NCBI GenBank assembly: GCA_963703205.1 | Contig: OY969799.1 | Location: 2,228,032-2,292,031, forward strand | Source of the DNA: an uncultured Solirubrobacteraceae bacterium | GTDB taxonomy: Bacteria > Actinomycetota > Thermoleophilia > Solirubrobacterales > Solirubrobacteraceae | Length of the DNA stretch: 64,000 bases | Direction: 5' to 3' | Shown here: positions 1 through 64,000 of the stretch, in pieces | Layout of the letters: every line of letters begins with the position of its first letter | How positions within the stretch are numbered: position 1 is the first letter of the stretch | The notes under the pieces: generated by a model | Told to the model about the DNA's origin: nothing | Database searches by the model: none | Seen by the model: only the letters and a program-made list of their open reading frames with translations | Translations under genes and position numbers: made by a program

Positions 1-2
1 TC

Positions 3-515
3 GAGATCGGCGAGGTCCGCAGCGGCAGCGAGCAGTTCCTGCGCGCGAGCGCAGAGCTGAGCCGGGAAACCGACCGCATGGAGTCCGCGGCCCGCGAGCT
101 GCTCGCCGACGATGAGCGCCGCGCGCAGCTGCAGCGCGTAGTGCTCGAGCTCGGCGAGCACGCATCGCGGGTGATCGCCGACTGGGCGCCGGTGATGGTC
201 GGCGCTCGCGCGTATGCGAAGGTGCTCGACCGCCACGTCGAGCTGGCGGGGCGGCTCGAGTGGCTGAGCAGCGTTCTCGCCCACAACGAGCCGGCACCCG
301 ACCAGAGCGGGCGCGAGCGTCAGCTCGCCCGCAGCAACGTGGCCGCCGAGCGGGCCGAGCAGCTAGGCAGCGACGACTGGGTGCGCGAGCAGGTCCTCGC
401 GCTGATCACGCTCGGTCTGGAGCTCGACGAGGAGTCCCGAGAGCACGCCTTCTCGCTCGTGCCGATCAGCTGGTGGACGGAGCGGACCCACGAGCTCGCC
501 ACCGGCGAGCAATGA
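3..515 (+). CDS. hypothetical protein, 5'-truncated by window edge
   Basis: Frame open from position 3 through ATG78 to TGA515; GC3-rich codon usage; no recognisable family. Confidence 0.75.
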   Translation, partial: EIGEVRSGSEQFLRASAELSRETDRMESAARELLADDERRAQLQRVVLELGEHASRVIADWAPVMVGARAYAKVLDRHVELAGRLEWLSSVLAHNEPAPDQSGRERQLARSNVAAERAEQLGSDDWVREQVLALITLGLELDEESREHAFSLVPISWWTERTHELATGEQ

Positions 516-549
516 GCTCTCGCTGCCTGAGGGAGGAACAGCTCGCCGC

Positions 550-690
550 GCCCGAGACCGCGTCTCCGCCCACGAGCACGGCCTCGATCTGATCCGAGGA
601 GCCGTCGGCGCGAGCCCGCAACAACGAGGGACGGCCGATCTCCTCGCCCCGGCGGAGCTCGATGCGCTGACCCGACCCGCCGCGGCGAAG
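550..690 (-). pseudogene. PhzF-family epimerase C-terminal remnant
   Basis: Translation QRIELRRGEEIGRPSLLRARADG...VLVGGDAV resembles the PhzF C-terminal motif (QG.E.GRPS.L...VGG.AV); no N-terminal part. Confidence 0.5.
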
Positions 691-721
691 CGGTCGAGAG
701 CGCCGAGCACGGGCCGGGCGC

Positions 722-1462
722 TCAGAGATCCGACAGCGCCAGGCGCGCCGCACCGAACTCGAGCGACACGCGGCCGGCCCTGACCTCCGCGGGCACGCAG
801 ATCGCGATCTCGAGAAGCTGCTCGGGACTCGCTTCGGCCGCCGCGAAGGCGACGTGCGCGCCGTCACTCGTCACCAGCGCCGGCCGCTCCGCCCCGGCGT
901 GCTGCACCTCCAGGCCGAGCACCTCGCCCCAGCGCGCCGCCGTCTGTCGCGGGTCGTCGACCGCGAGCGTGATGCCCTGCAGGCGCCCGGGCGCGCCATG
1001 CCCCCTCGCCTGCGTCCATCCCGGCCCGCCCCAGCGCCAGGTGCCGTAGGGGCGCGAGCTGTCGAGCGAGACGATCGCGCCGCGCAGGTCGGATGGATGC
1101 ATGTGCGTGCCGGAGATGTCAGGGAGGTCGATCTGCCAGACGGTGCGCACCCCCGCACGGGCGGCGCGCTCGCGGGCGCCCTCGAGATCCTCGAGATCGA
1201 AGAGCACCATGTAGCCGCCGTCGCCGCCGGCGCGATCGAGCTGCCGCCCCGCGGCGGTGCCTTTCCCAAGCGGCGAGACGATCTCCAGGAAGCAGTCCCC
1301 GATCGCGAACACGCAGTTGGCCAACCCGAACTCGCCGACCCCGGGATCGCGGAACGGCTCGGCCAGCGAGAGCTCACGTTGCAGCGTCGCCGCCGCGGCG
1401 TCGAGGTCGGCCGCGACGAGCACCGCCTGGCGGAGCCTGACTGACGGGGTCGCCTGCGCCAC
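722..1462 (-). CDS. VOC/glyoxalase-like domain protein
   Basis: RLRQAVLVAADL, FRDPGVGEFGLAN, FLEIVSP, GDGGYMV motifs of glyoxalase-like family. Confidence 0.75.
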   Translation of the reverse strand: MAQATPSVRLRQAVLVAADLDAAAATLQRELSLAEPFRDPGVGEFGLANCVFAIGDCFLEIVSPLGKGTAAGRQLDRAGGDGGYMVLFDLEDLEGARERAARAGVRTVWQIDLPDISGTHMHPSDLRGAIVSLDSSRPYGTWRWGGPGWTQARGHGAPGRLQGITLAVDDPRQTAARWGEVLGLEVQHAGAERPALVTSDGAHVAFAAAEASPEQLLEIAICVPAEVRAGRVSLEFGAARLALSDL

Positions 1463-1513
1463 CCCCGAAACCTAAACGGTCCGGCGCCCCGCCGGGCAGG
1501 CGATAATCAGCGC

Positions 1514-2059
1514 GTGTCCAGCCGGCTGGATCCCGCAGCCGCGCGTCGCTCGCCGGCCCGGCGCGTGGGCGATGCGCTCGCCGCCCTGCTGGTGCCGGGG
1601 GAGAACCCATCCGGCGCCGTGCTCGGGCTGATCGTGATCGGCGCGCTGCTCGCGGCAGAGAGCGGGCGCCACGAGAGCTATCTCGACACGCTCGGCTCGG
1701 CGGCTCTCGCCACCGTCCTCTACGGGTCGGCGCACACGTACGCGGAGCTGCTCGAGACGCGCCTCGCCGAGCGCCGGCGTCTGACCGCGGGCGTCGTGCT
1801 GCGCACGCTCGGCCGCGACGCGACGCTGATCCGCGGGGCCGCGGTGCCACTGATCGTTCTGAGCGTGGCGGCCGTCGCGGGCGCCTCGCAGGAAACGGCG
1901 GTGACGCTCGCGGTGTGGAGCGTGGTCATCGCGCTCGTCGCGTTCGAGCTGCTCGCGGGCGTACGCGCCGGGGCCGGGCCGAAGGAGCTCGCGATCGAGA
2001 CCGCCTTCGGCGCGGCGATGGGGCTGGCCGTGCTCGCGCTGAAGATCATCCTGCACTGA
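1514..2059 (+). CDS. integral membrane protein
   Basis: Multiple hydrophobic helices; ends LALKIILH like conserved actinobacterial membrane hypotheticals. Confidence 0.75.
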   Translation: MSSRLDPAAARRSPARRVGDALAALLVPGENPSGAVLGLIVIGALLAAESGRHESYLDTLGSAALATVLYGSAHTYAELLETRLAERRRLTAGVVLRTLGRDATLIRGAAVPLIVLSVAAVAGASQETAVTLAVWSVVIALVAFELLAGVRAGAGPKELAIETAFGAAMGLAVLALKIILH

Positions 2060-2147
2060 CGCGGGGACGCAGAGGGGCATCCGGGCTCACAAGCCTGGCG
2101 CGCAATCGCCGTAGACAACCGTCTGCGGACCTGTACCATCCGGCTAG

Positions 2148-3584
2148 TTGGAACAATCCTTACCACCGGACAGCGTGTTCGAGCAGAGGGAGGCTTCTCA
2201 CTTGGAGCGAGAGGACCATCGGTCGGCGGACCCTGCGCCCGCGACGGCCTCGCGCGAGCGTCGCTCGGCGGACCCCGCCCGCGGGACCGCGTCGCGCGAG
2301 CGCATCGACCCGATCTACCGGCGCCTGCCGCGAGGACCGCACGGCCTCGGCGCCGCCGCGATCCGCGCGCACCAGCGCGCCCGCATCCAGGGGGCGCTGG
2401 TGCGAGCCGTGGAGCGCGGCGGCTACGAAGGGCTCACGGTGCGCGAGGTGATCGCGCTCGCCGGCGTCTCCCGCCGCTCCTTCTACGAGCAGTTCGGGAA
2501 CCGTCACGACTGCTTCCTGCGCACCGCCCGCGCGCTATCCGAGCGAGGCCTCGCCGACGCCCGCCGCGCGTGCGCGGAGCAACCGCGGCGGGGACCCTCA
2601 GCGGCGATCGCGGCCCTGACCGCCGCCGCCGCTGCCGATCCCCCCGCCGCCCGGCTCGTGCTGGTGGAGACGCTCGCGGCCGGTGACACCGGCGCGGCGC
2701 TGCGGGGCGAGCTGCTCGGGAGTGCCGCGCGGATGCTGCGCGCCGGGCTTCCTCCCGCCGGGCGCGGCCTGCCGGCACCGGCCCTGCGCGTCCTCGCCGG
2801 GCTGCTCGCGGCGATGCTCGAGCCCCCGTCGGAAGGGCATCCCGCCGCCCCGGACGCCGCGCACATGAGCTCGCTCCTGTTTGCGGCGGTCCCGCCCGCG
2901 GGATGCCCTGCGGCAGACGTGCTCGCATGCGGCATGCAGGCCGGGCTGCAGCGAGCCGCGGGCAGGCCGCCCGTCGCGCGCTCGAGCGCGGCGCGGGAGC
3001 CTGCCGCCCGGATCATGAGCAGCGCGCTGACCCTCGCGGCACGCCAACCGGTTCAGCGGCTGAGCGTCCCGCAGATCGCCGACACGGCAGGGGTGCCCGT
3101 CGACGCGGTGATGTCCGGCTTCGGCGGACCGGAAGCGTGTGTCGAGCGGGCCCTCGAGGAGGCCGCGAGGCGCACTCTGGCGGTCGCGGAGACGGCTGTG
3201 GCTACAGCCGGCTGCGGCGCACAGTCGGTGCGGCTCGCGCTGGGCGCCGTGCTCGGCCACCTCGCGGCCAACCCCGAGCAGGCTCGAGGCATCGCGCTCG
3301 TGGCGCACCGCTCGGGCGCACGGGCGAGGGCGGGTGCCGATCGCTTCCGCGGCGGGCTGGGCGCGGCGCTGCTGCGCGGAGCGCCGGCCGGCTCACCCCC
3401 GCCGGCAGCCGCCGGCGAGGCCCTCATGGACCTGGTGCGCCAAGCGCTTCTGGAAGGGCGGGAGCGGCTGCTGCCGGCGCTCGCCGACCCGGCCGCCTAC
3501 GTGCTGCTCGCCCCTGGACTGGGCGCCGAACGGTCGCTGCAGGCGCTCAGCGCCGGCGCGCGCGGCGCTCGACGAAGTGCGTGA
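2148..3584 (+). CDS. tandem (double) TetR/AcrR-family transcriptional regulator
   Basis: LPRGPHGL...QRARI...GYEGLTVREVIALAGVSRRSFYEQF HTH plus a degenerate second HTH (LSVPQIADTAGVP); start uncertain. Confidence 0.75.
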   Translation: MEQSLPPDSVFEQREASHLEREDHRSADPAPATASRERRSADPARGTASRERIDPIYRRLPRGPHGLGAAAIRAHQRARIQGALVRAVERGGYEGLTVREVIALAGVSRRSFYEQFGNRHDCFLRTARALSERGLADARRACAEQPRRGPSAAIAALTAAAAADPPAARLVLVETLAAGDTGAALRGELLGSAARMLRAGLPPAGRGLPAPALRVLAGLLAAMLEPPSEGHPAAPDAAHMSSLLFAAVPPAGCPAADVLACGMQAGLQRAAGRPPVARSSAAREPAARIMSSALTLAARQPVQRLSVPQIADTAGVPVDAVMSGFGGPEACVERALEEAARRTLAVAETAVATAGCGAQSVRLALGAVLGHLAANPEQARGIALVAHRSGARARAGADRFRGGLGAALLRGAPAGSPPPAAAGEALMDLVRQALLEGRERLLPALADPAAYVLLAPGLGAERSLQALSAGARGARRSA

Positions 3585-3810
3585 GCACGATTCCGACCAG
3601 CAGCGAGACGACGATCACGATGATCAACGGCACCCGTCCGGACCCGACAACCCAATGCACCTTGACCTGGTCGAGGTTGAAGACCGCGAACAGCGTGATC
3701 AGGACCGAGAGGAGCGTCGCGGCGCCGACGCGTGCCTGCTCGCGCGGCGAGCGGCGCGGGCGCTTGTGGGGGCTCTGAGCTGAGTGCTCCTGGGGTCGCG
3801 TGGTGGACAT
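3547..3810 (-). CDS. LapA-domain (DUF1049-like) small membrane protein
   Basis: LITLFAVFNLDQVKVHW...PLIIVIVVSLLVG two-TM pattern; ATG at 3810. Confidence 0.7.
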   Translation of the reverse strand: MSTTRPQEHSAQSPHKRPRRSPREQARVGAATLLSVLITLFAVFNLDQVKVHWVVGSGRVPLIIVIVVSLLVGIVLTHFVERRARRR

Positions 3811-3890
3811 CGCCCTGGGATGATCGTAGCGCTCGCCGCACACGGCACGATGTGCTGCAACCGGCGACGCCACGGCGAGCCGCGAATACC

Positions 3891-4553
3891 ATGAGCTCGA
3901 TGGGACGCCCGTTGCCGACCGCGCTGCTCGGGGCGCTGCTGCTCGCGGCGCTGCCGCTTGCGGGGTGCGGCGGCCCGGCGAGGAAGACCGTGAGCGCGGC
4001 CAGCGTGCCGCCCGCGCCCTCCACCCGCTCGACCACCTCCTCGACGACGACGACGCAGGCGAGCACGACCAGCACCGCCACGGCGCCGGCCCAGAGCACC
4101 TCGACGAGCTCGACGACGCGCACCGGCTCCGAGCCGGCGTTCACCGAACCCGAAGGCGAAGCCCGCAACGGCAGCCTCGGCGCGGCAGTCACAGCGGTCA
4201 AGTCGCGTGGGTACGACCCGCAGGACACCTCCGAATACCACCTCGACCAAACCCTCAGGGTGCTTGTGGGGACCCGCTCGGGCTCGGGCGACGGCTACGG
4301 GCAGCAGGTCTTCTTCTTCCTCGACGGCCACTACCTCGGGACTGACGCGAAGGAACCGAGCGCGAAGCTGAAGGTCGTCTCGCAGAGCGACACCGAAGTC
4401 GCGATCGCCTATCCGCTGTACCGGCCGAACGACTCGCTGTGCTGTCCGGGGGGCGGCCACCGGGTCGTCCACTTCGCGCTGAACAACGGTCAGCTCACGG
4501 CGCTGGACCCGATCCCGCCGGCGCACTCGGCGAGCGGCCTGAGCCGCAACTGA
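3891..4553 (+). CDS. LppP/LprE-family lipoprotein
   Basis: Lipobox LAGC, Ser/Thr linker, QVFFFLDGHYLGTD and YRPNDSLCCP motifs. Confidence 0.8.
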   Translation: MSSMGRPLPTALLGALLLAALPLAGCGGPARKTVSAASVPPAPSTRSTTSSTTTTQASTTSTATAPAQSTSTSSTTRTGSEPAFTEPEGEARNGSLGAAVTAVKSRGYDPQDTSEYHLDQTLRVLVGTRSGSGDGYGQQVFFFLDGHYLGTDAKEPSAKLKVVSQSDTEVAIAYPLYRPNDSLCCPGGGHRVVHFALNNGQLTALDPIPPAHSASGLSRN

Positions 4554-4575
4554 CGGCGGGCTGCCCGCTCGTGGA

Positions 4576-4884
4576 TCAACCGCCTCGCCGCCCGTCGCCT
4601 GAACGCCGGGCGGACCTGAGCGCCAGCCTCCGCCACCACGGCTCCGGGCGCGGCTGGGTCGCAAGCCACTCCTCCCGGAGCCGCAGTTCGCCGCTGCGGC
4701 GGGCGCGCACCACGCATTCGGTGTGCGCATGGCGGCGCCGGCTCAGATCCCCCTCGGGCGCGATCAGCATATGCTCGCTCAGAGCGGGGAGCAGATGACC
4801 GCATATCGGACAGCGATAGGTCGATGGCTTACGGTTGGCGGCGCGGCGCACCGTCCACCATTGAGCGCGCGGAAGCCCGGGCAC
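4576..4884 (-). CDS. small hypothetical protein with CxxC and His/Cys cluster (possible Zn-binding)
   Basis: YRCPICGHLLPALSEH...RRRHAHTEC; GTG start at 4884 inferred. Confidence 0.65.
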   Translation of the reverse strand: MPGLPRAQWWTVRRAANRKPSTYRCPICGHLLPALSEHMLIAPEGDLSRRRHAHTECVVRARRSGELRLREEWLATQPRPEPWWRRLALRSARRSGDGRRGG

Positions 4885-5964
4885 CGGCCCATTCTCGCGC
4901 CATTGGCTGTGACCCTGACGGCCGGCGCGCTGATCGGCTTCGGCGTCGCGCTGGCCCGCGCCGGCGAGGAGCGCCGTCCGCGACGCCCGCGCCGTCCGGG
5001 TGAGCTCGGCCTGCGACGCGGGGAGAGCGTCTCGGCCGGACTGCGGCGGATGGCGATCGAGCAGGCCGAGCTCGCGATCGAGGAGCTCGCGGCGGCACAG
5101 GGCGGGGACGCAGGGCGCTCGGTACACGAAGCAAGAAAGGCGATCAAGCGGATGCGCACGATCGTGCGGATGCAGGAACGGCGGCTCGGACGGGACGGCT
5201 GCGCCCGCGAGCAGGAGGTCCTGCGCGCGGCGTCGAGCAGGCTCGCGGGCGCCCGCGACGCCGCGGTGCTGCTCGCCACGCTCGACGGGCTCGTCGAGCG
5301 CGATCCGAACAAGCTCGCCGGGAGCCCGGGAGTGACGAGCCTGCGGCTCGCGCTCGCCGCCGAGCGCGGTCGCGCCGAACGGGCGGCGCTCGAGCCGGCG
5401 AACCTCGAGCAGGCGTGCGAGGAGCTGCGCGCGTTCCGCCGGCGGGCGTCGGGGTGGCCCCAGGCGAACGGGCCGGGCCTCGGCGATGCGAAGAAGGGCC
5501 TGCGGCGCATCTACCGGCGGGGAAGGCGCCGGATGCGCCGCGCCGCCGCGTCGGGAGACATGCAAACGATGCACGGCTGGCGGAAGCGGGTCAAGGACCT
5601 GCGCTACGCCGCCGAAGCGCTCGGACCGGCGCCCGCCGACGCAGCGGCCGGGCGGAAGGGGCACCGCGACGGCGCGGCGTCGAAGCGGCTGAGCAAGGTC
5701 GCCCACCGCGCCGACCAGCTCGGCGAATTGCTCGGCGAGGAGCACGACCTCGCGGTGCTCGGCGAGTGGATCGAGGCTCACGGCGCCGGTGCCGGCGCGG
5801 GCGCAGGCACGCGCAGGCGCCTGCGCAAGGCGATCTCGCGTCGCCGCCGGAGGCTGCGCCGCCGCAGTCTGCGCGCGGCTGGCTCGCTGTACGGCCCCAA
5901 GCCGAAGCGGTTCATCAGGGTCGCCGAGCGGGCCTGCCGCGGGCGGTGGGAGGAGCAGCGCTAG
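4861..5964 (+). CDS. CHAD domain protein
   Basis: VHEARKAIKRMR, LAGARDAAVL, HGWRKRVKDLRY, LGELLGEEHDLAVL; start uncertain. Confidence 0.85.
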   Translation: MSARKPGHRPILAPLAVTLTAGALIGFGVALARAGEERRPRRPRRPGELGLRRGESVSAGLRRMAIEQAELAIEELAAAQGGDAGRSVHEARKAIKRMRTIVRMQERRLGRDGCAREQEVLRAASSRLAGARDAAVLLATLDGLVERDPNKLAGSPGVTSLRLALAAERGRAERAALEPANLEQACEELRAFRRRASGWPQANGPGLGDAKKGLRRIYRRGRRRMRRAAASGDMQTMHGWRKRVKDLRYAAEALGPAPADAAAGRKGHRDGAASKRLSKVAHRADQLGELLGEEHDLAVLGEWIEAHGAGAGAGAGTRRRLRKAISRRRRRLRRRSLRAAGSLYGPKPKRFIRVAERACRGRWEEQR

Positions 5965-6437
5965 GAGACGCTGACGATCGTCATCGTGCGCGTGCCGCGC
6001 GGCAGCGAGACCGAGATGCGCTGTCCGGCGCCCCGCCCGAGCAGGGCGGTGGCCATCGGCGATTCCGCCGAGAGGCGCCCGTCGCGGGGAGATGCGTCGT
6101 GCGAGCTGACGATCCGCCAGGTCTGCTCGGCTCCCTCCTCGTCGCGTACCACCACGGTCGAGCCGAGGCCGGCCACCCCCGGGGAGGGCGGCTGGTCGGC
6201 GACGACGACGGCCTGGGTGATCTTTTCGCGCAGACGCGCGATCTTCGTCTCGAGATGGGCCTGGTCGTTCTTGGCGTCGTGGTACTCGCTGTTCTCCTTG
6301 AGATCCCCCCACTCGCGCGCGGTCTTGATCCGCTCGGCGATCTCCCGCCGTCCCTCGCCCTCGAGCAGCGCCAGCTCGGACTTCAGCGTCTCCAGGCCCT
6401 CGGCCGTCATCAGGTTGGCTGCGTCGTTCATCTGCAC
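5961..6437 (-). CDS. greA: transcription elongation factor GreA
   Basis: MTAEGLETLKSEL, AREWGDLKENSEYHDAK, LSAESPMATALLG. Confidence 0.92.
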   Translation of the reverse strand: MQMNDAANLMTAEGLETLKSELALLEGEGRREIAERIKTAREWGDLKENSEYHDAKNDQAHLETKIARLREKITQAVVVADQPPSPGVAGLGSTVVVRDEEGAEQTWRIVSSHDASPRDGRLSAESPMATALLGRGAGQRISVSLPRGTRTMTIVSVS

Positions 6438-6533
6438 CAGACCCTACCCCTTGGCGGCCCTGCGCCGGCGCCGGCCCCGTTCGGGAGGATCGGAGGGCGG
6501 TCGGGTCGTCCTCGCATGGCGGCCGCGCCCGTC

Positions 6534-7841
6534 CTAGAAGTAAGTGCTGGGCGGCGAGGCGAGCAGCGCGTATATCTGCACGATCGCCGCCTGGACGAGC
6601 AGCTGGCCGCTGGGCGGCGAGCCCGCCACGAACAGGTTGTTGCTCAGCCGCAGATGCGTCCACGCGTAGTCGACGTAGCCCTGGGCGATCGCCGGCCCGG
6701 GCGGGTCGTGCGTCACCGAGTCGAGATACAGCAGGTTGCGGAAGTAGATCGAGGGGAAGAACGGTGTCTCTTCGCCGAGCCGCGCGGGTGTGAAGTAGGC
6801 CAGGGCGGCCGCTGCGGTCTGCCTCGCCTGGTAGAGGTAGGCGCCGTTGCCGGTCGCCTGGTAGAGGAGCGTGCCGGCTCCGATCATCACGCCCTGCGTG
6901 TAGCTGTAGAGGTGGGGTTCGACGATGCCGCGCCGGTTCACGTGGTCGGCGTAGAGCTCCGAGGGGAGCAGCAGGCAGGCGCGCACCCATTCGTAGGCTG
7001 TGACGGCGAACTGCAGGTACGCGGGATTGCGGGTGGCGCGGTAGAGCTGCAGGGCGAGCTCCGCGGCGGGGGCCGTCGTGATCGTGTTGCGGGTGCTGTT
7101 TTCGGGAAGGTTCGAGAACGGCACACCGCCGCTGCAGCCGAGCCCGGGGCCTGCCTGCCAGGCGGCCGTCTCGAACGCCATGATCCCTTCGGCGGCCCCG
7201 AGCAGGGCCGTCTTGTGGGTCATCTCGTACATCCGCATCAACTCGATGCCGACCCAGTCGTTGTCGTCGTAGTACTTGGCGCCGCCGGGTCCCGCCGGCG
7301 GAACGACCGTGCCGTCGTAGGCGGGGATCGTGCTCGTGAACGTCCCTTCGGGCTGTCCGGAGTCGTTCAGGTCCAGGTAGGAGCGCAGGCCGGCCAGCCG
7401 CACGTCGAGTTCGTGGGTCATCAGCCGGTGCAGCGCCGGGACCTTGGCGACGGCGGGCACCTCGGCGAGACTGACGGTGGCGGCGAGCGCCTGCGAGAAC
7501 GGCCACAGGTAGGAGAACGGTTCGCCCTTGTACAGCCCCGACCCGGGGATGTAGTAGGCCCTCTGCATCTCTTCGAAGGCGACCATGCCGCGGGCGGGAT
7601 CGCCGTGCAGGACCTTCTTCGGCTGCTTCTTGTTGTTCGGCTTGGCTGCCGCTGCCCGGGCGCTGACGCGGCGACGAGCGCGCAGCGTGAACGCCGGCCG
7701 CGTCGCTGCGGCCGGGTAACGCGAGGCGCCGGCCGGGGAGGCGGCGCGGGCCGGCTGCGCTGCGAGGGGCAGCGCCAGGCAGGCGAGCAGCGCGAGCGCG
7801 GCTCGGCGAAGATGGCGTTCGAGCACGATGAGGAGCTTCAC
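6534..7841 (-). CDS. secreted glycoside hydrolase family 76
   Basis: Signal peptide; YYDDNDWVG catalytic DD motif; YSYTQGVMIGA; start inferred. Confidence 0.8.
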   Translation of the reverse strand: MKLLIVLERHLRRAALALLACLALPLAAQPARAASPAGASRYPAAATRPAFTLRARRRVSARAAAAKPNNKKQPKKVLHGDPARGMVAFEEMQRAYYIPGSGLYKGEPFSYLWPFSQALAATVSLAEVPAVAKVPALHRLMTHELDVRLAGLRSYLDLNDSGQPEGTFTSTIPAYDGTVVPPAGPGGAKYYDDNDWVGIELMRMYEMTHKTALLGAAEGIMAFETAAWQAGPGLGCSGGVPFSNLPENSTRNTITTAPAAELALQLYRATRNPAYLQFAVTAYEWVRACLLLPSELYADHVNRRGIVEPHLYSYTQGVMIGAGTLLYQATGNGAYLYQARQTAAAALAYFTPARLGEETPFFPSIYFRNLLYLDSVTHDPPGPAIAQGYVDYAWTHLRLSNNLFVAGSPPSGQLLVQAAIVQIYALLASPPSTYF

Positions 7842-7937
7842 TACCCTGCGAACAACAGCCGACGGCGGCGATCGTTGTGGTCCGGCGCGGCGAAGCACAA
7901 CGCGGGCGGCGATCCTTCCACACGGGGGCGGCCGCGG

Positions 7938-8783
7938 GTGAGCGCCGGCTTGCAGCCTCGCCGCTACGTGGCGGTCGGCCACGTGACGGTCGACGTGATG
8001 CCCGGCGGCGAGCGGCGGGCGGGCGGCGGCGCGCTCTACAGCGCCCTGCAGGCATCCCGGCTGGGGCTCGCCGCGACCGTCGTCACACGCGGAGTGCCGG
8101 CCGAGATCGAGGAGCTGCTCGAGCCGTTCGCAGGGGAGCTGGAGCTGATCGTGCAGCCCGCCGCCACCACGACCACGCTCGAGACTTTCGGCGCCGGTGA
8201 GGAGCGCCGCCAGCGGGTCCTGTCGTGGGGCGGCCCCGTCGAGCTCACGGCGCTGCCGGCCGGTGAGATCCTCCATCTCGCCCCGGTCGCGGCCGAGCTC
8301 GCCGGTGAGGCGCGCGGCGACTGGCCGTTCGTGGGGCTCACGCCGCAGGGCTTCGCGCGTCGCTGGGGCTCGGCGCGCTGGATCGAGGGCTGTCCGGCCG
8401 AGCCGTCGCTCGCGCTGCTGGCGGGGCGCCTGGACGCGGTCGTGCTGAGCGCGGGCGAGCGAGCCGACTGCGCGGAGCTGCTCGAGCGCGCGCTGGGCGC
8501 CGGAGCGACGATCGCCGTGACGGCCGGCGCCGGCGCGACCGAGCTGCTCGATGCAAGCGGCACGCGCCGGCTCCCCGTGCATCCGCTCGCGGCGCCGGTC
8601 GACGATCTCGGCGCCGGCGACGTCTACGCCGCCGCCTTCTTCGCAGCGCTCGCGGCGGGAGCGGAGGGCGGCGCGGCCGCGCGCGTGGCCCACGCGGCCG
8701 CTGCGCTACGGATGCAGGGGGCCGGGGCAATGGCGATCGCCGACGCGCGGCAGATCGAGGCTGCCGTCACGGCCGGCGCCTGA
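7938..8783 (+). CDS. PfkB-family carbohydrate kinase
   Basis: VAVGHVTVD, GGGALYSA, DDLGAGDVYAAAF. Confidence 0.85.
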   Translation: MSAGLQPRRYVAVGHVTVDVMPGGERRAGGGALYSALQASRLGLAATVVTRGVPAEIEELLEPFAGELELIVQPAATTTTLETFGAGEERRQRVLSWGGPVELTALPAGEILHLAPVAAELAGEARGDWPFVGLTPQGFARRWGSARWIEGCPAEPSLALLAGRLDAVVLSAGERADCAELLERALGAGATIAVTAGAGATELLDASGTRRLPVHPLAAPVDDLGAGDVYAAAFFAALAAGAEGGAAARVAHAAAALRMQGAGAMAIADARQIEAAVTAGA

Positions 8784-9809
8784 TCAGACCGCCAGCGCCC
8801 GCTCGATCAACGCTGTCAGCTCCTGCTCGTGCAGGCGCTGCTGCTGGCCGCGGGCTTTCGCCGCGAGCAGCAGGCTGCCGCCGACCGGCGCCATCTCGAC
8901 GATCGCCACGCGCGCGTGCGGGGCGGCCTCGGCGATGCGCCGGCGCAGCGGCGCGAGGAACACCTCGCCGGCCTTGTAGGCGCTGCCGATCAGCCCGACG
9001 GGGAACTCGTCCTTCAGTCGCACCTGCCCGATCACGGCCGCGATCTGGTCTCCGAGCAGCGTGGCCCCCCGCTCGAACAGCTCGCGTGCGACCTCGTCGC
9101 CGTGCTCGGCGAGCTTTGCGGTGTCGATCGCGAATGCCGCGATCTCCCCCTTCGTCAGCGGCTTGGAGTAGACGAGGCTCGCCACCGCCTCGACGGTCTC
9201 ACAGCCGAAGAACTCGCAGGCGGCGCGGCCGAGGCCGGTGGACGGCCCCGAGGCGTCGCGGTCGCGCAGCGCGGCTCGTATCGACTCGGCCCCGAGCCAG
9301 TAGCCGGAGCCCTCATCGCCGAGCAGGTGCCCCCAGCCACCGGTGCGCCAGCTGCGACCGCCCTCCCCCACCCCGAAGACGTTCGAGCCGGTTCCGGCGA
9401 TCGCCGCCACCCCGGGCCCTGCTCCGGTGGCGCTCGCCCAGGCGCCGACAACGTCGTTGACGACGATCCACGCGTCGCCCTTCGCGGCCCGCACGTGGCG
9501 GGTGACGGACGCCGTGTCGGTCCCGGCCACCGCCGCGACCGCGCAGCTCAGGTCCTGCTCGCCGATGCCGGCGCCCTCGAGCGCCTCCGCGGCGGCCTCG
9601 AGCAGCGCGTCGACGGCGGCCTTGGCACCGACCGCGTCCTCGTTGCTCGGTCCCCCGTGGCCGACGTGCAGCCGCTCCCGCTCGAGGTCGAGCACCGCCG
9701 CGAGCGTCTTCGTCGCGCCGCCATCGATGCCGAGCAGGTAGCGAGCGTCCTCGGAGTGACGCGGGGACGTCAGCTCGCCGGGCAGGGACACCAGTGGGAC
9801 GCGCTCCAT
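8784..9809 (-). CDS. BadF/BadG/BcrA/BcrD-family N-acetylglucosamine kinase-like protein
   Basis: LGIDGGATKT, VVND, IAGTGS, GGWGHLLGDEGSGYW. Confidence 0.88.
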   Translation of the reverse strand: MERVPLVSLPGELTSPRHSEDARYLLGIDGGATKTLAAVLDLERERLHVGHGGPSNEDAVGAKAAVDALLEAAAEALEGAGIGEQDLSCAVAAVAGTDTASVTRHVRAAKGDAWIVVNDVVGAWASATGAGPGVAAIAGTGSNVFGVGEGGRSWRTGGWGHLLGDEGSGYWLGAESIRAALRDRDASGPSTGLGRAACEFFGCETVEAVASLVYSKPLTKGEIAAFAIDTAKLAEHGDEVARELFERGATLLGDQIAAVIGQVRLKDEFPVGLIGSAYKAGEVFLAPLRRRIAEAAPHARVAIVEMAPVGGSLLLAAKARGQQQRLHEQELTALIERALAV

Positions 9810-10102
9810 CAGCGCGCCATCCTCGCAGGAACGCGGGACGGCGCCGGCCGGCGCCCGAAGCGCTCGGTCGCCACGCTGCAGGTCGCCTGCGCCGCGATCG
9901 CGGCGAGCTGCTGCATCTGTCCAGCGCCGACGGCGGCGCCGACGAGCTGGGCATGCGCGAGCGTGACCCGCGGCGTCCCGCTGGCGCCGTTCGCCGACGG
10001 GTCGCAGAGCGTCCAGAGTCGGCCGATCGGCTCATGCCGCCGCCGGGAGCGGTCGATGTGGCAAGCAAGGCAAGCCAAGCCGACGAAGGGGACCAGCACG
10101 AG

Positions 10103-11839
10103 ATGAACAGACAACCGTCCGCGCCCGCGCGCGCGGAGGAAACGGTCGTCGCCGCGCCCGCCGAGGCCGACGGCCACACGATCGCGCTGGGGGCCGAAGC
10201 GCTGCTGCGTGAGCACCCGACCGCCCAGGTGTGCGCGCTGGCGGGCAACGGCCTGATCGTCCCGGTGCCGAAAAGCGTCGGCCTGTGGGGGCAGGGACTG
10301 ATCGAGGGCCGCGCGCTGATCGACAACGTCATCGCCGCGGACCGCACCGCCGTGGTGCGTCTCTGGATCAAGTCCCAGGCCGAGGGGGCCGCCGCGACCA
10401 AAGTGCGAATGCTGGCCAGCCCGAACAGGTGGTCGACGCTTCACTTCCTCGACCTGCGCGAAGTGCACGGCGTGTTCCTCGGCGTGATCCTGCCGAGCAA
10501 CGAGGACGCCGAGGACGCGCCGGAGGAGGTGCACGGGTCCAACGCCGCGCCGCGTTTCTGCACCCTCACCGAGGACGAGGGGGCGCGCGTCGTAGCCGCC
10601 GACCCCGCCTTCACCGAGATGTTCGGATACACCGAGGGGGAGCTGCTCGGCAAGTCGGTGCTCGACCAGATCCACCCCGATGACCAGGGCCGCGCCGTGG
10701 AGGGGTGGCTTGCCGTGATCTCCAGCAACCATGCCCAGCAGACGCGGCTGCGCAGGCGGCGCAAGGACGGCTCCTACGTGTGGGTGGACACGACCCTGCA
10801 CAACTACCTCAACCACCCCGAACGCAACTGCGTGGTCGTCGAGCTGATCGACTGCTCCGCGGAGATGGCGGCCCAGGAGGCGCTGCACGAACACGAGGAG
10901 CTGCTGCGCAGTCTCACCGACGCGATGCCGGTGGGGCTGCTGCAAATCGACACCGAGGGCGACGTCGTCTACAACAACGCCTGTCTGCTGGAGATCCTCT
11001 ACGGCAGCGAGCCCCTCACCGCCGCGGATGACCCGGACGAGGTTCAGGCGCTACACCGCGATGCTCCCGCCCCGGGTGCGCAGAGCGACGCCGGCGCCCC
11101 GGCGGTGACGACGCTGCTGCAGACGCTCACCGAGGAGAGCAAGACCACGTTCCGCGCGGTGCTCGGCGAGGTGCTCGGCCAAGGGGTCGACCGCGACGTC
11201 GAGGTCGACATCGAGTTGCCCGGCGGCACCTGGCGGCGCGCGCTGATGAGTCTCCGCGCGCTGATGCGCGCCACCGGCGAGGTCAGCGGCGCGATCACCT
11301 GCGTGCTCGACATCACCGACAAGGAGCGGGCGCGCCAGGAGCTCGAGCACCGGGCGACCTACGACACGCTGACCTACGCCTACAACCGCTCGTCGATCCT
11401 CAAGCTGCTCGAGGACCAGCTCGCGCGCGAGGACGGTGCACGCACCGGCGTCGTCTACGTGGACCTCGACAAGTTCAAGCCGGTCAACGACACGCTCGGC
11501 CACGCGGCGGGTGACGAACTGCTCGCGCTCGTCGCCGCGCGCCTGAAGAAGGCGAGCCGCGACAGCGATGTGCTCGGCCGCCTCGGCGGCGACGAGTTCC
11601 TGATCGTGCTGCGGGAGGTCCCCGGCGAGGACACCGCGATGCAGGTTGCCGAGCGGATCAGCGCGACGGTGTGCGGGCGCTTCGAGCTGGCCGCCGGCAC
11701 CGCCGATCTGCGCGCCTCGATCGGTGTCGCCTGCGGGGAGGCCGGCGGGATCGGCGCCGAGGAGCTCGTGCGCCGCGCGGACGCGGCCATGTACCGCTCC
11801 AAGAGCGAGGGGCGGGCTGCCCCTGTGCTCGCTGCCTAG
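10103..11839 (+). CDS. PAS-domain diguanylate cyclase
   Basis: PAS domains (FTEMFGYTEGELLGK, IHPDD); DLDKFKPVNDTLGHAAGD, RLGGDEF. Confidence 0.92.
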   Translation: MNRQPSAPARAEETVVAAPAEADGHTIALGAEALLREHPTAQVCALAGNGLIVPVPKSVGLWGQGLIEGRALIDNVIAADRTAVVRLWIKSQAEGAAATKVRMLASPNRWSTLHFLDLREVHGVFLGVILPSNEDAEDAPEEVHGSNAAPRFCTLTEDEGARVVAADPAFTEMFGYTEGELLGKSVLDQIHPDDQGRAVEGWLAVISSNHAQQTRLRRRRKDGSYVWVDTTLHNYLNHPERNCVVVELIDCSAEMAAQEALHEHEELLRSLTDAMPVGLLQIDTEGDVVYNNACLLEILYGSEPLTAADDPDEVQALHRDAPAPGAQSDAGAPAVTTLLQTLTEESKTTFRAVLGEVLGQGVDRDVEVDIELPGGTWRRALMSLRALMRATGEVSGAITCVLDITDKERARQELEHRATYDTLTYAYNRSSILKLLEDQLAREDGARTGVVYVDLDKFKPVNDTLGHAAGDELLALVAARLKKASRDSDVLGRLGGDEFLIVLREVPGEDTAMQVAERISATVCGRFELAAGTADLRASIGVACGEAGGIGAEELVRRADAAMYRSKSEGRAAPVLAA

Positions 11840-11880
11840 GCACTGCTCGTTCGAGAACGACGGAGAGCGCGGCCGCAACC

Positions 11881-11996
11881 CGCCGCGCTCCGAAACGACG
11901 AGAGCGCGGGAGCCCGGCCCGAAGGCCCAGCTCGCCGCGCTCCGAAACGACGAGAGCGCGGGAGCCCGGCCCGAAGGCCCAGCTCGCCGCGCTCTC
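11881..11996. repeat. 52-bp tandem duplication of a GC hairpin (probable bidirectional terminator)
   Basis: Units 11881-11932 and 11933-11984 identical; stem gagagcgcgg...ccgcgctctc; lies between convergent genes. Confidence 0.8.
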
Positions 11997-12014
11997 GATC
12001 AGGCTGCTATCCGA

Positions 12015-12779
12015 TCAGGCTTCTGCTTTTTCGGTTGTGAAGCCGAAGTCGCCGCCTTTGACCTGGAGTTCGTCCAGTTCGCCCGTGAAGTGGCCTTTCA
12101 GCTTGACCGTTTCTTCAGGGCCGCTTTCTTTGTTGGTCCCGCACGCTTTCGCGCTGCCCGCAGGGACTTCGTAAAGGAAGTGGTTGCTTTCCCAGTCGAT
12201 TTCAAGCTTTTCCTTGAAGCCCGACGGGTAGGTTTTGACCTTGGTCGTCGCTTCTTTTTCGGGGAAGTATTCGACGACTTCGTATTCGTGTTCGGGTTTT
12301 TTTTCGGCCTGGGTAGGCATCGACTGCTGCGGGATCACGATTTCGCAGACGCCGCCCTTCGATTTGACGTGAAGAGTGCTGCCTTTCACGATTTCCAGTT
12401 CGCCGGCAGCTTCGCCGACGTTGCCCGAACCGTTGGCACGGAATTCGATCGCGAACCCGGGCTGCACCTTGAACTTGACGTGTTCTTCGAAGCCCCCGGA
12501 GAGTTTCCGGACGCCTTCGCAGCCGCTGATCTTCAGCACGGCCAAGAAGTGCGTCGACCGTTCAGTCGGCATCTGGCCTTTGCTTTTGATCTTTGGGCAC
12601 GACCATTCCCATGCGCCGACTTTGAATTCGACGCTGCCCGACTTGCTGGTGACCGTCGCCGGCGTGGGGCTCGCTGTGAATTCCCCAAAGAACATTGGTT
12701 CCTTCGCGGAGGCCGTCGCTGCCATCGCGAAGAGCGCGATGGCGACTACGACAAGCGACGCGATGCTTGTCCTCTTCAT
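12015..12779 (-). CDS. secreted Lys/Glu-rich hypothetical protein
   Basis: Signal peptide MKRTSIASLVVVAIALFAMAATASA; RBS AGGAG; four Cys; more A-ending codons than neighbours. Confidence 0.85.
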   Translation of the reverse strand: MKRTSIASLVVVAIALFAMAATASAKEPMFFGEFTASPTPATVTSKSGSVEFKVGAWEWSCPKIKSKGQMPTERSTHFLAVLKISGCEGVRKLSGGFEEHVKFKVQPGFAIEFRANGSGNVGEAAGELEIVKGSTLHVKSKGGVCEIVIPQQSMPTQAEKKPEHEYEVVEYFPEKEATTKVKTYPSGFKEKLEIDWESNHFLYEVPAGSAKACGTNKESGPEETVKLKGHFTGELDELQVKGGDFGFTTEKAEA

Positions 12780-12973
12780 TCTCCTAAGTCCTCACTTTCG
12801 CCTTGCTGGAAAGGCTCGGCTCGACTGCGTTGTAAAAACGCGTCCCTGACCCATTGATTCTCTGGGCACCCCCTGTGGCCCCCCGAGACCGAGACTCGAT
12901 GGCGCGGAGCATACCATGAACGTGGGAGCCCAGCGCGACGTGCCCGCGACGTGCGGGATCCGCATAATGGAAC

Positions 12974-13747
12974 ATGAAGGCGCATGTCCGTCGCCGGCCC
13001 GGCGCGACAGCGCCCGAACAGCGATCCCCCGCTTGCCGCTGGCTATCCAGCCAGTCTACCATTGACAACCCGTTGGCATCAGCGCCCTCAACGCCCAGCC
13101 TTCGCCCCCCACACCGCAGGGCTTTTCTCGCGCTCGCCGCGCTTGCCGTGGCCGCGGGCCTCGCGATCGCCCTGCTGTCTCCCGGCGAACACTCACAGCG
13201 CTTCTTCGGCCCCGGCCACCACACGCTCGTCCAACTCGCCGCGAGGTACCTGGGCCTGCCGCCCGCGGAGATCCGCAGGCGCATGCGTGCGGGCGAAAGC
13301 CTCGGCGCGATCGCCGCGCAGACCGCCGGGCGCTCGCGCGCGGGCCTGCTCGAAGCTGCTTACCGCGCCCGCACAGCGAGGATCGAGCGGCGCCACCTCG
13401 CGCCGCCGCTGGAACGAGCCGCGCTGCGGGCCGCCCGGCGAATGCTGACGGTACAGCTCGACCGGCCCCCCTCCTCGACCGGCGTCGCGCGCATCGCCGC
13501 CCGCTACCTGGGGGTTGGCGAAGCGAAGCTCGCGCGGGAGCTCGCCGGGGGACGCACGCTTGCGACGATCGCGGACGCCACGCCGGCGCGCTCGAGCCGG
13601 GGACTGGTGGAAGCGATCGTGCTCGCGCGGCACGAGACGATCGAGCGCGCGCTCGCCGCGCACACGATCACCGCGGCGGAAGCGCGGCGGGAGTCGTCGA
13701 ACGTGCGCGCGCGGGCCGAGCGGCAGATCTCGCGCAGCCTGCCCTGA
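12974..13747 (+). CDS. membrane-anchored protein with two helical repeats
   Basis: TM helix then AARYLG...G.SL..IA repeated twice; start uncertain. Confidence 0.7.
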   Translation: MKAHVRRRPGATAPEQRSPACRWLSSQSTIDNPLASAPSTPSLRPPHRRAFLALAALAVAAGLAIALLSPGEHSQRFFGPGHHTLVQLAARYLGLPPAEIRRRMRAGESLGAIAAQTAGRSRAGLLEAAYRARTARIERRHLAPPLERAALRAARRMLTVQLDRPPSSTGVARIAARYLGVGEAKLARELAGGRTLATIADATPARSSRGLVEAIVLARHETIERALAAHTITAAEARRESSNVRARAERQISRSLP

Positions 13748-13766
13748 ACCGGCTCTGCCGTCGCCG

Positions 13767-15203
13767 CTAGTAGGGGGAGATCGGCGGGCCCTCGAAGGTG
13801 GCGCCGCCCGGGCTGCGCCAGCGCACGCGCCACTGCAGGTAGCGCCCGCCCGTTTGCAGCGTCCAGTAGCCCCCGGCGTTCGTTCTGACATGAGCAATCG
13901 GTTGGAAGCCCGATGCGCCCGAGCCGCGAGCGAGCACGGTCAGCCGAGTCGGGCCGCCGGCCGGTCTGACCAGGCCCCACAGTGCGAAGCCGCTCCCGCG
14001 CGGGGAGACTGTCAGCGGCAGCCGCCAGCCGTCATACAGCGGCTTGTGGGCCCCGTTGGAGTACTCCAGTCCGGTCTGGAAGCCGACTGTGCCGCCTCGG
14101 GCGCTCGACCCAGGGGCGCCGCCGAGGGGATCGTCCTTCAGCAGATACTGCGAGAAGCCGGCGACGCGCGGGTCGTCCCACGCGATGCGCTCGGCGACGG
14201 CGTCGTACACCGCCTGCGTGGAGACGGGCACTCCGAGCCGGGTGTTCGGATAGCTCTGGACGCCGTACTCGGTGAGGTAGATCGGCACGCCGCGCGGGAT
14301 CGCGTGGGCCGCCGCGGAGCGTTCGAGCGCCGCGGACAGGCGGGAGAGCGATCCGATCGTCACGTCGTCGCTCTCGGGCGGCACCCAGTTGGGCCCGACC
14401 GCCTTCGTGTAGGGGTGGTCGGCGAAGCCGGCGATGTGCAGCTCGCTGCAGTTGCCGGCGCGGCGGTAGCGCGAGTCGAGGCAGAAGGCCGAGCGCATGA
14501 AGGCCAACGGGGCGACCGCGTGCAGCACGCCTTCGCGCGCGGGCGAGACGTGGTCGTAGCCGACCGGCGCGGTCTCTCCGAAGAGCACGCGCGGGTGCTT
14601 GATGCCGCCGGCCTGCAGCCCGGCGTAGGCCGCCTCGAACAGGCCCCGGTAGATCGAGGGGGAGGCCGGCGTCCCGTTCGGGTTCCACTGGGGCAGCAGG
14701 AAGGCGGGATGGTTCGGCTCGTTCCAGATCGAGTAGAGCGAGACCGAGGTCGAGAACTCGCGGGCGACGGCGGTCATGAACTGACGGAAGTCCGCGGCGC
14801 TCGGTCGCGTCACGTAGGGCGCTCGCCGGTTCGCTGTCGCCCAGCGGGGAGCAGGCGCCGTGACCGTCAGCAGCACGGGCCAGTGCAGCGCCTTGGCGCG
14901 CGCGAGGACCGTCGCATACGGGCCCCATGCGTAGGCAGCCGGGTCGGTCGCGTCGAAATGGGGCGTGCGCGCGCTCGAGGGACGCGGCGCGACCGACGCC
15001 CACGGCAGCTCGAGCCGCAGCGCCTGGACGCCGAGGCTGCGCAGCTGCGCGAAGGTCGCCGCCTGGTGGCGCGGCTGGAGGATCACGCTCCCCGCCTCGA
15101 AGAACGTCAGCTGCCCATGCGAGGCGGCGGCCGGGGTTGCGGCGGCGCCGGCGAGGGCGGCGGTCGTCGAGAGGATCGCGAGCAGTCGGCGCACCCGGCT
15201 CAT
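13767..15203 (-). CDS. secreted clan GH-A glycoside hydrolase (GH5/GH39-like)
   Basis: Signal peptide; IWNEPN acid/base and IYLTEYG nucleophile motifs. Confidence 0.8.
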   Translation of the reverse strand: MSRVRRLLAILSTTAALAGAAATPAAASHGQLTFFEAGSVILQPRHQAATFAQLRSLGVQALRLELPWASVAPRPSSARTPHFDATDPAAYAWGPYATVLARAKALHWPVLLTVTAPAPRWATANRRAPYVTRPSAADFRQFMTAVAREFSTSVSLYSIWNEPNHPAFLLPQWNPNGTPASPSIYRGLFEAAYAGLQAGGIKHPRVLFGETAPVGYDHVSPAREGVLHAVAPLAFMRSAFCLDSRYRRAGNCSELHIAGFADHPYTKAVGPNWVPPESDDVTIGSLSRLSAALERSAAAHAIPRGVPIYLTEYGVQSYPNTRLGVPVSTQAVYDAVAERIAWDDPRVAGFSQYLLKDDPLGGAPGSSARGGTVGFQTGLEYSNGAHKPLYDGWRLPLTVSPRGSGFALWGLVRPAGGPTRLTVLARGSGASGFQPIAHVRTNAGGYWTLQTGGRYLQWRVRWRSPGGATFEGPPISPY

Positions 15204-15335
15204 GCTGGCAGCCGGCGGCGCCGGGGCCAAGTCGGAACCGTGACTGCATTCGCTGTCCGCCTCCGATCGCGGAATTGAGCCAGGCGCCGTGCGATTGCCG
15301 CACCGCTGGTCTGGCTCTGCGAAGGCGCTCCCGTA

Positions 15336-15409
<74 letters not shown>

Positions 15410-15452
15410 AGAGCGTGAGAGTCTAACGCCGACCGAGGGGCCCGCCCGGCCC

Positions 15453-16673
15453 TCAGGCCGCGACGCGCTCGAAGATCGCGGCCAGCCCCTGTCCGCCGCC
15501 GATGCACATCGTCTCCAGCCCGTAGCGGACCTCGCGGCGCTCCATCTCGCGGAGCATCGTCGTGAGGATCCGGGCTCCGGTCGCGCCGACGGGATGGCCC
15601 AGCGAGATGCCCGAGCCGTTCACGTTGAGCCGCTCGAAGCCGTCCGGAAGATCCCACTCCCGAAGCACCGCCAGCACCTGCGCCGCGAATGCCTCGTTGA
15701 GCTCGATCAGCCCCATGTCCTGGAGCGACAGGCCCGCCAGCGACATCGCGCGCTCCGTCGCGGGGACGGGGCCGATGCCCATCGTCGCCGGCGGGACGCC
15801 CGCCGCCGACCAGGCGACCAGGCGACCGAGCGGGCGCAGCCCGAGCTCGCGAGCCCGCTCCGGGTGCGTGACGACGCAGACGGCGGCGCCGTCGTTCTGG
15901 CCGCTGGCATTGCCGGCCGTCACCGTCGACTCCGGGTCGTCTCGCGACATCACCGCGCGCAGCTTCGCCAGCGACTCGAGACTCGCGTCGGCACGCGGAT
16001 GCTCGTCGAGGGTCACGGGCTCGCCGCGCGGCACCGGCACCGGCACGATCTCCTCGGCAAAGCGCCCGTCCTGCTGCGCGGCGACGGCGCGGCGGTGCGA
16101 GAGCAGCGCCAGCTCGTCCTGCTGCTCGCGGGGGATCGAGTACTCGCGCCTGAGGTTCTCCGCCGTTTCGAGCATGCCGCCGGGCACGGGGTGGTTGACG
16201 CCGCCCGCGGTCACGCGGCCGCGCGCCAGCCGGTCCTCCAGCTTCACGCCGCCGGTCCCCTTGATCCCCCAGCGCATGCCCATCGCGTAGAACTCGGTCT
16301 GGCTCATGCTCTCGACGCCGCCGGCCAAGATCACGTCGGCGGCGCCGGTCTGCACACGCATGCAGCCATCAATCACGGCCTGCAGCGCCGAACCGCAGCG
16401 ACGATCGATCTGCACGCCCGGCACGTGCACCGGCAGGCCCGCGTCGAGCGCGGCGACGCGCCCGATCGCGGGCGCCTCCCCGTTCGGAGAGCACTGCCCG
16501 AGAACCACGTCGTCGACGTCCTCCCCGTTCAGACCGGTACGCGCCACCACCTCCCTGATCACCGTCGAGGCGAGCGTCGCCGCGTCCACGTCGCGCAGCA
16601 CCCCGCCGAAGCGCCCGACCGGCGTCCGCAGCGGTTCGCACACGACGGCTTCGCGCAAGCCGTTCGAGCTCAC
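15453..16673 (-). CDS. acetyl-CoA C-acetyltransferase (thiolase)
   Basis: RTPVG, IDRRCGSAL, NEAFAAQ, GHPVGATG, CIGGGQG. Confidence 0.95.
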   Translation of the reverse strand: MSSNGLREAVVCEPLRTPVGRFGGVLRDVDAATLASTVIREVVARTGLNGEDVDDVVLGQCSPNGEAPAIGRVAALDAGLPVHVPGVQIDRRCGSALQAVIDGCMRVQTGAADVILAGGVESMSQTEFYAMGMRWGIKGTGGVKLEDRLARGRVTAGGVNHPVPGGMLETAENLRREYSIPREQQDELALLSHRRAVAAQQDGRFAEEIVPVPVPRGEPVTLDEHPRADASLESLAKLRAVMSRDDPESTVTAGNASGQNDGAAVCVVTHPERARELGLRPLGRLVAWSAAGVPPATMGIGPVPATERAMSLAGLSLQDMGLIELNEAFAAQVLAVLREWDLPDGFERLNVNGSGISLGHPVGATGARILTTMLREMERREVRYGLETMCIGGGQGLAAIFERVAA

Positions 16674-16933
16674 ACGCCGCCCTTCCCGCAGTTGTGCCTC
16701 GTGCTCACGGCGAGCAGTCTACGAGGCGCGCCGTGCGAGGCGGATTCGCCACTGCCCGGCACCGGCGAGCAGACGCTGTCGGCGTCGGCTCGACCGCCGC
16801 GGCCCGACTGCGAACGGGCTTCGCCTGCTCCGCGCCAGACCCCGGCTCACGCTCTACCTCGACGTGCGCGTGCGCGCGCGAGGCCGGGCGCTGCTCACCC
16901 GCCGCTGGCGTCTCAGGCTCTCGTCCTGAGCAA

Positions 16934-17022
16934 CGGAGAGGGAGGGATTCGAACCCTCGAACGAGGTTTCCCCCGTTACGCGATTTCCAGTCGCGCCCGT
17001 TCAACCGCTCCGGCACCTCTCC
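16934..17022 (-). tRNA. tRNA-Ser(GGA)
   Basis: GGAGAGGTGCCGGAGCGGTTGAACGGG...CT-GGA-AA, long variable arm, GGTTCGAATCC. Confidence 0.97.
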
Positions 17023-17107
17023 TGGCGCTGCGGGACGAGCGTTCGCCCCGGGCGGACGCGTCTAAGGCTACGACACCGGGCGCGGGCGCCGCTGGTAGGC
17101 TCCGCCC

Positions 17108-17278
17108 ATGATCCTCGCGGCAAGCCCGGCATTCGAAAAGACGTTCGGGCTCATCGTCACCTTCGGCGGCATCGGCGTGATCGTCAACTTGATCATCGTC
17201 TACATCCTCATCCAGGTCCGCGGTGAGCGTCGCCAGAACGAGGAGTACCTCCGCTCGCGCAAGCCGCCGGGCGCCTGA
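17108..17278 (+). CDS. 56-aa single-TM small protein (below ORF-track cutoff)
   Basis: MILAASPAFEKTFGLIVTFGGIGVIVNLIIVYILIQVRGERRQNEEYLRSRKPPGA; GC3-biased codons. Confidence 0.7.
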   Translation: MILAASPAFEKTFGLIVTFGGIGVIVNLIIVYILIQVRGERRQNEEYLRSRKPPGA

Positions 17279-17416
17279 CCCTGACGCCCTGACGCAGGCG
17301 GCGGCGCATGATCCGCGCCCGTACCCGCCGCGCAGAACGCCGACGCGCCGAGGCTCGTGCTCGTGGGCCCCGGCCATGGCCGTCGGCGGCAAGAGCGCAG
17401 CTCGCTGTCCATATTC

Positions 17417-17444
17417 TTGACAGAGGGCGCCCGTCTTGTAAACT
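17417..17444 (+). promoter_or_regulatory. housekeeping-type promoter of alkB overlapping an imperfect inverted repeat (candidate TetR operator)
   Basis: TTGACA-N16-TAAACT; dyad TTGACAGA-GGGCGCCC-GTCTTGTAAA. Confidence 0.6.
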
Positions 17445-17491
17445 GCGTGGAGAGGGAGCCACCCGAGCCCCCGTAATCAGGAGGTTCGCAG

Positions 17492-18709
17492 TTGTCAGCC
17501 GCCGCCCCGTCCTCAGCCGCCGTCCCGGACGCCGCCCTTCCGGCTACCGCGGCGGCCGCGTCGAGCCGTGCGGGCGATCTGCCGGCCGCCACCTGGCGCG
17601 ACCCCAAGCGCCACGCCTGGCTGCTCGGGCTGGTCGTGCCGTCGCTGCCGTTCGTCACCTGGGGGCTGGTCGAAGCCAGCGGCCTCGGCGTCCTCTGGTT
17701 CTTCGGTCCGGTGCTCGTGTTCGGGATCTTTCCGCTGCTCGACCTGTGGATCGGGATGGACGCCCGCAACCCGCCCGACGGAGTCATCAAGTGGCTCGAG
17801 CAGGACCGCTACTACCGCTGGTGCACCTACCTGTACCTCCCTCTGCAGTACGCCGGGCTCGTCCTCGCCTGCTGGATGTTCTCCCGGCCGAGCCTGTCGG
17901 TCCTCGACAAGCTCGGCCTCGCGCTCACGGTCGCCATGGTCAGCGGGATCGCGATCAACACGGCTCACGAGCTCGGACACAAGCGCGACTCGCTGGAGCG
18001 CTGGCTGAGCCGCGTCGCGCTCGCGCAGAGCGGCTACGGCCATTTCTTCATCGAGCACAACCGCGGCCACCACGTGCGCGTCGCCACGCCGGAGGACCCC
18101 GCCAGCTCCCGTCTCGGCGAGTCCTTCTACCGCTTCCTGCCGCGCACGGTCGCCGGCAGCCTGCGCTCGGCGTGGGAGCTCGAGCGCACGCGCCTGGCCA
18201 GGCTCGGCAGCTCGCCCTGGACGCGCCGCAACGACATCCTCACCGCATGGGCGATGACCGTCGTGCTGTTCGGCGTGCTCGCGGCGGTGTTCGGTGCCGG
18301 CATCCTGCCCTATCTCGTGCTCCAGGCCGTCGTCGGCTTCTGCCTGCTCGAGGTCGTCAACTACCTCGAGCACTACGGCCTGATGCGCCGGCACCGCGAG
18401 GACGGCCGCTACGAGCGAACCCGCCCCGAGCACAGCTGGAACAGCAACAGCGCCGCCTCCAACGTGCTCCTCTACCACCTGCAGCGCCACTCCGATCACC
18501 ACGCCAACCCGGTCCGCCGCTACCAGGCGCTGCGCCATGTCGAGGAGGCTCCGCAGCTGCCGACCGGCTACGCCGGGATGATCGTCTGCGCGCTGCTGCC
18601 GCCGCTGTGGCGGCGGGTGATGGACGATCGCGTCCTGGAGCACTACGACGGGGACGCCTCGCGCGCGAACCTCTACGCGCCCGCCCGCAACCGCTACCTG
18701 CACTCATGA
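17492..18709 (+). CDS. alkB: alkane 1-monooxygenase AlkB
   Basis: HELGHK, EHNRGHH, NYLEHYGL, LQRHSDHHA His boxes. Confidence 0.97.
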   Translation: MSAAAPSSAAVPDAALPATAAAASSRAGDLPAATWRDPKRHAWLLGLVVPSLPFVTWGLVEASGLGVLWFFGPVLVFGIFPLLDLWIGMDARNPPDGVIKWLEQDRYYRWCTYLYLPLQYAGLVLACWMFSRPSLSVLDKLGLALTVAMVSGIAINTAHELGHKRDSLERWLSRVALAQSGYGHFFIEHNRGHHVRVATPEDPASSRLGESFYRFLPRTVAGSLRSAWELERTRLARLGSSPWTRRNDILTAWAMTVVLFGVLAAVFGAGILPYLVLQAVVGFCLLEVVNYLEHYGLMRRHREDGRYERTRPEHSWNSNSAASNVLLYHLQRHSDHHANPVRRYQALRHVEEAPQLPTGYAGMIVCALLPPLWRRVMDDRVLEHYDGDASRANLYAPARNRYLHS

Positions 18710-18747
18710 TCTACGCGCCCGCCCGCAACCACTACCTGCACTCATGA
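18672..18747 (+). repeat. 38-bp tandem duplication of the alkB 3' end
   Basis: tctacgcgcccgcccgcaacc(g/a)ctacctgcactcatga x2, one mismatch. Confidence 0.92.
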
Positions 18748-18908
18748 GCCGCTTCCGTTGTCCGGGCTGCGGCTATGAGTTCGACGAGGACGCCGGCCAC
18801 CCCCGCGAGGGCTTTCCGCCCGGGACCGCCTGGAGCGAGGTTCCCGACGATTGGGCGTGCCCGGACTGCGGCGTGCGCGACAAGGTCGACTTCGAGCCCG
18901 CGGACTGA
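18744..18908 (+). CDS. rubA: rubredoxin (RubA/AlkG1-type)
   Basis: MSRFRCPGCGYEFDEDAGHPREGFPPGTAWSEVPDDWACPDCGVRDKVDF; two CxxC; not in ORF track. Confidence 0.93.
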   Translation: MSRFRCPGCGYEFDEDAGHPREGFPPGTAWSEVPDDWACPDCGVRDKVDFEPAD

Positions 18909-19040
18909 ACGGCGCGAGCGCGTGGCGCCTCGCAGCACCTCTCGTCGCGAACGCGCGCTAAGGTCGAGGCTCGCTGCGGGACCAACGAGGGCGAAGTCAC
19001 GCCCTGCAGCGAGTTCCGAACCCGCTTCACGAGATAGAGC

Positions 19041-19664
19041 ATGTCAGCCGCGCCACAACGAGTCCCCTACTCCGTAGCCGCCCGGGAGCTGCTCCGCAAC
19101 ACGCTGCTGGACGCGGCGTGCCACGAGCTGGACTCGCGCCATTGGGTTGACGTCACGATGGCCGACATCGCGGTCGCGGCGGGTGTCAGCCGCCAGACTC
19201 TCTACAAGGAGTTCGGCTCGCGCGAGGAGTTCGCGCAGGTGCTCGTGATACGCGAGGCCGAACGCTTCCTCGACGCCGTCGAGCACGCCGTGCTGCGCCA
19301 CCGCGACGACCCGAAGAAGGCGCTCGCCGCGGCCTTCGACCTGTTCCTGACCTCGGCCGCGGAGAACCCGCTGCTGCGGGCGATCGTGCTCGAGGAGGGG
19401 GCCGAGGAGCTGCTCGCGCTGCTCACGACCCAGGGCAAGCCGCTGGTCGGGCGCGCCGCCGACCGCCTCGCCGCCGTCGTCATCGCCGGCTGGCCCCTGA
19501 TCCAGCGAGGCGACGCGGAGCTGCTCTCGGACGTGCTCGTGCGACTCGCGATCAGCTACGCGGCGCTGCCCAAGGGCGACGCGAGCGCGACCGCGGCTGC
19601 GGTCTCGAGCCTGTTCGAGCCCTACGTCGAGAAGCTCGTCAGAGGCGCCGCGGGTCCTTCCTGA
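19041..19664 (+). CDS. TetR-family regulator, AlkX-like
   Basis: VTMADIAVAAGVSRQTLYKEFGSR; position after alkB-rub. Confidence 0.88.
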   Translation: MSAAPQRVPYSVAARELLRNTLLDAACHELDSRHWVDVTMADIAVAAGVSRQTLYKEFGSREEFAQVLVIREAERFLDAVEHAVLRHRDDPKKALAAAFDLFLTSAAENPLLRAIVLEEGAEELLALLTTQGKPLVGRAADRLAAVVIAGWPLIQRGDAELLSDVLVRLAISYAALPKGDASATAAAVSSLFEPYVEKLVRGAAGPS

Positions 19665-19718
19665 CGCGGCCGTGCGCGCCCGGCCCGGGTCCAGGACGCG
19701 GCCGGCCCGCGCCCCGGC

Positions 19719-20571
<853 letters not shown>

Positions 20572-20579
<8 letters not shown>

Positions 20580-21699
20580 TGCCTGAGTGCCCCCTGCGCA
20601 CCCGTCCGACATAGACGTTCGCGGTCATCGCGACGATGATCGCAAGGCCCGTGTAGAGCAGCTTGTAGTTCGCGTTGACGCCCTGGAGGATCAGCCCGTC
20701 CTGCAGGATCCCGAGGAACAGCGCGCCGATGAAAGCGCCGACGACGGTGCCCGAGCCGCCCGAGAGCAGCGTGCCGCCGATCACCGCCCCGGCGATCGCG
20801 ATCAGCAGCAGTTCGTTCGGGCCCGAGGGATCGGGCTGGATCGTTTCCGAGCGGATCGCCTCGAAGATCCCCACGAGCCCCGCCAGCGTCGCGGCCAGCA
20901 TGAAGTTCCTGATGATCACGAGCTTCGTGTTCACCCCGGCCTCGCTCGCGCCGAGCTTGTTCGAGCCGATCGCCACCGTGTACAGGCCCCAGCGGGAGAA
21001 CGTCAGCACCGTCTGCAACACGACGACGATCGCGACCGCCCAGATCAGCTCGGAGTAGACGCCGCCACCGAAGATTTTCGCGAACGTGCCTATGTGGTTG
21101 ACTTTTTCCGGCAGCGTGATGCTGTGTCCGTTGACGGTGTGATGGACCATCACCGTGGTGGCATGCCGTTGCGCGCCGGGGGTGGCGACGGGCGTGCCGT
21201 GGGAGAGCACGAGGCTGAGACCCTCGAAGGTGAAGAGCATCCCGAGCGTCGTCACGAACGAGCTCACGCCGATCAGGGCCACGAAGGCGCCGTTGATCAC
21301 GCCGACCGCCGTGCAGACGAGCACCGCGAGGATCAAGGACACGACCAGCCCGAGCCCGGCCGTGTCGAACTTGTAGAAGACGATCGGCGCGAACATGTAC
21401 ATGCCGCCGATCGACAGGTCGATCTCGCCGAGGACCATCACGAACACCTGACCGGCGCCGAGGATCGCCAGCGGCGCGAAGTACGGCAGCAGCGTCTTGA
21501 GGTTGGTCCCCGTGAAGAACGTGCTCGTGTTCGCGGAGAAGTAGATCGCCACGACGACCGTGACGACGATGATCGAGCCCTCGCGCAGCGAGATCAGCCG
21601 CTCGAGCACCTGACGCCCGAGCGGCTGGGCCCGGCTCTCCTGCGCCGGGCCCGGAGCTCCGCTCGGGCCGGAGGTGGATGCGTGCGTCGCGCTTGCCAC
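20572..21699 (-). CDS. sugar ABC transporter permease (RbsC-like)
   Basis: GEIDLSIG, SFVTTLG, IAGAVIGGT.L.GG.G. Confidence 0.92.
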
Positions 21700-21724
21700 G
21701 ATCCGCTGCGCGTTGCCTCGTGTC

Positions 21725-22804
21725 CTAGCTCACCACAGTGACGGTCGAGGAGGTGCCCTCGTAGCGCGTCTTCGACTTCAGGTAGGGCTGGACGCTTTCC
21801 TTGTCCAGGAACTTCAGGCCGGTATCGACTTCCGAGGGCCCCGTCAGCGTCCCCGAGACCTTGTAGAGGAAGAGCTGCAGCACCGGCAGGAAGCCCTGCA
21901 GGTACGGCTGCTGGTCGATCGTGAATTCGATGTAGCCTTCGGAGAGCAGCTTCTGGGTCTGTTCGGTGAGGTCGAAGCCGCCCGCGTGGACCTTCCCCTG
22001 GAGGCCGAGTTTCTGCATCACTTTCGCGAGCGATTCGGTCGAGCCGCCGTCCACCGCGTACATGCCCTTGGCTTCTTTGTGGCTCTGATACCACGCTTCG
22101 ATCGCCGGCTGCTCTTGGGCGACGGCGGCGCCGGTCGCAACGGCGTGAGCGGTGATGCCGCTGCCGGCGAGCGCCTTTTCCGCGCCTTCGATGCGCGGCT
22201 GGAGGTTCGCGGAGCCCGGCGTGGCGATGAACAGGCCGACTTCGCCGGTGCCCACCGCTTCCTTGATCCGCTTGCCCATTTCTTCGCCGGCCTTTTTGAG
22301 GTCCTGGCCGACATAGGAGAGGCGCGCGTTGCCCGGCGCGTCCGCGTTGTAGGCGACGACCGGGATGCCGGCCTTGATCGCGGCTTCGACGGGTGCGTTG
22401 AAGGCGTGCAGGTCGATCAGCGCCACGGCGATCCCGTCCGCCCCGCTGGTGACGGCGGTGTTGATCGCGTTGACCATCTGGCTGACGTTGCTGTTTTCCG
22501 AGCCGGTCCACTGATAGGAGCAGCCGAGCAGTTTGCTGGCGTCGGCGGCGCCATATTGGGTGGGAGTGAAGAAGGGGTTCGTCGTGACGTGGTTGACGAA
22601 CACGAACTTGTAGCTCTTGTGTTTGCCGAAGACGCTTTCCGAGCCGCCGCTGCCACTAGACGCGCTGGAGCCGCACGCGCTGAGGAGCGTTCCCACCGAT
22701 CCCGCGGCTACCCCGGTCAGCGCCGTACGGCGCAGGAACGACCGGCGGTCGAAGCCCGGAGAGCTCGTCTCCGCCTCGAGGTCGAGAACCTGATCTTCGG
22801 ACAT
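21725..22804 (-). CDS. sugar ABC substrate-binding lipoprotein (Tat signal)
   Basis: DRRSFL Tat motif, LSAC lipobox, NPFF, IDQQPYLQG. Confidence 0.92.
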   Translation of the reverse strand: MSEDQVLDLEAETSSPGFDRRSFLRRTALTGVAAGSVGTLLSACGSSASSGSGGSESVFGKHKSYKFVFVNHVTTNPFFTPTQYGAADASKLLGCSYQWTGSENSNVSQMVNAINTAVTSGADGIAVALIDLHAFNAPVEAAIKAGIPVVAYNADAPGNARLSYVGQDLKKAGEEMGKRIKEAVGTGEVGLFIATPGSANLQPRIEGAEKALAGSGITAHAVATGAAVAQEQPAIEAWYQSHKEAKGMYAVDGGSTESLAKVMQKLGLQGKVHAGGFDLTEQTQKLLSEGYIEFTIDQQPYLQGFLPVLQLFLYKVSGTLTGPSEVDTGLKFLDKESVQPYLKSKTRYEGTSSTVTVVS

Positions 22805-23020
22805 CGCTCTCCTCCAGTTCGACTTGCTCCCGGCACGCGGCCGGCTTGCAGGGTTCACACTAGTGCTTTCGTTCGCCGCGAGCATGGGAAGACCTCGTGC
22901 CCGGAATGCGAAGAACTGATACCTCCCGCGTGCGGTGCGGCCGACGGTGGCCGGGGGACGATCCCACCCGGCCCGCGGTCCTCTCCCTGCGCCGGCTCGG
23001 TGCTGCGCACGATGCTCGCT

Positions 23021-23046
23021 ATACCCTCGGGTCATGGACGAGAAAC
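23021..23046 (-). promoter_or_regulatory. SigB/SigF-type promoter motif upstream of sugar ABC operon
   Basis: GTTT-N16-GGGTAT on minus strand; overlaps start of divergent small ORF. Confidence 0.4.
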
Positions 23047-23207
23047 CGGCGCCTGCCGTGCCGCACGGCGACCCCGCCGACGCGCCCGGCGGGGAGTCCG
23101 TCGGCGCTGAGCAGCGCGAGCGCTGCGGGCCGCTGCAGCTGCAGCGGCTGCGCAAAGACGACGGCCGCGCGCTGATCGTCTACAGGCGAGCGGGCGAGGA
23201 GCCGTGA
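23034..23207 (+). CDS. small hypothetical protein upstream of galT
   Basis: MDEKPAP...ERCGPLQLQRLRKDDGRALIVY; 57 aa. Confidence 0.6.
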   Translation: MDEKPAPAVPHGDPADAPGGESVGAEQRERCGPLQLQRLRKDDGRALIVYRRAGEEP

Positions 23208-23217
23208 CGCGGGGGCG

Positions 23218-24155
23218 ATGAGCGAGCTGCGCTTCAACGAGCTGCGCGGCGAGGAGGTCGCCTACGCGATCCACCGGCAGGACCGCACCTTCCTGCCCGA
23301 TCGGGCGCACTGCCCGCTGGACCCGACGCGGCCCGGCGCACCCGCCACGGAGATACCGCTGGAGAGCTTCGAGGTCGTGGTCTTCGACAACCGCTTCCCC
23401 GCCTTCGAGGCGCCGGGGGGCGCCGCCGAGGTGGTGGTCTACACCGACGACCACGACGCCTCGCTCGCCTCGCTGCCGCTCGCGCGCGTCGAGGAGCTGA
23501 TGTGGGTCTGGCGCCACCGCTACCGCGAGCTGGGCGAGCGCGAGGACGTCGAGTACGTGTACATCTTCGAGAACCGCGGCGTCGAGGTCGGCGTCACGCT
23601 GCACCACCCGCACGGGCAGATCTACGGCTACCCGTTCCTGCCGCCGGTTCCCGCGCGCGAGCTCGCGGCGGACGCACGCCTCGGCGGCTGCGCGCCCTGC
23701 GCGCTGCTCGAGCGCGAGCGGGCCGACGGCGCGCGCGTGCTGTTCGAGAACGAGGCGGTCAGCGCGTTCGTGCCCGCACGCCGCGCGCTGGCCGTACGAA
23801 GCCCATCTCGTGATGCGCCGCCACCGCCCTTCGCTGCTCGAGTGCGAGCCCGGCGAGCTGCGACTGCTCGCCGAGGCGCTGCTCAGACTCGTGCGCGGAT
23901 ACGACGCGCTGTTCTCGCGCCCGATGCCCTACGTGATGGCTGTCCACCAGGCGGCCGACCGGGGCGGCATTCGCGGCGCCGGCCGCGGGCGAGGCGGGCG
24001 GGCACCTCCACCTCGAGTTCTACCCGCCGCTGCGCACCGCTGAGAAGCTGAAGTACCTCGCCGGCTCCGAGCAGGGCGCGGGCACGTTCATCGGCGACGT
24101 GCTGCCGGAGGAGGCCGCTGCGAGCCTGCGCGCGGCGGTCGAGCGTGCAGCCTAG
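23218..24155 (+). CDS. galT: galactose-1-phosphate uridylyltransferase (apparent frameshifts)
   Basis: [37 protein letters not shown] in shifted frames. Confidence 0.88.
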
Positions 24156-25227
24156 GCGCTGCAGCGCGTTCGCTCCCGGCCGCGTCAACGTGATCGGCGA
24201 GCACACCGACTACAACGAGGGGCTCGCGCTGCCGTTCGCGATCGGCGAGGGCGTGACGGTCCGCGCCGAGCAGCTCCCCGCGCTGCAGCCGGCCTCGATC
24301 GAGGCGTTCGCAGCGGACCTCGGCGAGCAGCGACGGCTTCGCGATCGGCGAGACGCAGCCGGCCGGACGCCCCGCGGGCTGGCGCGCGTACGTGCGCGGC
24401 GCGGTCGCCGAGCTGCGGCGCGGCCGGCGTGCCGCTGCCTGCCGCCCGGCTTCAGATCAGCGGCACGTGCCCCGCGGCGCCGGCCTGTCGTCCTCGGCGG
24501 CACTGACCGTCGCGCTGTGCCTGGCGCTGCGCGAGCTGGCCGTGCCGGGGCATCAGGCCGCGCGCACGGGCGCCGCGCGCATCGAGCTGGCGCGCCTGTG
24601 CTCGCGGGTCGAGAACGAGTGGGCCGGTGCCCGCACGGGACTGCTCGACCAGCTCGCGAGCCTGTTCGGCGCCGCCGAGCGAGGCGGTGCTGATCGACTT
24701 CCGCGGACCGGAGGTCTCGCCGGTGCAGCTCGCGCTCGGCGGCTGGCGGTTCGCAGTCGCCGACTCCGGGCGAGCGCCACGCCCATGCCGAGCTCGGGAT
24801 ACAACGAGCGCCGCCGCGAATGCGCCGAGGCCTGCGAGCGGCTCGGGCGTCGCGTCGCTGCGCGACGCCCAGCTCGGAGGATCTCGCGCGTGCTTCCCGC
24901 GCCGCTCGCGCGGCGCGCCCGCCACGTGATCGAGGAGAACGCGCGGGTGCGGGAGGCGGTCGGCCGCGCTGGCAGCGCACGACATGGCCGCGCTCGGCGC
25001 CCTGCTGGACGCCTCGCACGCGAGCCTGCGCGACCTGTACCAGGTCTCCACGCCGGCGGTCGAGGCGACCGTCGAGCGGCTGCGGCGCGCCGGCGCTGCC
25101 GGCGCGCGGCTGATCGGCGGCGGCTTCGGCGGCTCGGTGCTCGGCGCTGCTCGAGCCGGTGCACGCCGCTGCCGCAGGGGGCGATCGAGGTCGTGCCGGG
25201 AGCGGCGGCGCGCACGTCGTCGTCTAG
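24145..25227 (+). CDS. galK: galactokinase (apparent frameshifts)
   Basis: [51 protein letters not shown] across frames. Confidence 0.88.
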
Positions 25228-25288
25228 GCGCCACGAGCCGAGCAGGAGGACGCGTGCCGGAGTCGACCACTCGCCGCGATGCGGTCCG

Positions 25289-26323
25289 GTGATCCTGATC
25301 ACGGGCGCCTCGAGCGGCATCGGCGAGGCGACGCGCGCGGCGCCTCGCGCGGGAGCCCGGCGCGAAGCTCGTGCTGCTCGCCCGCCGCGCCGAGCGCCTC
25401 GAGCGCGCTCGTCGCCGAGCTCGGCGCCGGCGCGTGCCGAGCGCGCTCGCCGTCGACCTGCTCGACGAGCAGGCGCCCGCGGCGGGTGCGCGAGCACGTC
25501 GAGTCGCGAGCACGGCCGCCTCGACCTGCTCGTCAACAACGCGGGCGCGGCCTGGCGCGCGCGCTTCGCCGACGGCGGCTGGGAGAACGTGCGACGCACG
25601 ATGGCGATCAACTTCGACGCGCAGGTGCGCCTCACCGAGGCGCTGCTGCCGCTGCTGCGCGCGAGCGCCCCCGCGGCGATCGTCAACGTCTCCTCGACCG
25701 CGGGCCGGGTCGCGCGGGCGGGCAGCGGCGCCTACAGCGCCTCGAAGTTCGCGCTCGCGGGCTGGTCGGATTCGCTGTGGGCGGAGGAGCGCGAGCACGG
25801 CGTCCACGTCGGGCTGGTGCTGCCGGGCTTCATCGCCACGGAGGGCTTCCCGCAGTCGGAGCTGATGGCGCGCGGCGCTCACGCGGCGCATGGTCTCGAC
25901 ACCGGAGCGCGCGGCGGAGGCGATCTACGAAGCCGGGCTCGGCCGGCCGCCCGGAGCGCTACGTGCCGCGCCCCTACGGGATCGCGGCCGCGCTGCGCGT
26001 GCTGGCGCCCGGGCCTCTACCGGCGGATCATCGGCGGCGGCGCCGCGCAGGTGATGACGACGACGACCGGAGCGGACCTCGCCGAGCGCGCGGGCGGCCG
26101 CGGGCGCCGCTCGAGATCCCGCTCCGGCCACGGACGGGGCGCCCGGCCCGGCGGCGGCGGAGGGCGCGCAGCAGGGCTCACCGGCCGCGGCGGCGCCGAC
26201 GGCGACGGCGACGGGCGCACAGGTGGGCGCGCCGCCCGCGGCCGACGCGACGGGCGCACAGGATGGCGCGCCGCCACCGCCGACGGCGGGCGGCCGAGCG
26301 CCGCACCCGCCGGCTACGGGTAG
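25289..26323 (+). CDS. SDR-family oxidoreductase (apparent frameshifts)
   Basis: ITGASSGIG, LVNNAG, YSASK; 3' end uncertain. Confidence 0.8.
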   Translation: MILITGASSGIGEATRAAPRAGARREARAARPPRRAPRARSSPSSAPARAERARRRPARRAGARGGCASTSSREHGRLDLLVNNAGAAWRARFADGGWENVRRTMAINFDAQVRLTEALLPLLRASAPAAIVNVSSTAGRVARAGSGAYSASKFALAGWSDSLWAEEREHGVHVGLVLPGFIATEGFPQSELMARGAHAAHGLDTGARGGGDLRSRARPAARSATCRAPTGSRPRCACWRPGLYRRIIGGGAAQVMTTTTGADLAERAGGRGRRSRSRSGHGRGARPGGGGGRAAGLTGRGGADGDGDGRTGGRAARGRRDGRTGWRAATADGGRPSAAPAGYG

Positions 26324-27250
26324 CGCTCGAGCTGAGCTCCGGCCGGTTCCTCGTCAGCGGCGCCACGGGCTTCATCGGCGGCCGCCTCGCCGCCGAGCTG
26401 CTGCATGCAGGCGCAGCCGTGCGCGCGCTCGTGCGCGACCCGTCGAGGGCCGAGCACCTTCGGCGTGCCGGAGCCGAGGTCGTTCGGGGCGACGTCGAAC
26501 GACCCGGCGAGCCTCGAGTCGGCCTTCGGCGCAGGTCGAGGTGGCCTACTACCTCGTGCACGCGATGGCCGGCGGCGTCGGGGTTCGAGCGGCGCGAGCG
26601 CGAGGGCGCCGTCAACTTCGCGCGGGCTGCGCGGCGACGCCGGAGTCGAGCGGATCGTCTACCTCGGCGGCCTCGGCGAGGAGCCGGTCTCCGAGCACCT
26701 GCGCAGCCGCCACGAGACGGCGCTGACGCTCGCCGCGGAGGGGCCGCCGCTGACCTACTTCCGCGCGGCGATGGTGGTCGGCGCGGGTAGCGAGTCCTAC
26801 CGGACACTCAGCTACCTCGTGCGGCGGCTGCCGGTGATGATCGCGCCGAGCTGGCTGCGCACGCCGACGCAGCCGATCGGGATCGACGACGTCGTCGCGT
26901 ACCTGGCGCGCGCGCCGGAGCGTCGGCGGCCTCGAGCGGACGCGAGGTGCAGATCGGCGGTCCCGACGTGCTCGCCTACGGCGAGATGCTCGACCGCATG
27001 GCGCGGGCGCTCGGGATGCGCCCGCGTCCGAAGATCCCGGTGCCGCTGATCACGCCGTGGCTGTCGGCGCTGTGGCTCGGCCTCGTGACGCCCGTCGACA
27101 CGAACGTGGCGCGACCGCTCGTCGAGGGCCTGCGCACGGCGACCGTCGTGTCCGACCCCTCCGGCGCTGAGCCGTTCGGGATCGAGCCGATGCCGTTCGA
27201 CGAGACGTTGCGCCGCGCGCTCGAGGAGGAGCGCGGCGGGCGGCGGGTAG
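26320..27250 (+). CDS. NAD(P)-binding NmrA/epimerase-like protein (apparent frameshifts)
   Basis: VSGATGFIGG, YYLVH, RIVYLGGL, HLRSRHE, QPIGIDDV; boundaries approximate. Confidence 0.8.
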
Positions 27251-27260
27251 AGGAGGGTCG

Positions 27261-28641
27261 ATGGCCGGCGCCGGCGTCGATGCTGTTCACCTGCGACCTG
27301 CGCGTCCGCGACAACGCGGCGCTCGCGGCCGCGGCGCAGCGAATGCGAGCGGGTGGTGGCGCTGTTCGTGCTCGACGAGGAGCTGCTCGGCGGCACCTGC
27401 GGCAGCGCCAACCGCATGGCGTTCCTGCTCGACTGCGCTCCGCGACCTCGACGGGTCGCTGCGTGCACGCGGCGGCGGGCTGCTGGTGCGAAGCGGCGAC
27501 GTGCGTCGAGCAGGCGCTGCGCGTCGCCGAAGCGCTACGGGGCCGACTCGATCGACCTGAGCGCCGACGTCACGCCATACGCGGTGAGGCGGCGCGAGCG
27601 CCTCGCGCGCGGCCTGCGCGCGGGAGCGCATCGAGCTGCGCGAGCATCCCGGGGCCTCGGTCGTGGCCCCGGGCGAGCTGGCGCCGGCCGGCGGCGGGCA
27701 CTACCGCGTGTTCACCCCCTACTGGCGGGCGTGGAGCGCGCGCGGCGTCCCCGCCGCGGTCGCCGGCGCCGCGGCGGCTGCCCGCACCGGCCGGGCCGGC
27801 CGCGCTGCGGCTGCCCGTCCCTCGCGTCGCTGTCGCGGCGGCGCGCCCTCGGCGCGGCTCGCAGAGGGCGGCGAGGCGGCCGGCGCGCGAGCGCCTGCGC
27901 CGCTGGCTCGCGGACGGGCTGGGCGAGTACGGATCGGCGGAACGACGACCTGGCGCGCGAGCGCGACCTCGCGGCTGAGCGCGTACCTGCACTTCGGCTG
28001 CCTCGCACCGCGCACCGTGCTCGAGCGCGCGCGCGGGCGCAGCCGGCACCGAGGCGTTCGCCCGCCAGCTCTGCTGGCGCGACTTCCACCGCCAGGTGCT
28101 AGCCGACGCGTCCGGACATGGCTCGCGCCGACTACCGCCCCCGCGGCGACCGCTGGCGTCGCTCCGAGCGCGGACCTGGATGCGTGGCGCGAGGGCCGCA
28201 CCGGCTACCCGATCGTCGACGCGGGGATGCGCCAGCTGGCCGAGCGAGGGCTACATGCACAACCGCGCGCGGCTGATCGTCGGCTCGTTCCTGACGAAGA
28301 CGCTGTACATCGACTGGCGCCGCGGAGCGGCGCACTTCGCCTCGCTGCTGCAGGACGCCGACGTCGCGAACAACGTCGGCAACTGGCAGTGGGTGGCGGG
28401 GACCGGGAACGACACGCGTCCGAACCGCGTGCTGAACCCGCTGCGCCAGGCGCAGCGGTTCGATCCGGACGGCGAGTACGTGCGCCGCCACGTGCCGGAG
28501 CTGGCGGGCGTCGCGCGGCCGCGCCGTGCACGAGCCGTGGCGGCTGCCCGCGGCCGAGCGACGTGCTGCTCGGCTACCCCGCGCCGATCGTCGACCACGA
28601 GGCGGCCGCGCGCGAGCTGCGCGCAGCGGCGCTCGCGATGA
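27261..28641 (+). CDS. phr: deoxyribodipyrimidine photolyase (apparent frameshifts)
   Basis: DLRVRDNAAL, YRVFTPY, TSRLSAYLHFG, GRTGYPIVDAGMRQL, GYMHNRAR, GNWQW, FDPDGEYVR. Confidence 0.88.
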
Positions 28642-28859
28642 GCGAGCGACGGTCACGATCCGCGGCGGCACGATCCGCCTCGGCCAGCTGCTGAAGCTGG
28701 CGGGCGTCCTCGACAGCGGCGGCGAGGCGCGCGAGCTGCTCGGCGCGGGCGCCGTGCTGGTCAACGGCGAGACGCGAGACCCGGCGCGGACGCCAGCTGC
28801 ACCCCGGCGACGAGGTCGCCGTGGGCGAGCGGCAGCTGCGCGTCACCGCCGGGGACTAG
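28638..28859 (+). CDS. S4-domain RNA-binding protein (YaaA-like; apparent frameshifts)
   Basis: IRLGQLLKLAG..SGGEA...VLVNGE...RRGRQLHPGD. Confidence 0.85.
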
Positions 28860-29551
28860 CTCAGTTCCGCGACGATCACCGGCCGGGTCGTGGGCACGGT
28901 GCTGCCGCCCTGCGGCTCGGCGGTGACCATCACGACGCGCACGCCCTGCACCGACCCGGGCACTGCAACCGTCGCGCTTCCGGTCCTGCTGACCGTGAAC
29001 AGGGCGTCGGTGGGTTCGGCCGCCCCGCTGCGTTTCACCCACACCTGATAGACGCGGTCCGGCGCGGTGCGGCGCATGCCCGCGATCTGCAAGGTGGCGT
29101 GCCCGGAGCTGATGTGCAGCATCGCCCGCGCGCCGGCGACGGCCTGTGCGCGGATCGTGCGCGTCGGCGCGGTGCCGGATCCACCCAGCAGGATCACCGT
29201 GATCAGGACCGCGGCGGCTGTCGTTGCGAGGCTGCCGAGCGTCCAGTTCCAGGGCATGCGCGCGGCGCGACGCGACACCCCCGCCGGCCGCCGTCCCGCC
29301 GTTCGCAGCTCCGCCTCGCTGTGAACCGTCGCCATCACGCGGCCGCGCAGGGCGGCGGGCGCCGCGAGCTGCGGCACCGCGGCGGGCAGCGTTCCCGCCA
29401 CGTGCTCGAGCGAGGCCGCCTCCTCCCGGCAGACGTGGCAGCCGAGCAGGTGCTCACGGAAGTCCGCGAGCTCCTGCTCGGTGAGAGCCCCCAGCACGTA
29501 GGGGCCGAGATCCGCGCTGCGCGGGCAGGGCTCGACGCCGTGAGCGCTCAT
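28856..29551 (-). CDS. anti-sigma factor (ZAS HxxxCxxC, RskA-like C-terminus)
   Basis: YVLGAL, HLLGCHVC, TM, RVYQVW, VTAEPQGGS..PT. Confidence 0.88.
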   Translation of the reverse strand: MSAHGVEPCPRSADLGPYVLGALTEQELADFREHLLGCHVCREEAASLEHVAGTLPAAVPQLAAPAALRGRVMATVHSEAELRTAGRRPAGVSRRAARMPWNWTLGSLATTAAAVLITVILLGGSGTAPTRTIRAQAVAGARAMLHISSGHATLQIAGMRRTAPDRVYQVWVKRSGAAEPTDALFTVSRTGSATVAVPGSVQGVRVVMVTAEPQGGSTVPTTRPVIVAELS

Positions 29552-30165
29552 CGCGTCGCCTCCGCCGTGTCGCCGAGCGCGGCGCGCATCTTCTGCAGGC
29601 CGAGCCGCATCCTGCCCTTGACCGTGCCGAGCGGCGTGTCGAGCGTGCTCGCGATCTCGTGATGGCTGAGGCCCGCGAAGTACGCGAGTTCGATCACGCG
29701 GCTCTGCTCGGCCGGAAGCTGCTGGAGCGCGTCGCGGATCTCGCGCGCCTCGTCGCGTCGCGCGAACTCGAGCTCGGTGCGCTCGCTCGCCGGCAACCGC
29801 TCCTCGATGCCCTCCTCGTCGACGATCCCTCGCTCTCGGACCGACTTGCGCCGCAGCGCGTCGATCGCGCGGTTGTGGACGATCCCCAACGTCCAGGTGC
29901 GGACGCTGCCGCGGTTGCGGTCATAACGCGCCCCGCTGCGCCAGAGCGAGAGGAAAGCCTCCTGGACGATGTCCTCGGCGAGCGAGCGCTGCCTGCACAT
30001 TCGCATCGCCAGCGAGAAGGCGGCGTCGACGTGCCGGTCGTAGACGACCTCGAAGGCGTCGGCGTTGCCGCGGTAGACGAGCTGCATCAGCTCCTCGTCG
30101 GCGAGCACCCGAAGGCGCTGGCCGTCTGAGCGCTCACCGCGCGTTGATCGCAGAGGGTTGAACAT
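29548..30165 (-). CDS. ECF RNA polymerase sigma factor (SigK-like)
   Basis: AEDIVQEAFLSLW, HNRAID, LAYFAGLSHHEIA...PLGTVKGRMR. Confidence 0.92.
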   Translation of the reverse strand: MFNPLRSTRGERSDGQRLRVLADEELMQLVYRGNADAFEVVYDRHVDAAFSLAMRMCRQRSLAEDIVQEAFLSLWRSGARYDRNRGSVRTWTLGIVHNRAIDALRRKSVRERGIVDEEGIEERLPASERTELEFARRDEAREIRDALQQLPAEQSRVIELAYFAGLSHHEIASTLDTPLGTVKGRMRLGLQKMRAALGDTAEATR

Positions 30166-30177
30166 GGCGGTCCGTCG

Positions 30178-30432
30178 TCAGGGGTGCTGCACTCGCTCCG
30201 GGCTGCGGACGGTCTGGTGAGCGGCCGCGGCCCCGGCTTCCAACACAGCATCCTCGCGCACCGCGGCGCCGGCCGGCGGCTCCGCCACAGCGGTGGAGAA
30301 GTCGGGGTTCAGCGCCTCCTTGAAACCGCGCATACCCGTGCCGAGCGAGCGCCCCATCTCGGGGAGCCGCTTCGCCCCGAACACCAGCAGGGCGACGACC
30401 AGCAGGAACGCGATGTGAAGCGGGTTGTCCAT
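30178..30432 (-). CDS. tatA: Tat translocase TatA/TatE subunit
   Basis: LVVALLVFGAKRLPEMGRSLGTGMRGFK. Confidence 0.88.
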   Translation of the reverse strand: MDNPLHIAFLLVVALLVFGAKRLPEMGRSLGTGMRGFKEALNPDFSTAVAEPPAGAAVREDAVLEAGAAAAHQTVRSPERVQHP

Positions 30433-30600
30433 CTCGAGTGTGCCCTTCCTTTCCCTTTCTTGTCCCTGTCCGTGCTGCGCGGCCGCCCGCCCGGGTCTGG
30501 CGAGGGCGAGCCGGACCTGGGTCCGCGTGCTGGTCACGGCTCGCCTTGGCGCGGCGGTCTCAGCAGTCCTCTACGCCCAGGTCGCGAGTTCGGATCATTC

Positions 30601-30694
30601 GCGACTCTCGGCGCCCTCGCGACGCTCAGGCGCCGGCGCCCAGCGGTCGCGACTCTCGGCGCCCTCGCGACGCTCAGGCGCCGGCGCCCAGCGG
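30601..30694. repeat. 48-bp tandem duplication including the GNAT stop codon
   Basis: gcgactctcggcgccctcgcgacgctcaggcgccggcgcccagcgg at 30601 and 30649. Confidence 0.9.
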
Positions 30695-31289
30695 CTCTCG
30701 CCACATCCGCCACATCGACGGCCCGCGCAGGAGCCTGACCTCGTCGGTCACGCGGAAGCCGTGGCGCGAGTAGTAGGCGATGTTGCTCTCCTTCGAGGAC
30801 TCGAGGAAGGCGCCGACGCCGTCCCGGTCGCACTGCTCGAGCACGCCGTGCAGCACCGCGGAGCCGATCCCCCTCCCCTGCGAAGGGGGATCGGTGCCGA
30901 GCACCGCCAGGTAGTAGTGCGGCGGGCGGCGAGGGTGCCCGCGCTCGAGTTTTTCCCAGCCGAGCGCGACGAGCGGCATCCGCGCGAACAGCCTCGGGGT
31001 CGCAGAAGCACGGCACCAGCTCGGCCGTTTCGCGCAACGTCGAGTGCCAGTGCCCGGGCGGCGCCCACAGCGCGGCGCAGGAGAGGTCCTCGCTGCACCA
31101 CACCTCCTCGTGGCGGAGCAGCTGGCGCAGGCGCGTCGCCTGGAAGCGCTCGAGCGCACCCAGCCGCAGGCTCTCGGGCCGCCACGCCCAGCTCGCCACC
31201 GGGTCGTCGTAGAACGCGCGTGCGAGCGTCCGGGCCAGCTCCGGGATGTCCTGCGCGCGCGCGCGACGTATCGGGTGCTGCTCGAGCAC
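30674..31289 (-). CDS. GNAT N-acetyltransferase (one apparent frameshift)
   Basis: [42 protein letters not shown]. Confidence 0.85.
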
Positions 31290-31316
31290 GCGACCGACGA
31301 TATTCGACCGTCGCGC

Positions 31317-32344
31317 TCAGCCCGCGGCTCGCGGCGAGACGGCGAGCTCCGCGGCCAGCAGCTCGTAGCTGCGCCGGCGCGCCTCGTGGTCGTAGAGGAT
31401 GTTGACGACGATCGCCTCCTCGGCGCCGTACTCCTCGACCACGCCGAGCAGCTGCTCGTGTACCTGCGCGGGGGTTCCGAGCAGCGCGCGCCGCCCGCCG
31501 CGCGGCCCCTCCGCCGGAGCCTGCGCCGCGAGGAAGCGCTCCGCCCGCTCGGGCGGCGGCACCGCGATCAGCCTGCCCTGCCGCAGCAGCGTGAAGGCCA
31601 TGCGCCCGCTGCTGCCGAGCCGGCGCGCCTGCTCCTCGGTCTCGGCGCAGATCGCCCACACGGCTACGGCCACGCGGGGCGAGCCGGCGTGTTCGTGCTC
31701 GGCGAAGCGTTCCCGGTAGAGGCGCGCGGCGGCGTGCGCCCTTCGAGTTGATGAAGTCCGCGAACGCGTACGGCAGCGCGAGCCCGGCGGCCCACACGGC
31801 GCTCTGTTCGGAGGACCCGAGCAGCCATGGCTCCGGCCGCTCCGGGCGTCCCGGCAGCGTCTCGGCCAGCCGCGCGAAGGGGTGGTCCGCGGGCAGCGTC
31901 CCGTCGAGGTAGCCGAGCAGCTCCGAGAGCTGCTGTGGGAAGTCGTCCGGCGCGGCCGCGCGGCGGTCGCGCTGCAGCGCGAAGGTCGTCATCGGATCGG
32001 TGCCGGCCGCGCGTCCGAGCCCGAGGTCGATGCGCCCCGGGAAAGATCCCGGCGAGCAGGCTGAAGGTCTCGGCGACCTTGAAGGGGCTGTAGTGCGGGA
32101 GCATCACGCCGCCGCTGCCGACGCGGATCCGCTCCGTGGCGGCGGCGATCGGCCCGATCAGCGCCTCCGGGCTGGGCCCGGCGAGCATCGGCCCGCCGTG
32201 GTGCTCGGCGAGCCAGTAGCGGTGGTAGCCGAGCCGGTCGGCGAGCTGCGCGAGGTCGATCGTGTTCTGCAGCGCCTGCGCGCCGCTCGCGCCCTCCGGC
32301 ACCGGCGACTGGTCGAGGATCGAAAGGCGCAGAGGATCGCTCAC
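31317..32344 (-). CDS. LLM-class flavin-dependent oxidoreductase (apparent frameshifts)
   Basis: [41 protein letters not shown]. Confidence 0.88.
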
Positions 32345-32436
32345 GGTGCGCTCCAGGGTAGGGCGCGCCGGCGGCGCGCACGGCGTCGGACGGTCGGGTC
32401 AGCTAGATTTCCCTACGGGAGCGAGGTCGAGGAGAG

Positions 32437-32865
32437 ATGCCGGAGCCAGTCCTGTTCAGAGACCGCTCACGTCCCGTGCAGATCCTGCTCGGCGGCGTGA
32501 TCCCGGCCGCGATCGGCGCCGGTGCCGGGATCCTGCTCGGCGTCTCGAGCACCTGGTACTGGGTGATCGCGATCATCGCCGCAGCCGGCGGCTTCCTGTC
32601 GGGCTTCGAGCACCAGGACGGCTGGGGCGGCGCCGACCGCGGGCTCGATCGCGGGCGCGATCTACGGCACCGCGCTGCTCGTCGCCCACGCGATCGCCGG
32701 GCACCCACGCGAAGGTCTCGCTCGGCAGCTTCCCGCCGCTGCTCGCCGTGGTCACGGCGATCGTCGGCATGCTCCTGGCCGGCTTCGGCGGGCGCCTGGC
32801 ACGCGCGCAGCGCGAGCGCGCGGCGGCGCGGCGAGGAGCCGCCGGCGGGCACGGTGGCGGGATGA
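32437..32865 (+). CDS. membrane hypothetical protein (apparent frameshifts)
   Basis: RBS GAGGAG; hydrophobic helices; SGFEH. Confidence 0.6.
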   Translation: MPEPVLFRDRSRPVQILLGGVIPAAIGAGAGILLGVSSTWYWVIAIIAAAGGFLSGFEHQDGWGGADRGLDRGRDLRHRAARRPRDRRAPTRRSRSAASRRCSPWSRRSSACSWPASAGAWHARSASARRRGEEPPAGTVAG

Positions 32866-33202
32866 GCGACGCCGCCGAGTCACCCGACGAGTACCACCTG
32901 CTGCTCGACCGCGAGGAGGTGCCCGTCGCGGCCAGCGCCGTGCGGCTGCTGCTCGCCGACGAGGCCGGCGAGGCCGACATCCGCGCGATCGCCCGCCAGG
33001 TGCTCGCGCTGCTCGAGGCGCCCGCCGACGAGCGCGGGCTCGTGACGCTGCCGCTGGCGCCGCCGCAGATGAAGATCACGCACAGCGCGGTGCGGCTGCT
33101 GATCAACGACCTGCAGCGCGGGCAGGCGGCGAGCGCGAGATCCTCTGGCGGATCGTCGGGAAGCTCCCCGACGAGCACGTGATGCGCGCGATCGAGCTGT
33201 AA
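32862..33202 (+). CDS. hypothetical protein (one apparent frameshift)
   Basis: MSDAAESPDEYHLLLDREE...; ATGA overlap with previous gene. Confidence 0.6.
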
Positions 33203-33217
33203 GCCGAACCGGATTCG

Positions 33218-33243
33218 GTTTGCGCGCGCCGGCGCCCGGGTAC
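33218..33243 (+). promoter_or_regulatory. SigB/SigF-type promoter motif
   Basis: GTTT-N16-GGGTAC, about 40 nt before RBS/ATG33285. Confidence 0.6.
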
Positions 33244-33284
33244 TCCGCGCCTGGGGCAGGGGCTCGGACTTCTCGGAGGAACAG

Positions 33285-34800
33285 ATGCAAAAGCTCGTCG
33301 GGGGAATGCTGGCGCTCGCGGCCGCGGGCGCGCTGATCACCGCGCCGGGGCGCGCGCGGCCGCGCCGCCGACCGAATTCGAACCGGTGCTCGAGGCGCAG
33401 AACTTCGCGATCACCCAGGAGCGCCAGGCGCTCTACGACACGCCCGAATACCAGGCCGAGCTGACCACCCAGAGCGCCGAAAACATGACCGAAGCGCTCG
33501 CCGAGCAGGCCGCCGATCCCGGGCGGCTGTTCAGCGACGACCTGTGCTGGAACGGCGGCAACGGCTGCGCCGGCGACGTGCGCCTCTACGACTGGCAGAA
33601 GAACGGCTACGGCCTCGTGCAGAAGGTGCTGTTCACGGCACGCGACGGCGCGACGCTGTCGGGGCGCGTGTGGGCGACGAGATCCGGTCCGAAGAAGCGT
33701 CCCGGGCATCGTCATCACCGACGGCTCGGTTCAGGCCGACGAACAGATGTACTGGTACGCCGCCCAGGCGCTCGCCAAGGACGGCTACATCGTTCTCACG
33801 TTCGACCCGCAGGGCCAGGGGCAGAGCGACACGCTCGGCCAGTCCCCCGACGAACAGGAGGGCGTGCCGGCGCAGAGCGACGGGCGTCCGTTCTACGACG
33901 GCACCGAGGATGCGATCGACTTCCTGCTGTCCTCCGCCAAGCATCCCTACGAGCCGGTGCCGAGCTGCGAAACCGGCACGAGCCACGCTGCGAAGCAGGA
34001 CGAACGCGTGGCCGCCGGGCTCGACGCCGCCTACGACCCCTTCTACAAGCAGCTGAACACCAAGCAGATCGGCCTGGCCGGGCACTCCTACGGCGCCGCC
34101 GGCGTCTCCTACATCGCGCAGTGGGACCCGCGCGTGAAGGCCGTCGTCGCCTGGGACAACCTCGGCGGCCCGGGGCCCGAAGAGGGCTCGGTGCCGAGCC
34201 AGCAGGGCGGCTCGCCGCCCTCCTCGAGCACGATCGGCGAGAAGGGATGCCCGGCCGATCCGGCCGATCGCACCGTCGTGCCGATCACCAAGCCCGGGCT
34301 CGGCATGTCCGCGGACTACGGCCTGCCGCCGCTGCCGAACACGGGCCTGCCGGAACCTCTGGCGAAGTCGACGTGGTCGCTGCAGCTACAGCGAAGCCGG
34401 AGTCGACAGCGGCGAGATCATCATCCGCGGCGGCTCGCACCTCGACTTCAGCTTCATCCCCAACCAGGCATTCGGCGCCTCGCTGCGCGGCGCCGACGAG
34501 ATCGACTGGTACACGTCGGCCTGGTTCGACAAGTACCTCAAGCACGAGGCCTCGGCCGACAAGCGGCTGCTGAGCGAGCGCTGGCGCGAAGACCCCGTCG
34601 AGGCGGAAGTGGACCCACGCCACGACGGCAACGCCTTCTCCTTCTACTACCTCTCGCGGCTGGACATCCACCTGCACAACGGGGCGCGGTGGGACTGCGA
34701 GGACCTGCGCGAAGGCTGCGCGGGGATGGTGCCGACGCGTAAGGACGGCTACGCCGGGAGCTACTCCTACATCGCGCTCGACACGAGCCCGGACGGCTGA
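33285..34800 (+). CDS. secreted alpha/beta hydrolase (apparent frameshifts)
   Basis: Signal peptide; TFDPQGQGQSD, GLAGHSYGA nucleophile elbow, RGGSHLDF. Confidence 0.8.
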
Positions 34801-34874
34801 TCGGCCGCGGGCGCCGAGGCTCCTCGCCCGCACAGGGCGCAGTAGCATCCAGCGTCTAGCGAGGGAAGGAAGCG

Positions 34875-36137
34875 GTGGCGGCGCAGGCGGACAGGACGGC
34901 TACCGGGACGGTGGGCGAGCTCGACGGCGTGCTCGTGATCGAGCCTTCGCGATGGCGGGACGGCCCCCCGCACGAGCTGTTCCGCGAGCTGCGGGGCCGC
35001 TGCCCGGTGCACTGGTCGCCCGAGATCCCCGAGTTCCCCGAGCAGGACGGCTTCTGGTCGGTGACCAGGGCGCAGGACATCGAAGCGGTCTCGCGCGATT
35101 GGGAGACGTACTCCTCCGAGCTCGGCGGGATCACCGCGTTGACCGGCTCGGTGATGCCGCTGGAGCTCGTGCGCGCGATGTTCATCGGCATGGACCCGCC
35201 CAAGCACGACCGCCTCAAGGCGCTGTTCCAGCGAGGCTTCACCCCGAAGCGGATCGCCGATCACGAGCCGGCGATCCGAGCGATCGCCTGCACCACGCTC
35301 GACGCGCTGATGGGTCGGGAGACGTGCGAGCTCGTCGGCGAGGTGGCGCAGCCGATCGTCTCTCGGGTGATCGGCAGCTTCATGGGCATTCCGCCCGAGG
35401 ACGATGCCGTGTGGGCGCGCCTGATGAACGCCACGATGGGAGCGGCGGACCGAGACCTCAACCCGGGCGGACCGGAGTCCGTGGCGGCCCGTGAGATGCC
35501 GGAGATCTTCGCGCGCTGCAGCAAGCTGATCGCGGCGCGCCGGGCCGCGCCGGCAGAGGACCTCCTCAGCGTCCTCGTCCACGCCGAGCTCGATGGCGAG
35601 CCGCTCAGCGAGCGCGAGATCGTGATGGGGTTCATGCTGCTCGTAGCCGCCGGCAACGACTCCACGAAGGCGACCTTCTGCAGCGGCATGCGCGCGCTGA
35701 TCGAGGACGACGAGCAGCGCGCGATCGTGCTCGCGGACCCCTCGATGCTCGACGGGCTCGTCGAGGAGTCGCTGCGCATGTTCCCCGCGTTCGCGCACTT
35801 CCGCCGCACGGCCACGCGCGACACCGAGCTGGCCGGCCGCAGCATCCGGCGGGGCGAGAAGGTCGTGATGTGGTACGCGTCCTCCAACCGCGACGAGGCG
35901 CTCTACGAGGAGCCCGACCGATTCGACGTGCGACGGGGCGCGGAGCACCAGGCGTTCGGTGCCGGCGGCCGGCATTTCTGCCTGGGCACCGCCCTCGCCC
36001 GCCTGGAGCTGCGGGTGATGTTCGAGGAGACGCTCGCACGCTTCCCGCACATCGCCCTCGGCGAGGAGCGCCCGCAGCACGCCCTCTCCCCTTGGATCAA
36101 CCAGCTCAAGACGCTGCCGGTGCGGCTGGGCGCCTGA
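34875..36137 (+). CDS. cytochrome P450
   Basis: MDPPKHDRL, AAGNDST, EESLR, FGAGGRHFCLG heme motif. Confidence 0.96.
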   Translation: MAAQADRTATGTVGELDGVLVIEPSRWRDGPPHELFRELRGRCPVHWSPEIPEFPEQDGFWSVTRAQDIEAVSRDWETYSSELGGITALTGSVMPLELVRAMFIGMDPPKHDRLKALFQRGFTPKRIADHEPAIRAIACTTLDALMGRETCELVGEVAQPIVSRVIGSFMGIPPEDDAVWARLMNATMGAADRDLNPGGPESVAAREMPEIFARCSKLIAARRAAPAEDLLSVLVHAELDGEPLSEREIVMGFMLLVAAGNDSTKATFCSGMRALIEDDEQRAIVLADPSMLDGLVEESLRMFPAFAHFRRTATRDTELAGRSIRRGEKVVMWYASSNRDEALYEEPDRFDVRRGAEHQAFGAGGRHFCLGTALARLELRVMFEETLARFPHIALGEERPQHALSPWINQLKTLPVRLGA

Positions 36138-36141
36138 GCGG

Positions 36142-37230
36142 ATGCGCGCCGACGGCCCGATCGCCCCGGAGGATCTCCGCGAGCGCGCGGAGCGGGCCGT
36201 GCTGCGGGCGGCGCTCTCGCTGCCGGCGCCGCTGAAGCGGCGCCTGGCGGGCCCGCCGACGCAGCGCGAGGGGCAGACGCTCGATCTCGACACCCAGCTG
36301 CTGCTGCGCCTGGACGAGCTCGACCCGGACCCCCCGCTGCGGGCGCTGACGCTCACGCAGGCCCGTGCGCAGCTGCGCCGCTCCGCCTACCTGGTGTCCT
36401 CGCGCCCCCAGCACGTCGCGGAGCTGCGCGAGCTCACGCTCGAGGGCGCCGGCACGCCGCTTCGAGCGCGGCTGTACGTACCCGCCGAGGCCGCGGCGGA
36501 CCCGCGCGGGGCACTCGTCGTCTACTACCACGGCGGCGGCTGGGTGGTGGGGGACCTCGAGACACACGACGGCGTCTGCCGCGCGCTGGCTCGCAGCTCC
36601 GGTGCGCGCGTGCTGAGCGTCGACTACCGCCTCGCGCCCGAGCACCCGTTCCCGGCGCCGGTCGAGGACGCGCTCGCCGCCCTCCGCGAGGCGGTGGCGC
36701 GCGCCGGCGAGCTTGGCGCGGATCCCGCGAGGATCGCGGTCGCGGGCGACAGCGCCGGCGGCCAGCTCGCTGCGGTCACGGCGCTGCTCGCGCGTGCGGA
36801 CCCGCAGCCGCCGGCGTTCCAGTTGCTGATCTACCCGGTGACCGACTGCGCGGAGACCTCCGCCTCGCGGTTGGCGTTCGCGCAGGGCTTCTTCCTCACG
36901 GCAGAGAACATGGACTTCTACGAGGAGAACTTCATCGGCACGGCCGACCGCTGGGACCCGCGGATCTCGCCGCTGCACGCAGACGATCTCTCCGGGCTCC
37001 CCCCGGCGCTCGTCGTCACCGCGGGCTTCGATCCACTCCGCGACGAGGGCGAGGCCTACGCGCAGCGGCTGCGCGAGGCGGGGGTACCCGTGCTCCTGCG
37101 GCGCCATGCCGGCTTCGTGCACGGCTTCACCCATTTCGCGATCGGCGGCCCCGCGCCGCGCGAAGCCGTGGCGGAGATCGGCGGCGTGCTGCGCTGCTCG
37201 CTCGCGGCCGGCGCGGTACGCGTCTCCTAG
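36142..37230 (+). CDS. HSL-family lipase/esterase
   Basis: HGGGW, YRLAPEHPFP, GDSAGG, DPLRDEG, HGF. Confidence 0.95.
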   Translation: MRADGPIAPEDLRERAERAVLRAALSLPAPLKRRLAGPPTQREGQTLDLDTQLLLRLDELDPDPPLRALTLTQARAQLRRSAYLVSSRPQHVAELRELTLEGAGTPLRARLYVPAEAAADPRGALVVYYHGGGWVVGDLETHDGVCRALARSSGARVLSVDYRLAPEHPFPAPVEDALAALREAVARAGELGADPARIAVAGDSAGGQLAAVTALLARADPQPPAFQLLIYPVTDCAETSASRLAFAQGFFLTAENMDFYEENFIGTADRWDPRISPLHADDLSGLPPALVVTAGFDPLRDEGEAYAQRLREAGVPVLLRRHAGFVHGFTHFAIGGPAPREAVAEIGGVLRCSLAAGAVRVS

Positions 37231-37246
37231 CCTCCGGGCCGGCCGC

Positions 37247-37771
37247 TCAGCGCGGCTCGTCCCCGCCCGGGGGCTGGTCTGGACCGCGGCCCTTGTGCGA
37301 GGCGGCACGCCGCATCGGGATCGCGAACCACGCGCCTCCGAAGGGGATCGCGGCTCCGGCCGCGATCGCGGCGCCCCAGCCCGCGCCGAACAGCTTCGTG
37401 CCCACCAGCAGCAGAGATCCGACCATCGCCAGCGCGAGGAACGCGAGGCCGACGATCACGGTCCGGTTGGCCGCGAACACGAGGCTGCCCTTGTCGTCGT
37501 GGCGGAACGTGAAGCGGTGGCGCGCTGAGGGCGCGATCATGCACACGGCGGAAGCGGCCGCGAGCAGCAGCGTCACGGTGTAGACGGTCTTCTCGAAGCC
37601 GTCGACGTGCGCGAACCCGGAGTTGAAGGGCACGACCAGCAGGAAGCCGAACAGGACCTGCACGCCGGTCACCACGACGCGCAGCTCGCCGGTCAGCTCC
37701 TCGAGGTTGCGGTCGAGCCGCTCGTGCTCGCTCTCGCCGCGGCGCGCGTCCCCACCCGAATGGTCCTCCAT
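37247..37771 (-). CDS. DUF6328-like membrane protein
   Basis: ERLDRNLEELTGELRVVVTGVQVLFGFLLVVPF. Confidence 0.82.
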   Translation of the reverse strand: MEDHSGGDARRGESEHERLDRNLEELTGELRVVVTGVQVLFGFLLVVPFNSGFAHVDGFEKTVYTVTLLLAAASAVCMIAPSARHRFTFRHDDKGSLVFAANRTVIVGLAFLALAMVGSLLLVGTKLFGAGWGAAIAAGAAIPFGGAWFAIPMRRAASHKGRGPDQPPGGDEPR

Positions 37772-37790
37772 TGCAGGCCGGATCGAGCAG

Positions 37791-38144
37791 CTAGGGCGCG
37801 GGGGACTCCTCGTCCTCGCGCTCGCTGCTCTGCTCGCGGTCGGGCTCGCCGTCGGCTCGCTGGGGCTGGGGCTCCTCGTCGCGGCCCGCGTGGTGGATGA
37901 CGGCATGGGCGGACTGCTGGTCGCCGTGGGAGGCGTGTTCGATCAGCAGCTCCTCGGCCTGCTCGAAGCCCTCGGCCTCGCCGCCGCCGGCCTCGTAGAC
38001 CGGCGCCATCGCGGGATCCACGTCCTCGAGGCCGGTGTCGACCGGATCCTCGGGCGAGGCGATGCCTTCGCCGCCGCCGATCGCCGCCGCTTCGCGAGCA
38101 GCCTTGCGCTCCTCTTCGAGCTCCTCGGGGGGAAGATCGCTCAT
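37791..38144 (-). CDS. acidic hypothetical protein
   Basis: EAAAIGG...DPAMAPVYEAGGGEAEGFEQAEELLIEHASHGD. Confidence 0.75.
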   Translation of the reverse strand: MSDLPPEELEEERKAAREAAAIGGGEGIASPEDPVDTGLEDVDPAMAPVYEAGGGEAEGFEQAEELLIEHASHGDQQSAHAVIHHAGRDEEPQPQRADGEPDREQSSEREDEESPAP

Positions 38145-38153
38145 TGCCCAACC

Positions 38154-38179
38154 ATACCCGGCGCCGCGGGAGGGCAATC
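38154..38179 (-). promoter_or_regulatory. SigB/SigF-type promoter motif
   Basis: GATT-N16-GGGTAT, 9 nt before ATG38144 (near-leaderless). Confidence 0.55.
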
Positions 38180-38281
38180 CGAGACGCCGAGACGGTCCTC
38201 GACCGGCGAGCGCGCGCCTTCGCGGCCATCCCGGCGTCGCCCCGGCGCGTCGGTCGCGGTGCGGCGGGTAGCCTCTGCCCC

Positions 38282-38782
38282 ATGACCGCCGCGAGCGAGG
38301 ACGGCGCCTTGGTCTGCGTCGTCGAGATACCGAAGGGCAGCCGCAACAAGTACGAGTACGACCCCGAGCTGGGCGGCGTGAAGTTCGACCGCCTGCTGAT
38401 GAGCGCCGCCACCTACCCGGCCGACTACGGGTTCCTGCGTGGCACGCTCGGCCAGGACGGCGACCCGCTCGACGCGCTCGTCTGCCTGTACGAGCCGACC
38501 TTCCCGGGCTGCCTGATCCCCGTCAAGCCGGTCGGCCTGTTCGACATGAGAGACGAGAAGGGGATCGATCACAAGGTGATCTGCGTGCCACTCCAGGATC
38601 CGTACTGGAACCACAACGAGCAGCTCGAGGACCTGCCGCTGCTGCTGCGCCAGGAGATCGAGCAGTTCTTCTCGATCTACAAGGAGATCGAGGGCGGCGA
38701 GGTGCAGATCGGCGGCTGGGGCTCGCGCGAGGACGCCGAGCGCGAGATCGAGCAGGCACGCCGCCGCCTGCGGGACGCCTAG
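38282..38782 (+). CDS. ppa: inorganic pyrophosphatase
   Basis: EIPKGSRNKYEYD, YPADYGF, DGDPLD, DEKGIDHK. Confidence 0.95.
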   Translation: MTAASEDGALVCVVEIPKGSRNKYEYDPELGGVKFDRLLMSAATYPADYGFLRGTLGQDGDPLDALVCLYEPTFPGCLIPVKPVGLFDMRDEKGIDHKVICVPLQDPYWNHNEQLEDLPLLLRQEIEQFFSIYKEIEGGEVQIGGWGSREDAEREIEQARRRLRDA

Positions 38783-39324
38783 CCGGGAAGCTGGCCGCCG
38801 CCGGCGAGGCCGCTCCTCGTCCGCGCCGGCTGCTCCGAGCGGGCGCGGGCGCGACCCGGTGCGCGCTGCTGCGGGCGGGCCTGCGGCGGGACGACGACGA
38901 CGGGGCAGTCCGCGTCGTGCACGACCTGCCGGCCCGTCGACCAGGGCATCCTGCCGGCGAGCAGCCCGGAGCGACCGCCGACGACGACCATCGCCGCCTC
39001 GCGTCCGGCCTCCAGCAGCACACGGTGCGGGGTGCCGCGCATCGCCCGGCGCTCGACCTCGACTCCATCGCTCGCCACGGCACCCAGCTCGATGTCCAGC
39101 AGCTCCTCGGCGTCGGCACGGCGCTCCGCGATCGATCGCGTCGAGGCCGACGGATGACCGGCGGGCGGCGCGATCGTTGCGGTCGGCCGCCAGGCCGTGA
39201 CAGCCTCCAGGCACGCCGCCCGTCGCCGGGCCTCGTCGATCGCCCAGGCCAGCGCCGCGCGCGAGGCCTCCGAGCCGTCGACGCCGACGACGATCCGCTC
39301 GCGCTGTGCGCCGGAGGCGTTCAT
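38779..39324 (-). CDS. universal stress protein
   Basis: IVVGVDGSEASRAALAWA, VVHDADCPVVVV. Confidence 0.9.
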   Translation of the reverse strand: MNASGAQRERIVVGVDGSEASRAALAWAIDEARRRAACLEAVTAWRPTATIAPPAGHPSASTRSIAERRADAEELLDIELGAVASDGVEVERRAMRGTPHRVLLEAGREAAMVVVGGRSGLLAGRMPWSTGRQVVHDADCPVVVVPPQARPQQRAPGRARARSEQPARTRSGLAGGGQLPG

Positions 39325-39337
39325 CCCTGGTTCGTTC

Positions 39338-39362
39338 GTACCCGCGGGCGTTGGCCGCAAAC
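39338..39362 (-). promoter_or_regulatory. SigB/SigF-type promoter motif
   Basis: GTTT-N15-GGGTAC upstream of usp. Confidence 0.65.
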
Positions 39363-39372
39363 GGCTGTCCGC

Positions 39373-40845
39373 TCAGCGCTGCGACTCCTGGCCGGGCGCG
39401 GTCCCGAGCGGCGGCCCCGGCGCGAGCGAGCCCGGCCCCTCCGGGCTGTCGGCGAGCACCTCGAAGCCGCCGTCCGGGGCGCGTGCGACGACCGCCCCGT
39501 CCCAGTCGCGCAAGGGATGCGTGCCGCTGCGCTGCAGCGCCCGGCAGATGCTGCGCACGACGAAGAACACGATCATCGGCAGCACCCACACGCCGGCGCG
39601 CCAGAAGTGGATCTGCTGCTGATAGGAGATGTGCAGCTGGAAGAAGATGCGGTCGGTCGAGCCGACCGCGAAGATGATCACGACCCAGCTCATGAAGGCG
39701 GCGCCGAAGGCCGTGCGGTTGGGCCGGTCGCGCGGGCGGTCGAGCAGGTCGTGGCGGCGGTAGTCGCCTGTGATGCGCCGCTCGATCGCCGGCCACGCGT
39801 ACATGAACATGAACACGAACAGCGGGAACAACGCGCCGCCCCAGAACGGGTTCGGGAACAGCGTGTGCCCGCCGATCACCGGCCCCTCCCAGTTGGGCAT
39901 CAGCCGCAGCGCGCCGATCAGCCAGCCGATGTACCAGTCGGGCTGGGCGCCGTTCTCCGACAGGTAGGTGTGGAAGGGCCCCCACTGCCAGATCGGGTTG
40001 ATCTGGATCAGCCCGCCGGCGAGGAAGATGATCGCCGCGACGCCGAACAGCAGCCCGAGCGAGCGCAGCGCGTACGCGGGCCAGGTCGGGGTCCCCACGA
40101 CGTTGCGCTCCTTGCGCCCCTTACCCGGGAACTGCGTGTGGTGAGCGCGCATGATCATCGCCAGGTGCATCGTGATCAGGATCGCGATCGCCGCCGGGAT
40201 CAGCAGCACGTGCACGATCTCCAGCCGCGGCAAGAATTCGGATGTGCCGGGGAACTGGCCGCCCCAGATCAGCGCACCCAGCTGGGCGCCGATGAAGGGA
40301 ATCGAGAGCACGACCGAGTAGGCGATCGCCAGCCCCATGCCGGACAGCAGGTCGTCGGCGAGCGAGTAGCCCGCGAAGCCCTCGAGCACCGCGAGCATCA
40401 GCATTGTCAAGCCGATCATCCAGTTGAGGTCGCGCGGCTTGCGGTAGGCGCCGGTGAAGAAGATCCGCATCACATGGACCACGATCGCCGCGATGAAGAT
40501 GTTCGCCGCCCAGTGGTGCGCCTGGCGGATCAGCAATCCCGCGGGCACGCTGAAGCTGAGGTGCACGACCGAGCTGTAGGCCTCGGACATCGTTTCGCCC
40601 TGCAGCGGGACGTACGCGCCGTGGTAGACGACCTGCGTGTCGCTGGGGATGTAGTAGATCGTCAGGAAGATCCCGGTGGCGACGAGGACGATGAACGAGT
40701 ACAGCGCGATCTCGCCGAGCAGGAAGCTCCAGTGGTCGGGGAACACGTAGCGCAGGAACCACTTCGCGCCGGTGCTCGCGCCGGCGCGTTCTTCGGCCAG
40801 GCGCAGCGTCTTGCGCATGCGCTTGTCCATCGGGCCCTGGGTCAC
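39373..40845 (-). CDS. qcrB: cytochrome bc complex cytochrome b subunit
   Basis: FPDHWSFLLGEIALYSF, RQAHHWAA, QPDWY, LLDRPRD. Confidence 0.95.
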   Translation of the reverse strand: MTQGPMDKRMRKTLRLAEERAGASTGAKWFLRYVFPDHWSFLLGEIALYSFIVLVATGIFLTIYYIPSDTQVVYHGAYVPLQGETMSEAYSSVVHLSFSVPAGLLIRQAHHWAANIFIAAIVVHVMRIFFTGAYRKPRDLNWMIGLTMLMLAVLEGFAGYSLADDLLSGMGLAIAYSVVLSIPFIGAQLGALIWGGQFPGTSEFLPRLEIVHVLLIPAAIAILITMHLAMIMRAHHTQFPGKGRKERNVVGTPTWPAYALRSLGLLFGVAAIIFLAGGLIQINPIWQWGPFHTYLSENGAQPDWYIGWLIGALRLMPNWEGPVIGGHTLFPNPFWGGALFPLFVFMFMYAWPAIERRITGDYRRHDLLDRPRDRPNRTAFGAAFMSWVVIIFAVGSTDRIFFQLHISYQQQIHFWRAGVWVLPMIVFFVVRSICRALQRSGTHPLRDWDGAVVARAPDGGFEVLADSPEGPGSLAPGPPLGTAPGQESQR

Positions 40846-40897
40846 CGCCGGGCCTCCACCGCCGCGCGCGCCTCGCCCGACGTGGCGCGGGCGCTCG

Positions 40898-41923
40898 TCA
40901 CGACTCGCTCCGTTTGACGCTCCACCAGGACGGGCCGACGTCCTCGTCGAAGCCGTGGGCGGCGCGCAGGTAGCCTTCGGCGTCGATCATCAGCGCCAGC
41001 TGCGGCAGCGCGCGGCCGGCGGGACCGAACACCACGCGGCCACCCTCGCCGGGCAGGAACGTCGAGTAGTGGCACGGGCACGTGAACGCCGGGCCGTTGC
41101 TGGTCGCCTGGTAGGTGGGATAGCGGTACAGCGAGATCGCACAGCCGGCGTGCGGGCAGATCTTCGAGTAGGCGACGATCCCCTGCGGGGCCCAGGTCCT
41201 GCGCTCCGGCGGAAGGTGCAGGTACTCCGGCTCGAGCTTCACGACCAGCAGCCCGGAGCCGATCGCCTCGGGATCGCCGTGCTCGGGGAGCGCGGTGTAG
41301 AAGCTGCCCGCCGTGATGTCGCTCGCCAGGTAGGGCGTCCCTTTGTCGTCGACGAGCCGCACGCCGCGATGCCAGGGGGTGTAGTGGAAGTCGTCGAGGT
41401 TCGGCCCGAGCGAGGCCAGCGGCGTGACGGCGGCGGTCAGCAGCCCGGCACCGGCGATCCCCGCGGCGCCGCCGAGCAGCGCGCGGCGGCTGATCCCCTC
41501 CCCACCCTGCTCGATGATGTCGGCGACTTCTTCGGCCTCCTCCTCCTTGAGCATCAGGCCGCGCTCCTCGACCTCGGTCTCCTGCGGCACGACCAGCTTG
41601 CCCGCCACGACGAGCGCGGCGGCGCACAGCGCCAGCGCGCCGCCCATCGCGAGGCCGAGCAGCTGCGTGTTGTGCCCTTCGACCGCGTAGACGGCCGTGA
41701 AGCCGAAGCCGAAGACCGCTGACAGCGCCAGCAGCGCCGCGACCACCGTCTCGGCACGGCGGTTGGCCGGCACGGTGCGCTCTCTGGGATCCTCCTCGGA
41801 CTCGAGCGCGGCCGGCGGCGGGGGCTCGGCGATTGCTCCCCGCAGGACTCGCAGTGCGACCAGCCTGCCCGCCAGCTTCGTCACGACCCGCAGCGCTCCG
41901 CGGCGGGGGTCCAATGGCGTCAT
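40898..41923 (-). CDS. qcrA: Rieske iron-sulfur subunit
   Basis: TM helices, internal SRRALL Tat motif, SKICPHAGC, CPCHYS. Confidence 0.93.
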   Translation of the reverse strand: MTPLDPRRGALRVVTKLAGRLVALRVLRGAIAEPPPPAALESEEDPRERTVPANRRAETVVAALLALSAVFGFGFTAVYAVEGHNTQLLGLAMGGALALCAAALVVAGKLVVPQETEVEERGLMLKEEEAEEVADIIEQGGEGISRRALLGGAAGIAGAGLLTAAVTPLASLGPNLDDFHYTPWHRGVRLVDDKGTPYLASDITAGSFYTALPEHGDPEAIGSGLLVVKLEPEYLHLPPERRTWAPQGIVAYSKICPHAGCAISLYRYPTYQATSNGPAFTCPCHYSTFLPGEGGRVVFGPAGRALPQLALMIDAEGYLRAAHGFDEDVGPSWWSVKRSES

Positions 41924-41933
41924 CCGATCCTCC

Positions 41934-42800
41934 TCATGTCGTTCGCTCGCCGATCACCCGCGCGAACAGGATGAGCGAGAACAGCAGCAGGAACCAGGCG
42001 ACCATCCCCTCGGGGATGGGCCCGATGTTGTAGATCCCCCACCCCCCTGCGTCCTCGGGGTGCTGGGTCCAGAGCACGTAGCGCGCCAGCGAGTTGAGCT
42101 GGTGCTGGTCGATCTGCTTGGTGTCGAAGTGCGGCATCAGGTACGGGCCCATGCGGACCGCCTCGGCGACCTCCCGGGCGGTCACGTGGAGCAGCGCCGG
42201 GACGAACGCGCCGATCGTGAGCCCGCCGCGTCCGACCATCTGGTGACAGCCCGCGCAGCTCAGGGTGAATTCGTGACGGCCGAGGTTGAGGTTGCCGTTG
42301 GCGGCTTGTGCTTCCGGCGCGGGCGGCCCGCCGAACGAGGCGACGAACGCCACGAGCGCGTCGATCTCCTTGCGCGTGTAGTGGGTCGGCGAGCGCATCG
42401 GCTGGTCGCGCGGGTTCTGCAGCGGCATGCGCCCGGTCGAGAGGTAGAAGTCGGGCGGGCCCGCGCCGAGCCCGATCAGAGAGGGCGCGATCCGCCGGCG
42501 CCCCTGCAGCGCGATGCCATGGCAGGAGGAGCAGCCTTCCCTGTAGAGCGTGCGCCCTTCCGCAACCAGCGCCGGCGAGCTCGGCAGCGGGGCGGTCAGT
42601 TCGCCGGGCGCCGGCGCGATCGGGCGCTTGTTCGGGAGGACGAGTTCGGAGGAGGCGCCGGCGCCCCCGGAGCTGGCCGGCGCCTGTCCCGCGACGAGCA
42701 GTGACAGGCCGAGCGCGGCGCAGGCGGTAGCCAGCGCGACGCGCAGCGGCGCCGGGGTGCGCGGGCGGCGACGCAGCCAGCGGCGAGGAAGCGAGCTCAT
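41934..42800 (-). CDS. qcrC: di-heme cytochrome c subunit
   Basis: CSSCH and CAGCH; TGRMP; GPIPEG C-terminal TM. Confidence 0.92.
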   Translation of the reverse strand: MSSLPRRWLRRRPRTPAPLRVALATACAALGLSLLVAGQAPASSGGAGASSELVLPNKRPIAPAPGELTAPLPSSPALVAEGRTLYREGCSSCHGIALQGRRRIAPSLIGLGAGPPDFYLSTGRMPLQNPRDQPMRSPTHYTRKEIDALVAFVASFGGPPAPEAQAANGNLNLGRHEFTLSCAGCHQMVGRGGLTIGAFVPALLHVTAREVAEAVRMGPYLMPHFDTKQIDQHQLNSLARYVLWTQHPEDAGGWGIYNIGPIPEGMVAWFLLLFSLILFARVIGERTT

Positions 42801-43660
42801 CGCCTCGCCTCGATCGAGGCCTGCGCCGCGAGATCCGCGCGCCACTCCCGCGCGGACATGCGGCGCTCCTCGGCGATCATCGTCGCGAGCGCGCTCGTCA
42901 GCCCGACGACCGTCAGCAGCACGCCGCCGCCGACCCACATGATCGCCCCCGCGCGGCGCTGGTCGAGGACCGCCGAGATCCCGAGCGCGCGGGCGGCCGA
43001 TGCGTACGGCGCGTAGACGACGCTCGTCGAGTCGTTCAGGTACGCGCCGACGAGCGCCATCGCCGGCGAGGCCGCGATCAGGTAGGCGAGCCGCCCCACG
43101 CCGCCGAGCCGCCGGCGCGCGCCGGGGTCGGCGTCGAGCAGCGGCGTGAACAGCAGCAGCCCCGCGAGCAGATAGGCGGCGTGCTCGGTGTCGTGGAGCA
43201 GCGGGTGGCGCAGCGTCGCGTCATAGAAGCCCGGAAGATGCGTGCCGAGCACGACGGCGGCGAAGATCGCCAGCGCCGGCAGCGGCGCGGCGAGCGGTCG
43301 CATCAGCGCGACGGCGCGCGCCGCGCCGGGCCGCTGCGCCGGCCGCAGCGCCCGCAGCGCGAGCGTCACGGGCCGGCCGAGCAGCAGCAGCACCGGCGCC
43401 ACCATCAGCAGCAGCATGTGCTGGACCATGTGGTCGGAGAGCAGGCGGTCGTCGTAGCCGTCGACGCCCGACTGCAGCGCCACGAGCACGACACCCACGC
43501 CCGCCGCGAAGCAGGCGGCGCGCCACGCCGGCCACGTGCGCACACGCAGCGTCGCCCACGCGTAGAGGAGCAGGTAGAGCGCGGCGACCGCCTCCAGCCC
43601 GGCGTCGAAGTGCCAGCCGCGCAGCGGCATCGACAGCAGCGAGGGCGCCGCGGCGATCAT
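42797..43660 (-). CDS. ctaG: caa3-type oxidase assembly factor CtaG
   Basis: HMVQHMLLLMVAP.LL.LGRP, HDTEH, DQRRAGAIMW. Confidence 0.85.
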   Translation of the reverse strand: MIAAAPSLLSMPLRGWHFDAGLEAVAALYLLLYAWATLRVRTWPAWRAACFAAGVGVVLVALQSGVDGYDDRLLSDHMVQHMLLLMVAPVLLLLGRPVTLALRALRPAQRPGAARAVALMRPLAAPLPALAIFAAVVLGTHLPGFYDATLRHPLLHDTEHAAYLLAGLLLFTPLLDADPGARRRLGGVGRLAYLIAASPAMALVGAYLNDSTSVVYAPYASAARALGISAVLDQRRAGAIMWVGGGVLLTVVGLTSALATMIAEERRMSAREWRADLAAQASIEARR

Positions 43661-44139
43661 GCGCCCGGCCGCTCCCGTTCGACCTTCGGATCGGCCGCCG
43701 GTTCGGGCTCCGCCGGGCGGCTGCCGCGGAGGCCGGCCTCGCCGGGCCGCGGCGGCCGGTGCGCGCGCAGCGTCGCCCGCTCGGCGCGCAGCTCGAGCGC
43801 GAGGCGGCCGATCGACAGCAGCAGCAGGCCGGCCCCGAAGTAGGTCAGGAAGTGACCCCAGACGAACCCGAAGCCGATCGTCGCGATCGAGAAGCCGATC
43901 AGGCCTGCGGCGAAGCTGATGTCGGGAACGGCCTCGACTTTCGCCCGTGCGGGCGGCGGACCCCTGCGCAGGGCTTCGCGCCCCGACAGCGCGATCGCCA
44001 CGGCCGACAGCACCATGATCGCGAGCGAGCCGCCGCTGATCGCGACCTGCGTAGGTTCGCCCGCGTAGATCCAGTGCCCCAGGAACAGCACCAGCAGCAG
44101 CGCCGACCAAGCCAGCACGACCAGCGCTCCGCCCCTCAT
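43657..44139 (-). CDS. 4-TM membrane protein in oxidase operon (possible small accessory subunit)
   Basis: Hydrophobic helices; ATGA-coupled to ctaG. Confidence 0.65.
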   Translation of the reverse strand: MRGGALVVLAWSALLLVLFLGHWIYAGEPTQVAISGGSLAIMVLSAVAIALSGREALRRGPPPARAKVEAVPDISFAAGLIGFSIATIGFGFVWGHFLTYFGAGLLLLSIGRLALELRAERATLRAHRPPRPGEAGLRGSRPAEPEPAADPKVERERPGA

Positions 44140-44155
44140 CGTGCGCTCCCGCCGA

Positions 44156-45841
44156 TCACAGCCGGTCCTCCGGCGCCGGTCCGAGCCCGCCGCTGCCCGA
44201 GGGGACGCGCTCCATCAGCCCGCCGTGCCGCTCGACGGCCTGTTCGCGCCAGTCCATCAGCGGCGCGTAGGAGCGAACCGGCGGCAGCGGGCGGTCGAAG
44301 TTGTGCGCCGGCGGCGGCGAGGAGGTCGCCCACTCGAGCGTGTGCCCGAGCCATGGGTCGTCCCCCGCCTCCTCGCGACGGCGCAGCGAGACCCACACGT
44401 TGACGATGAAGATCAGGATCGCGAGCGCGATGATCCCGGCGCCGATCGACTCCACCAGGTTCAGCGTGCCCCATTGCGGGTCTTCCGGATATTCGGCGAT
44501 CCTCCTCGTCATGCCTTTTTCGCCGAGGAAGAACATCGGGCCGAAGGTCATGTTGGTGCCGATCGTGAGCACCGCCCAGTGCAGCTTCCCGAGCCCCTCC
44601 CGCAGCCTCGCGCCGGTGAGCTTCGGGAACCAGTGGTAGACGCCCGCGAAGAAGCCGAAGACGCTGCCCGCGAACAGCGTGTAGTGGAAGTGCGCGATCA
44701 GGAAGTAGCTCTGGTGCACCTGGTAGTCGAGCACCGGCGAGGCGACGAAGATCCCGCTCAGGCCGCCGATCAGGAACTGCAGGAAGAAGCCCAGCGCGAA
44801 CAGCATCGAGGTGCGCAGCACGATCGAGCCGCCGATCAGCGTCGCGATCATGTCGAAGTACTCGATTCCCGCCGGCACCACCAGCAACGTCGAGGTGAAC
44901 GCGAAGTACTGGTTGGTGACCCCGCCGGTCGTGAACATGTGGTGTGACCACACGGCCATCGAGAGCGCCGAGAAGACCATCATCGAGGCGACGAACGCCT
45001 TGTAGCCGAACCAGCGCTTGCGGGCGTTGACGGCGATCGCCTCGGCAGCCGCCCCGAGGTACGGGAAGAACATCACGTAGACGACGGGATGCCCGAAGAA
45101 CCAGAACATGTCCTGGTAGTCGATCGAGCCCCTGAAGCCGGTGAAGATGTGCGCCCCCCACCGTTCGGCGAAGAGCAGGCACATCACGACCACGAGCACC
45201 GGGAACGCGCCCACCACCATCAGCACGCTGACCAGGCCGGTCCACGTGTACACGGGCATCCGCAGCAGCGCCATGCCGGGCGCGCGCCGGCGCACGACGG
45301 TCGCGAGCACGCACGCCGCGACGAGGATCAGGCCGAGCGCGGCGAGGATCACGCCGAGCGTCCACATGTCCTGTCCCACGCCCGGGGTCCAAGCGGCGTT
45401 CGAGAGCGGCACGTAGGCGAACCAGCCGGCGTGCCCCGGCCCTTCCTGCGTGAGCCAGCCGGACTGCATGATGATCCCGCCCGAGGTCCACATCCAGAAC
45501 CCGGCGAGCGCGACGCGCATCCCGGACAGGTTCGCCGCGCCGATCTGCAGCGGCACGAGGTACACCGACATCGCGATCGCCATCGGCGTGACGAACAGGT
45601 AGATCATGGTCGAGCCGTGCATCGTGAACAGGGCTTCGTAGGCGCTGTAGCTGACGAAGTGCGTCGCCGGCTGGGCCAGCTGCACGCGCATCAGCAGCGC
45701 CATCACGCCGCCGCCGAGGAAGTACAGGAAGGAGGCGGCCATCATGTTCACGCCGAGCCGCTTGTGGTCGGTGCTGGCGAGCGCGCCGATCCAGCCCGGT
45801 GTGCGCGGCAGCGTCGTCAGCCGCGGAGCGGTGACGTTCAC
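44156..45841 (-). CDS. ctaD: heme-copper oxidase subunit I, atypical proton-channel residues
   Basis: STDHK, TMHG, WFFGHPVVY, WSHHMF, AHFHY, GMTRR; GTG start overlaps ctaC stop. Confidence 0.95.
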   Translation of the reverse strand: MNVTAPRLTTLPRTPGWIGALASTDHKRLGVNMMAASFLYFLGGGVMALLMRVQLAQPATHFVSYSAYEALFTMHGSTMIYLFVTPMAIAMSVYLVPLQIGAANLSGMRVALAGFWMWTSGGIIMQSGWLTQEGPGHAGWFAYVPLSNAAWTPGVGQDMWTLGVILAALGLILVAACVLATVVRRRAPGMALLRMPVYTWTGLVSVLMVVGAFPVLVVVMCLLFAERWGAHIFTGFRGSIDYQDMFWFFGHPVVYVMFFPYLGAAAEAIAVNARKRWFGYKAFVASMMVFSALSMAVWSHHMFTTGGVTNQYFAFTSTLLVVPAGIEYFDMIATLIGGSIVLRTSMLFALGFFLQFLIGGLSGIFVASPVLDYQVHQSYFLIAHFHYTLFAGSVFGFFAGVYHWFPKLTGARLREGLGKLHWAVLTIGTNMTFGPMFFLGEKGMTRRIAEYPEDPQWGTLNLVESIGAGIIALAILIFIVNVWVSLRRREEAGDDPWLGHTLEWATSSPPPAHNFDRPLPPVRSYAPLMDWREQAVERHGGLMERVPSGSGGLGPAPEDRL

Positions 45842-46545
45842 GAGGAGGCTCCTTCGTGTCCGGAGCTTCGCGTTTCGCCCGCGCCGCCGGCCGCTCCGGG
45901 GCGGCGGTTCGAGGCGGCCCACACCGCGAACTGCTTCGGCGGCACGGCTCGCACCGAGAACACCATGCGCGTGTGGTACAGGCCACAGAATTCTCCGCAG
46001 TGGCCCTGGAAGGTGCCGGGGCGCGTGAAGGTCAGGATCTCGGTCTGTGCCATCCCCGGGATCAGATCGTGCTTGTACTTGAGCTCGGGAACCCAGAACT
46101 CGTGGATGACGTCGAGCGAGACCAGCCTGAAGGCAATCGCCTCGTTGGTCGGGACCACGAGCTGTTCGTGTCCGACCGTCCCGCTGTAACGGCTGATCCC
46201 GTATTCCGGGTACTGGAAGTGCCACTCCCAGCGCGAGCCGAAGACGGTGACGTGCAGCTGCGGGCGCTCCCTGCGCGCCGAGGCGTCGACCCGGTTCTCA
46301 GCCGAGAACGTGACGTAGAGCAGGAAGCCGACGATCAGCGCGAGGACCACCGCGTAGCCGGCCTCGAGCGGGTTGTTCTCGTGCCAGCGGCTGGCCTGTG
46401 AGGGCTCGCGGCGCCGGAACAGGAGGACCGCGCCGATCGTCAGGACGAGGACGACGCCGAAGACCGCGAGGCCGATCGGGACGTAGATGCTGAAGACGTG
46501 TTCGTATTCGTGCCGCGTCGAGACCAGCGCGAAGGTCTCAGACAT
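45838..46545 (-). CDS. ctaC: cytochrome c oxidase subunit II (CuA)
   Basis: Two TM, RWEWHFQY, DVIHEFW, CGEFCGLYHTRM. Confidence 0.93.
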   Translation of the reverse strand: MSETFALVSTRHEYEHVFSIYVPIGLAVFGVVLVLTIGAVLLFRRREPSQASRWHENNPLEAGYAVVLALIVGFLLYVTFSAENRVDASARRERPQLHVTVFGSRWEWHFQYPEYGISRYSGTVGHEQLVVPTNEAIAFRLVSLDVIHEFWVPELKYKHDLIPGMAQTEILTFTRPGTFQGHCGEFCGLYHTRMVFSVRAVPPKQFAVWAASNRRPGAAGGAGETRSSGHEGASS

Positions 46546-46599
46546 CGCGGACGGGGCAGCAGCGGAGCCGGATCTCCCTCAGCACCATCTTCTTGCCCG

Positions 46600-46624
46600 C
46601 TACCCCAGGCACGGTCCGCGAAAC
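46600..46624 (-). promoter_or_regulatory. SigB/SigF-type promoter motif of the oxidase-bc operon
   Basis: GTTT-N15-GGGTAG, about 55 nt upstream of ctaC ATG. Confidence 0.65.
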
Positions 46625-46688
46625 GACAACCCGGCGCCCGGCGCGCAGGCCCGCACGGGCGCGGGGCGTGCACCGCGCGGGCCCTGCG

Positions 46689-47807
46689 CTAGCCCTTGCA
46701 ATGGCGCTCGGCAGCGTCCTCGATCAGCCTCAGCCCCATGCCCGGCTGCGCCGGATCGGGCCACAGCGACCCATCCCGAGGCCGCGGTGCCCCCTCGAAG
46801 ATCATCTGCTCGATGCGCGCGTGGTCGTGGAAGTACTCGATGTGCACGAGCGGCGCGAGCGCGGCGCCGACATGGGCATGGATCGAAGGGCTGGTGTGGG
46901 CGGAGAGCGCCAGCCCGCGGGCTTCGCACAGCGCGGCCACGTCGAGCATCGCGGTCACCCCTCCGCAGCGCGTTATGTCCGCCTGCAGAACGTCGACCGC
47001 CTGCGCCTCGAGCATCCGCCGGAAGTAGTACGCGTCGTAGCCGTACTCGCCCGCGGCCACCTGCATTCCGGCCGGGACACGGTCGCGGAGCAGACGCAGG
47101 CCCTCGAGGTCGTCGGAGCTGACCGGCTCCTCGAACCAGACGGCCCCCGCCTGCTCGTGGAAGACCTCGGCGAGACGGAGCGCCTGCTTGCGCGAGTAGG
47201 CCCCGTTCGCATCGACGAACAGCTCGACCTCCGGGCCGATCGCGGCGCGCGCCCGGCGCACGCGCTCGGGGTCGCGCTCGGGTTCGGAGCCGACCTTCAT
47301 CTTCACCGCGGTGAGGCCCTCCCGCGCCCAGCCGCCGAGCTGGCGCTCGAGCTGCTCGTCGTCGTAGGAGGTGAAGCCGCCGCTGCCATAGGCGCGCACC
47401 CCCTCGCGCACGCGCCCGAGCAGCGTCGAGAGCGCGACCCCTAGCAGCCGCGCCTTCAGGTCCCACAGCGCGATGTCGACCGCCGACACCGCGGACGAGG
47501 CGATCCCTGCCCAGCCGAGGTTGCGCACGGCGCGGCGCATCTTCTGCCAGGCCGCGCGGGGCGAGAGCGCGTCGGCACCCTGCACCTCCCCCGCGAGCGC
47601 TTCGCTCACGACCGACGCCGCGGCCCCGCTCGCGTAGGAGAAGCCGGTCCCGGTGAGCCCGTCGCATTCGGCTTCGACGACGACGATCGTGGTGGCGGCC
47701 CAGGAGAGCGTGCCGTCGGCCTCGGGCGCGTCGGTCGGGATCTTGTAGGCGCGCGCGCGCAGGCGCTCGACGGCGGCCTGCGTCCTCGTGGCGCCCGCTG
47801 CGCTCAC
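46689..47807 (-). CDS. mandelate racemase/muconate lactonizing (enolase superfamily) protein
   Basis: SAVDIALWDLKA, KMKVG, FVDANG, WFEEP, AGEY. Confidence 0.9.
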   Translation of the reverse strand: MSAAGATRTQAAVERLRARAYKIPTDAPEADGTLSWAATTIVVVEAECDGLTGTGFSYASGAAASVVSEALAGEVQGADALSPRAAWQKMRRAVRNLGWAGIASSAVSAVDIALWDLKARLLGVALSTLLGRVREGVRAYGSGGFTSYDDEQLERQLGGWAREGLTAVKMKVGSEPERDPERVRRARAAIGPEVELFVDANGAYSRKQALRLAEVFHEQAGAVWFEEPVSSDDLEGLRLLRDRVPAGMQVAAGEYGYDAYYFRRMLEAQAVDVLQADITRCGGVTAMLDVAALCEARGLALSAHTSPSIHAHVGAALAPLVHIEYFHDHARIEQMIFEGAPRPRDGSLWPDPAQPGMGLRLIEDAAERHCKG

Positions 47808-49294
47808 CGCGCCGGCGCGACGGCGACTTGCGAAGGACCCTGGGCGTCGGCGGCCGTCAGCGGCTGCGCGATGCTCTCGAGGCTTTCGCGCTCGGCCTTC
47901 ACCCCGAACACCAGCTCCGCCAGACCGCCGAGGATCATCATGATCGCGCCGAGACCGAAGGCGTAGAAGACCTGCACGTAGCTGCCGGTTTCGACCAGGC
48001 GGTTGAAGACCTGCGGGCCGATCACGCCGCCGATGCCGGTGCCGATCGCGTAGAAGACCGCGATGCACAGCGCGCGCGTCTCCATCGGGAAAACCTCCGA
48101 GACGGTCAGGTAGGCCGCGCTGGCACCCGCCGAAGCGAAGAAGAACACGACGCAGATGCAGACCTCGAAGGTGATTTCGTTGAGGTGGTGCCCCTTGAAG
48201 AGCAGGCCCGTGACGATCAGCAGCAGGCCCGAGAGGATGTAGGTCCCGGCGATCATCGGCTTGCGTCCGATCGTGTCGAACAGCGGCCCCAGCAGCAGCG
48301 CGCCCGCGAAGTTGCCGACCGCGAAGACCGCGATGAAGTACGGGATGTCACCCGAGGCGACGCCGAAGTACTTCGTCATCAGCGCGCCGAAGCCGAACAG
48401 CACCGAGTTGTAGATGAAGGCCTGGCCGATGAACAGGGACAGGCCGAGCACTGTCCGCTTGGGGTACAGCGAGACGACCGAGCGGATGATCGTGCTGAGC
48501 GGGATCGCGCGACGCTGGCGCACGGTGAGCTCGTTTCCGGGCGGCTCGGGAAGCTCTTCGCCGCTCGACTCGGCGACTTTCTGCTCGATGTCTGCCACGA
48601 TCTCCTCCGCCTCCTGCTCGCGACCGTGGATGAACAGCCAGCGCGGGCTCTCCGGCACGTTTTTGCGCACCACCAGCACCGCCAGCCCGATCACCGCTCC
48701 GAGCACGAACGACAACCGCCAGCCGAGGTCGGTCGGGAAGATCGAGGTGTTCAGCATCACCACCGCGAGCAGCGCGCCGCCGACCCCGCCGAGCCAGTAG
48801 CTGCCGTTGATACCGATGTCGACGCGGCCACGATGGTGGGCGGGGATCAGCTCGTCGATCGCCGAGTTGATCGCGCTGTACTCGCCGCCGATGCCCATGC
48901 CGGTGATGAAGCGGAACACGAAGAACCAGGCGGGGCTGAAGGTCAGCGCGGTCAGAACCGTGCCGAGCAGGTAGATCGCGAGCGTGATCATGAACAGCCG
49001 CTTGCGCCCGAAGCGGTCGGTCAGCTCGCCGAACACGAGCGCGCCGACGCAGGCTCCCGCGATGTACAGCGACGCCGCCCAGCCGCTCACGTCGCTGGAG
49101 GTCAGGCCCGTGCCGCTGCCGTGTTCGAACAGCCGGCCCGAGATCGAGCCGACGACGTTCACCTCGAGCCCGTCGAGGATCCAGGCGGTGCCCAGGCCGA
49201 GGATGATCATCCAGTGAAACCGCGACCACGGCAGCCGGTCGAGCCGTGCCGGGATCCTCGTCTTGATGGTGCCGGTCTGGACGCCGTCGCTCAT
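47804..49294 (-). CDS. MFS transporter (sugar porter-like)
   Basis: RLDRLPWSRFH, LTDRFGRK, GIGGEY, SEVFPMETRA. Confidence 0.93.
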   Translation of the reverse strand: MSDGVQTGTIKTRIPARLDRLPWSRFHWMIILGLGTAWILDGLEVNVVGSISGRLFEHGSGTGLTSSDVSGWAASLYIAGACVGALVFGELTDRFGRKRLFMITLAIYLLGTVLTALTFSPAWFFVFRFITGMGIGGEYSAINSAIDELIPAHHRGRVDIGINGSYWLGGVGGALLAVVMLNTSIFPTDLGWRLSFVLGAVIGLAVLVVRKNVPESPRWLFIHGREQEAEEIVADIEQKVAESSGEELPEPPGNELTVRQRRAIPLSTIIRSVVSLYPKRTVLGLSLFIGQAFIYNSVLFGFGALMTKYFGVASGDIPYFIAVFAVGNFAGALLLGPLFDTIGRKPMIAGTYILSGLLLIVTGLLFKGHHLNEITFEVCICVVFFFASAGASAAYLTVSEVFPMETRALCIAVFYAIGTGIGGVIGPQVFNRLVETGSYVQVFYAFGLGAIMMILGGLAELVFGVKAERESLESIAQPLTAADAQGPSQVAVAPAR

Positions 49295-49374
49295 CGAAAA
49301 CCTCGCCTCGTGCTTGGGGGGCTTCGTGTCCGAGCGTGTTCTACCCTGCGTCCCCTGCCGTCAAGCGAACCGCT

Positions 49375-49399
49375 GTTTCCGCGAGGCGGCCTCGGGTAC
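49375..49399 (+). promoter_or_regulatory. SigB/SigF-type promoter motif
   Basis: GTTT-N15-GGGTAC upstream of dehydrogenase/topoisomerase IB. Confidence 0.65.
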
Positions 49400-49437
49400 C
49401 CAGCGCGACGTGAGCTGCGTCGCTACGGTGAGCTGAG

Positions 49438-50307
49438 ATGACGGAGACGGTCGCATTCCTGGGAGCGGGCGGCACGATGGGCCGCGGCATGGCCGCGCGC
49501 ATCGCGGACGCGGGGCTGGCGCTGCGCGCCTGGAACCGTTCCCGCGAGAAGGCCGAGCCGCTCGCCGAGCACGGCGCGGAGGTGCTCGACTCCGCCGCGG
49601 AGGCGGTGCGCGGCGCGTCGGTCGTGGTGACGATGCTGCCCGACGCCGACGCCGTGCTCGAGGTCGCGCGCGCTGCGCTCGAGGCGGCGGGCGAGGACAC
49701 CGTGTGGGCGCAGATGAGCACGATCGGCCCGGATGGCACCGATCGCTGCGCGGAGCTCGCGCGGGAGCGCGGCGTGAGCTTCGTGGACGCGCCGGTGCAG
49801 GGCACCAAGCAGCCGGCCGAGGAAGGGAAGCTGGTGGTGATGGCGTCGGGTCCCGATCAGACACGCGAGCGCCTTGCTGCGATCTTCGACGCGGTCGCGC
49901 AGAAGGTCATCTGGGTGGGCGCGGCGGGTGCCGGCACGCGCCTGAAGATGGCCACCAACACGTGGCTCGCCGCGAGCGTCGAGGGCCTCGCCGAGGCGCT
50001 GGCGCTGACCGAGGGAGCGGGGCTCGATCCGCGGCTGTTCCTCGAGGTCATCGGCGGCGGCCCACTCGACATGCCGTACATGGAGATGAAGGCGAAGGCG
50101 ATGCTCGAACGTGACTTCGAGCCCTCCTTCCAGCTCGCGCTCGCGGCCAAGGACGTGGGTCTCGCCTGCGAGCTGGCCGAACGCGACGGGCTCGATCTGC
50201 CGCTGCTGCAGGCGGTGCGCCGACGCTTCGAGCAGGCGGCGGAGGAGCACGGCGAAGAGGACGTCGCCGCTGCCTATCTGGCGAGCGCGCCGAAGGCGGC
50301 CCGCTGA
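49438..50307 (+). CDS. 3-hydroxyisobutyrate dehydrogenase-family oxidoreductase
   Basis: FLGAGGTMG, WNRS, QMSTIG, VDAPVQG, LKMATN, F.L.LAAKD. Confidence 0.9.
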   Translation: MTETVAFLGAGGTMGRGMAARIADAGLALRAWNRSREKAEPLAEHGAEVLDSAAEAVRGASVVVTMLPDADAVLEVARAALEAAGEDTVWAQMSTIGPDGTDRCAELARERGVSFVDAPVQGTKQPAEEGKLVVMASGPDQTRERLAAIFDAVAQKVIWVGAAGAGTRLKMATNTWLAASVEGLAEALALTEGAGLDPRLFLEVIGGGPLDMPYMEMKAKAMLERDFEPSFQLALAAKDVGLACELAERDGLDLPLLQAVRRRFEQAAEEHGEEDVAAAYLASAPKAAR

Positions 50308-50336
50308 GCGCGCAAGCGCCCGCAGGTCCGCCGCGG

Positions 50337-51401
50337 GTGAGCAGGCGACCCGCTGTGCCGAGGCTGAGGCGATCGAGCTGCGCGACCCCGGGCATCGCGC
50401 GGCGGCGCCGGGGCCGCGGCTTCGACTACCGCGACCCCGACGGAGCGAGGGTCGAGGACCCGGAGGTGCTGGCGCGGATCCACGAGCTGGCGATCCCACC
50501 GGCGTGGCGCGACGTCTGGATCTGCCTCGACCCGTCCGGGCACCTGCAGGCGACCGGCGTCGACGCCGCGGGGCGTAAGCAGTACCTCTACCACGAGCGC
50601 TGGCGAGCCCATCGCGACCGCGAGAAGTTCACCTCGATGACGGGCTTCGGCGAGCTGCTCCCGAAGCTGCGGCGGCGCGTCGCACGCGCCCTCGCGCCGG
50701 CCGCCGAGGCCGCGCCCGCACCGCTGCCCCCAGCCGAGCTCGACCGCGAGCTCGTGCTCGCCTGCGCCACGCGCCTGCTCGACCTCGGCTTCTTCCGGAT
50801 CGGCTCCGAGGACTACGCAGAGCGCAACGAGTCCTACGGCCTGACGACGATGCTGCGCCGCCACGTCACGATCGAGCAGGGCGAGCTGGTCTTCGACTTC
50901 CCGGCCAAGTCCGGCCAGCGCCGCGTGCAGGCCGTCGCCGATCCGGAGTCGCTGTCGGTCGTGGCGGCCCTGAAGCGGCGGCGCGGCGGCGGGCAGCTGC
51001 TCGCCTACCGGCTGGGCGCCGTTTGGCACGAGCTGAACGCCGACGAGGTCAACGCCTACATCAAGGAGAGCATCGGCGACGGCTACAGCGCCAAGGACTT
51101 CCGCACGTGGAACGCGACGGTGCTGGCGGCGATCGCGCTCGCCGCGCGCCGGCCGGGGGCGGGCGCGCGTGGCAGCGACCGCGCGATCGCCGCGGCGATC
51201 AAGACCGTCTCCGCGTATCTCGGCAACACGCCCGCCGTCGCGCGGGCGTCCTATGTGGACCCGCGCGTCGTAGACCGCTTCAAGGACGGCGTCACGATCG
51301 CGCCCGCGCTGGGCGCGCTGAACGGCGGCGGCCCCGATCTGGCGCGGCCGAGGGTGCGGCGACGAATCGAGCGCGCCGTGCTCGAGTTGCTCGCCGAGTA
51401 G
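50337..51401 (+). CDS. DNA topoisomerase IB (bacterial, poxvirus-like)
   Basis: LAIPPAW, GRKQYLYH, FFRIGS, FPAKSG, KDFRTW, LGNTPAVARASYVDP. Confidence 0.93.
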   Translation: MSRRPAVPRLRRSSCATPGIARRRRGRGFDYRDPDGARVEDPEVLARIHELAIPPAWRDVWICLDPSGHLQATGVDAAGRKQYLYHERWRAHRDREKFTSMTGFGELLPKLRRRVARALAPAAEAAPAPLPPAELDRELVLACATRLLDLGFFRIGSEDYAERNESYGLTTMLRRHVTIEQGELVFDFPAKSGQRRVQAVADPESLSVVAALKRRRGGGQLLAYRLGAVWHELNADEVNAYIKESIGDGYSAKDFRTWNATVLAAIALAARRPGAGARGSDRAIAAAIKTVSAYLGNTPAVARASYVDPRVVDRFKDGVTIAPALGALNGGGPDLARPRVRRRIERAVLELLAE

Positions 51402-51496
51402 ACAGCCTGTCCCATCCGCCGCGCGCGAGGGCTTCCGAGCAGGCGGTGGTCCTCCCGCCGCGTGCGAGGCGTGCGCCGGGACCGGCCGCGCCCGGC

Positions 51497-51521
51497 GTTT
51501 GCGGGCTTTTCCGTCGGGTAG
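51497..51521 (+). promoter_or_regulatory. SigB/SigF-type promoter motif
   Basis: GTTT-N15-GGGTAG upstream of PfpI gene. Confidence 0.65.
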
Positions 51522-51563
51522 CGCGATCGGTGTGAACGTCCTTCGACGGAGAGGAGAACACCG

Positions 51564-52151
51564 ATGGCCGAAGAGCTGAACAGCAAGAAGATCGCGTTCC
51601 TCGTGGCGCAGGAGGGCGTCGAGGAGGTCGAGCTGACCGAGCCCTGGAAAGCAGTCGAGCAGGCAGGCGGCGAACCTGTCCTGATCGCCCCCGAAGCGGG
51701 TGAGGTCCAGTCGTTCCAGCACCTCGACAAGAGCGCCACCTATCCGGTGGACGTGACGCTGGCGGACGCCCACCCCGGCGACTACGACGGCGTGGTGCTG
51801 CCAGGCGGCGTCGCGAACCCGGACCAGCTGCGCACCGAGCAGGCGGCGCTGGGGTTCCTGCGCGCGATCTTCTCGGCAGGCAAGCCCGTCGGCGTGATCT
51901 GCCACGGCCCGTGGACACTGGTCGAGGCGGACCTGGTGCGAGGGCGGCGTCTGACCTCCTGGCCTTCGCTGAAGACCGACATCCGCAACGCGGGCGGCGA
52001 GTGGGTCGACGACGAGGTCGTCGTCGACCAGGGGCTAGTCTCGAGCCGCAAGCCCGACGACCTGCCCGCGTTCAACGCGAAGATCGTCGAGGAGTTCGCC
52101 GAGGGCCGGCATGAGGTCGCCGGCGCGGGCGCCACAAAGGGCGCCTCCTGA
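51564..52151 (+). CDS. PfpI/DJ-1 family protein
   Basis: RBS GAGGAG; GVEEVEL, LPGGVANPDQLR, ICHGPW, SRKPDDL. Confidence 0.94.
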   Translation: MAEELNSKKIAFLVAQEGVEEVELTEPWKAVEQAGGEPVLIAPEAGEVQSFQHLDKSATYPVDVTLADAHPGDYDGVVLPGGVANPDQLRTEQAALGFLRAIFSAGKPVGVICHGPWTLVEADLVRGRRLTSWPSLKTDIRNAGGEWVDDEVVVDQGLVSSRKPDDLPAFNAKIVEEFAEGRHEVAGAGATKGAS

Positions 52152-52194
52152 CGAGCGATCGAATTGTCCGACCGCGAACCCTCCGGCAAAGATT

Positions 52195-52226
52195 CTCCCA
52201 CCGGTGTTTTGCTGCACCGGTGGGAG
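52195..52226. terminator. 12-bp perfect hairpin between PfpI gene and sigma gene
   Basis: ctcccaccggtg-ttttgctg-caccggtgggag; no U-tract. Confidence 0.5.
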
Positions 52227-52328
52227 GGGTAGGCTGTGTGCGAGCGACTCTGTAGGAGGACGTAGCGTGATCACCCCCCAGCCGCTTCGGGCGGCTATCG
52301 AAAGGAAGGACGGAACCGACGCAATCGC

Positions 52329-53273
52329 GTGCGGGACCGTTGCTCCGGTGGTGGGGCTGAGCGCCGCGGACTACACGGGGTCCGGGCGCCTTCTGCGCCG
52401 ACCTCGCTGCTAGCCCGCGGCGACACCCGTCCGTCTCGCGACGGCGAGCGAAAGCGCGCCCAGCGGGAGCCTGCGCTGACGGCGGGCCTGCTCGCCCGGC
52501 GGACCAGCACCGCGCCGCACACGGCCGCCGGGCCGGCGGTGAACGAGCTGTTCGCGCGGCTTCGGGAGGAAAACGACACCGTCGCGCGCGAAACGCTCGC
52601 CTCGATGTTCATGCCGCTGGCGCGCCGGCTCGCACAGCGCTACGTGCGCTCCTCCGAGCCACGGGAGGACCTCGTGCAGGTCGCGAGCCTCGGTCTCGTG
52701 AAGGCGATCGACCGCTTCGATCCGAGCCGCGGCCACACCTTCGCGTCGTACGCGATCCCGACGATCCTCGGCGAGCTGCGCCGCTACTTCCGCGACTCCA
52801 CGTGGTCGGTCCACGTTCCCCGTGGCGCCCAGGAGCGCGCGGCAGCGATCGAAACCGCCCAGGAGGCGCTGCGCGGCGAACATCGCGGCGCGCCGACCGT
52901 CGCCCAGATCGCCGATTACCTGGAAGTCAGCAGCGAGGAGGTGCTCGACGGGATGCTGGCGGTGCGCGCCTACGAAGCCGACTCGCTCGACGCACCCGCG
53001 GTGCCGGGCGAGGACGGCGAGGGACGCTCTGGGCTCGACCGGATCGGCAGCGAGGACGCCCGCTACGAGCTGATCGAGGCCGACGTCAGCGCGGCTCCGG
53101 TGATCCGTGAGCTCCCCGAGCGCGAGCGCCGCGTGCTGCACCTTCGCTTCGTTCAGGAAATGAGCCAGAGCGAAATCGCCGCGCAGATCGGCGTCTCGCA
53201 GATGCAGGTCTCGCGGATCCTCGCGCGCTGCCTGGCGCAGATCCGCGAGCAGGCCGACGCGCCGGCCGGCTGA
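52329..53273 (+). CDS. SigB/SigF-family RNA polymerase sigma factor
   Basis: EDLVQVASLGLVKAIDRFDP, YAIPTILGELRRYFRD, SQSEIA..IGVSQMQVSR; true start probably further downstream (e.g. GTG52539). Confidence 0.93.
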   Translation: MRDRCSGGGAERRGLHGVRAPSAPTSLLARGDTRPSRDGERKRAQREPALTAGLLARRTSTAPHTAAGPAVNELFARLREENDTVARETLASMFMPLARRLAQRYVRSSEPREDLVQVASLGLVKAIDRFDPSRGHTFASYAIPTILGELRRYFRDSTWSVHVPRGAQERAAAIETAQEALRGEHRGAPTVAQIADYLEVSSEEVLDGMLAVRAYEADSLDAPAVPGEDGEGRSGLDRIGSEDARYELIEADVSAAPVIRELPERERRVLHLRFVQEMSQSEIAAQIGVSQMQVSRILARCLAQIREQADAPAG

Positions 53274-53297
53274 CGCTGCCGCCGGTGATCGCGTTCC

Positions 53298-53387
53298 ATG
53301 AGCGCGAACCACGACGACCTGGACCTGAACGCGGAGCTGTTCAACCTCGTGCCGGACGCGGACGCGGACCGCTCGACCGCCGCCTGA
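53298..53387 (+). CDS. putative 29-aa acidic peptide
   Basis: MSANHDDLDLNAELFNLVPDADADRSTAA; every sense codon ends in G/C. Confidence 0.4.
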   Translation: MSANHDDLDLNAELFNLVPDADADRSTAA

Positions 53388-53422
53388 CCGCGGCGGGACA
53401 TCCCTGCGGCGGCGCGTTCAGC

Positions 53423-53767
53423 TCAGGCCGTTTTTTCGGCGACGTCATCGACGAACGGCAGCACGCCGTCGAGGCCCGTCAGCTCGAACAGGCGTTGCAC
53501 GATCGGAGGGCCCGGAACGATCTCGAAGCGGCAGCCGTGCTTGGCGCACAGCCCGCTCAGGTGGACGATCGCAGCCAGTCCGGTGGAGTCGATGAAGGTC
53601 AGCCGGCTGAGATCCACGGTGAGCTTCGAGACCTCGCCCCATAGGCGCCCGGCGGAGGCTTCCACCGCAGGCACGCCGGCCAGGTCGAGCTCCCCCTCGA
53701 GGCGCAGGGTGTGCCCCGTCCCGTCGCGAACATCCGTTATCCGCACACTGCCTGCCGGTCCGTTCAT
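53423..53767 (-). CDS. STAS-domain anti-anti-sigma factor
   Basis: LEGELDLA, VDLSRLTFIDSTGL, VQRLFELTGL. Confidence 0.92.
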   Translation of the reverse strand: MNGPAGSVRITDVRDGTGHTLRLEGELDLAGVPAVEASAGRLWGEVSKLTVDLSRLTFIDSTGLAAIVHLSGLCAKHGCRFEIVPGPPIVQRLFELTGLDGVLPFVDDVAEKTA

Positions 53768-53949
53768 CTCGCCCCTCGCTCCGCTTCTCGTAGCTGATCC
53801 GCCTGGGACCGCCGCGGACCCGAGGCGAGCCCACCGCCTTGCCGGCGTCAGAGCGACCGGCACACCGCTTGCGACGGCACGGTCAGACCGGCGATGCTAA
53901 CAGCACTCGACGCGTGCGCAGGGCCCACCCGTCACGCGTCCGAGCGGGG

Positions 53950-53974
53950 GTTTGAGTCCGCGGCGAGCGGGCAT
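53950..53974 (+). promoter_or_regulatory. SigB/SigF-type promoter motif with no clear downstream CDS
   Basis: GTTT-N15-GGGCAT. Confidence 0.4.
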
Positions 53975-54314
53975 TTACGGCACGCGCCCGGGCCAAGCGC
54001 GGCGATCCGGCCCGACGGAAGCTCCCCTCCGGCGCCCGGGCGCACACCTTCCCCGGCGGCTGCAGCGCCGCCGTTCGCGCATGCTCCCCGCGGGTTCGCA
54101 GCCCGCCCGGCGACGCGCCGAACGTCGCCCGCGCGCCGGGGGCTGCGCGAGGGCGCCCCCGAGCGTCGATCGTCGTCCGCGCGCCGGGGCTGAGCCTACG
54201 CACCCTCGAACGGGCGAGCAAGCTCGCGCTTGCGCCGCCGGGCCGAGCATCGCCGAGTCGAGCGGGCGGACGGGCGATGCTCGCGCTTCTGCGGCGCGCT
54301 CGCCCGGTCGCCGC

Positions 54315-55223
54315 TCAGGCCGTGGCGCCGGCCGGCCGGGAGGCTCCTCGCCGTTTCGCGGGCGCGCTGCGTTTGGCCGAGCCTTTGGCGGTGCTCGCCG
54401 CCCGTTTCGCGGTCGTAGCGGTCGCGCGTTTCGCGGCGGAACCGGTGCGTTTCGTGGCTGCGCCCGACCGTTTCGCGGTGGAAGCGGTGCGTTTCGTGGC
54501 GGAGCCGGAGCGTTTCGAGCCGCCGGTGCTCGCGCGTTTTTTCGTCCCGCTGCCGGAGGCCCTGCGGCTCGACGAGGCGCTTTTCGTCCGCGAGGCGGCG
54601 GAGGCGCGCCCGCTGCTGCGGCTCGTCGCTTTTCCGCGCGAGGCTTTGCGCGAGCTTCCGCCGCGCTCGGAGGCCGGCACCTCTTCGCGGATCACCGCGT
54701 TGGTGAGGCCGGGGATCAGTTTCGCGAGGAATCCGGCCATCCGTTCCTCCTCCCGCCGGATCGCGCGTGCGAGCTTCGCTGTGTCCTGGTCGCCGAGCGA
54801 GGAGGCGAGCACCTCGATCGCGGTGTACGTCGCGATCTCCTCGTGCTCCTCGGAGTACTCGGTCTTGGCGTTCTTGAGCATCTTCTCCTGCTCGCCGGTT
54901 CCGCGCACCGCGTGCAGCGGCCCCTTCGCCGCCGCCAGCGCCCTCGATCCGAGCTCGACCGCGACGCCGACGCCCTCCGAGACGACGCTCGGTCCGGGAA
55001 GGTCGATCTGCTGGGCCTCGCCGCCCAGGCGCTTGATGCGGCGCTCGACCTCGCGCGCGTGCCGTTTGGTCTCCGCCAGGTGCTCGCGGAGACGCTTTCG
55101 GTACGGAGGGCGCGTGGTCATCGTGATGTGCGCCTGCAGCGCCGTCTCGAGTTCCTTCTCCTTGCCGTAGGCCTCGTTCAGGTATTGGATCAGCTTCGTG
55201 TCGCGTGCAGTCTGCTCCGTCAC
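54315..55223 (-). CDS. DUF892 ferritin-like protein with histone-like K/R/S/T tail
   Basis: YLNEAYGKE, HLAETKRH, EHEEIATY, IRREEERM; tail of KRxxxxA/T repeats. Confidence 0.85.
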   Translation of the reverse strand: MTEQTARDTKLIQYLNEAYGKEKELETALQAHITMTTRPPYRKRLREHLAETKRHAREVERRIKRLGGEAQQIDLPGPSVVSEGVGVAVELGSRALAAAKGPLHAVRGTGEQEKMLKNAKTEYSEEHEEIATYTAIEVLASSLGDQDTAKLARAIRREEERMAGFLAKLIPGLTNAVIREEVPASERGGSSRKASRGKATSRSSGRASAASRTKSASSSRRASGSGTKKRASTGGSKRSGSATKRTASTAKRSGAATKRTGSAAKRATATTAKRAASTAKGSAKRSAPAKRRGASRPAGATA

Positions 55224-55265
55224 GACTTCCTTTCACGGTCGAGGTTCGAGAATCTCCACTTCGCA

Positions 55266-55290
55266 GTACCCACCTCACGCAAACCGAATC
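55266..55290 (-). promoter_or_regulatory. SigB/SigF-type promoter motif
   Basis: GATT-N15-GGGTAC upstream of DUF892 gene. Confidence 0.5.
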
Positions 55291-55292
55291 GG

Positions 55293-56057
55293 TCAATCAG
55301 GCTGCAGCTCCGCGACCAGCGCCGAGTGATCGGAGAGCTCCCGCTCGCGCCACTCGTGCAGATACCGGCACCCGCTCACGCCGAGCTCGCAGACGAGCAG
55401 GTGGTCGAGCCGGTAGCCGCCCTTCCACCGGCGCCAGCCCCAGCTGATCTCCTTCTGCCCGTAGCCGTGCAGCTCGCGATAGGCGTCCCGGAAGCCGCAC
55501 GGGCCGAGGCCCTTCAGCAGTGCCAGCTCGGCGTGCTCCCAGCGCTCGCCGCGCTCCGGGCGCAGGCGGCCGTAGCGGTCGCGCGCGAACGACCAGAGGG
55601 TGCCGTCGGGCAGCTCGCGCCGCGGCGTGTTCAGATCGCCGCACAGCAGACGCGGCCCCGAGCCCGCGGCCAGGTGGGCGTGCACCGCGAGATTGGTGCG
55701 GAGCTTCGCCTCGTCGGGCTTCGGGCTCGTCGGCGAGTGCACGTTGACGAGCTGCAGCCCGTCCGGCAGGCGCGTCGCCAGCACGCGCTCCGGCCACGGC
55801 AGCCCGGCGACCGGGACGAGGCGCTGGTGCTCCCGCGCCGCCGTCAGCGCCAGCAGCGGCCGTGGGCGCGGGACCGCGGCGGGAGCTGACTCGACGCTCG
55901 TGTAGCCCGCGGCGCGCAGCAGCTCGCGCCAGCGCGGCAGCGTGCTCGGCGTGACCTCCTGCAGGCAGACGAGGTCGGCGTCCAGCGAGAGCAGCGCGTC
56001 CGCCTGCGCGTCGAGCACACGGACGCGTCCGGCGACGTTCCAGCAGACGAGCAGCAC
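55293..56057 (-). CDS. endonuclease/exonuclease/phosphatase (ExoIII-like) protein
   Basis: CWNVAG, VCLQEV, CGDLN, RLDH, LSDH. Confidence 0.9.
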   Translation of the reverse strand: MLLVCWNVAGRVRVLDAQADALLSLDADLVCLQEVTPSTLPRWRELLRAAGYTSVESAPAAVPRPRPLLALTAAREHQRLVPVAGLPWPERVLATRLPDGLQLVNVHSPTSPKPDEAKLRTNLAVHAHLAAGSGPRLLCGDLNTPRRELPDGTLWSFARDRYGRLRPERGERWEHAELALLKGLGPCGFRDAYRELHGYGQKEISWGWRRWKGGYRLDHLLVCELGVSGCRYLHEWRERELSDHSALVAELQPD

Positions 56058-56114
56058 TTCCGAGCGAGGCTAGCCGCTCGCCGCGGCGCTGCGCTACCCG
56101 CCGCGGTGCACCCC

Positions 56115-56205
56115 CTACAGCAGCCAGGTGTTGCCTTCGGCGTCGCCGAAGCTGGGCACACGCCGCGTGGCTGCGAGGCACGTCGAAGCGAGCCGTCCCG
56201 CCACG
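56115..56205 (-). pseudogene. VOC/glyoxalase C-terminal remnant
   Basis: PRSHAACA-[frameshift]-SFGDAEGNTWLL-stop resembles RSYASFASFSDPDGNxWLLQE. Confidence 0.45.
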
Positions 56206-56230
56206 CGAGCGATCTTCTAAGGTCGTCTCG

Positions 56231-57229
56231 ATGCGGCGCAGAGCTCTTGGCAGGAGCGGCCCCGAGGTATCGGAGCTGGGACTTGGATGCATGGGCATGT
56301 CCGGCATGTACGGCCCCGCCGACCGGGCGGAGTCGATTGCCACGATCCACGCCGCCCTCGACGCCGGCATCGACCTGCTCGACACCGGGGACTTCTACGG
56401 GATGGGCCACAACGAGCTGCTGATCGCCGAGGCGCTGAAGGGCCGTCCGCGCGAGCAGTACCTGCTGAGCGTCAAGTTCGGCGCGCAGCGCAGTCCCGCG
56501 GGCGAGTGGCTCGGCTACGACGCGAGCCCGGCCGCGGTGAAGACCGCGCTCGCCCACTCGCTGACACGGCTGGGGGTCGAGCACATCGACGTCTACCGGC
56601 CGGCGCGGCTGGATCCCGACGTGCCGATCGAGGAGACGGTCGGCGCGATCGGCGAGATGGTCGACGCGGGCTACGTCCGTCACATCGGCCTCTCGGAGGT
56701 GGGGGCCGAGACGATCCGGCGCGCCGCCGCGGTCCGCCCGATCTGCGACGTGCAGCTCGAGTACTCGCTGATCTCGCGCGGGATCGAGGGTACGGTCCTG
56801 CCCGCCTGCCGCGAGCTGGGCATCGCCGTGACCGCCTACGGGGTGCTCAGCCGCGGCCTGATCAGCGGGCACTTCTCCGCCGAGCGCGAGCTCGCGCCCG
56901 GCGACTTCCGGGCGCGCGCGCCGCGCTTCGCCGAGGGCAACAGGGAGCGGAACCTCTCCCTGGTCGAGACGCTGCGGGCGACCGCCGCGCGCCGCGGCGC
57001 GAGCGTCGCGCAGCTCGCGATCGCCTGGGTGATGGCGCAGGGCCCGGAGATCGTCGCGCTGGTCGGGGCGAGGACACGGGAGCGGCTCGCAGAGGCACTC
57101 GGCGCCGCCGAGCTGGAGCTGGACGGCGAGCAGCTGGCCGAGCTGGAGGAGGCGATGCCGGCCGGCGAGGCCGCCGGCGAGCGCTATCCCGAGCCGCAGA
57201 TGCGGACGCTCGACAGCGAGCGCGCCTGA
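56231..57229 (+). CDS. aldo/keto reductase
   Basis: LGLGCMGMS, DTGDFYG, RHIGLSE, YGVLSRG. Confidence 0.95.
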   Translation: MRRRALGRSGPEVSELGLGCMGMSGMYGPADRAESIATIHAALDAGIDLLDTGDFYGMGHNELLIAEALKGRPREQYLLSVKFGAQRSPAGEWLGYDASPAAVKTALAHSLTRLGVEHIDVYRPARLDPDVPIEETVGAIGEMVDAGYVRHIGLSEVGAETIRRAAAVRPICDVQLEYSLISRGIEGTVLPACRELGIAVTAYGVLSRGLISGHFSAERELAPGDFRARAPRFAEGNRERNLSLVETLRATAARRGASVAQLAIAWVMAQGPEIVALVGARTRERLAEALGAAELELDGEQLAELEEAMPAGEAAGERYPEPQMRTLDSERA

Positions 57230-57353
57230 GCGCCGCTCAGGCGCCGCGCTGAGCGCCCCGCCGGGTCGGCCCCGCGCGGCCGCGTGGCGGCGAGGGCCCG
57301 GAGCGGCGCCAGGTCCTCGAGCCTCCGGACCGGCGGCAGGTCCTCGAGCCTCT

Positions 57354-57986
57354 TCAATCCCCTGAAGGGGGTATGTGCGCGGCGCGGATGGCGTGCAGCG
57401 CATCGCCGTCGCAGAGCACGACGGCGACGAGCTGCGCACGGGTGTGCACGTCGAGCTTGGCCATCGCGTTGCGGACGTGGCTGCGCACCGTCTCCGGCGA
57501 GACGTGCAGCTGAGCGGCGATCTCGCCGGTGTCGCTCCCGAGCGCGATCAGCATGACGATCTCCCGCTCGCGTCCCGTCAGCGACAGCGCGGCCGCGGTC
57601 CGCTCCGGCCGCTCCCCGCCGTCGTCGTGGACCATCGCCACGTAGATCGCGCGCCTCATCCCGCCGACGTCCGCCAACCGCGCGGCGAAGTCGACCTTCA
57701 GGGTCGAGCCGTCGGCGCGCATCACGTCGCGTGTTCCCGCGTATTCGCCCGTGCGCAGGAAAGCCTCCCATTCAGCCTCCGAGCGCTCGCGTTCGGCCGG
57801 TACCACGTTCTCGCCCATCGAGCTCCCGATCAGCCGTTCGCGCCCGCCGCCGAACAGCTCGACCGCTGCCTGGTTGAGCTCGACGATGATCCGGTGCTCG
57901 TCGAGCAGCGCGACCGGGTTGGAGGTGCGTTCGAACACCATCCAGAAGAGCCCCTCCCAGCCCGTCTCCCCGCGGGATCCGGTCAT
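57354..57986 (-). CDS. PAS + LuxR HTH transcriptional regulator
   Basis: N-terminal PAS; LTGREREIV..IA.G....EIA..LHVSPETVRSHVRNAMAKL. Confidence 0.9.
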   Translation of the reverse strand: MTGSRGETGWEGLFWMVFERTSNPVALLDEHRIIVELNQAAVELFGGGRERLIGSSMGENVVPAERERSEAEWEAFLRTGEYAGTRDVMRADGSTLKVDFAARLADVGGMRRAIYVAMVHDDGGERPERTAAALSLTGREREIVMLIALGSDTGEIAAQLHVSPETVRSHVRNAMAKLDVHTRAQLVAVVLCDGDALHAIRAAHIPPSGD

Positions 57987-58009
57987 GCTCGCAGCCTACT
58001 CTCTTCACC

Positions 58010-58480
58010 GTGGCCGCAACCAGCGCCGGTCTGCTGCTCTACAGGTTCCGCGAAGGGGAGCCCGAGCTGCTGATCGCGCACATGGGCGGACCGTTCTGGG
58101 CGCGGCGCGAAGAGCGCGCGTGGACGATCATCAAGGGCGAGCACGAAGCCGAGGAGCAGCCGCTCGACGCCGCGCGGCGCGAGTTCGCCGAGGAGACCGG
58201 GAGCGTTCCTCCGTCCGGGCCGGTGATCGACCTCGGCGAGGTGCGCCAGTCCTCGGGCAAGCGCGTGCGCGCCTTCGCGATCGAGGGTGAGTTCGTGCCG
58301 CAGACGCTGCGCAGCAACACCTTCACGCTCGAATGGCCACCACGCTCGGGCCGCAGCGCCGAGTTCCCGGAGATCGATCGCGTGCGGTGGTGCACGGTGC
58401 AGGAGGCGCGCCGGCTGCTCGTCGCCGCCCAGACCCGGTTCGTCGACGAGCTGCTGGTGCGACTGGCCGAGCGCAGCTGA
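58010..58480 (+). CDS. NUDIX hydrolase
   Basis: SAGLLLYR, HMGGPFW, KGE...AARREFAEETG, FPEIDR. Confidence 0.9.
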   Translation: MAATSAGLLLYRFREGEPELLIAHMGGPFWARREERAWTIIKGEHEAEEQPLDAARREFAEETGSVPPSGPVIDLGEVRQSSGKRVRAFAIEGEFVPQTLRSNTFTLEWPPRSGRSAEFPEIDRVRWCTVQEARRLLVAAQTRFVDELLVRLAERS

Positions 58481-58484
58481 GCGC

Positions 58485-58877
58485 TCAGGCGCCGGCGGCC
58501 TGCTCCTCGATCTCGACGCGGTCGGCGTAGAAGGCGACGTGGCCCTTGATCGAGGCGACCGCCGCGTGGGGCTCGCGGTACTCCCAGATCGCGTTCTCGC
58601 CGTTCTCGGCGTCCGCGATCGACCAGTAGCTCGCGTCGCCCTTGAAGGGGCAGTAGGTCGCGTGCCCGCTCGGCCTCAGGCGCGCGCGGTCGACGTCCTC
58701 CAAGGGGATGTACTGGACTGGCGGGTAGCTCGCCTCGCGCAGCGTCAGCGCCCGGCCGGTGTCGGCGATCACGCGGCCGGCGGCGCGGACGACCACGCGC
58801 GCCTGGTTCGGCTCGATCGTGATCGGGTGATCGGGGCCGGGCTCCTTGACCGGCTTCTCGGCTGTGGCGTCGGGCAT
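58485..58877 (-). CDS. DUF427 protein
   Basis: DHPITIEP, EASYPPVQYIP, TYCPFKGDASY, VAFY. Confidence 0.9.
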   Translation of the reverse strand: MPDATAEKPVKEPGPDHPITIEPNQARVVVRAAGRVIADTGRALTLREASYPPVQYIPLEDVDRARLRPSGHATYCPFKGDASYWSIADAENGENAIWEYREPHAAVASIKGHVAFYADRVEIEEQAAGA

Positions 58878-59003
58878 CGGCGTCCTCTCTCGTCGGGGCG
58901 GTGACGCGGTGCTCCAAGACGTCGCGTACCTGTGTCCGGCCAGCTTCGCAGGAGCACGCCCGTGCATCAACCGCAGCTGCCCGCGAGCGCCTAGGCTTGG
59001 AGG

Positions 59004-59447
59004 ATGAGCGAACCCGTTCGCGGTGAAGTCCTCGGCGTGCGTCGCGAGAAGCCGCCGCTGCTCGTGCGGTTGGGCATCTCGTGGCTGACCAACGCCCTGG
59101 TGCTGGCGATCGTCGCCGCGCTGCTCTCCGGCGTGCACGTCCGCAACGCGGGATCGCTGCTCGCGGCAGCGGCCGTGTTCGGCGTGCTGAACACCGTGCT
59201 GAAGCCGGTGATGCGCTTCGCGACCCTGCCGCTCGCTGTGCTGACGTTCGGGGCCGCCTGGTTCTTCGTGGCGCTGCTGATGCTGGTGATCACGAAGTCG
59301 ATCGTCGGCGGCTTCCACGTCGCCGGCTTCTGGACGCTCGTCGCCGCGACCCTGATCGTCTGGGTCGTGAACCTCGCGCTCGACTTCACGCCCGGCCCGT
59401 GGCAGGTCACCGGGCGTCGCCGGCGCCTGCGTCGCGACCGCGGCTGA
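59004..59447 (+). CDS. YvlD-like (4-TM 'phage holin family') membrane protein
   Basis: AAVFGVLNTVLKPV...TLP...LTFG, GFHVAGFW. Confidence 0.85.
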   Translation: MSEPVRGEVLGVRREKPPLLVRLGISWLTNALVLAIVAALLSGVHVRNAGSLLAAAAVFGVLNTVLKPVMRFATLPLAVLTFGAAWFFVALLMLVITKSIVGGFHVAGFWTLVAATLIVWVVNLALDFTPGPWQVTGRRRRLRRDRG

Positions 59448-59487
59448 GGGACGGCTGCCCTCGGGGAGGGACGGCTCGCGCCGTCCC

Positions 59488-59661
59488 GGGGCCGCACATG
59501 TGCGGCCCCTGCGGCTCGCACATGTGCGAGCCGGGGCGGCCCACATGTGGCCCGCCCTGCCAGCGGCGCAAAGTGCCCCGGAGCACTGCGCCGTCGCATT
59601 GACACACCGAATGTACACAGGGGTATGCGCCGCTGGCCCGGGCCGTGCATGCACGGCCCGG
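59488..59661. repeat. cluster of 22-24 bp loopless palindromes
   Basis: 59488-59509, 59512-59533, 59534-59557 (core CACATGTG) and 59638-59661 (core GTGCATGCAC). Confidence 0.88.
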
Positions 59662-59705
59662 CCCGGCGCGGCGAAGCCGCGCCGGGTCAGACCCTCACTC
59701 GTCCG

Positions 59706-61571
59706 TCACGGAACGGCGGGCAGCTGCACGTAGGAGTCGTGCGAGCCGCCGTGAAGCACCGTGATCGTGCCGCCTAGCTCCTGCCCGAGCGTCGGCAGCG
59801 TCGGCGTGCCGACGACCGTGTTGGCGGTGCCGATCGTCAGGCGCAGCCGGTCGCCGGCGGGCACGATCACACCCGTCGGGTAGATCTCGATGTTGTATTC
59901 GGTCGGTTCGTTCGGGGTGACCGCCTGCTGGCTTTCTTTTGTGAACGGGTGCCAGGGCCGGATCACCACGTGCTTGGGGCCGTAGGTCTCCAGGCTCGGG
60001 TCGACCGCCCGCTGGCTCGCCTCCAGGAAGCCCGCCGTGATCTGTTCGGATTTTCCGTCCGGTTCGACCTCGCTCAGCACCGCCACCAGGGTCGCGTCGG
60101 TCGTCGAGATGCTCGCCCACAGGTTCGCCGTGAGCAGCCCCTCGAGCGTCTCGGGCGCGGCCAGCGGCTGCGTCGTGTAGGTCAGCGAGCTCGCCTCGTA
60201 GGTGTTGTTGGTCGTGTCGCACACCCCGTTCGACTCGGCGCCCGCGGTCCACTGCGCGGTCTCGCGCGAGCAGGGACTGGACGCCGGCAGCAGCGGAGCG
60301 GTGTCGCCCGATTCCGCCTTCGGCGGTGCGCTCGCGAGCGAGCCGTCGTGCAGCGACAGCGGCGCCGAGCCCGACGATTCGCCGTTCAGGTAGAGCCGCT
60401 TGTAGGAGGTCTTCGGCAGCGGGAACTTCTTGAAGTGTTCCCAGTGCGTGCCGTTGATCGGGTAGAGGTTGACCTTCGGCGTCTTCTGGACGCCGTTCTT
60501 TTCGCCTTTCAGCCAGTGGCCGAACCAATGTTCCTTGATGTTCGGATCTTCGTATTCCGGACCCGAGGTCACGTGGTAGTGAGGCGACATGAACAGCACC
60601 CGGTCCTTGGAGTTCTTCAGCGATTCCCAGAGCAGCGGCTCGCCGCGCTGGAACAGGTCCCACCAGCCGCCCTGGATCACGACCGGGACGGTGATTTCAC
60701 CCGCACGCACGACCGGCGAGCGCAGCCGGTAGAACGGGCCGTCGTAGGCGTCTTCTTCGCCGAGCGAGGCGCCGACGATGTGCTCGCCGCTGAATTCGGC
60801 TCCGCCGAGGAGGTGTTCGATGTAGACCGTCGCCGCTTCCTGCGGGTCTTCCGAGAGCGAGGCCGGCGGCAGGTCGGAGAGCACGTCGACCAGCCCCAGC
60901 CACAGCGGGATGAAGCCCGTGTCGACCGAGCCGCCCTGGAAGGTCACGTCGCGGTAGGCGTCGGCCATCGGGATGTCTGCCCACACCGCCTCGATTGCGC
61001 GGGGCAGTCCTTCCTTCACGCGCGCCGCGTCGGCCTCGGCGATCAGCAGCGAGGTGATGCCCATGTAGGAGTCGCCGGTGGTGGCGACGCTGCCGTTCGA
61101 CCAGCCCTGTTCCTGGATCCAGGTGAGCACTTCCTTGTAGTCCTGCTGGGTCCGTTCGCCCCACGAATCCCACTTCCCGCCGGAGTCGCCGGTGCCGCGG
61201 TCGTCGAGCACCATCACCGCGTAGCCCTTTTCGGCCATCGCGGGTTCGTCGCCGGCGATGCCCTGCGAGGCGGAGTTCGCGCATTCTCCGGTCGGGCTGC
61301 CCGCATCCTTGTTGTAGCCCGTGACCGTGAGCAGCGTCGGGTAGTGGCCGCTGCTCGACGGCAGCCAGACGTTGGCGCGCAGCACCACGCCGTCGCTCAT
61401 CGTGATCGGCACGTCGCAGAGGGCCACAGTCGCGCTCGCGGCCGAGGCGAAGACGGCGCATGCCGCCAGCGCGAGCAGCGCGGCGGCGATCGTCAGGCGC
61501 GCGCGGCGGCGCGCCGGAGGCGTTGAGGCCCGCTCGAGCGGGCGCTCGGCGGGAACGGGCTGCTGATCCAT
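59706..61571 (-). CDS. secreted CocE/NonD-family hydrolase
   Basis: ITMSDGVVL, DDRGTGDSGG, WSNGSV..GDSYMG, GGWWDLF, C-terminal jelly-roll region. Confidence 0.92.
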   Translation of the reverse strand: MDQQPVPAERPLERASTPPARRRARLTIAAALLALAACAVFASAASATVALCDVPITMSDGVVLRANVWLPSSSGHYPTLLTVTGYNKDAGSPTGECANSASQGIAGDEPAMAEKGYAVMVLDDRGTGDSGGKWDSWGERTQQDYKEVLTWIQEQGWSNGSVATTGDSYMGITSLLIAEADAARVKEGLPRAIEAVWADIPMADAYRDVTFQGGSVDTGFIPLWLGLVDVLSDLPPASLSEDPQEAATVYIEHLLGGAEFSGEHIVGASLGEEDAYDGPFYRLRSPVVRAGEITVPVVIQGGWWDLFQRGEPLLWESLKNSKDRVLFMSPHYHVTSGPEYEDPNIKEHWFGHWLKGEKNGVQKTPKVNLYPINGTHWEHFKKFPLPKTSYKRLYLNGESSGSAPLSLHDGSLASAPPKAESGDTAPLLPASSPCSRETAQWTAGAESNGVCDTTNNTYEASSLTYTTQPLAAPETLEGLLTANLWASISTTDATLVAVLSEVEPDGKSEQITAGFLEASQRAVDPSLETYGPKHVVIRPWHPFTKESQQAVTPNEPTEYNIEIYPTGVIVPAGDRLRLTIGTANTVVGTPTLPTLGQELGGTITVLHGGSHDSYVQLPAVP

Positions 61572-61680
61572 GGACTCTCCTGTTCGGCTTTCGGCTCGGT
61601 ACCGGCAACGGCTTCGCCGCCCGCGACGACGCCGTCCCTCCCCCGCGGCAGCCCCCACGGCCATCCGCGCGCGTGTTCCT

Positions 61681-61740
61681 GTACCCGACACGAGAGGCCG
61701 CCAAACGTCGTGTTGTTTACAGCCACCAACCCCGGGGTAT
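61681..61740. promoter_or_regulatory. back-to-back divergent SigB/SigF-type promoter motifs
   Basis: Minus strand GTTT-N16-GGGTAC (61681-61706); plus strand GTTT-N16-GGGTAT (61715-61740). Confidence 0.65.
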
Positions 61741-61750
61741 CCGGTCTTAC

Positions 61751-64000
61751 GTGGGCAGGCGGGGGCCGAGCACCGGGGGACAATCGAGCGCACTCCGAGC
61801 GCGCGCCCGTTCGGCGCGGGCACAAGGCGTGTCCGCCCGCGCGCTGCTCGGCGCCGCGCTGCTGGCCGGCTGCCTGCTCGCCGTGCCCGGCGCCAGCAGC
61901 GCGGCCGAAGGCAGCTGCGGCGGCTTCGAAGCGCCGTGCTCGCACGAAACCGAAGAGCAGTTCTCCTACGGGAGCGTGCAGCGCGAAGACACGCCCAACG
62001 ACCCCGAATACGACCGCGCCGAGCCGGACACGCAGCAGCCGCCGGAAAAGCGCTCCTCGAACTTCTACTCCGAGCGCTTCGACCTGTTCGGCTTCCCCTC
62101 CGAACTGACGCCGAGCGCCGTCTATAGGGTCGGGCCGCACGCGGGCTCGCCGATGGTCGCCGGGTTCAACGCCGCGGGCGCCTGGAAGCTGACGCGCGGC
62201 CAGCCGCAGGCCGTGATCGCGATCCTCGACGACGGCATCTACTGGGGCCAGCGCGGGCTGCGCAAGCGGATCCACCTCAACACCGGCGAGCTGCCCTACC
62301 CCGAGCTGCCCGGCGGGACCTCCTGCGGGACCTACGAATGCGACGCGGCGGCCGGCGGGCACGGCGAAGCCGGCGTCGTCAACGTCGAAGACTGGGCGGG
62401 CGACCCACGCGTCTCGCTCTCCTACCCGGGCCGCACCGGCCCGCCCGGCCTGATCACCGCGCAGGACCTGATCCACGCCTTCGGCGACTGCCAGATCGCC
62501 GAGCACGAAGTCGTCGCGTGCGTGCCCGGCCAGCACTTCGACAACGACGGCAACGGCTTCGCGAACGACATCGCCGGCTGGAACTTCTTCGACAACAACA
62601 ACGAACCGGGCGACCTCTCCAGCTACTTCGCCGCCTACCACCACGGCACCGGACGCGCCGACGACGCGGCCGAAGAAGGCAACGACGGCGAAGGCGGCCT
62701 CGGCGTCTGCCCGCACTGCCAGATCATGCCCGTGCGAATCTGGGACACGTTCGTCTCCGACGCCAACGACTTCGCGCTCGGCATGGTCTACGCGACCGAC
62801 AACGGCGCGAAGGTGCTCGAGGGCTCGAACGGCAGCCTCTACCACTCCTCTTTCGCCGAAGCCGCCTCGCAGTACGCCTACGAACACGGCGTCGTGCAGA
62901 CCTACTCCGGCGACGACCTGCACACCGCCGATCACAACTACCCGGCCAACTACGCCCACGCGATGCTGATCCAGGGCACCGTGCCGGACACGATGGGCCT
63001 CGGCATCGAAAACAAGGAATGGCTCGAAGGCGAGAAGCTCTGCGGTGTCACCGGCGAGCCGGCCTGCCTCGGCTCCAATCTCCCGGTCTCGACCTTCCTG
63101 CGCAACGCCAACACCACCCAATACGGGGCCAAGAGCTCGATCGCGATGGAGGGGGCCACCGGCTCCGACAACACCGGCAAGGCCTCGGGCGCCGCGGGCT
63201 TGGTGATCAGCGCCGGGCTCGAACGCGGCATCGTGCTGCGGCCCGACGAGACCCGCGAGCTGCTCGAGCAGACCGCCGAACGCGTGCTGGAAGGCAACAC
63301 CGCGGGAGCCGGCGTCGCCCCGCCCGCGGCGAACCCGGCGCTGCCGAGCGACGAGCAGTGGACCCCGCACTTCGGCTGGGGCCGCGCGAACGTGGGCGCC
63401 GCCGTCGGCGCGGTCGCGGCCGGCGACATCCCGCCGGAGGCGGCGATCGACTCGCCCTCGTGGTTCTCGCCCCTGACCGGATCGAGCGTCGAAATCAGCG
63501 GCCTCGCGCGGGCGCGCTTCGCAACGGGCGGGCACCTCCACTGGAAGCTGATGTGGGGCGCGGGTCAGGCCCCGTCGTCCTGGACGCTCGCCGGCGAAGG
63601 CGAATCGAGCGGTACCGTGACGAAGTTCGGCTCGATCGACCTCGAAGCCGTGCGCGAAGCGCTCGCCAAGTACGTGGTGCCGCCGGACCCCGCCGGCCCG
63701 ACGTTCGCGGCTGATGAGCCGAACCCCTTCCAGCACGAATTCACCGTCCAGCTCGAGGTCTCGGGCGAAGGCATCCCGCTGACCGGCGTCGACCGCCGGG
63801 TGTTCGACACCTTCACCGACCCGACGCTCGTCAAAGGCTCCCCGCGCTACATGGGCGCAGGCGGCGAATCGGCGCTGCGCTACGTCGACCTGACCGGCTC
63901 GGGCGAACAGGAGCTGGTCCTCCCGACCGAGGACGGCGCGGTGCACGCGATCCTGCCGAGCGGCGGCGAACTGAAGGGCTGGCCCGTGCACACCGACAGC
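61751..64000 (+). CDS. large secreted S8 (subtilase) peptidase, 3'-truncated by window edge
   Basis: Not in ORF track (no stop in window). Signal peptide; VIAILDDGI (Asp), DNDGNGFANDIAGWNF, HHGTG (His), GATGSDNTGKASG (Ser); YVDLTGSGEQELV FG-GAP-like start. Confidence 0.85.
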   Translation, partial: MGRRGPSTGGQSSALRARARSARAQGVSARALLGAALLAGCLLAVPGASSAAEGSCGGFEAPCSHETEEQFSYGSVQREDTPNDPEYDRAEPDTQQPPEKRSSNFYSERFDLFGFPSELTPSAVYRVGPHAGSPMVAGFNAAGAWKLTRGQPQAVIAILDDGIYWGQRGLRKRIHLNTGELPYPELPGGTSCGTYECDAAAGGHGEAGVVNVEDWAGDPRVSLSYPGRTGPPGLITAQDLIHAFGDCQIAEHEVVACVPGQHFDNDGNGFANDIAGWNFFDNNNEPGDLSSYFAAYHHGTGRADDAAEEGNDGEGGLGVCPHCQIMPVRIWDTFVSDANDFALGMVYATDNGAKVLEGSNGSLYHSSFAEAASQYAYEHGVVQTYSGDDLHTADHNYPANYAHAMLIQGTVPDTMGLGIENKEWLEGEKLCGVTGEPACLGSNLPVSTFLRNANTTQYGAKSSIAMEGATGSDNTGKASGAAGLVISAGLERGIVLRPDETRELLEQTAERVLEGNTAGAGVAPPAANPALPSDEQWTPHFGWGRANVGAAVGAVAAGDIPPEAAIDSPSWFSPLTGSSVEISGLARARFATGGHLHWKLMWGAGQAPSSWTLAGEGESSGTVTKFGSIDLEAVREALAKYVVPPDPAGPTFAADEPNPFQHEFTVQLEVSGEGIPLTGVDRRVFDTFTDPTLVKGSPRYMGAGGESALRYVDLTGSGEQELVLPTEDGAVHAILPSGGELKGWPVHTDS

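Follow-up and report, generated by a model that had tools for sequence, protein, structure and literature searches.

A bcc-oxidase cassette from Solirubrobacterales whose CtaD family has lost its D-channel residues and has glutamate at the site of the K-channel lysine

RESULTS

Gene organization of the cassette

The window analysed here is the whole 64,000 nt stretch of contig OY969799.1 (GCA_963703205.1, positions 2,228,032-2,292,031), and all coordinates below are window positions. Seven open reading frames on the minus strand form a cassette in the order ctaC-ctaD-orf160-ctaG-qcrC-qcrA-qcrB, without ctaE, as the initial annotation had claimed, and start and stop codons overlap at three of the gene junctions. 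ctaC (45838..46545) encodes subunit II with a CuA site (PF00116, COX2), ctaD (44156..45841, GTG start) an A1-derived subunit I recognised by Pfam as COX1, orf160 (43657..44139) a divergent CtaF for which Pfam gave no match in this copy, and ctaG (42797..43660) a caa3-type copper assembly factor (Caa3_CtaG, PF09678, E 1e-59). They are followed by qcrC (41934..42800), a diheme cytochrome c according to Pfam, qcrA (40898..41923), an actinobacterial multi-TM Rieske protein (PF19297, QcrA_N, and PF00355, Rieske), and qcrB (39373..40830), an actinobacterial cytochrome b with a PDWY Qo motif. The synteny survey that the initial annotation proposed recovered the same order, again without ctaE, in 75/80 related Solirubrobacterales loci; ctaG is absent from a few distant cassettes, for example L150, L173, L185 and L260. 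A simple scan detected neither a sigma-70-type site close to ctaC nor a terminator downstream of qcrB.

The CuA ligands of CtaC (His/Cys/Cys/His/Met) and E61, the K-path entry Glu, are present in 78/80 relatives, the other two having gaps, and the lipobox Cys is not present in this ctaC copy. Both CxxCH motifs of QcrC, and its two Met ligands, are conserved in 74-75 of 75 relatives, the QcrA Cys/His ligands are found in 73-74 of 75 and the QcrB His ligands in 74-76 of 76. QcrB scores over the cut-off of the actinobacterial bc1_QcrB model (NF050120, 553 vs 500); QcrA and QcrC are both below NCBIfam cut-offs, QcrC slightly so (NF050122, 186 bits for a cut-off of 200). The diheme QcrC, the QcrA_N Rieske protein and a QcrB with heme His ligands and PDW/FY identify the complex as actinobacterial bcc. 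QcrB is ~70 residues shorter at the C-terminus than mycobacterial QcrB, and its alignment to solved QcrB stops near position ~470 of ~546. The idea that loss of this C-terminal 'lid' co-evolved with loss of the D channel was rejected, since the QcrBs beside oxidases with an intact D channel (L275-L280, L282) are equally short in a comparison of the tails by eye, in which the lid residues were located only approximately.

Loss of the D channel and rebuilding of the K path in CtaD

The D-channel loss that had been inferred earlier is real: the CtaD equivalents of Y33, N121, D132, N139, N207 and E286 are all replaced (M33, V93, N104, A111, C177 and V253). At the E286 site GHPVVY takes the place of XGHPEVY, with V or A in 240/240 family proteins. 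The initial annotation missed a further change, in that the K path is rebuilt (A266, A324, E327, Y328 and D330) and its lysine, K362, is Glu throughout the family (E327; 240/240 proteins, and 101/103 of a distant set picked by pattern, the remaining 2 having Asp). T359 is replaced by Ala in 238/240 and by Gly in 2/240, and with S299 being Ala or Gly in the clade two K-path hydroxyls are gone. Y328 is fixed in 240/240 similarity-picked and 103/103 pattern-picked distant members. The D-channel positions vary freely while E327 and Y328 stay fixed, although among distant members the D132 site is still acidic (E in 65 and D in 25 of 102) with the D-channel Asn residues lost. In all, the clade has lost 18 positions that 69 canonical controls conserve, and we take nine of these to be D- or K-channel residues. 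Residues were also mapped to D115, E266, Y268, T337 and K340 of M. smegmatis CtaD, with the numbering of PMC11189923.

The six His metal ligands and the cross-link tyrosine Y255 (Y288 equivalent) are kept in 80/80 near loci (H421 in 79, with one gap) and are invariant in 240/240 similarity-picked proteins. The mark of a heme-copper oxygen reductase, a Tyr located four positions beyond the His of helix VI, is present in all 240, and is a stated requirement for O2 chemistry (PMC11214002). XGHPEVY, with the Glu that ends the D channel, defines the A1 heme-copper oxidases (PMC8361435); CtaD lacks this motif as well as D132, N121, N139, N207, K362 and T359. The A2 motif YSHPXVY is likewise missing, the clade having FGHP or YGHP, always with Gly, and Tyr without Ser occupies this site in 86/111 distant members. 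The protein does not show the features that define the B family or the NO reductases: the K-analogue residues of the former are missing, and the cross-link Tyr, which is Glu, Gln or Asn in the latter, is present. By descent it belongs to the A family, as indicated by the fold, the six His ligands, the CuA subunit II and the tree, in which the clade is monophyletic (support 100) and nests among actinobacterial CtaD proteins. The structure model (pLDDT 86) superposes on bcc-aa3 CtaD with a TM-score of 0.90; a single-sequence fold was poor (pLDDT 42.6) and was left unused. Judged by sequence, the CtaD clade branched off once from the A1 enzymes of actinobacteria.

orf160 and the absence of ctaE

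orf160 has four hydrophobic segments and lies directly after ctaD. HHalign matched it to CtaF at 91.4%, and at 97.1% (E 6.6e-11) with another alignment, and PF12270 is the top family for orf160 members (21/69 at E <=0.1, best 2.8e-6); orf160 itself has no PF12270 match at the Pfam cut-off. P72 and S75 of the P-x-S-x-W-P stretch are kept and WP is lost. Multimer modelling, which the initial annotation had suggested, predicted binding of orf160 to CtaD with a score of 0.75 vs 0.00 for the best control. Profile similarity, four TM segments and synteny mark orf160 as a divergent CtaF, which occupies the place normal for ctaF, after ctaC and ctaD. It is not a newly recruited replacement subunit, a proposal that was to fall if orf160 proved an ordinary CtaF; CtaF it is, but a divergent one. 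When both orf160 alignments were used as profiles against PDB sequences, no CtaF chain was matched, which goes against this assignment and which we put down to the divergence of orf160. A holin or unrelated protein was also considered, and Phage_holin_3_6 was the top family for close relatives (21/54, E <=1) but was overtaken by PF12270 when distant members were included.

Helices 1-2 of subunit III are contributed by CtaF (PMC8361435), and orf160 likely includes their equivalent, so that the first two helices would be kept. The earlier description of the cassette as lacking subunit III therefore probably applies to the five-helix CtaE part only. The sole COX3 match of the genome is outside the cassette, at 732 kb of contig C1, and no ctaE was found in any of 80 + 133 cassette loci (many of the 133 being short), though ctaF and ctaG are kept. 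That the loss of ctaE co-evolved with that of the D channel, as had been suggested, is unsupported, since 6/20 reference loci carry ctaC-D-F beside qcr without ctaE and yet keep N121, D132, N139, N207, E286 and K362 intact. In a quick tree one such ctaE-less, D-intact CtaD (L276) adjoins the clade with a support of only 85, which does not establish the order of the losses. In M. smegmatis the III-IV interface consists mainly of CtaE and CtaF (PMC8361435), so a supercomplex without CtaE would need a different interface. Physical III2IV2 assembly is suggested by the operon and by the fact that the cassette encodes no soluble carrier.

Promoter motif and genomic context

A SigB/SigF-type promoter motif, GTTT-N15-GGGTAG, lies at 46600..46624 (minus strand), 54 nt before the ctaC ATG, and matches the M. 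smegmatis SigF consensus GTTT-N14-19-GGGTA (PMC4694148). The claim of such a motif holds above chance: the -10 box GGGTA occurs upstream of ctaC in 55/79 near relatives, vs a shuffle mean of 5.7 and 4 on the reverse strand, and GNTT-N13-17-GGGTA in 35/79 (0.1 in shuffles), with the strict GTTT form in only 7/79. Distant loci carry the motif in 21/52 cases, vs 3.9 in shuffles. Its absence from 24/79 near and 31/52 distant loci counts against a reading of stress induction. A SigB/F/G-family sigma factor gene (52206..53270, plus strand, C1:2280612; TIGR02980, 267.6 bits, over the cut-off), with the same motif at 52206, is a candidate regulator of the cassette; the motif, its positional conservation and this sigma gene of matching family together identify the promoter type.

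The universal stress protein gene next to qcrB (38779..39362, minus strand, PF00582) has its own GTTT-N15-GGGTA motif at 39362; as a neighbour it is not conserved with the cassette, a close homologue being found in 1/80 related loci. The same motif precedes PfpI, YciF, Mn-catalase-like, CBS and USP genes in this genome, some of these names having been assigned by reading the sequences. These observations support the placing of the cassette behind a conserved SigB/SigF-type motif in a general-stress neighbourhood. In M. smegmatis the SigF regulon is induced on deletion of aa3 (PMC7693655). A search of sequencing runs listed no RNA run (shares 0.05-0.08). Of 65 loci, 32-35 have formate dehydrogenase genes within the cassette flanks and 28 have a ThDP-dependent PoxB-like gene there, and in this genome both are preceded by the motif. 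The formate dehydrogenase linkage is weak among distant loci (4/32), and the PoxB-like protein scores below the cut-offs of pyruvate oxidase models.

The genome also contains canonical A1 and A2 oxidases, which, like the only ctaE, lie away from the cassette; two canonical ctaCD pairs share that single ctaE locus. All 13 cassette-bearing genomes carry at least two additional subunit I genes, and 12/13 have ctaE elsewhere. These findings support the earlier view of the cassette as a second, accessory respiratory chain. Its occurrence is patchy, a strict pattern finding it in 13/401 genomes of the class, which is a lower bound. In 401 phylum genomes a protein search at E 1e-50 found 2 cassettes, missing distant members, and a DNA pattern found 4, all with the same gene order; the phylum tallies and an orf160 tally include four unpublished genomes (G001, G048, G088 and G120), whose sequence is used for no claim. 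No cassette member was found on plasmids, the best match being 45%. NCBI labels several clade members 'cbb3-type', a label that is wrong.

DISCUSSION

Our preferred reading, to which we assign a probability of roughly 0.55, is that the cassette encodes an accessory, likely stress-induced bcc and oxidase chain with one rebuilt proton channel, pumping few or no protons. By analogy with bcc-aa3 biochemistry, quinol would be oxidised at QcrB/QcrA in a menaquinol:O2 chain, electrons would pass from diheme QcrC through CuA and heme a to the a3-CuB-Tyr site, and CtaG would load copper. Substrate protons may enter at CtaC E61 and pass D330 and E327 to Y255. A used cytoplasmic path fits the fixed E327 and Y328, the free D-channel positions and the kept E61; however, the last step to the tyrosine is unexplained, as T359, which links the K path to it, is Ala. 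orf160 would pack against CtaD, and CtaE would be dispensable, since the enzyme has no D-channel mouth for it to support. The SigB/F sigma factor may turn on the cassette together with a selenocysteine formate dehydrogenase and the PoxB-like enzyme, both of which would reduce the quinone pool. Starving or stressed cells would thereby gain a low-yield electron sink, with the Q cycle providing most of the charge separation.

The closest known system is the actinobacterial bcc-aa3 supercomplex (M. smegmatis 6ADQ/6HWH/7RH5, C. glutamicum 7Q21), which gives the best CtaD match in sequence and fold (E 2e-136, TM 0.90) and the best QcrB match, and which shares the diheme QcrC, the multi-TM QcrA, a CtaF homologue and the ctaC-D-F order; the CtaD clade nests there. 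The cassette differs in the absence of ctaE from the cluster, in N, V, A and E at the D115, E266, T337 and K340 equivalents, in its short QcrB tail, in having ctaG within the operon, in its accessory status and in the stress-type motif upstream. With the B-family ba3 oxidase of T. thermophilus it has in common a single proton channel, no D channel and no Glu at the E286 site. B-family oxidases are not known to have a subunit III, and the cassette likewise is without a gene for the five-helix subunit III. The origins are nevertheless separate (CtaD E 3e-6 or weaker to ba3, 1e-136 to A1), S309, T312, Y248 and Y244 are all missing, CtaF is kept and the enzyme is paired with bcc. A-family oxidases with 'modified' K channels also have the lysine replaced (Degli Esposti 2021, PMC8239418), but in the table of that paper by hydrophobic residues, Thr or Tyr/Gly, never by Glu; its Solirubrobacterales rows are canonical A2, and several of its subclades keep HPEVY, whereas here the D channel and the lysine are both gone. 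The NO reductase sNOR, described with the B-derived NORs by Murali 2024 (PMC11214002), resembles the clade enzyme in missing the S309/T359 hydroxyl and in having a channel Glu that is conserved, but in sNOR this residue is E255 of helix VI and Asn replaces the Tyr, whereas CtaD keeps the Tyr and has the Glu on helix VIII.

An unlikely but serious alternative is that the cluster is an ordinary split one, with the housekeeping CtaE borrowed in trans to complete a normal C-D-E-F core. This would agree with the separate ctaE in 12/13 genomes, with its sharing by two ctaCD pairs here and with the D-intact reference loci that lack ctaE, but not with the absence of ctaE from the 80 + 133 loci, short as many of the 133 are, in which ctaF and ctaG persist, nor with G482 (96% complete), which has the cassette and no COX3 match; it bears on composition only, and the channel rewiring stands regardless. 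We consider it improbable that the enzyme is a convergent B-family-like, high-affinity oxidase for low oxygen, its rebuilt K path carrying both substrate and pumped protons (~0.5 H+/e-) and the D-channel loss opening an O2 route. The GHPVVY motif resembles the GHPIVY of ba3, the R481/R482 and D407 equivalents are kept, and no bd oxidase was found in 4/13 cassette genomes, this 80% complete one among them. It has been suggested that an A to B transition took place by losing the D channel, with a gain in O2 affinity (PMC11214002, its ref. 10), but the B1 K-channel residues S309, T312, Y248 and Y244 map to A324, E327, A266 and L262 (PMC11214002 Dataset S1), the bulky W172 and F282 equivalents remain W and F/Y, the H411 position is variable, 9/13 genomes already have bd and the promoter is of a general-stress type.

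The two lost K-path hydroxyls, together with polar residues newly conserved around the hemes (S77, Y81, T388 and S393), could instead point to a non-electrogenic electron valve or O2 scavenger with both cytoplasmic channels closed, a structural E327 and protons drawn from the outer side. This appears quite unlikely, as 78/80 relatives retain the Glu at the cytoplasmic entrance in subunit II and the fixed E327, Y328 and D330 on the cytoplasmic half of helix VIII would make little sense if they had no part in proton transfer. Several NOR families descend from O2 reductases (PMC11214002), and the stress promoter would suit an NO reductase or other detoxifying terminal reductase using the new Glu; we give this very little weight, since every NOR in Dataset S1 of that paper has Q, N or E for the cross-link Tyr that the clade keeps in 240/240, and E327 occupies the K362 site rather than a metal-ligand site. 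A decaying or inactive paralogue is scarcely credible: the patchy occurrence and one locus (L090) with a deletion spanning ctaD to qcrB would fit, but cofactor ligands are invariant across 43-95% identity, the new residues are fixed and the seven-gene order is intact.

It can be proposed, tentatively and with the odds somewhat against it, that an undescribed heme-copper oxidase subfamily left the A family independently of B, with all proton uptake through a carboxylate K path (Glu-Tyr-Asp for Lys-Thr-Ser), no CtaE and a new bcc interface, and that it terminates a complete stress-sigma formate/pyruvate-to-O2 chain in soil Thermoleophilia. We found no description of the clade in the literature searched, including for HPVVY with oxidase, although the surveys of Degli Esposti 2020, Hemp and Gennis 2008 and Murali 2022 might list it.

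The family is a natural combination of a D-channel knock-out and a Lys-to-Glu change, under selection across hundreds of soil sequences, and would represent a second, independent passage from a two-channel to a one-channel enzyme. It has long been asked what makes two proton channels necessary in A-family oxidases and why lysine serves in the K channel, and the family offers a direct test of how heme-copper oxidases move protons. If the clade enzyme also pumps, it would be a new pumping design. If pumping is weak or absent, as the preferred reading predicts, family-level annotation as an A-type, pumping oxidase would overstate the energy yield in common soil actinobacteria.

Results

The seven genes ctaC, ctaD, orf160, ctaG, qcrC, qcrA and qcrB lie on the minus strand of the window (39373–46545), closely packed and with three start/stop overlaps. 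Among Solirubrobacterales MAGs, 223 stretches matched and 189 were confirmed; in the best 80 of these 189 (the near loci), the full gene order is found in 75, while the other five stop at a contig edge after ctaG (three) or inside ctaD (one) or carry a deletion (one). All seven genes also occur in 12 of 13 genome regions, the last being without ctaG, and the synteny survey called for by the initial annotation thus bears out the cassette. The window CtaC (45838–46545) has a short N-terminal tail and no lipobox, and only 5 of the best 80 relatives have a Cys within the first 40 aligned residues. The helix VI pattern recovered more distant members from at least 120 metagenome stretches and, within the class, from 13 of 401 genomes, which span four families; in 401 phylum genomes it gave no member beyond Solirubrobacterales, and named database matches are Solirubrobacterales, Gaiellaceae or unplaced Actinomycetota. 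The most divergent clade members are loci L154, L170, L182, L192, L193 and L210, some of which are without adjoining qcr genes and some of which have G or A in place of D330. Another genome, G502, carries two nearly identical cassettes (L261 and L262, on contigs C2 and C4), both with a short qcrB fragment ahead of them; possibly they are an assembly duplicate, one copy being close to a contig end.

R. sphaeroides residue numbers (D132, N139, E286, K362 and others) are used here for the aligned CtaD sites to which we take them to correspond. In the 80 near relatives (best of 189), the E286 site is V in all 80, R, S, G or others occupy the D132 site, and the N139 site is mostly A. Among 240 CtaD proteins chosen on similarity alone (54–95% identity), V or A at the E286 site, E at the K362 site, Y at the following residue and the cross-link Tyr are each present in 240 of 240, and the S365 site is D in 232; the proposed loss of the D-channel is upheld as regards its residues. 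Eighteen positions conserved in 69 canonical controls are lost in the clade, nine of which (Y33, N93, D104, N111, N177, E253, S266, T324 and K327) we take to be D- or K-channel residues. Window residues N104, V253, Y255, A324 and E327 align to M. smegmatis CtaD D115, E266, Y268, T337 and K340, named in PMC11189923. Outside the clade, Glu at the K362 site occurs in one of 150 library representatives (P0232). Many long COX1 proteins (650–860 aa, e.g. P0123, P0127 and P0130) show another kind of channel variant, combining Gln at K362 with Glu at N207. Unlike the clade, no enzyme in the K-channel table of PMC8239418 has Glu at the Lys site, nor does Dataset S1 of PMC11214002 contain Glu at T312. 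Literature searches, whose coverage excluded key subscription papers, returned no description of the clade.

Subunit III consists of CtaF and CtaE, with helices 1–2 from CtaF, according to PMC8361435 and bioRxiv 2021.06.16.448340. The orf160 protein, which has 126 homologues, gives no Pfam match when taken alone; the profile of its family aligns with CtaF over the full length (91.4%, and 97.1% in a second comparison with a pairwise E of 6.6e-11), PF12270 is the top family, matched by 21 of 69 members, and several distant genes match both profiles. The predicted CtaD–orf160 complex scored 0.75 versus 0.00 for the best control (at least 95% of contacts agreed between runs; partner pLDDT at least 76), passing a mark that 116 of 157 solved complexes attained, against 2 of 215 mismatched pairs. 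Since CtaD–CtaF complexes are already solved, this may reflect likeness and not binding by this copy. Pairing with CtaD is a prediction, and the idea of a new replacement subunit is not supported, as the profile matches CtaF.

With the genome's own CtaE as query, no match was found in the best 80 of 189 near loci or in the 133 further loci listed, 40 of which are under 700 bases; the query matched 14 of 20 reference loci and is therefore able to detect ctaE. The other six (L276–L280 and L282) belong to other deep actinobacterial lineages; in them ctaC-D-F and qcrCAB converge and ctaE is missing from the vicinity, and COX3 lies on other contigs in five genomes checked among those carrying them. 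All six keep N121, D132, N139, N207, E286 and K362, so that a ctaE-less cluster is possible without D-channel loss, which leaves the initially proposed co-evolution of the two losses a hypothesis. The departure of ctaE may have preceded D-channel loss (tree support weak, at 85), and the ctaE-less, channel-intact arrangement is possibly ancestral. Several actinobacterial genomes (L283–L289) encode a CtaD whose C terminus carries the second half of CtaF as a fusion, with ctaE following.

The window contains 13 distinct GNTT-N13–17-GGGTA sites, nine of them within 33–56 kb, which precede USP, PfpI, SigB/F/G sigma and other genes. The motif fits the SigF consensus of M. smegmatis as given in PMC4694148. 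Positions 33200–56100 form a dense general-stress island with nine motifs, USP, pyrophosphatase, DUF6328, PfpI, DUF892, bacterial topoisomerase IB and SigB/F/G sigma. Flanks were surveyed in 65 near loci with sufficient flank and in 32 distant loci: formate dehydrogenase genes (NF041513, over cut-off) are found in 32–35 and 4, respectively (immediately upstream and co-oriented in 28 near loci by manual count), and a ThDP PoxB-like gene in 28 and 8, counts that are not independent because kin share neighbourhoods. In the genome studied here, both genes lie away from the cassette, each behind the same motif. Its FdhA-FdhB-NrfD-like operon (contig C1, 2,813,009–2,818,042), with this stress motif upstream, contains an in-frame TGA at what we take to be the usual selenocysteine site, likely encoding selenocysteine.

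Four subunit I loci, the cassette among them, and a heme A synthase are encoded by this genome, which is 79.8% complete. The canonical set sought elsewhere is present at C1:732,000–743,000 (L008), where tandem A1 (GHPEVY) and A2 (YSHPAVY) ctaCD pairs (about 734–742 kb) lie with ctaB and the genome's sole ctaE; between the A2 ctaD and ctaE is a 280-aa ORF with no Pfam match, USP-like from sequence reading. A fourth oxidase locus with the A1 motif GHPEVY (C1:3,072,000–3,077,000, around 3,074 kb, L009) comprises ctaC, ctaD, a ctaG and an unassigned cupredoxin-like ORF, all frameshifted, perhaps by assembly errors. A separate Rieske complex with split cytochrome b lies at 2,966 kb.

Discussion

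The CtaD model, built from 81 sequences (pLDDT 86), has bcc-aa3 CtaD as its best structural match. Quick IQ-TREE runs on two subsets of the available sequences (82 and 38 rows, B-family rows left out) gave the clade support of 100 and a stem of 0.5–0.6, within a node, likewise supported at 100, that also contains Actinomycetia CtaD and further enzymes linked to CtaF; distance from the B-family rests on sequence comparison of the window CtaD, not on the trees. Judged from sequence, the clade is A-family by descent and, by its defining residues, not A1, A2, B or NOR. A B-like, pumping, high-affinity enzyme is unlikely, and a NO reductase very unlikely. Decay is scarcely credible; the best 80 of 189 relatives retain the His ligands, the Tyr and the CuA ligands. 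Among 111 distant sequences chosen by the helix VI pattern, in which E286 is absent by selection, 103 cover the K362 site, and of these 101 have E and 2 have D there. Proton uptake from outside is decidedly unlikely.

At least three subunit I genes are present in 13 of 13 cassette genomes, ctaE in 12 and bd in 9, and the cassette is an accessory respiratory set, as expected of the second, additional chain first proposed. Borrowing of CtaE in trans, which overlaps with the other readings, is a less likely alternative. We favour, at a probability of about 0.55, a chain that would reduce O2 with protons delivered through one rebuilt, acid-lined path, would pump few or no protons, and would be induced by a general-stress sigma factor.

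Follow-up and report, generated by a model that had tools for sequence, protein, structure and literature searches.

The closest described relatives of the oxidase reported here, by both sequence and fold, are the CtaD subunits of the actinobacterial bcc-aa3 chains of M. smegmatis (6ADQ, 6HWH and 7RH5) and C. glutamicum (7Q21 and 7QHM). The available text of PMC11189923 names the M. smegmatis residues D115, E266, Y268, T337 and K340, and E286 is described, in an account available in part, as the buried proton relay of A1 enzymes. According to the accessible portion of PMC8361435, subunit III supports proton uptake by the D-pathway and a loop of QcrB covers the D entrance in mycobacteria. Three questions remain in the field: the need for two channels, the function of Lys362, and the way in which pumping works with a single channel.

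There is precedent for A-family enzymes without the K-channel lysine and for B-family enzymes without a D-channel. The ba3 oxidase of T. thermophilus (B family) has neither a D-channel nor a subunit III, carries a hydrophobic residue at the E286 position (I235), works with a CuA subunit II and the cross-link Tyr, and has an O2 channel widened by substitutions at W172/F282. The modified-K oxidases, including the actinobacterial ones of Acidimicrobium and Acidithrix, keep the A scaffold without K362: in the part of that survey available, E is absent from the residues that stand in for K354, among them I, V, L, F, A, M and T (Degli Esposti 2021; PMC8239418), and for the set used in one of the trees its supplement, as far as accessible, states that the D-channel is not significantly altered. 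A2-type oxidases (YSHPxVY) lack E286 and are recognised by the YS motif, an intact lower D-channel and K362. The NO reductases share the heme-copper scaffold, and in the accessible text of PMC11214002 the families eNOR, bNOR, sNOR, nNOR, gNOR, cNOR and qNOR lack the cross-link Tyr and are B- or C-derived, with sNOR having an extra channel Glu. Murali 2024, in the portion available, points to Nitrosopumilus for an A-to-B intermediate without a D-channel.

Here, we describe a clade of A1-derived subunit I proteins in which the D-channel is lost and the K-channel lysine is replaced by glutamate, represented by a ctaD gene in a 64,000-nucleotide stretch of an uncultured Solirubrobacteraceae genome (contig OY969799.1; hereafter the window). 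In the literature searched, beyond which lie several subscription surveys and supplements, we found no account of the clade and no sign that it is already characterised; it is apparently undescribed in searchable papers. With the D-channel removed and the Lys exchanged for an acid on an A1 scaffold whose model matches solved structures at TM 0.96, the clade amounts to a natural experiment. Turnover and H+/e- of a clade enzyme, along with its diagnostic changes copied into a model oxidase, would address the channel questions above.

The locus and its bcc-aa3 partners

The product of ctaD matches Pfam COX1, its closest structures are the CtaD chains of M. smegmatis and C. glutamicum (E 2e-136), and its AlphaFold model (pLDDT 93.1) fits both at TM 0.96. 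Residue numbering was fixed in three ways, by M. smegmatis 6ADQ, E. coli CyoB and R. sphaeroides 1M56 (via the representative P0215), and the three reference alignments agree on the equivalents of E286, D132 and K362, leaving them where the sequence-only reading had put them. That reading had also assigned the protein to the A-family scaffold, on which the alignments, the CuA-type subunit II, the model and the tree all agree. It is confirmed that the gene is intact and encodes a heme-copper oxidase subunit I of A1 origin. Its scores lie under the curated NCBIfam cut-offs (548 against 880 and 532 against 671), and automated annotation labels clade proteins as ordinary subunit I or as 'cbb3-type'; energy yields inferred for the Actinomycetota that carry them may therefore be off.

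The operon runs ctaC-ctaD-ctaF (ORF160)-ctaG-qcrC-qcrA-qcrB, with short or overlapping junctions, the GTG start of ctaD overlapping the ctaC stop (Table 1). Of the components of a bcc-aa3 chain, CtaC, CtaD, CtaF, a di-heme QcrC, QcrA and a full-length QcrB are present, and every cofactor ligand is kept in CtaC, CtaD and QcrABC. The CuA ligands of CtaC are invariant in 12/12 clade members and E61, which we infer to be the K-channel entry Glu equivalent to R. sphaeroides E101, is kept in 11/12. The assigned subunit IV, ORF160, is divergent: it gives a weak match to Pfam PF12270, below cut-off, in 6/12 members, the top fold matches of its model are non-significant, and its profile brings up nothing meaningful among PDB sequences.

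Table 1. Oxidase operon features and the sites discussed, in window coordinates
Feature	Coordinates	Strand	Remarks
qcrB	39373..40845	(-)	full-length actinobacterial cytochrome b, PDWY motif; NCBIfam NF050120 553 bits, cut-off 500
qcrA	40898..41923	(-)	Rieske protein
qcrC	41934..42800	(-)	di-heme cytochrome c; two CxxCH
ctaG	42797..43660	(-)	caa3_CtaG assembly factor; Pfam PF09678 E 1e-59
ctaF (ORF160)	43657..44139	(-)	divergent actinobacterial subunit IV, four helices; hhalign 93.8%, E 1.7e-7 against canonical CtaF
ctaD	44156..45841	(-)	561 aa; subunit I of the heme-copper oxidase, with K362E and loss of the D-channel
Helix VIII, P323-D330	44852..44875	(-)	A324 (T359), E327 (K362), Y328 (I363), D330 (S365)
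E327 codon	44863-44861		
Helix VI, H251-P-V253-V-Y255	45077..45091	(-)	Val at the E286 position; CuB His and cross-link Tyr unchanged
ctaC	45838..46545	(-)	subunit II; CuA ligands H148, C183, C187, H191, M194; E61
Promoter-like site, SigF/SigB type	46601..46624	(-)	GTTT-N15-GGGTA; ends 55 bases before ctaC ATG

The clade shares its partners (CtaC, CtaF and QcrCAB), its metal ligands and its Tyr with the actinobacterial bcc-aa3 enzymes, among which it is nested. Unlike them, its operon has no ctaE, carries ctaG within, encodes a shorter QcrB, and specifies an accessory rather than a main oxidase. Among 16 clade loci (L014 and L019 being one place), qcrCAB lies downstream in 15, the exception being a 4-kb contig, and ctaG was detected by tblastn in 9. 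In the bcc-aa3 supercomplex, CtaE together with CtaF makes up subunit III and the interface between III and IV. The gene ctaE normally precedes qcrC; its profile matched none of the 16 clade loci and 23/73 control loci, the other 50/73 controls also being without ctaE nearby. Since the genome of the window has one ctaE elsewhere, that copy could be shared with the clade operon. The C-terminal tail of QcrB is about 60-80 residues shorter than in the mycobacterial chains in 6/6 examined, and the missing part is presumably the D-entrance loop of mycobacterial QcrB.

The oxygen-reducing site is preserved. The close homologue set used throughout holds the best 120 of 7974 scored sequences, at 71-95% identity, and in each of these 120 we find the ligands H75, H251, H300, H301, H384 and H386, the cross-link Tyr (Y255, equivalent to Y288) and the Arg pair R446/R447, just as the sequence-only reading had described the six His, the Tyr and the Arg pair as intact. 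The W172 equivalent (W140) and the F282 equivalent are likewise kept. A change proposed at the Mg/Mn site, HDTY to HQSY, is true of the window gene, where Q377 stands at D412, but does not extend to the clade: because the Asp is retained in 68/120 of the best 120 of 7974, its loss is not a clade feature. In three loci (L009, L010 and L013), the Mg-site Asp of subunit I is Met and a CuA-loop Glu of subunit II is Val, and these paired changes suggest joint loss of the Mg/Mn site. In the deepest-branching member (the ctaD of L023), E286 is replaced by Leu, position D132 is still Asp, and Gln takes the place of the second of the paired Arg.

The D- and K-channels

Both canonical proton channels were thought from the sequence to be remodelled. 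Both are indeed altered, but in different ways: the D-channel has been taken apart, its positions now filled variably, whereas the K-channel gains new invariant polar residues. At the positions that mark a D-channel in A1 enzymes (D132, N121, N139, N207 and E286), the window gene reads N104, V93, A111, C177 and V253, with M33 at Y33 and G170/L171 at S200/S201; of these, C177, M33 and G170/L171 are additions to the list of the sequence-only reading. The predicted replacement of GHPEVY by GHPVVY (E286V, without a YS motif) is seen as FGHPVVY, with V253 in 120/120 of the best 120 of 7974 and the column reading V15/A1/L1 in 17 diverse clade rows. The proposed N121V and N139A are also found, and both Asn are replaced in all 17 of these rows. 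Y33, N121, N139 and N207, each present in 94/94 canonical rows, give way to mixed replacements in the 17. The proposed D132N, although present in the window gene, is not general in the clade. Position 104 is G/S/R/A/T in 112/120 of the best 120 of 7974, and in 14 divergent members it is Glu in 9 and Asp in 1, an acid thus being kept at D132 in 10/14; Asn is hence the window gene's own state. As the D-channel residues vary and those on the K side do not, we regard the D-channel as relaxed and the K side as newly fixed.

On helix VIII, A324, E327 and Y328 each occur in 120/120 of the best 120 of 7974 and D330 in 116/120. Across the 17 diverse clade rows, A324 is found in 17/17 (against T in 94/94 canonical rows), E327 in 17/17 (against K in 93/94) and Y328 in 17/17 (against F/I/V), and the D330 column is not universal (D10, E2, A3, G2). 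A266 occupies the S299 position, where Ser is replaced by A/G; with T359A, this makes two polar K-channel residues lost. Hence the change of VPTGxK to VPAGIE (T359A, K362E) is borne out by A324 and E327, and I363Y, S365D and S299A, unlisted by the sequence-only reading, are to be added. That reading had also asked whether homologues share V286 and E362; V253 and E327 are both in 120/120 of the best 120 of 7974. Because V253, A324, E327 and Y328 are each invariant in this set, the changes are not due to chance or to assembly error. Of the four K-side residues of A1 enzymes considered (K362, T359, S299 and subunit II E101), replaced here by E327, A324 and A266 in the first three cases, only the subunit II Glu is retained.

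A glutamate at this site is rare elsewhere. Among 150 A-family representatives the K362 column reads K 75, Q 21, L 16, I 10 and E 8, along with others, and 7/8 of the representatives with K362E are fragments of the clade described here. The eighth, P0233, is labelled Phycisphaerae and belongs to an A2 lineage whose named members are Phycisphaerae; counting P0233 and its relatives, 3/120 sequences (P0233, P0278 and P0284) have E at K362, two of them with D132/N139 intact; on the tree, K362E in this lineage needs two changes. Glu at the K362 site thus arose independently but rarely, and any lone case could be explained by a single-base change. Its independent occurrence in an A2 lineage suggests that Glu is workable at the K362 site. 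Several neighbours of these three sequences lose D132/N139 yet keep the Lys. A large lineage of subunit I-III fusions (the P0128-P0178 group) has Gln at K362 (21/150 representatives), often with Glu at N207, and some of its members have Trp, Asp or Leu at E286.

Further polar residues lie outside helix VIII. E464 (window 44450-44452), at the position of R. sphaeroides S497, is a second new buried Glu, present in 118/120 close homologues (best 120 of 7974), 5/12 divergent members and 1/94 canonical rows, and Q355 is found in 16/17 diverse clade rows. Q355, T388 and N430 were considered together as clade-specific channel residues and set aside, T388 and N430 being found in canonical rows too.

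As judged from these aligned residues, the channels of the clade conform to none of the A1, A2, B or NOR patterns, and the O2 site is kept. All four of D115, E266, T337 and K340 of M. smegmatis CtaD are replaced. Of the A2 marks, only a Tyr at the F282 position appears, in 13/14 divergent members; it lacks the Ser partner, the lower D-channel (N121, N139 and N207) is lost and K362 is absent. Likeness to ba3 in the absent D-channel and the hydrophobic residue at E286 does not reflect common descent, the SoxB model giving CtaD only 68 bits against 532 for the CtaD model; the clade has Glu rather than Thr at K362, keeps the W172/F282 equivalents and, of the B-family residues Y237, S309, T312, Y244 and Y248 (as given in the accessible text of PMC11214002), matches only the Tyr. 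Nor is the Tyr absent or replaced as in the NOR families, Y255 being invariant in the best 120 of 7974.

Descent, proton entry and rival explanations

The substitutions are common to homologues that form one clade, in keeping with the earlier suggestion of a conserved, concerted and re-plumbed oxidase subfamily with a Glu in place of the K-channel Lys. A first tree of 111 rows, from which one mis-extracted ORF was left out, gathers the 36 carriers into a single branch (SH-aLRT 100). The second, of 116 rows, was built after 13 trait columns had been taken out and included diverse A-family representatives other than short, ligand-less or near-duplicate ones; it again unites its 13 carriers (SH-aLRT 100) and seats them inside a 32-row group (96) of mostly actinobacterial A1-type CtaD with E286 and K362. 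Both trees are quick searches without bootstrap and without B or C rows, and the sister group of the clade is not settled by them. Descent from A2 enzymes, considered in view of the Tyr at F282 in divergent members, was rejected since the tree places the clade with A1. Three sequences (P0057, L027 and L054) bear Gammaproteobacteria, Campylobacter and Acidobacteria labels on actinobacterial-type CtaD and are possibly mis-binned contigs. Codon comparisons show purifying selection on the clade, with dN/dS of 0.065-0.13 in 10 close pairs among L009-L013, well away from the value near 1 expected of decay; the 0.34-0.70 obtained in 8 pairs with the window gene comes from distant partners near synonymous saturation.

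What, then, might the replaced residues do? We propose, at a probability of about 0.55, that the clade enzyme is a one-channel O2 reductase in which Glu327 would be the proton relay, with little or no proton pumping. The enzyme likely still reduces O2 to water, and electrons in such a chain pass from menaquinol through QcrB/QcrA, QcrC, CuA and heme a to heme a3-CuB. Loss of the D-channel leaves the four chemical protons in need of another entry, and E327 and Y328 alone are both new and invariant among the polar residues of the known channel regions. The protons would come in at CtaC E61 and travel by way of the D330/Y328 region to E327; from there, water in the space freed by T359A would lead them on to Y255, with E327 acting as a buried relay to Y255 much as E286 acts in A1 enzymes. 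Energy would still be conserved through the Q cycle and charge separation. Against this reading stand the losses at T359 (to A) and S299 (to A/G), the non-universal D330, and the acid at D132 in 10/14 divergent members. That the enzyme is non-pumping, as had been suggested from its residues, is plausible; channel loss does not by itself imply low pumping, since enzymes of the B and C families have a single channel and still pump 2 H+ per O2 (PMC11214002, accessible text). The same precedent would favour a one-channel O2 reductase that does pump, via the Glu327 path at ~0.5 H+/e-, much as ba3 pumps by its one K-type channel, in an independent A-to-B-like transition. Such an enzyme would have in its Val at E286 a parallel to I235 of ba3, and would find a suitable pump relay in a protonatable Glu, with the Arg pair and the W172 equivalent kept. 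We consider it unlikely since S309, T312, Y244 and Y248 of ba3 map to A324, E327, L262 and A266 with none in common, the Mg-site region near the exit path is variable, and an accessory stress enzyme would have less need of pumping. The loss of both T359 and S299 is also what might be expected if protons arrived by another route altogether, whether from the outside, which would make the enzyme a non-electrogenic scavenger of O2 or a sink for electrons, or along helices IX-XII, in which this subclade shows the new polar residues E464 (118/120 of the best 120 of 7974) and Q355 (16/17), and if E327 were structural or bound a cation or the heme tail. This is quite doubtful, as E327 is clade-wide and E464 is not, the CtaC entry Glu is kept in 11/12, and the H456 equivalent is variable (H/Q/N).

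The proposed one-channel reductase with Glu327 as relay must also be set against a change of chemistry and against decay. A shift to NO reduction or another reaction, raised by the sequence-only reading, would make sense of the channel loss, which slower proton needs would tolerate, and in the available text of PMC11214002 oxygen reductases gave rise to NORs several times over and weak NO reduction is ascribed to A-type enzymes. It is nonetheless improbable, because the redox Tyr, absent from all described NOR families in that same text, is kept in 120/120 (best 120 of 7974) with no new metal ligand in its place, and because the partners, CuA-CtaC and QcrCAB, are those of an aerobic bcc-aa3 chain; no denitrification genes were seen among the 74 neighbours scanned. 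The altered O2 affinity mooted alongside it finds no sequence support, the W172 and F282 equivalents being kept, and a B-type widening of the O2 channel was likewise discarded since the ba3-like substitutions at these positions are absent. A decaying or dead paralogue, or a set of assembly errors, would fit the patchy distribution, the scores below the NCBIfam cut-offs and the frameshifts in loci L014, L015, L016 and L031, but is highly improbable: the same substitutions recur in 120 independent sequences (best 120 of 7974) at a dN/dS of ~0.1, the cofactor ligands of CtaC, CtaD and QcrABC are all kept, and the frameshifts strike unrelated genes too in the same assemblies.

Distribution, other oxidases and stress context

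The clade enzyme is patchy in distribution and accessory, standing beside other oxidases. Of 61 related genomes, 10 have a copy at ≥55% identity, and each of the 10 also encodes two or more further subunit I proteins. We found the helix VIII motif in 10/401 genomes of the class, the six newly read ones all being clade members, and in at least 4/401 genomes across the phylum; the listing of related loci holds at least 7 clade loci and 73 control loci. Carriers comprise MAGs of Solirubrobacterales and Thermoleophilia, Acidimicrobiales, Pseudonocardiaceae, unclassified Actinomycetota MAGs and Paraconexibacter antarcticus 02-257, the last a cultured organism.

The genome of the window also encodes a canonical A1 oxidase, an A2 oxidase with ctaE, a frameshifted third subunit I, a split cytochrome b complex and heme A synthase; no cytochrome bd was seen in this assembly, which is 79.8% complete. 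The first two form tandem operons (G000:C1:732204-742693), A1 (GHPEVY) with ctaB and then A2 (YSHPAVY) with ctaE. The frameshifted gene (G000:C1:3073651-3076856) has GHPEVY but no K362, is preceded by a cupredoxin-like gene and a subunit II, and resembles the Acidimicrobium-type group. A third locus (G000:C1:2965604-2968034) holds a Rieske protein, a split cytochrome b with PEWY and a fused cytochrome c, and is probably the housekeeping bc complex. Conexibacter and Patulibacter are reported to have cytochrome b in the split form (PMC4122944, accessible part), so the full-length qcrB operon is an extra.

The site before ctaC may point to a role under stress. The GTTT-N15-GGGTA pattern used in the search, which we take to be a short form of the SigF consensus, occurs 8 times in the window against 0.02 expected, and 37 times in the genome. 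The ctaC site lies near the mycobacterial SigF consensus GGWWT-N16-17-GGGTAY (PMC7693655, in the part available) but departs from it at both boxes. The M. smegmatis SigF regulon is induced on respiratory inhibition, according to the same portion of that source. The clade enzyme is likely stress-induced, to judge from these motifs and its neighbours, and would serve as a reserve branch that a SigF/SigB-type sigma factor turns on when the cell is stressed or short of energy. In the 15 relative loci, no strict site lies ≤400 bp from ctaC, this placement being found only in the window; in five of them a strict site precedes the gene that lies upstream of ctaC, and in two a looser one stands immediately ahead of ctaC itself. 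The clade loci hold 14 strict sites in 232 kb and the controls 6 in 1,199 kb, a comparison confounded by taxonomy.

The part of the window from 23022 to 61739 holds eight of the genome's 37 strict sites, lying before Usp, PfpI, dehydrogenase and other genes, and may be a general-stress island. Neighbours in the window include a group-3 sigma factor, STAS, PfpI, DUF892, Usp and Top1B; those at relative loci, where 74/92 candidate ORFs were scanned, include GH15 trehalase-like, ferritin-like, DUF892, Ku and TPP-enzyme genes. At two clade loci (L008:1-3730 and L017:2062-7327) formate dehydrogenase-like molybdoenzyme genes adjoin the operon, and in L017 a SCO1/redoxin gene follows qcrB.
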